Origin: Eledone cirrhosa
Lineage: Eukaryota
Assembly (NCBI GenBank): GCA_964016885.1
Contig: CAXHJY010001076.1
Span: 61,345 to 125,344 of the forward strand
DNA length: 64,000 nucleotides
Reading direction: 5' to 3'
Shown: in pieces, positions 1-64,000 of the stretch
Layout: each line of letters begins with the position of its first letter
How positions within the stretch are numbered: the first letter of the stretch is position 1
The notes under the pieces: model-generated
Told to the model about the DNA's origin: nothing
Databases searched by the model: none
What the model saw: only the letters and a program-made list of their open reading frames with translations
Position numbers and translations under genes: made by a program

Positions 1-36759: not shown

Positions 36760-39700
36760 GGTGGTGGTGGTGTAGTGGTGGTGTAGTGGTGGTGTAGTGG
36801 TGGTCTGGTGGTGGTGGTAGTGGTGTTGTTGTTGTTGTTGTTGTTGTTGTTGGTGGTGGTGGTTTAGTGGTGGTGGTGGTGTAGTGATGGTGTAGTGGTG
36901 GTGTAGTGGTGGTGTAGTGGTTGTGTTGTTGTTGTTGGTGGGGTGGTGGTGGTGGTGTAGTGGTGGTGGTGGTGGTGGTGTAGTGGTTGTGTTGTTGTTG
37001 TTGGTGGTGGTGGGGTGGTGGTGGTGGTGTAGTGGTGGTGGTGGTGTAGTGGTGGTGGTGGTGGTGGTGTAGTGGTGGTGTAGTGGTGGTGGTGGTGGTG
37101 GTGGTGTAGTGGTTGTGTTGTTGTTGTTGTTGGTGGTGGTGTAGTGGTGGTGGTGGTGGTGTAGTGGTGGTGTAGTGGTGGTGGTGGTGGTGGTGGTGTA
37201 GTGGTTGTGTTGTTGTTGTTGTTGGTGGTGGTGTAGTGGTGGTGGTGGTGGTGTAGTGGTTGTGTTGTTGTTGTTGGTGGTGGTGGTGGTTTAGTGGTGT
37301 AGTGGTGGTGGTGGTGTAGTGGTGGTGTAGTGGTGGTGTAGTGGTGGTGGTGGTGTAGTGGTTGTGTAGTGGTGGTGGTGGTGGTGGTGGTGTAGTGGTT
37401 GTGTTGTTGTTGTTGGTGGTGGTGGTTTAGTGGTGGTGGTGGTGGTGTAGTGGTGGTGGTTGAGGTGTAGTGGTGGTGTAGTGGTTGTGTTGTTGTTGTT
37501 GGTGGGGTGGTGGTGGTGGTGTAGTGGTGGTGGTGGTGGTGGTGTAGTGGTTGTGTTGTTGTTGTTGGTGGTGGTGGGGTGGTGGTGGTGGTGTAGTGGT
37601 GGTGGTGGTGTAGTGGTTGTGTTGTTGTTGTTGTTGGTGGTGGTGGTGTAGTGGTGGTGGTGGTGGTGGTGTAGTGGTGGTGTAGTGGTGGTGGTGGTGG
37701 TGGTGGTGTAGTGGTTGTGTTGTTGTTGTTGTTGGTGGTGGTGTAGTGGTGGTGGTGGTGGTGTAGTGGTGGTGTAGTGGTGGTGGTGGTGGTGGTGGTG
37801 TAGTGGTTGTGTTGTTGTTGTTGTTGGTGGTGGTGTAGTGGTGGTGGTGGTGGTGTAGTGGTTGTGTTGTTGTTGTTGGTGGTGGTGGTTTAGTGGTGTA
37901 GTGGTGGTGGTGGTGTAGTGGTGGTGTAGTGGTGGTGTAGTGGTGGTGGTGGTGTAGTGGTTGTGTAGTGGTGGTGGTGGTGGTGGTGGTGTAGTGGTTG
38001 TGTTGTTGTTGTTGTGTGGTGGTGGTGTAGTGGTGGTGGTGGTGGTGTAGTGGTGGTGTAGTGGTGGTGGTGGTGGTGGTGGTGTAGTGGTTGTGTTGTT
38101 GTTGTTGTTGGTGGTGGTGTAGTGGTGGTGTAGTGGTGGTGGTGGTGTAGTGGTTGTGTTGTGTTGGTGGTGGTGGTGGTTTAGTGGTGTAGTGGTGGTG
38201 GTGGTGTAGTGGTGGTGTAGTGGTGGTGTAGTGGTGGTGGTGGTGTAGTGGTGGTGTAGTGGTGGTGGTGGTGGTGGTGGTGTAGTGGTTGTGTTGTGTT
38301 GTTGGTGGTGGTGGTTTAGTGGTGTAGTGGTGGTGGTGGTGTAGTGGTGGTGTAGTGGTGGTGTAGTGGTGGTGGTGGTGTAGTGGTGGTGTAGTGGTGG
38401 TGGTGGTGGTGGTGGTGTAGTGGTTGTGTTGTTGTTGTTGGTGGTGGTGGTTTAGTGGTGTTGTGGTGGTGGTGGTGTAGTGGTGGTGTGTGGTGGTGTA
38501 GTGGTGGTGGTGGTGTGTGGTGGTGTAGTGGTGGTGTGTGGTGGGGGTGGTGTAGTGGTTGTGTGTTGTGTTGGTGGTGGTGGTTTGTGGTGTAGTGGTG
38601 GTGGTGGGTGTGGTGGTGGTGTGTGGTGGTGTGTGGTGGTGGTGGGTGTGTGGTGGGGTGGTGGTGGTGGGTGGTGGTGGTGGTGTGTGGTGGTGTTGTG
38701 GTGTGGTGGTGGTGGTGGTTGTGGTGGTGGTGGGGGTGGTGTGGTGGGGGTGGGGTGGTGGTGGGTGGTGGTGTGTGGTGGTGGGGGTGTGGTGGGGGTG
38801 GGGGTGGTGTGTGGTGGTGGGGGGGTGTGGTGTGTTGTTGTTGTTGGTGGTGGTGGTTTAGTGGTGTAGTGGTGGTGGTGGTGTGTGGTGGTGTAGTGGT
38901 GGTGTGTGGTGGTGGTGGTGTAGTGGTGGTGTAGTGGTGGTGGTGGTGGTGGTGGTGTGTGGGTGTGTTGTTGTTGTGGTGGTGGTGGTGTAGTGGTGGT
39001 GGTGGTGGTGTAGTGGTGGTGTAGTGGTGGTGGTGGTGGTGGTGGTGTAGTGGTTGTGTTGTTGTTGTTGGTGGTGGTGTAGTGGTGGTGGTGGTGGTGT
39101 AGTGGTTGTGTTGTTGTTGTTGGTGGTGGTGGTTTAGTGGTGTAGTGGTGGTGGTGGTGTAGTGGTGGTGTAGTGGTGGTGTAGTGGTGGTGGTGGTGTA
39201 GTGGTTGTGTTGTTGTTGTTGGTGGTGGTGGTTTAGTGGTGTAGTGGTGGTGGTGGTGTAGTGGTGGTGTAGTGGTGGTGTAGTGGTGGTGGTGGTGTAG
39301 TGGTTGTGTTGTTGTTGTTGGTGGTGGTGGTTTAGTGTTGGTGGTAGTGTAGTGGTGGTGGTGGTGGTGGTGTAGTGGTGGTGGTGTAGTGGTGGTGTGG
39401 TGGTGGTGGTAGTGGTGTTGTTGTTGTTGTTGGTGGTGGTTTAGTGGTGGTGGTGTAGTGGTGTAGTGGTGGTGGTTGAGGTGTAGTGGTGGTGGTGGTG
39501 TAGTGGTGGTGGCAGTGGTGTTGTTGATTTTGGTGGTGGTGGTGTAGTGGTGGTGGTGGTGTAGTGGTGGTGGTGGTGTAGTTGTTGTTGGTGGTGGTGG
39601 TGGTGGCGGTGGTGGCGGTGTAGTGGTGGTGGCAGTGGTGTTTTTTTTGGTGGTGGTGGTGTAGTGGTGGTGGTGGTGTAGTGGTAGTGGTGTTGTTGTT

Positions 39701-39764
39701 GTTGGTGGTGGTGGTGGTGTAGTGGTGGTGTAGTGGCGGTGTAGTGGTGGTGTAGTGGTGGTGG

Positions 39765-39796
<32 letters not shown>

Positions 39797-39870
39797 TAGT
39801 GGTGGTGGTGTAGTGTTGGTGTAGTGGTGGTGGTTGAGGTGTAGTGGTGGTGTAGTGGTGGTGGTGGGGG
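36760..39870. repeat. (GGT/GTA/GTT)n G-rich trinucleotide-type satellite
   Basis: Direct reading, ~3.1 kb. Confidence 0.96.
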
Positions 39871-40075
39871 GGGGGTAGTTCCCTGTATGTTCATTCAATT
39901 GTTGATCTATGTAAGACATATTACAAAATATCATAGTAAGGAAAAGATACATCTTCACTACCCGCCGTCTTCAGAAATAATCGAAGATGCATGTATCTTT
40001 TTCTTACTATGATATTTTGTAATATGTTTTACATAGATCAACAATTGAATGAACATATAGGGAACTACCCCCCCC
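39869..40075. repeat. Inverted repeat (arms ~39869-39952 / 39991-40075)
   Basis: GGGGTAGTTCCCTGTATGTTCATTCAATTG... / ...CAATTGAATGAACATATAGGGAACTACCCC. Confidence 0.85.
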
Positions 40076-40196
40076 AGAAACGATCGTAAAATAATGTGTT
40101 TTTCTATGAATTAACAGTTTTGTGTTTAATTTCATTGTTTTAATATTTATATATATTGGATGTGCAGTGTAAATGTGCGTGAACGACCCAGCATAA

Positions 40197-41244
40197 ATGT
40201 GTTGTGAGAGAAACTGTGTCTGAGAGGGATAGAATGTAGTGTACGGGAGAGGAGACTGAGGTGGTATGGACATGTGATGTGTTGAGAGAGAAACTGTGTC
40301 TGAGAGGGATAGAATGTAGTGTACGGGAGAGGAGACTGGGGTGGTATGGACATGTGATGTGTTGAGAGAGAAACTGTGTCTGAGAGGGATAGAATGTAGT
40401 GTACGGGAGAGGAGACTGAGGTGGTATGGACATGTGATGTGTTGAGAGAGAAACTGTGTCTGAGAGGGATAGAATGTAGTGTACGGGAGAGGAGACTGAG
40501 GTGGTATGGACATGTGATATGTTGAGAGAGAAACTGTGTCTGAGAGGGATAGAATGTAGTGTACGGGAAAGGAGACTGAGGTGGTATGGACATGTGATGT
40601 GTTGAGAGAGAAACTGTGTCTGAGAGGGATAGAATGTAGTGTACGGGAGAGGAGACTGAGGTGGTATGGACATGTGATGTGTTGAGAGAGAAACTGTGTC
40701 TGAGAGGGATAGAATGTAGTGTACGGGAGAGGAGACTGAGGTGGTATGGACATGTGATGTGTTGAGAGAGAAACTGTGTCTGAGAGGGATAGAATGTAGT
40801 GTATGGGAGAGGAGACTGAGGTGGTATGGACATGTGATGTGTTGAGAGAGAAACTGTGTCTGAGAGGGATAGAATGTAGTGTACGGGAGAGGAGACTGAG
40901 GTGGTATGGACATGTGATGTGTTGAGAGAGAAACTGTGTCTGAGAGGGATAGAATGTAGGGTACGGGAGAGGAGACTGAGGAGGTATAGACATGTGATGC
41001 GCATGGAGGATGACCGATGCGTGAAGAAGTGCCAGGAAATGCCAGTTGAAGGAAGACGTGGTAGAGGTAGACCATGAAAAACATGGGCGGAGGTGGTGAG
41101 AACAGACCTCAGATCATTGAAGCTCACGGTGGAGATGACGAGGGACCGTGACGAGTGGAGAGATGCTGTGCTGAATAAGACCCGTCCCACCCTTGCAAGC
41201 AGGGAAAAGCGGACGTAAAATGATGATGATGATGATGATGATGA
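40197..41244 (+). mobile_element. RTE-type LINE 3' fragment with 80-bp tandem array (~10 copies) and (GAT)n tail
   Basis: Reads ERRLRWYGHV..VEGRRGRGRP..W; the unit recurs every 80 bp. Confidence 0.85.
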
Positions 41245-41312
41245 TATAGTGGTAGAACACTGGAAGGTAATATCCATAGTGGTAGAGCACTCAGTCCATG
41301 GGACGAGTTAGG

Positions 41313-41448
41313 TAGAAGTAGTAACACAACAGTTAGTTCACCATACCGAGAACAATTGTTTCACCTTAGCAGATCCTCAGCTTGTAATCCGCTAAGGTGA
41401 AACAATTGTTCTCGGTATGGTGAACTAACTGTTGTGTTACCACTTCTA
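41313..41448. repeat. Inverted repeat (arms 41313-41370 / 41391-41448) with hammerhead
   Basis: Reverse-complementary arms; the right arm holds only GAAACAATTGTT. Confidence 0.88.
41347..41384 (-). ncRNA. Hammerhead motif
   Basis: CAAG-CTGAGGA-TCT gcta AGG T-GAAA-CAATTG-TT|CTCG; palindromic stem III. Confidence 0.6.
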
Positions 41449-41752
41449 TATATATATATATATATAACGAAGGAAATGTGGTAAGGAACCAGATGGACCA
41501 TAACGCACCAAAGTACTCAATACTTAGGGTAGTAGAGTGGGTAATAGAGTAGTAGAGTGGTTGTAGAGTAGTAGAGTGGTAATAGGGTAGTAGAGTGGGT
41601 AATTCTGGACTAGGAGTCCAGAATTAGCCGTCGAAACGGCTTGAGCTCAGCCGTCGGGGTCTTACTTGTTCCTATATATATATATATATATATGTTGATT
41701 TAAAACTGCACTATTCACAAGTGTATTTTAACCTTCATATCACGTCCTCATA

Positions 41753-41819
41753 TTTTATCTGATGAAAACACAAATGTTATTGCATGATGATATTTGTTTT
41801 TGAAATGCGCATAATAAAA
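41753..41819 (+). ncRNA. Minimal type-I hammerhead ribozyme (first of tandem pair)
   Basis: TTTTAT-CTGATGA-AAAC ACAAATGTTA..TGATATTTGT TTTT-GAAA-TGCGCA-TA|ATAAAA. Confidence 0.85.
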
Positions 41820-41849
41820 TACATGGAACTCATTTAACCATCTTTTGTT

Positions 41850-41889
<40 letters not shown>

Positions 41890-41993
41890 GGAGGTGAGTT
41901 TTATTGTAGTACAATAAAGCAATGCAGATATCGGATAAGAAGCACTCTACAGTTTGTAGGACTGGAGTATACATAATATAAGATCAAAAGATG

Positions 41994-42060
41994 TTTTATC
42001 TGATGAAAACACAAATATTATTGCATGATGATATTCGTTTTTGAAATGCGCATAATAAAA
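41994..42060 (+). ncRNA. Minimal type-I hammerhead ribozyme (second of tandem pair)
   Basis: Copy of 41753-41819, 241 nt downstream, with two substitutions in stem II. Confidence 0.83.
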
Positions 42061-42382
42061 TACATGGAACTCATTTAACCATCTTTTGTTCTTATATATA
42101 TATATATATATATAACTAGCTTATCTTTATAATTTAAAATTGATATACACTACGATACTCTGTACATGTCAACGCTTCATTTTGCCTTATGACAGCTAGT
42201 TTTCACGCCATAACATTAGATACATTATATACCCCCCACCTAAGTAATGTCAGGGTCTCCTTAAATAATTTATTGATAGCATTGTGGTAATTGTTGTTAT
42301 TGTTCTAATTGAATGCCATTACTACTTAAGATAGTAGCCTGTATTTTCTTTTCTTGCCTGTGTATTTTCTTCATTCTCGCAT

Positions 42383-42488
42383 GCTCTGAAGATCTGACTG
42401 GTTATAATTCTGTATTGGCGATCGAGTAACGCAAAATTAAGCGGATAGCGATCTCTAGACATACCAGTTCAGTGAAACAAATGTAAGC
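42383..42488 (+). ncRNA. Hammerhead motif with very long stem-loop II
   Basis: GCT-CTGAAGA-T CTGA CTGGT ...~60 nt... ACCAG T TCAG T-GAAA-CAAATG-TA|AGC. Confidence 0.7.
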
Positions 42489-42542
42489 TATGTGATTAAA
42501 AACTTTTTTGTATAGCAAACCATGTAAACCTTCTTTCCTGAT

Positions 42543-42578
<36 letters not shown>

Positions 42579-42608
42579 CACAATTAATCTTTTTTCTCTC
42601 TGTTTCAG

Positions 42609-42696
42609 GTTCACAAAAAATCTCACTCAAACCAAATGACTCAGATTAATTCTCGTATTGAGACAAAGGTAGCCAAAACCATATTTTTTGTGACCT
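42609..42696 (+). CDS. Opsin penultimate exon (ICL3 to start of TM6)
   Basis: Polypyrimidine + TTTCAG acceptor, GTAAGT donor. 88 nt = VHKKSHSNQMTQINSRIETKVAKTIFFVT + 1 nt, which joins in phase with the next exon to give ...FFVT-L-AFLASWLPY. Missed by the ORF track. Confidence 0.88.
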
Positions 42697-42910
42697 GTAA
42701 GTATAAAGAAGATCTTTTGGTACTCTGAACACTAAACTTTTCAGTAACTCAAACCAACCCCTAATCAGAACCTTAATTTAATTCTTAATTTCCTTTAATG
42801 ATTTAACAAGAGGCCAGTACAAATCTCTTAAACAGATATCTTGGTACCAGACACTTTTGGGATTTCAGAATGGAAGATTTTTAGGGTAGATTTTAAAGTT
42901 TTTTTAGATA

Positions 42911-43022
42911 GAGGCGTATGGCTGAGTGGTTAGAGAACTGGGTTCGCAGTCGTCAGGTTGTCAATTTGTTTCCTGGACCGGGTGATGCGTTATGTCCTTG
43001 AGCAAGATATTTTATTTCACGT
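42911..43022 (+). mobile_element. Degenerate tRNA-derived SINE head
   Basis: TGGCTGAGTGGTTAGAG...CCTTGAGCAAGA. Confidence 0.65.
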
Positions 43023-43300
43023 GGCTCCTTCTACCTGAAGTTGCGACCGATAGATAGTACTAGCAACTGGAAAGACCAATGGAAACATTGTTTCCTCGGT
43101 CCGATTTGACGAAAGTTGATCGACAAATTTTTTTTTTTAAGGTTCTTTTGACTATGGCATGGTTGCGGTGGTGTCGTGGGGGGAAGAAAGCGGCGTTGGT
43201 GGTGACAATGATGATGACAGCTGTGGTGGGAGAGAGAGAGAGCAGTGGTCCATTACTAGCAGTTGATGTGGCAGAAGATGGTGACGGTGGTGATGGTGAT

Positions 43301-44053
43301 AATAATAATGAAATTATTGTGTACAGTGCTCAGGTGCACTACAACTCGTCAAAGGTGTATGTATAGTACATAGAATAATACACAAATGTCAGGGAAGTAC
43401 ATGTGTGTATGTGTTAGCTGTAGTGTTGGCGGATCTCGGGAAGCATGGAGGCCTTAAAGGATGCAGTGTCTTGACAGCTAACAACTGATGCAGGTAGTTT
43501 GTTCCATGGAGGCCTTAAAGGATGCAGTGTCTCGACAGCTAACAACTGATGCAGGTAGTTTGTTCCATGGAGGCCTTAAAGGATGCAGTGTCTCGACAGC
43601 TAACAACTGATGCAGGGAGTTTGTTCCATGGAGGTTTTAAAGGATGCAGTGTCTCGACAGCTAAAAACTGATGCAGGTAGTTTGTTCCATGCTTCAGCAA
43701 CTCTGAGCGTGAAAAAATGTTTCCGAAAGTCATGGGAGCTGTGCTGTTTTCTGACTTTGTGGGCATGTCCACGTGTGTTAGACACATGGAAATCAAAAAG
43801 GTTCTCAGGGTTGTTGTTGGCAACATGGTTAACAATTTTGTGGGTGTTTACCAAGTCAGTTGCCAGGCGTCGGAGCTTCAATGTATCCATGCCCAGGGAA
43901 GCAAGGCGCTCAGAGTATGGTAGATGCCTGATGGAGGGTATTCGCTTGGTTGCACATCTCTGAACAGTTTCCAGGCGGTCAATGTCCTGAGCAAGATAGG
44001 GGTTCCAGACTGGTGATGCAAATTCTAAGTGTGGTCGCACCATAGCTGTATAC
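43301..44053 (-). mobile_element. CR1-group LINE 3' fragment (intronic) with ~4 copies of the 61-bp unit
   Basis: ORF 43600..44103 RPHLEFASPVWNP; (ATT)n tail. Confidence 0.88.
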
Positions 44054-44350
44054 AACCTTTGGCGATAATGATGGCTGAGTGAGTGGCTGAGTGATGCTGT
44101 CACTCAGTAACTCAGCTATTATGCTTGAATTCAGTAGTCGTTGCTCCTGATTTTGATAAAATATTAGATAGAACAAGGTGGCTCCTTGATTAGAGTGTTC
44201 GGCTCGTGGCCACAGGGTCACGAGTTTGCAATAACCCTACTTTCTGTGTTGTTGGTAATGGCAGACTCTTTCTTTTCTGTTTCTCACAGTTAACCATACA
44301 GAAACAGGCCCCACAAAGTTCTAGAAGTTTTGGGCTACATATATATATAT

Positions 44351-44862
44351 GGAGGCACATGGCTTAGTGCTGGAGGCACATGGTTTAGTGGTTAGAGCAT
44401 TGGCCTTGCAATCGAAAGGTTGTGAGTTCAATTCTCAGACCGGGTGATGTGTTGTTTCCTTGAGCAAGACACTTTATTTCACATTGCTCCAGTTTACTCA
44501 ACTGTAGAAATGAGATGATAGGGACTGGGGTCCCTATCATTCCACTGCAAAGTGGCCGTGGAGGTGCCACGGCAAAAACGCCCCCAGCACTCACTGTAAA
44601 GTGGACGTGGAGGCGCCACGGCAAAAACGCCCCCAGCACTCACTGTAAAGTGGTCGTGGAGGTGCCACGGCAAAAAAGCACCCAGCCCACACTGTAAAGT
44701 GGACGTGTAGGTGCCACGGCAAAAAAGCACCCAGCCCACACTGTAAATGAGGTTGGTGTTAGGAAGGGCATCCAGCTGTAGAAATCAAGCCAGAATCAGT
44801 TCCCGTCCCACCCTTGCAAGCAGGGAAAAGCGGACGTAAAATTATGATGATGATGATGATGA
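44351..44862 (+). mobile_element. Full tRNA-derived SINE with RTE-type 3' tail (intronic)
   Basis: A box TGGCTTAGTG, B box GTTCAATTC, central domain, ~4 x 49-bp repeats, tail CCCACCCTTGCAAGCAGGGAAAAGCGGACGTAAAA(TGA)n. Confidence 0.88.
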
Positions 44863-44902
44863 TATAGAAACAGCCCCCACAAAGTTCAAGAAGATTTTGG
44901 AT

Positions 44903-44933
<31 letters not shown>

Positions 44934-45101
44934 GAAACAGACCCCATTTAATATTTAATATGATGTAGTCATAGTGTTGTTTTGTACTAAATGTTTATAG
45001 TATCTTTACTGGTGGACAGATTGTTGTGAATATTTACAGTATTACAGTAAAGACTTTAATATTTAATGTGACGTAGTCATAGTGTTGTTTTGTACTGAAT
45101 G

Positions 45102-45549
45102 TCTCTCTCTCATTCTCTCTCTCTCACACCACCCTCTCTCTCTCTAATCTCTTCTCTCTCTCTCATCACCTTCTCTCTCCTTCATCACGCTCTCTCTCTC
45201 TCTCTCTAATCTCTTTCTCTCATCACCCTCTCTCTCTTTCATCACACTCTCTCTCTCTCTCTCTCTCATCACCCTCTCTCTCTTTCATCACGTTCTCTCA
45301 CTCACTCACTAATCTCTCTCTCTCTCTCACTGCCTCACTAAACTCTCTCTCTCTAACTCCCTCTCTCTCACTCACTCACTCACTCATCGCTCTCTCTCTC
45401 TCTCACTGCCTCACTAAACTCTCTCTCTCTCTAATCGCTCTCTCTAACACACTCTCTCTCCCTCACCCTAACTCTCTCTCACCACTCTCTCTCACACCAC
45501 CACCCTCTCTAACCATCCTCTCTCTCTCTCTCTCTTTCTTTCTCTCTCT
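45102..45549 (+). repeat. (CT)n polypyrimidine tract directly upstream of splice acceptor
   Basis: Direct reading; ends in CTTCCAG at 45557. Confidence 0.9.
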
Positions 45550-45557
45550 ACTTCCAG

Positions 45558-48500
45558 TGGCATTCCTTGCGTCGTGGCTCCCCTACGCCATCGTGTCGCT
45601 GCTGTTCGTGCTCGGTTACCACAGCAACATAGTCACGCCCGCGGCCGAGATCTCGTGCGCCGTGCTGGCCAAGTGTTCGGTCATCTGGAACCCCCTCATC
45701 TACGTCATGACCAACAACCAGCTGAAGAAGAGCATGCTGGACACGCTCCGGTCGACGTGCGGCCATCTTGGAGGCGGCGGCGGGTGGTGGTGCGGCGGCT
45801 GGCTCGGCGGAGCGTCCGGCGGGCGCGACGGCGACAGCCGGGGCGAGTACGACTACGAGTGCGACGAGTGCGACGAAGATGGCGGCGGCGTCGGCGTCGA
45901 CGGCCGAGGAGGCGACGGCGAAGAGAACATGGAGATGGTTGGCGGAAGCCGGCAGAGACGCTCGGCGCAGCAGCAGCAGCAGCAGCAGAACGGCAGCAGG
46001 AGGAAGGGCGGCGGCGGCGGCGGCGGCAGGGGCTGGAGAAAGAAAAAGAAGCGGCGCGGAGGCGGCGGACGGGGAGGCGCGATCGGACGGCTCCGGCACG
46101 AGGAGCAGAGCTACAACACGGAGTTCTCCGTGGCTCGCAGCTCGAGGGTCGGCCATGCTGGAGGCATAGAGCAGCTGGAGTTGGAGGACATCGCCATGCT
46201 GGAGGAAGCCGTAGGTGCCACTTCTACAGCTGCTCGGAGTTCTTTGATGCCTGGACTCCAACAACAACAACAACAGCAGCAGCAAGGGAGTGGGGCCATG
46301 TTGGGGGAAAACTCACTTGATTTTTGTATGGCCAGGGACTCCGTAATGATGATCGACCTCCAACAACGGCAACACCAACAGCAGTCTGAGAGTGCGGCCA
46401 TGTTGGAGGAAAACCTCACAGATCGGACTTCATTGATTTCCAGCCTCCAGCAACAACAGCAACGGTGTGAGAGTGCGGCCATGCTGGAGGAAAACCTCAC
46501 AGATCGGACTTCATTGATTTCCAGCCTCCAGCAACAACAGCAACGGTGTGAGAGTGCGGCCATGCTGGAGGAAAACCTCACAGATCGAACTTCATTGATT
46601 TCCAGCCTCCAGCAACAACAGCAACGGTGTGAGAGTGCGGCCATGCTGGAGGAAAACCTCACAGATCGGACTTCATTGATTTCCAGCCTCCAACAGCAAC
46701 AGCAACGGTGTGAGAGTGCGGCCATGCTGGAGGAAAACCTCACAGATCGAACTTCATTGATTTCCAGCCTCCAGCAACAACAGCAACGGTGTGAGAGTGC
46801 GGCCATGCTGGAGGAAAACCTTACAGATCGAACTTCATTGATTTGCAGCCTCCAGCAACAACAGCAACAGTGTGAGAGTGCGGCCATGCTGGAGGAAAAC
46901 CTCACAGATCGGACTTCATTGATTTCCAGCCTCCAGCAACAACAGTCTGAGAGTGCGGCCATGTTGGAGGAAAACCTGACGGCCGCTCCTCTGGCTCGGA
47001 GTTCCTTGATGGTGAACTTGCGACAACGACAACAACAACAACAACAACAACAACTGCAGTTGGAGGAGAGAGTAGCCATGCTGGGGGAAAACATACACCT
47101 GTCTTCATCTGCTTCTACAGACCTCCAACAACAACAGCAACAGCAACAACAACAACAGCAACAACAACAGCAGCTAAAAGTGGTGCCAGAGTTGAATGTA
47201 ACGGCCATATTGGAGGATGATGTCGCAACGTCATCATCATCATCGGCGTCTGCTCCAATCGCCAGAGATTCATTAGCAACAGTGAACATCCAACAACAAC
47301 AACAGCAGCAGCAGCAGCAGCCGGTAGTGGTGGTGGAGGTGCGGGGCTCGGGGGTGGAGGTGGAAGCCATGTCGGAGGAAGACATTGCTGCATTCTCATC
47401 TGCATCTATGACCTCGTGGGCAATGCTGATGGGTGGAGGTGGTGGTGGTGGTGGTGGTGTTGGAGGTGGTGTTGGAGGTGGTCGCAGTAGTGGTGGTGGT
47501 GTTGGAGGTGGTGGAGGTGGTGTTGGAGGTGGTCGCAGTAGTGGAGGTGGTGTTGGAGGTGGTGGAGGTGGTGTTGGAGGTGGTCGCAGTAGTGGTGGTG
47601 GTGTTGGAGGTGGTGGAGGTGGTGTTGGAGGTGGTGGAGGTGGTGTTGGAGGTGGTCGCAGTAGTGGAGGTGGTGTTGGAGGTGGTGGAGATGGTGTTGG
47701 AGGTGGTGGAGGTGGTGTTGGAGGTGGTCGCAGTAGTGGTGGTGGTGTTGGAGGTGGTGGAGGTGGTGTTGGAGGTGGTCGCAGTAGTGGTGGTGGTGTT
47801 GGAGGTGGTGGAGGTGGTGTTGGAGGTGGTCGCAGTAGTGGTGGTGGTGTTGGAGGTGGTGGAGGTGGTGTTGGAGGTGGTCGCAGTAGTGGAGGTGGTG
47901 TTGGAGGTGGTGGAGATGGTGTTGGAGGTGGTGGAGGTGGTGTTGGAGGTGGTCGCAGTAGTGGAGGTGGTGTTGGAGGTTGTCGCAGTAGTGGAGGAGG
48001 TGGTGGTGGTGTTGGAGGTGGTCGCAGTAGTGGAGGTGGAGGAGGTGGTGTTGGAGGTGGTCGCAGTAGTGGAGGAGGTGGTGGTGGTATTGGAGGTGGT
48101 CGCAGTAGTGGAGGTGGTGTTGGAGGTGGTGGAGGTGGTGTTGGAGGTGGTCGCAGTAGTGGAGGTGGTGGTGGTGGTGTTGGAGGTTGTCGCAGTAGTG
48201 GAGGTGGTGTTGGAGGTGGTGGAAGTGGTGGAGAGATGGGTGGTAGAGGTGGTAGGTGTAGTAGCAGCAGTAGTAGTAGTAGTAGCTACAACCCTGCTTT
48301 CTCCATGCCGGGGGCTCCGAACACCGGCCTCTCCCGCCCACAGCAACACCCCCCGGGGCAATCCTTCCCTGCCGATCCTTCGGCAACAACACTGTCTACT
48401 CCGGTGATGGTCATGGCGGGAAGCAGTCTCGGCGGCGGCGGTAGAAGTGCCAGTGGTAACGGAGGGGCCCCGCACCGGCTGGTGAGCGGCAGTGGGGGAG

Positions 48501-48613
48501 GCCCGACGCTGGCGCCCTCCCAGCGTTTCACGCCAGCCCTTGGGCGAGGTGCGACGGAGAAGAGGGAAGAGGGGGAGACATTTGAGGCTGAAGGGGACAT
48601 CACTAGTGTGTAG
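45558..48613 (+). CDS. Opsin terminal exon (TM6-TM7-helix 8 plus ~950-aa low-complexity tail), xenopsin-like
   Basis: WLPYAIVSL (TM6); LAKCSVIWNPLIY with Lys six residues before the N of NPxxY, equivalent to rhodopsin K296 (codon 45671-45673); NNQL resembles the NxQ helix-8 motif of xenopsins/c-opsins. Frame open to TAG at 48613. Subfamily call is inference. Confidence 0.85.
46388..46980 (+). repeat. Coding 81-bp (27-aa) tandem repeat, 7 copies + partial
   Basis: ESAAMLEENLTDRTSLISSLQQQQQRC. Confidence 0.93.
47431..48250 (+). repeat. Coding Gly-rich repeat (GGGRSSGGGVGGGGGGV)n
   Basis: Direct reading; frame preserved. Confidence 0.9.
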
Positions 48614-51523
48614 ATAAAACCCTAGACTTAACCCTGTCCCAACCCCTTGGGCGAGGTGTGACGGAGAAGAGGGAAGAGGGGGAGACATTTGAAGCTGAAG
48701 GGGACATCACTAGTGTGTAGATAAAACCCTAGACTTAACCCTGCCCCAACCCCTTGGGTGAGGTGTGACGGAGAAGAGGGGGAGACATTTGAGGCTGAAG
48801 GGGACATCACTAGTGTGTAGGTAAAACCCTAGACTTAACCCTGCCCCAACCCCTTGGGTGAGGTGTGACGGAGAAGAGGGGGAGACATTTGAGGCTGAAG
48901 GGGACATCACTAGTGTGTAGGTAAAACCCTAGACTTAACCCTGCCCCAACCCCTTGGGCGAGGTGTGATGGAGAAGAGGGAAGAGGGGGAGACATTTGAA
49001 GCTGAAGGGGACATCACTAGTGTGTAGATAAAACCCTAGACTTAACCCTGTCCCAACCCCTTTGGCGAGGTGTGATGGAGAGAACCGGGAAGAGGGGGAG
49101 ACATTTGAGGCTGAAGAGGACATCACTAGTGTGTAGATAAAACCCTAGACTTAACCCTGCCCCAACCCCTTGGGTGAGGTGTGATGAAGAGGGGGAGACA
49201 TTTGAAGCTGAAGGGGACATCACTAGTGTGTAGATAAAACCCTAGACTTAACCCTGTCCCAACCCCTTGGGCGAGGTGTGACGGAGAAGAGGGAAGAGGG
49301 GGAGACATTTGAAGCTGAAGGGGACATCACTAGTGTGTAGATAAAACCCTAGACTTAACCCTGTCCCAACCCCTTGGGCGAGGTGTGATGGAGAGAACCG
49401 GGAAGAGGGGGGAGACATTTGAGGCTGAAGGGGACATCACTAGTGTGTAGATAAAACCCTAGACTTAACCCTGCCCCAACCCCTTGGGCGAGGTGTGACG
49501 GAGAAGAGGGAAGAGGGGGGAGACATTTGAGGCTGAAGGGGACATCACTAGTGTGTAGATAAAACCCTAGACTTAACCCTGTCCCAACCCCTTGGGCGAG
49601 GTGTGACGGAGAAGAGGGAAGAGGGGGAGACATTTGAAGCTGAAGGGGACATCACTAGTGTGTAGATAAAACCCTAGACTTAACCCTGCCCCAACCCCTT
49701 GGGCGAGGTGTGACGGAGAAGAGGGAAGAGGGGGAGACATTTGAAGCTGAAGGGGACATCACTAGTGTGTAGATAAAACCCTAGACTTAACCCTGTCCCA
49801 ACCCCTTGGGCGAGGTGTGACGGAGAAGAGGGAAGAGGGGGGAGACATTTGAAGCTGAAGGGGACATCACTAGTGTGTAGATAAAACCCTAGACTTAACC
49901 CTGTCCCAACCCCTTGGGCGAGGTGTGACGGAGAAGAGGGAAGAGGGGGGAGACATTTGAAGCTGAAGGGGACATCACTAGTGTGTAGATAAAACCCTAG
50001 ACTTAACCCTGTCCCAACCCCTTGGGCGAGGTGTGACGGAGAAGAGGGAAGAGGGGGGAGACATTTGAAGCTGAAGGGGACATCACTAGTGTGTAGATAA
50101 AACCCTAGACCTAACCCTGTCCCAACCCCTTGGGCGAGGTGTGACGGAGAAGAGGGAAGAGGGGGGAGACATTTGAAGCTGAAGGGGACATCACTAGTGT
50201 GTAGATAAAACCCTAGACTTAACCCTGTCTCAACCCCTTGGGCGAGGTGTGACGGAGAAGAGGGAAGAGGGGGAGACATTTGAAGCTGAAGGGGACATCA
50301 CTAGTGTGTAGATAAAACCCTAGACTTAACCCTGTCCCAACCCCTTGGGCGAGGTGTGACGGAGAAGAGGGAAGAGGGGGGAGACATTTGAGGCTGAAGG
50401 GGACATCACTAGTGTGTAGATAAAACCCTAGACTTAACCCTGTCCCAACCCCTTGGGCGAGGTGTGACGGAGAGAAGAGGGAAGAGGGGGGAGACATTTG
50501 AGGCTGAAGGGGACATCACTAGTGTGTAGATAAAACCCTAGACTTAACCCTGCCCCAACCCCTTGGGCGAGGTGTGATGGAGAAGAGGGAAGAGGGGGAG
50601 ACATTTGAAGCTGAAGGGGACATCACTAGTGTGTAGATAAAACCCTAGACTTAACCCTGCCCCAACCCCTTGGGCGAGGTGTGACGGAGAAGAGGGAAGA
50701 GGGGGAGACATTTGAGGCTGAAGGGGACATCACTAGTGTGTAGATAAAACCCTAGACTTAACCCTGCCCCAACCCCTTGGGCGAGGTGTGATGGAGAGAA
50801 CCGGGAAGAGGGGGGAGACATTTGAGGCTGAAGGGGACATCACTAGTGTGTAGATAAAACCCTAGACTTAACCCTGTCCCAACCCCTTGGGCGAGGTGTG
50901 ATGGAGAGAACCGGGAAGAGGGGGGAGACATTTGAGGCTGAAGGGGACATCACTAGTGTGTAGATAAAACCCTAGACTTAACCCTGCCCCAACCCCTTGG
51001 GCGAGGTGTGACGGCGAAGAGGGAAGAGGGGGGAGACATTTGAAGCTGAAGGGGACATCACTAGTGTGTAGATAAAACCCTAGACTTAACCCTGCCCCAA
51101 CCCCTTGGGTGTGGTGTGATGGAGAAGAGGGGGAGACATTTGAGGCTGAAGGGGACATCACTAGTGTGTAGATAAAACCCTAGACTTAACCCTGCCCCAA
51201 CCCCTTGGGCGAGGTGTGACGGAGAAGAGGGAAGAGGGGGGAGACATTTGAGGCTGAAGAGGATATCACTAGTGTGTAGATAAAACCCTAGACTTAACCC
51301 TGTCCCAACCCCTTGGGCGAGGTGTGATGGAGAGAACCGGGAAGAGGGGGGAGACATTTGAGGCTGAAGAGGATATCACTAGTGTGTAGATAAAACCCTA
51401 GACTTAACCCTGCCCCAACCCCTTGGGTGAGGTGTGATGGAGAAGAGGGGGAGACATTTGAGGCTGAAGGGGACATCACTAGTGTGTAGATAAAACCCTA
51501 GACTTAACCCTGTCCCAACCCCT
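48537..51523 (+). repeat. ~107-bp minisatellite (~28 copies) spanning the opsin stop codon
   Basis: Unit CCCTTGGGCGAGGTG..GAGACATTTGAGGCTGAAGGGGACATCACTAGTGTGTAGATAAAACCCTAGACTTAACCCTG. Confidence 0.95.
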
Positions 51524-52089
51524 GCTTTCCAAAGCCCCTTTTTCTCCCCATATATTATCGTCCACACAGCCTCAGTCTTAAGTCCAGTAGCTGATGTCGA
51601 CTTTAATTGTTTCGCTCTCTTCGAGTTACTTACACACATGTGCATCGAGTTTCCCCTCTTCTGTATGTTGTTTTTCGTTTTTTTTTTTTAGTTATTTTTT
51701 CCTTTTCTTCCCTTTTCTCTTCCTTCTGTTATATATTTCTCTCTCTCTCTCTCTCTTCCCCCCAATAACTTCCTTTAGTTATTGAAGCAGTGTGGTTAGA
51801 TATCTTATCTTTAATGCGTAGAAACATCCATTGATGTCCAGCAGACAACTGATGAAGGGAAATTAGCCCTTTTTCGTTTTTTTTTTTTAAAGTCTTTTTT
51901 TCCTTTTCTTCCCTTTTCTCTTCCTTCTGTTATATATTTCTCTCCCCCCCGCCCAATAACTTCCTTTAGTTATTGAAGCACTGATGTCCAGCAGACAACC
52001 GATGAAGGGAAATTAGCCCCTCGTTCGTGCTTTCCTCTTATTTATAAATACACCTTATCCAACAACTACACAACCCCCCTTTCTTCGAT

Positions 52090-52130
<41 letters not shown>

Positions 52131-52500
52131 AAAAACATGGGGAGAAGAATACTGCATGGTTGCACATGGAATACATATTATAAAATTAGTCCCTCATCAG
52201 TGATTTGCCAACGATCATTGGTATTTCATCGCATTAAAAATCATATACCTCAGGTTGGTGCAAGCAATAACTAAAATAAGCTATTGGGACAAGTGAAAAG
52301 CGTAAAGCGAGGGGGACAAGTATACAACATAGGAGCAAAAGCTAACCGAAGATATTTATATATATATATAAAACCAAAATTAAATTAAGGTTGTCATGTC
52401 TGAGAATATCGGAAATGTACGCCATACCCTCTGTAGAATAAGCTCAAAGATTATAAGGAATAAATCCGAGCATTTATTAGCATTCAATTAAAAATCGATT

Positions 52501-52538
<38 letters not shown>

Positions 52539-52617
52539 GAAGGAAATGTGGTAAGGAACCAGGTGGACCATAACGCACTAAAATACTCAATACTTAGGGT
52601 AGTAGAGTGGGTAATAA

Positions 52618-52742
52618 GAACGAGTAGGACCCCGACGGCTGAGCTCAAGCCGTTTTGACGGCTAATTCTGGACTAAAATCAATTTTAGTCCAGAATTAGC
52701 CATCGAAACGGCTTGAGCTCAGCCGTCGGGGTCCTACTCGTT

Positions 52743-52743
<1 letters not shown>
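52618..52743. repeat. Palindrome centred on a hammerhead-like stem II, with two 3' half-hammerheads
   Basis: Arms 52618-52679 / 52682-52743; GAAA-CGGCT tgagctc AGCCG-TC. A non-palindromic relative lies at 41467-41672. Confidence 0.8.
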
Positions 52744-52792
<49 letters not shown>

Positions 52793-52922
52793 AAAGTTCT
52801 ATTTAAAATTGTTGGGATACAACAAGTAAATATTTTTATAATTGATATAAAGCACTCGACAAATTTTTGGAGTAGATATACGATATTAATAAATGGAAAC
52901 TATATTTATAAAACCATATTTA

Positions 52923-52983
52923 TTTCATTATACATATTTCAGGGATACCACATTAAATTATGGTATGCCTTCGTCAGACAAAA
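52923..52983 (-). ncRNA. Minimal type-I hammerhead ribozyme
   Basis: TTTTGT-CTGACGA-AGG C ATACCA..TGGTAT C CCT-GAAA-TATGTA-TA|ATGAAA. Confidence 0.75.
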
Positions 52984-53020
52984 TACAATATATAACTTTG
53001 TAAAACTGTTATATATTGTA

Positions 53021-53081
53021 TTTTGTCTAATGAAGGCATACCATAATTTAATGTGGTATCCCTGAAATATGTATAATGAAA
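53021..53081 (+). ncRNA. Hammerhead motif with mutated core (CTAATGA)
   Basis: Inverted partner of 52923-52983; G5 lost, probably inactive. Confidence 0.5.
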
Positions 53082-53119
53082 TAAATATGGTTTTATAAAT
53101 ATAGTTTCCATTTATTAAT

Positions 53120-53178
<59 letters not shown>

Positions 53179-53199
53179 ATATACATATACATATATAAT

Positions 53200-53676
53200 A
53201 AACACATCAAACAATCCAGGGGATAATTTGTAAAGAGTGTAAACACATAGTTACCTAGGTAACTAATTAAAATTTAACGAGAACTGTGATTGACTACTGG
53301 AAATTACCGATTAATGGTGAAATATATTTCTTTATTTAATGAAATATATACAAAGGAGATTAATCATTAATTATTATTAAATTCCCGTCGAGGTTACCTT
53401 TGCCTTTCATCCTTACGGGGTCGATAAAATAAAGTACCAGTAATGTACTGGGATAATTGCTGGCCTTGTGCCAAAAGGTAGAATCAATTATTCAAAAAAA
53501 GGAACAAAATAAATAAATAACAGCTGGTTGTAGCAGAAAGACATGGCATTGTGATTTCCATGATACATTATTGCAAGTTCATATATTTGAAGTTCTCGTT
53601 AAATTTTAATGTTACCTCCGTAACTTTGTGTGTTTATACTCTTTACAAATTATCCCCTGTGATTGTTTGATGTTTA
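53200..53676. repeat. Imperfect inverted repeat (~53200-53285 / ~53590-53676)
   Basis: CATCAAACAATC..GGGGATAATTTGTAAAGAGT..AAAATTTAACGAGAACT versus its reverse complement; a repeat fragment lies in the spacer. Confidence 0.75.
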
Positions 53677-53689
53677 TTTTATAAACTCT

Positions 53690-54501
53690 GACCGGGTGAT
53701 GTGTTGTTTCCTTGAGCAAGACACTTTATTTCACATTGCTCCAGTTTACTCAGCTGTAGAAATGAGATGATAGGGACTGGGTGTCCCTATCATTCCATGG
53801 TGAAGTGGTCGTGGAGGTGCCACAGCAAAAAAGCACCCAGCACTCACTGCAAAGTGGTCGTGGTGGTGCCACGGCAAAAAAGCACCCAGCACTCACTGCA
53901 AAGTGGTCGTGGAGGTGCCACGGCAAAAAAGCACCCAGCACTCACTGCAAAGTGGTCGTGGAGGTGCCACGGCAAAAAAGCACCCAGCACTCACTGCAAA
54001 GTGGTCGTGGAGGTGCCACGGCAAAAAAGCACCCAGCACTCACTGCAAAGTGGTCGTGGAGGTGCCACAGCAAAAAAGCACCCAGCACTCACTGCAAAGT
54101 GGTCGTGGAGGTCCCACGGCAAAAAAGCACCCAGCACTCACTGCAAAGTGGTCGTGGAGGTGCCACGGCAAAAAAGCACCCAGCACTCACTGTAAAGTGG
54201 TCGTGGAGGTGCCACGGCAAAAAAGCACCCAGCACTCACTGCAAAGTGGTCGTGGAGGTGCCACGGCAAAAAAGCACCCAGCACTCACTGCAAAGTGGTC
54301 GTGGAGGTGCCACGGCAAAAAAGCACCCAGCACTCACTGTAAAGTGGTTGTGGAGGCGCCACGGCAAAAAAAACCCAGCCCACACTGTAAATGAGGTTGG
54401 TGTTAGGAAGGGCATCCAGCTGTAGAAATCAAGCCACAATCAGTTCCCATCCCACCCTAGCAAGCAGGGAAAAGCGGACGTAAAATGATGATGATGATGA
54501 T
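53690..54501 (+). mobile_element. SINE lacking head, with 49-bp array (~12 copies) and RTE-type tail
   Basis: Same family as 44351-44862. Confidence 0.85.
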
Positions 54502-54576
54502 TACATACAGAATTTTAATAATCGTCAGCAATTAAATGCATTAAACAAAAATTCGATTGTTTTATATTTTATGTAT

Positions 54577-54625
<49 letters not shown>

Positions 54626-54899
54626 AAGCAAGCACAATGCATAGATTTATACATACATGCGTGGGTGGTGTAAGTGTGTATATATATATATATGTATGTA
54701 TATATATATGTATATATATATATGTGCGTGTGTCAGTAGCTATCAGTTAATACCTTCTGTTAATTTGCCTCCCAGATACATCTTCAACTGGCATGGGGAA
54801 CAATCTGTGTGTATGTATATATATATGTGTGTGTGTGTGTGTGTTTGTGTATGTGTGTATGTGTATATATATATATGTATATATATATATGTTAATATA

Positions 54900-55205
54900 C
54901 GTGAACGACAAAGCATAAATGAATTGAGAGAGAGACTGAGCATAAGAGGAATCAAATGCTGTGTGCAGGAGAGGAGGTTGCGTTGGTATGGACATGTGAT
55001 GTGTATGAAGGATGACAGCTGCATAAAAAGGTACAGAGCACTAGAAGTCGATGGAAACTGCGGAGTGGGGAGACCCAAGAAGACCAGGGATGAGGTGATA
55101 AAAGCCGACCTTACCCAATTACACCTCTCAAAGGCGATGACACACGACCGTGACCTCTGGTGTCACGCAGTAATACAGAGTACCCGACCTCCCATGGGTA
55201 CAAGC
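54900..55205 (+). mobile_element. RTE-type LINE 3' fragment
   Basis: ELRERLSIRGIKCCVQERRLRWYGHVM..VDG..GVGRPKKT. Confidence 0.8.
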
Positions 55206-55238
55206 TGAAGCATATAGACAATATGCCCTCACACCCTC

Positions 55239-55801
55239 CCACTGCAAGGTGGTCGTGGAGGTGCCACAGCAAAAAAGCACCCAGCCCACACTGTAAAGTG
55301 GACGTGTAGGCGCCACGAAAAAGCACCCAGCACTCACTGTAAAGTGGACGTGGAGGCGCCACGAAAAAGCACCCAGCACTCACTGTAAAGTAGACGTGTA
55401 GGTGCCACGAAAAAGCACCCAGCCCACACTGTAAAGTGGACGTGTAGGCGCCACGAAAAAGCACCCAGCCCACACTGTAAAGTGGACGTGTAGGCGCCAC
55501 GAAAAAGCACCCAGCCCACACTGTAAAGTGGACGTGGAGGTGCCACTGCAAAAAAGCACCCAGCACTCACTGTAAAGTGGACGTGTAGGCGCCACGGCAA
55601 AAGAGGCACCCAGCACTCACTGTAAATGAGGTTGGTGTTAGGAAGGGCATCCAGCTGTAGAAATCAAGCCAGAATCAGTTCCTGTATGAGCAAGGCATGG
55701 TCAGCCGACCAGACACTGCCCACAACAGGACAACCCGTCTAACCCATGCTAGCGTGGAGGAACGGACGTAAAACGGTGATGATGATGATGATGATGATGA
55801 T
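55239..55801 (+). mobile_element. SINE fragment with 47-49-bp array and (GAT)n tail
   Basis: Same internal repeat; variant tail. Confidence 0.8.
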
Positions 55802-55861
55802 ATATATATATATATTAATTCAAAATATTAATAAATATAGACATTCATGTAATCAAATATA

Positions 55862-55923
55862 TTTTATTATATATATTTCAGAGGTACTGTGCTGTTTCTT
55901 TAGTACGTCCTCATCAGATAAAA
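55862..55923 (-). ncRNA. Minimal type-I hammerhead ribozyme
   Basis: TTTTAT-CTGATGA-GGA C GTACT..AGTAC C TCT-GAAA-TATATA-TA|ATAAAA. Confidence 0.82.
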
Positions 55924-55985
55924 TATATAAATTGATGTATGACATACCTCAACTGTGCTGTTGGTTTTATTCCAGTCTTAGCAGT

Positions 55986-56016
<31 letters not shown>

Positions 56017-57029
56017 GTATATATATATGTGTATGTATGTATATATATATATATATATACACACACACATGTATACATATATATGTATGAATATACATAT
56101 ATATATATACATATATAAATATATATGTATATATATATATACATACGTACATATATATATATATATACGTATATATAAATATGTATATATATATACATAT
56201 ATATATATACATATATAAATATGTATATATATATACATATATATATACATATATAAATATGTATATATATACATATATATATATACATACGTACATATAT
56301 ATATATACATATATAAATATGTATATATATATACATATATATATATACATATATAAATATGTATATATATACATATATATATATACATATATAAATATGT
56401 ATATATATACATATATATATATATAAATATGTATATATATACATATATATATATATAAATATGTATATATATACACATATATATATATATACATATTTAT
56501 GTATATATGTATATATATACATATATATGTATATATATAAATATGTATATATATATGTATATATATATATATATATACATATATATATGTATATATATAC
56601 ATATATATATATATATATACATATAAATATGTATATATATACATATATATATATAAATATGTATATATATACATATATATATATAAATATGTATATATAT
56701 ACACATATATATATATATATACATATTTATCTATATATGTATATATATACATATTTATATATATATATATATATATACATACATATATATAAATATATAT
56801 ATATATATACATATATATATTAATAAGCAAGATGTATGGTAGGTCATATGTAAATCGCGATGACCACGTCTGACCTACCAAATATGTGATGGTAGCTAGT
56901 TAAGCTCTATGCGTATAAGCAGAGCAGAAATATTAATGAAAGAGAACAAAGGAACTATTATGACATTATAACAAGTTTATTGCCGACAGCCGAAATGGCT
57001 GTCGGCAATAAACTTGTTCTTTTTCACTA

Positions 57030-64000
<6,971 letters not shown>

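What the first reader, a model, noticed from the sequence alone, without database searches (positions are those of the whole stretch)
42609..48613. Opsin (xenopsin-like) with a ~950-aa repeat-built cytoplasmic tail
Seen: after helix 8 the frame stays open for ~2.85 kb through a basic patch (RKKKKRR), polyQ runs, a 27-aa repeat and ~270 aa of Gly/Ser repeats. All repeat units are multiples of 3, whereas most non-coding arrays in the window (49, 61, 80, 107, 112, 136 bp) are not, which hints at selection for frame. Known: opsin tails are normally tens of residues; cephalopod r-opsin has a Pro-rich repeat tail, but far shorter and unrelated. Inference: a giant disordered, Ser/Thr-rich tail could change arrestin/GRK regulation or receptor clustering.
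Basis: partly seen in the sequence, partly recalled or inferred. Interest (0 to 1): 0.75.

Follow-up and report, generated by a model that had tools for sequence, protein, structure and literature searches.

The report
Octopus xenopsin with giant repeat tail
This octopus gene for the light-sensing protein xenopsin has a last exon that reads on for about 950 residues of repeats yet ends in the same short tag as the roughly 110-residue tail of other octopuses, so it likely makes a giant-tailed opsin whose extra length is probably tolerated repeat growth rather than a new function.

Summary
Window 42609-42696 and 45558-48613 are the two shared 3' exons of an octopod xenopsin locus. Two alternative TM1-5 exons lie upstream on the contig, a layout already proposed for Sepia and Argonauta. 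The last exon is open for 969 residues after NPxxY; O. bimaculoides and O. vulgaris have 130, and the longest among 151 other opsins examined has 478. This is not lost-stop read-through. Pieces of the ancestral tail survive in order, and its end (FxPxLxR...D-x-T-x-V-stop) sits in frame at the very end. All 10 coding repeat spacings are multiples of 3, against 11 of 40 non-coding ones, and short-read DNA contigs agree where they cover. No RNA run was available. The tail is no richer in Ser/Thr by fraction than the orthologue's, and its 27-aa block is weakly predicted helical. Both N-termini, the 3' UTR and a muscarinic receptor loop in this genome are inflated too, so tolerated repeat growth is likelier than adaptation. 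New variant of a known kind; interest 0.42.

The parts
1..42608 (+). Distal part of the first intron. The two alternative TM1-TM5 exons lie upstream of the window on the same contig. G000:C1103:23079-24092 is xenopsin-2 type: ATG start, 338 codons, a 144-aa Gly/Ala/Ser/Thr N-terminus. G000:C1103:51346-52338 is xenopsin-1 type, with no in-frame ATG before TM1. Both end in a phase-0 GT donor.
42609..42696 (+). Shared exon: intracellular loop 3 and start of TM6 (29 codons + 1 nt)
   Evidence: 29/29 identical to O. bimaculoides XP_014774037.1; splice sites
42697..45557 (+). Phase-1 intron with dispersed repeats and a CT tract before the acceptor
45558..45757 (+). TM6-TM7-helix 8: retinal lysine (K296 equivalent) at 45671-45673, NPLIY 45689-45703, NxQ tripeptide (NNQ) 45713-45721
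   Evidence: (93% to P0001)
45758..46192 (+). Proximal tail: pieces of the ancestral tail (ENMEMV..SR.RR; SYNTEFSVA..SR..H; ED.AMLEEAV) pushed apart by Gly, acidic, polyQ and basic (RKKKKRR 46037-46057) insertions
   Evidence: alignment
46193..47419 (+). About 13 copies of a unit grown from the ancestral AMLEE segment plus polyQ; the core is the 81-bp/27-aa array 46369-46977; weakly predicted helical
   Evidence: found only at this locus in the genome search
47420..48286 (+). Gly/Ser/Arg block, 289 aa, units of 51, 72, 39 and 30 bp
   Evidence: essentially no usable short-read cover
48287..48613 (+). Unique distal tail ending in the orthologous C-terminus F-x-P-x-L-x-R ... D-I-T-S-V-stop (class I PDZ-type ending, named from recall); DITSV 48596-48610, TAG 48611-48613
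   Evidence: short-read contigs cover 48295-48582 without gaps
48537..51523 (+). About 28 tandem copies of the gene's own last ~25 codons, stop and ~30 nt of 3' UTR; unit lengths 97-110 bp, mostly not 3n; serves as an internal non-coding control
52233..52492 (+). First AATAAA/ATTAAA hexamers after the last acceptor (candidate polyadenylation region; none between 45558 and 52232)

Best explanation
This is the shared last exon of an octopus xenopsin locus, in which a roughly 110-residue ancestral tail has grown about nine-fold by in-frame repeat expansion while keeping its reading frame and its terminal D-x-T-x-V tag; it is likely translated whole, and the added sequence probably acts as a tolerated long spacer between the receptor and a predicted PDZ-type anchor rather than as a new signalling module. 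Shown: the orthology, the open frame, the ordered ancestral pieces, the in-frame orthologous end and the local origin of the repeats. Inferred: triplet slippage and unequal crossing-over in a GC-rich, repeat-prone compartment supplied the copies, and selection removed only those that broke the frame or lost the terminus. Also inferred: both isoforms (exon A or exon B plus the shared exons) would carry the tail, giving about 1,385 aa for the exon-A form. Taken from other xenopsins, not tested here: the core works as a blue-sensitive, bistable, Gi/o-coupled pigment.
For: The last 28 aa of the O. bimaculoides tail match best at the exact end of the 951-aa tail (score 23, next best 8, of 923 windows; 0 of 5000 shuffles). 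P0003 does the same (13 against 6; 3 of 5000), and MAFFT independently pins D-x-T-x-V there. 10/10 coding spacings are 3n against 11/40 non-coding, and the stop-containing array directly behind the stop drifts freely (97-110 bp). 5 of 7 distinct changes among the 81-bp copies are synonymous (expected 22-31%; p 0.007-0.03). There is no donor-like site of 6/9 or better in 45700-46464 and no polyA hexamer before 52233. Short-read contigs match 45556-45958, 46051-46520 and 48295-48582 without gaps. The repeat's depth ratio is about 5 against 4.2 in the assembly, and the one variant listed in the exon (46135) is synonymous. For tolerance rather than adaptation: the N-terminus of exon A grew from about 45 aa (O. 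sinensis, P0006) to 144 aa, exon B and the 3' UTR are inflated too, a muscarinic receptor in this genome has a loop of about 2,200 aa, and the Ser/Thr fraction is unchanged.
Against: No transcript or peptide evidence. 3n lengths inside GGT/CAR triplet arrays are partly expected from slippage alone, and the Gly/Ser block is also open in a second + frame, so that block says little by itself. An acceptor-like site at 48343 (phase 0) and weak phase-0 donors at 47012, 47198 and 47339 could skip the Gly/Ser block in frame. Plain local alignment of the orthologous end against the whole tail was not significant (191/2000 and 243/2000 shuffles); only the end-anchored test was. Giant frames are rare among this genome's receptors (2 of 149 7tm_1 hits have frames over 900 aa), and the link between GC3 and homopeptide runs is weak (rho 0.29, p 0.016, n 69; Fisher p 0.051). 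The synonymous bias among repeat copies could mean that the peptide itself is under selection. Exon B has no in-frame ATG.
Confidence: 0.6

Rival explanations
1. The tail is translated and adaptive: a helical rod of about 250 aa made of 27-aa units (acidic and Ser/Thr clusters, one Cys each) plus a Gly tether multiplies kinase/arrestin sites or sets receptor spacing and clustering through the terminal PDZ-type tag.
For: The unit grew from a segment (AMLEE) present in the Octopus tail. There is a synonymous bias among copies. Residues 266-511 are modelled helical (pLDDT about 45-65). Absolute Ser/Thr count is 149 against 16, and phospho-code-like patterns 9/7/13 against 1/2/0 (patterns recalled). 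Ser/Thr clusters in the melanopsin tail govern deactivation (PMC6396282, start of abstract in listing only).
Against: Ser/Thr fraction is not raised. The AMLEE segment is absent from P0002 and P0003. The same inflation hits extracellular N-termini and the 3' UTR, where this function cannot apply. Xenopsin expression is low in octopod retina and optic lobe (10.64898/2026.07.15.738692, passages). The model is single-sequence and low confidence (mean pLDDT 37.7).
Confidence: 0.2
2. Part of the repeat region, chiefly the Gly/Ser block, is removed as a cryptic intron, so the main protein has a shorter but still very long tail (at least about 500 aa).
For: Acceptor-like site at 48343, in phase with weak donors at 47012, 47198 and 47339; the Gly/Ser block has low GC3 (0.07) and almost no read cover.
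Against: The donors score only 6/9 (the true donor scores 7/9). All four spacing classes in the block are 3n and it has no stop in frame, whereas the intronic GGT array has 40-54 stops in every + frame.
Confidence: 0.12
3. The long frame is an assembly artefact or belongs to a decaying gene (lost stop, read-through into 3' UTR repeats).
For: Unplaced 125-kb contig full of satellites; 46889-47097 and 47307-47933 lack short-read cover; the runs may be the assembly's own sample; exon B lacks an ATG; P0002 shows that stop loss occurs in a relative (DDTGV followed by W).
Against: The orthologous stop is at the far end, in frame. Short-read contigs confirm both flanks and the multi-copy 81-bp unit. 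The core is 93-100% identical to Octopus orthologues, with K296, DRY, E181, NPxxY and NxQ intact.
Confidence: 0.06

Closest known systems
Coleoid xenopsins: Sepia officinalis Sof_xeno1/Sof_xeno2 (PMC7553075), Idiosepius xenopsin, Argonauta xenopsins (10.1101/2021.11.08.467834), O. bimaculoides XP_014774037.1 and O. vulgaris CAI9744030.1 (annotated 'melanopsin-A(-like)')
   Same: Two alternative TM1-5 exons on shared TM6-7 exons; the same junction peptides; K296, NPxxY, NxQ; ancestral tail motifs; terminal D-x-T-x-V in the Octopus proteins and P0003 (the Sepia tail end was not visible to me).
   Different: Tail 969 aa after NPxxY against 130 (Octopus) and about 113 after TM7 (Sepia; proteins of 430 and 432 aa by the supplement's TMHMM output). 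Exon A N-terminus 144 aa against about 45. Exon B has no in-frame ATG.
Long-tailed opsins generally (melanopsin / non-canonical r-opsins; the longest unnamed hits P0141, P0093, P0047)
   Same: A long, mostly low-complexity cytoplasmic tail with many Ser/Thr.
   Different: The longest among 151 examined is 478 aa, half of this one; no sequence relation; those tails do not carry a minisatellite grown from their own sequence on this scale.
Cephalopod r-opsin1 proline-rich tail (own genome: L002)
   Same: A repeat-built cytoplasmic tail on a cephalopod opsin.
   Different: About 100 aa, YPPQG pentapeptides, conserved across cephalopods (recalled); a different opsin class; unrelated sequence.
Class A GPCRs with giant intracellular loops (own genome: muscarinic receptor L012, 2,563-aa frame)
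   Same: A repeat-inflated intracellular region between intact transmembrane segments in the same genome.
   Different: Third loop rather than tail; different repeats; not an opsin.

Membership tests
Animal opsin | 7TM rhodopsin-family core | tested here: met
   PF00001 on exon A (8.8e-34), exon B (3.7e-34) and last exon (3.5e-4); best solved relatives are spider and squid rhodopsins
Animal opsin | Retinal-binding Lys296, NPxxY, D/ERY, ECL2 Glu181 | tested here: met
   AK at 45668-45673, NPLIY; DRY and ECL2 Glu in both first exons (bovine numbering from recall)
Xenopsin | Orthology / phylogenetic placement with xenopsins | tested here: met
   Near-identical to sequences placed in the xenopsin clade in PMC7553075 (passages and supplement compared by eye). 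Own tree: 100/100 clade with coleoid relatives, apart from r-opsin; that tree lacks labelled xenopsin references and its deep nodes are open.
Xenopsin | NxQ tripeptide at 310-312 (PMC6805122, PMC7529461 passages) | tested here: met
   NPLIY-VMT-NNQ
Xenopsin | [quoted passage not shown] | tested here: inconclusive
   Two coding introns (phase 0 after TM5, phase 1 in TM6), at the same boundaries as partial Octopus and Euprymna models; the paper's figure giving the positions could not be seen
Xenopsin clade A | C-terminal VxPx ciliary-targeting signature (PMC6805122) | tested here: not met
   The protein ends in ITSV; the Octopus orthologues also lack a terminal VxPx. Clade A/B assignment not made.
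Xenopsin | Forms a bistable photopigment coupling to Gi/o | not testable with these tools
   Shown for Maritigrella and Limax xenopsins (PMC6805122, PMC10729476 passages)
Coleoid two-isoform xenopsin locus | Two TM1-5 exons sharing the 3' exons | tested here: met
   Genomic layout and phases; no second TM6-7 copy found in the genome; transcripts not tested
Class I PDZ ligand | S/T-x-V/I/L at the free C-terminus | tested here: met
   T-S-V-stop; T-x-V also in P0001, P0003, P0004, P0005; such endings occur in 22 of 151 opsins examined, those four included. Motif definition from recall.
Class I PDZ ligand | Binds a PDZ domain | not tested
   No partner known
Melanopsin / r-opsin (database label) | HPK/HPR tripeptide and placement with r-opsins | tested here: not met
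   NNQ instead; separate from L002 in the tree

The most novel reading that the evidence does not exclude
The longest opsin found in these searches (about 1,385 aa) has turned its own tail into a new device: a 250-residue helical rod of 27-aa phosphorylatable units and a Gly tether hold a conserved PDZ-type anchor 950 residues from the receptor, so repeat number tunes shut-off or clustering of both xenopsin isoforms in the octopus brain.
Probability: 0.18. Interest if true: 0.72.

Novelty: new variant of a known kind. Interest (0 to 1): 0.42.

Why it matters
If translated, this opsin's tail is twice as long as any of 151 others examined, and it is a natural insertion experiment. About 840 residues were added, yet the frame and the last five residues were kept, which points to a conserved terminal D-x-T-x-V signal in coleoid xenopsins that I did not find described. 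That gives a direct handle on how this poorly understood brain opsin is anchored. The locus also shows the two-first-exon xenopsin layout clearly in an octopod genome, where database models are split and labelled melanopsin. It warns that octopod gene models and opsin surveys can miss repeat-inflated exons. If the extra length is merely tolerated, the lesson concerns octopod genome mutation more than photoreception.

Tried and rejected
RNA evidence: no RNA holder listed. The three runs laid cover intron and exon continuously, so they behave as DNA, probably from one sample that may be the assembly's own; stretches without cover prove nothing. A protein-atlas look-up gave no result.

Pfam on the tail gave only sub-cut-off hits (Rbsn, KELAA), rejected as polyQ/helix bias. 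Plain local alignment of the orthologous C-termini against the whole tail was not significant, because acidic and low-complexity stretches compete. A transposon origin of the 81-bp and 108-bp units was not supported: each search found only this locus (the tool warns this does not prove rarity), and unique parts have single-copy depth. Stop avoidance in the coding copy of the 108-bp array was rejected: its one private difference (48546 region) is Ala versus Val, not a stop. Distance to a chromosome end did not predict homopeptide content (rho -0.06).

The 60 control receptors were taken mostly from the top of the table, skipping rows with stops and most tandem paralogues, plus 8 chosen for long frames and rhodopsin. 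L017 was dropped because its long frame is an AT microsatellite. This is not a random sample.

No complex was predicted, as no PDZ partner is known. Literature searches that found no description of the tail; some searches returned unrelated papers. Supplements of the two bioRxiv preprints (octopod opsin transcripts; argonaut alignments) were not seen and may hold this tail.
Full report
Setting. The window is the last 64 kb of a 125,344-base unplaced contig, G000:C1103, of a 3.0-Gb genome. The genome is an octopod's: its rhodopsin (L002) is of the Octopus type. The opsin under study is 93% identical to O. bimaculoides XP_014774037.1 over TM6-helix 8, but its tail differs greatly from O. bimaculoides and O. 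vulgaris.

The observation. An 88-nt exon at 42609-42696 encodes VHKK...IFFVT, 29/29 identical to the Octopus orthologues, and joins in phase 1 to 45558. From 45560 the frame runs 1017 codons to TAG at 48611, with the retinal lysine at 45671, NPLIY, NNQ and helix 8, then 951 further residues. The basic patch, polyQ runs, 81-bp array and Gly/Ser block are as described. The other two frames of the tail have 27 and 39 stops, and 0 of 300 Markov simulations per order gave an open frame. Short-read contigs from three runs, probably one DNA sample, match 45556-45958, 46051-46520 and 48295-48582 without gaps. The 81-bp unit shows about five-fold depth against a mean 4.2-fold multiplicity in the assembly. 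46889-47097 and 47307-47933 have no cover. No RNA holder was listed.

The whole gene. A 7tm_1 search of the genome found two TM1-5 exons upstream on the same contig: 23079-24092 and 51346-52338. Both end in phase-0 GT donors that fit the exon at 42609, and both have DRY and the ECL2 glutamate. No second TM6-7 copy turned up; the other hits were rhodopsin and a peropsin-like exon (the latter label is my reading).

This layout is in print. [quoted passage not shown] The argonaut preprint proposes two variants sharing two exons (10.1101/2021.11.08.467834, passages). The Sepia supplement's alignment shows the same junction peptides in Sepia and Idiosepius, exon B resembling xeno1 and exon A the O. 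vulgaris sequence listed beside xeno2 (by eye). It gives Sepia lengths of 430 and 432 aa with about 113 residues after TM7. My tree puts both models in a 100/100 clade with coleoid relatives, apart from r-opsin; it has no labelled xenopsin references, and the shared exons pull the two models together. Membership of xenopsins is therefore well supported; the database label 'melanopsin' is not. Exon B has no in-frame ATG in at least 132 codons before TM1, which remains unexplained.

Is the tail coding? The decisive evidence comes from orthologues. The Octopus tail (130 aa after NPLIY) is not replaced but pulled apart. Its pieces ENxEMV..SR.RR, SYNTEFSVA and EDxAMLEEAV appear in order in the first 150 residues. 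The AMLEE segment is the seed of about 13 copies, including the 27-aa array. The orthologue's last 28 residues match best at the very end of the tail: global score 23, next best 8 of 923 windows, 0 of 5000 shuffles; for P0003, 13 against 6, 3 of 5000. A plain local alignment was not significant (191 and 243 of 2000). The shared ending is F-x-P-x-L-x-R ... D-[IMV]-T-x-V-stop with Octopus, and D-x-T-x-V with P0003. In P0002 the same motif is followed by W and 17 more residues. So the stop at 48611 is the ancestral stop and the expansion happened inside the coding exon.

Frame tests agree. All 10 spacing classes in the coding repeats are multiples of 3, against 11 of 40 in non-coding arrays (p=3e-5; classes not fully independent, and triplet slippage alone gives 3n inside GGT and CAR runs). 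The best internal control is the array at 48537-51523, made of the gene's own last codons, stop and a piece of UTR: once behind the stop its units drift between 97 and 110 bp. Among the six full 81-bp copies, 5 of 7 distinct changes are synonymous (expected 22-31%; p 0.007-0.03; without one of the two paired Gln swaps 4 of 6, p 0.02-0.08). No donor-like site of 6/9 or better lies in 45700-46464 and no polyA hexamer lies before 52233. However, weak phase-0 donors at 47012, 47198 and 47339 and an acceptor-like site at 48343 could drop the Gly/Ser block in frame.

How unusual? Of 169 stored proteins, 151 had the K-x5-NPxxY signature. Their tails have a median of 83 residues, 20 exceed 200 and the longest is 478 (the set includes fragments and one apparent tandem fusion). 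This one has 969. Searches for a description found none. Within the genome it is rare but not unique. 2 of 149 7tm_1 hits sit in frames over 900 aa, and one is a muscarinic receptor with about 2,200 residues of polyPro, polyGln/His and tandem repeats between TM5 and TM6. At the xenopsin locus the extracellular N-terminus of exon A has grown from about 45 to 144 residues, exon B's is similarly inflated, and so is the UTR.

GC3 of receptor cores falls with chromosome length (rho -0.62, n 67), and the xenopsin exons (0.61, 0.71, 0.92) look like small-chromosome genes. Homopeptide runs occur in 4 of 11 high-GC3 against 6 of 56 low-GC3 receptors (p 0.051), a weak trend in a non-random sample. Earlier scan notes report other giant repeat exons in this genome; I did not check them.

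Mechanism. The best reading (0.6) is that slippage and unequal crossing-over inflated the tail, selection kept only the frame and the terminus, and the product is a normal xenopsin core with a long spacer before a PDZ-type ending. The PDZ role is inferred from a recalled motif; such endings occur in 22 of 151 opsins examined. The core's photochemistry is borrowed from other xenopsins: Gi signalling in a flatworm (PMC6805122, passages), and a blue, bistable pigment tested for Gq and Go activation in Limax (PMC10729476, passages). Cephalopod xenopsins are weakly expressed: in sub-adult Sepia in optic lobes only among the tissues tested, low in octopod retina and optic lobe, undetected in bobtail squid retina (PMC12240821, passages). 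Low expression would make a costly tail cheap to tolerate (inference).

The adaptive rival (0.2) rests on the synonymous bias, a low-confidence helical model for residues 266-511 (single sequence, mean pLDDT 37.7) and the rise in absolute Ser/Thr number (149 against 16). The fraction, however, is unchanged (15.7% against 14.3%). Partial splicing (0.12) and artefact or decay (0.06) are the other rivals.

Verdict. This is a real and probably translated giant tail on an ordinary, known xenopsin locus: a new variant of a known kind. Its most useful yield is the conserved terminal motif that the expansion exposes. Interest 0.42. Other papers seen: PMC10733189 and PMC7529461 (passages); PMC6396282 (listing and start of abstract only).

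Noticed in passing
L012 = G000:C7:5974000-5983999, frame from locus 1998 (+): Muscarinic acetylcholine receptor with a 2,563-aa open frame, about 2,200 aa of polyGlu/Asp, polyPro, 14-aa and 5-aa tandem repeats and polyGln/His between TM5 and TM6; a more extreme inflation than the opsin's.
   Followed up: partly
G000:C1103:51346-52338 (L009:1346-2338): The xenopsin-1-type first exon has intact TM1-5 but no in-frame ATG for at least 132 codons upstream; it has a hydrophobic Val/Ala stretch and is preceded by tandem copies of a unit of about 180 bp. A hidden upstream exon, a non-AUG start, an assembly error or decay are all open.
   Followed up: partly
window 48537-51523: A minisatellite born from the gene's own stop-codon region (about 28 copies); the coding copy differs from the 26 other copies matched at one site. 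It implies a 3' UTR of at least 3.6 kb.
   Followed up: yes
P0002: A relative in which the terminal D-x-T-x-V is followed by Trp and 17 more residues, as if the stop were lost or misread.
   Followed up: no
L002-L080 (67 receptor loci on chromosome-scale contigs): GC3 of GPCR cores is strongly anticorrelated with chromosome length (rho -0.62): the small chromosomes form a GC-rich compartment.
   Followed up: partly
window 5134-7488 (-), 29828-31446 (+), 43600-44103 (-): Reverse-transcriptase-like frames of non-LTR retroelements (785 aa, Penelope-like; 165+376 aa, LINE-like; labels from recall). The 61-bp arrays at 13827, 31358 and 43444 look like tandem copies of the LINE-like element's 3' end.
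   Followed up: no
window about 4100 and 7691: A block repeated at 3,591-bp distance (identical microsatellite sets at 4698-4957 and 8289-8548).
   Followed up: no
window 55986-64000: An 8-kb (AT)n tract at which the contig ends.
   Followed up: no
L003 = G000:C13:34637247-34640417: Last exon of another opsin (peropsin-like, my reading) with a short tail; together with rhodopsin (L002) it shows that these two other opsins are not inflated.
   Followed up: partly
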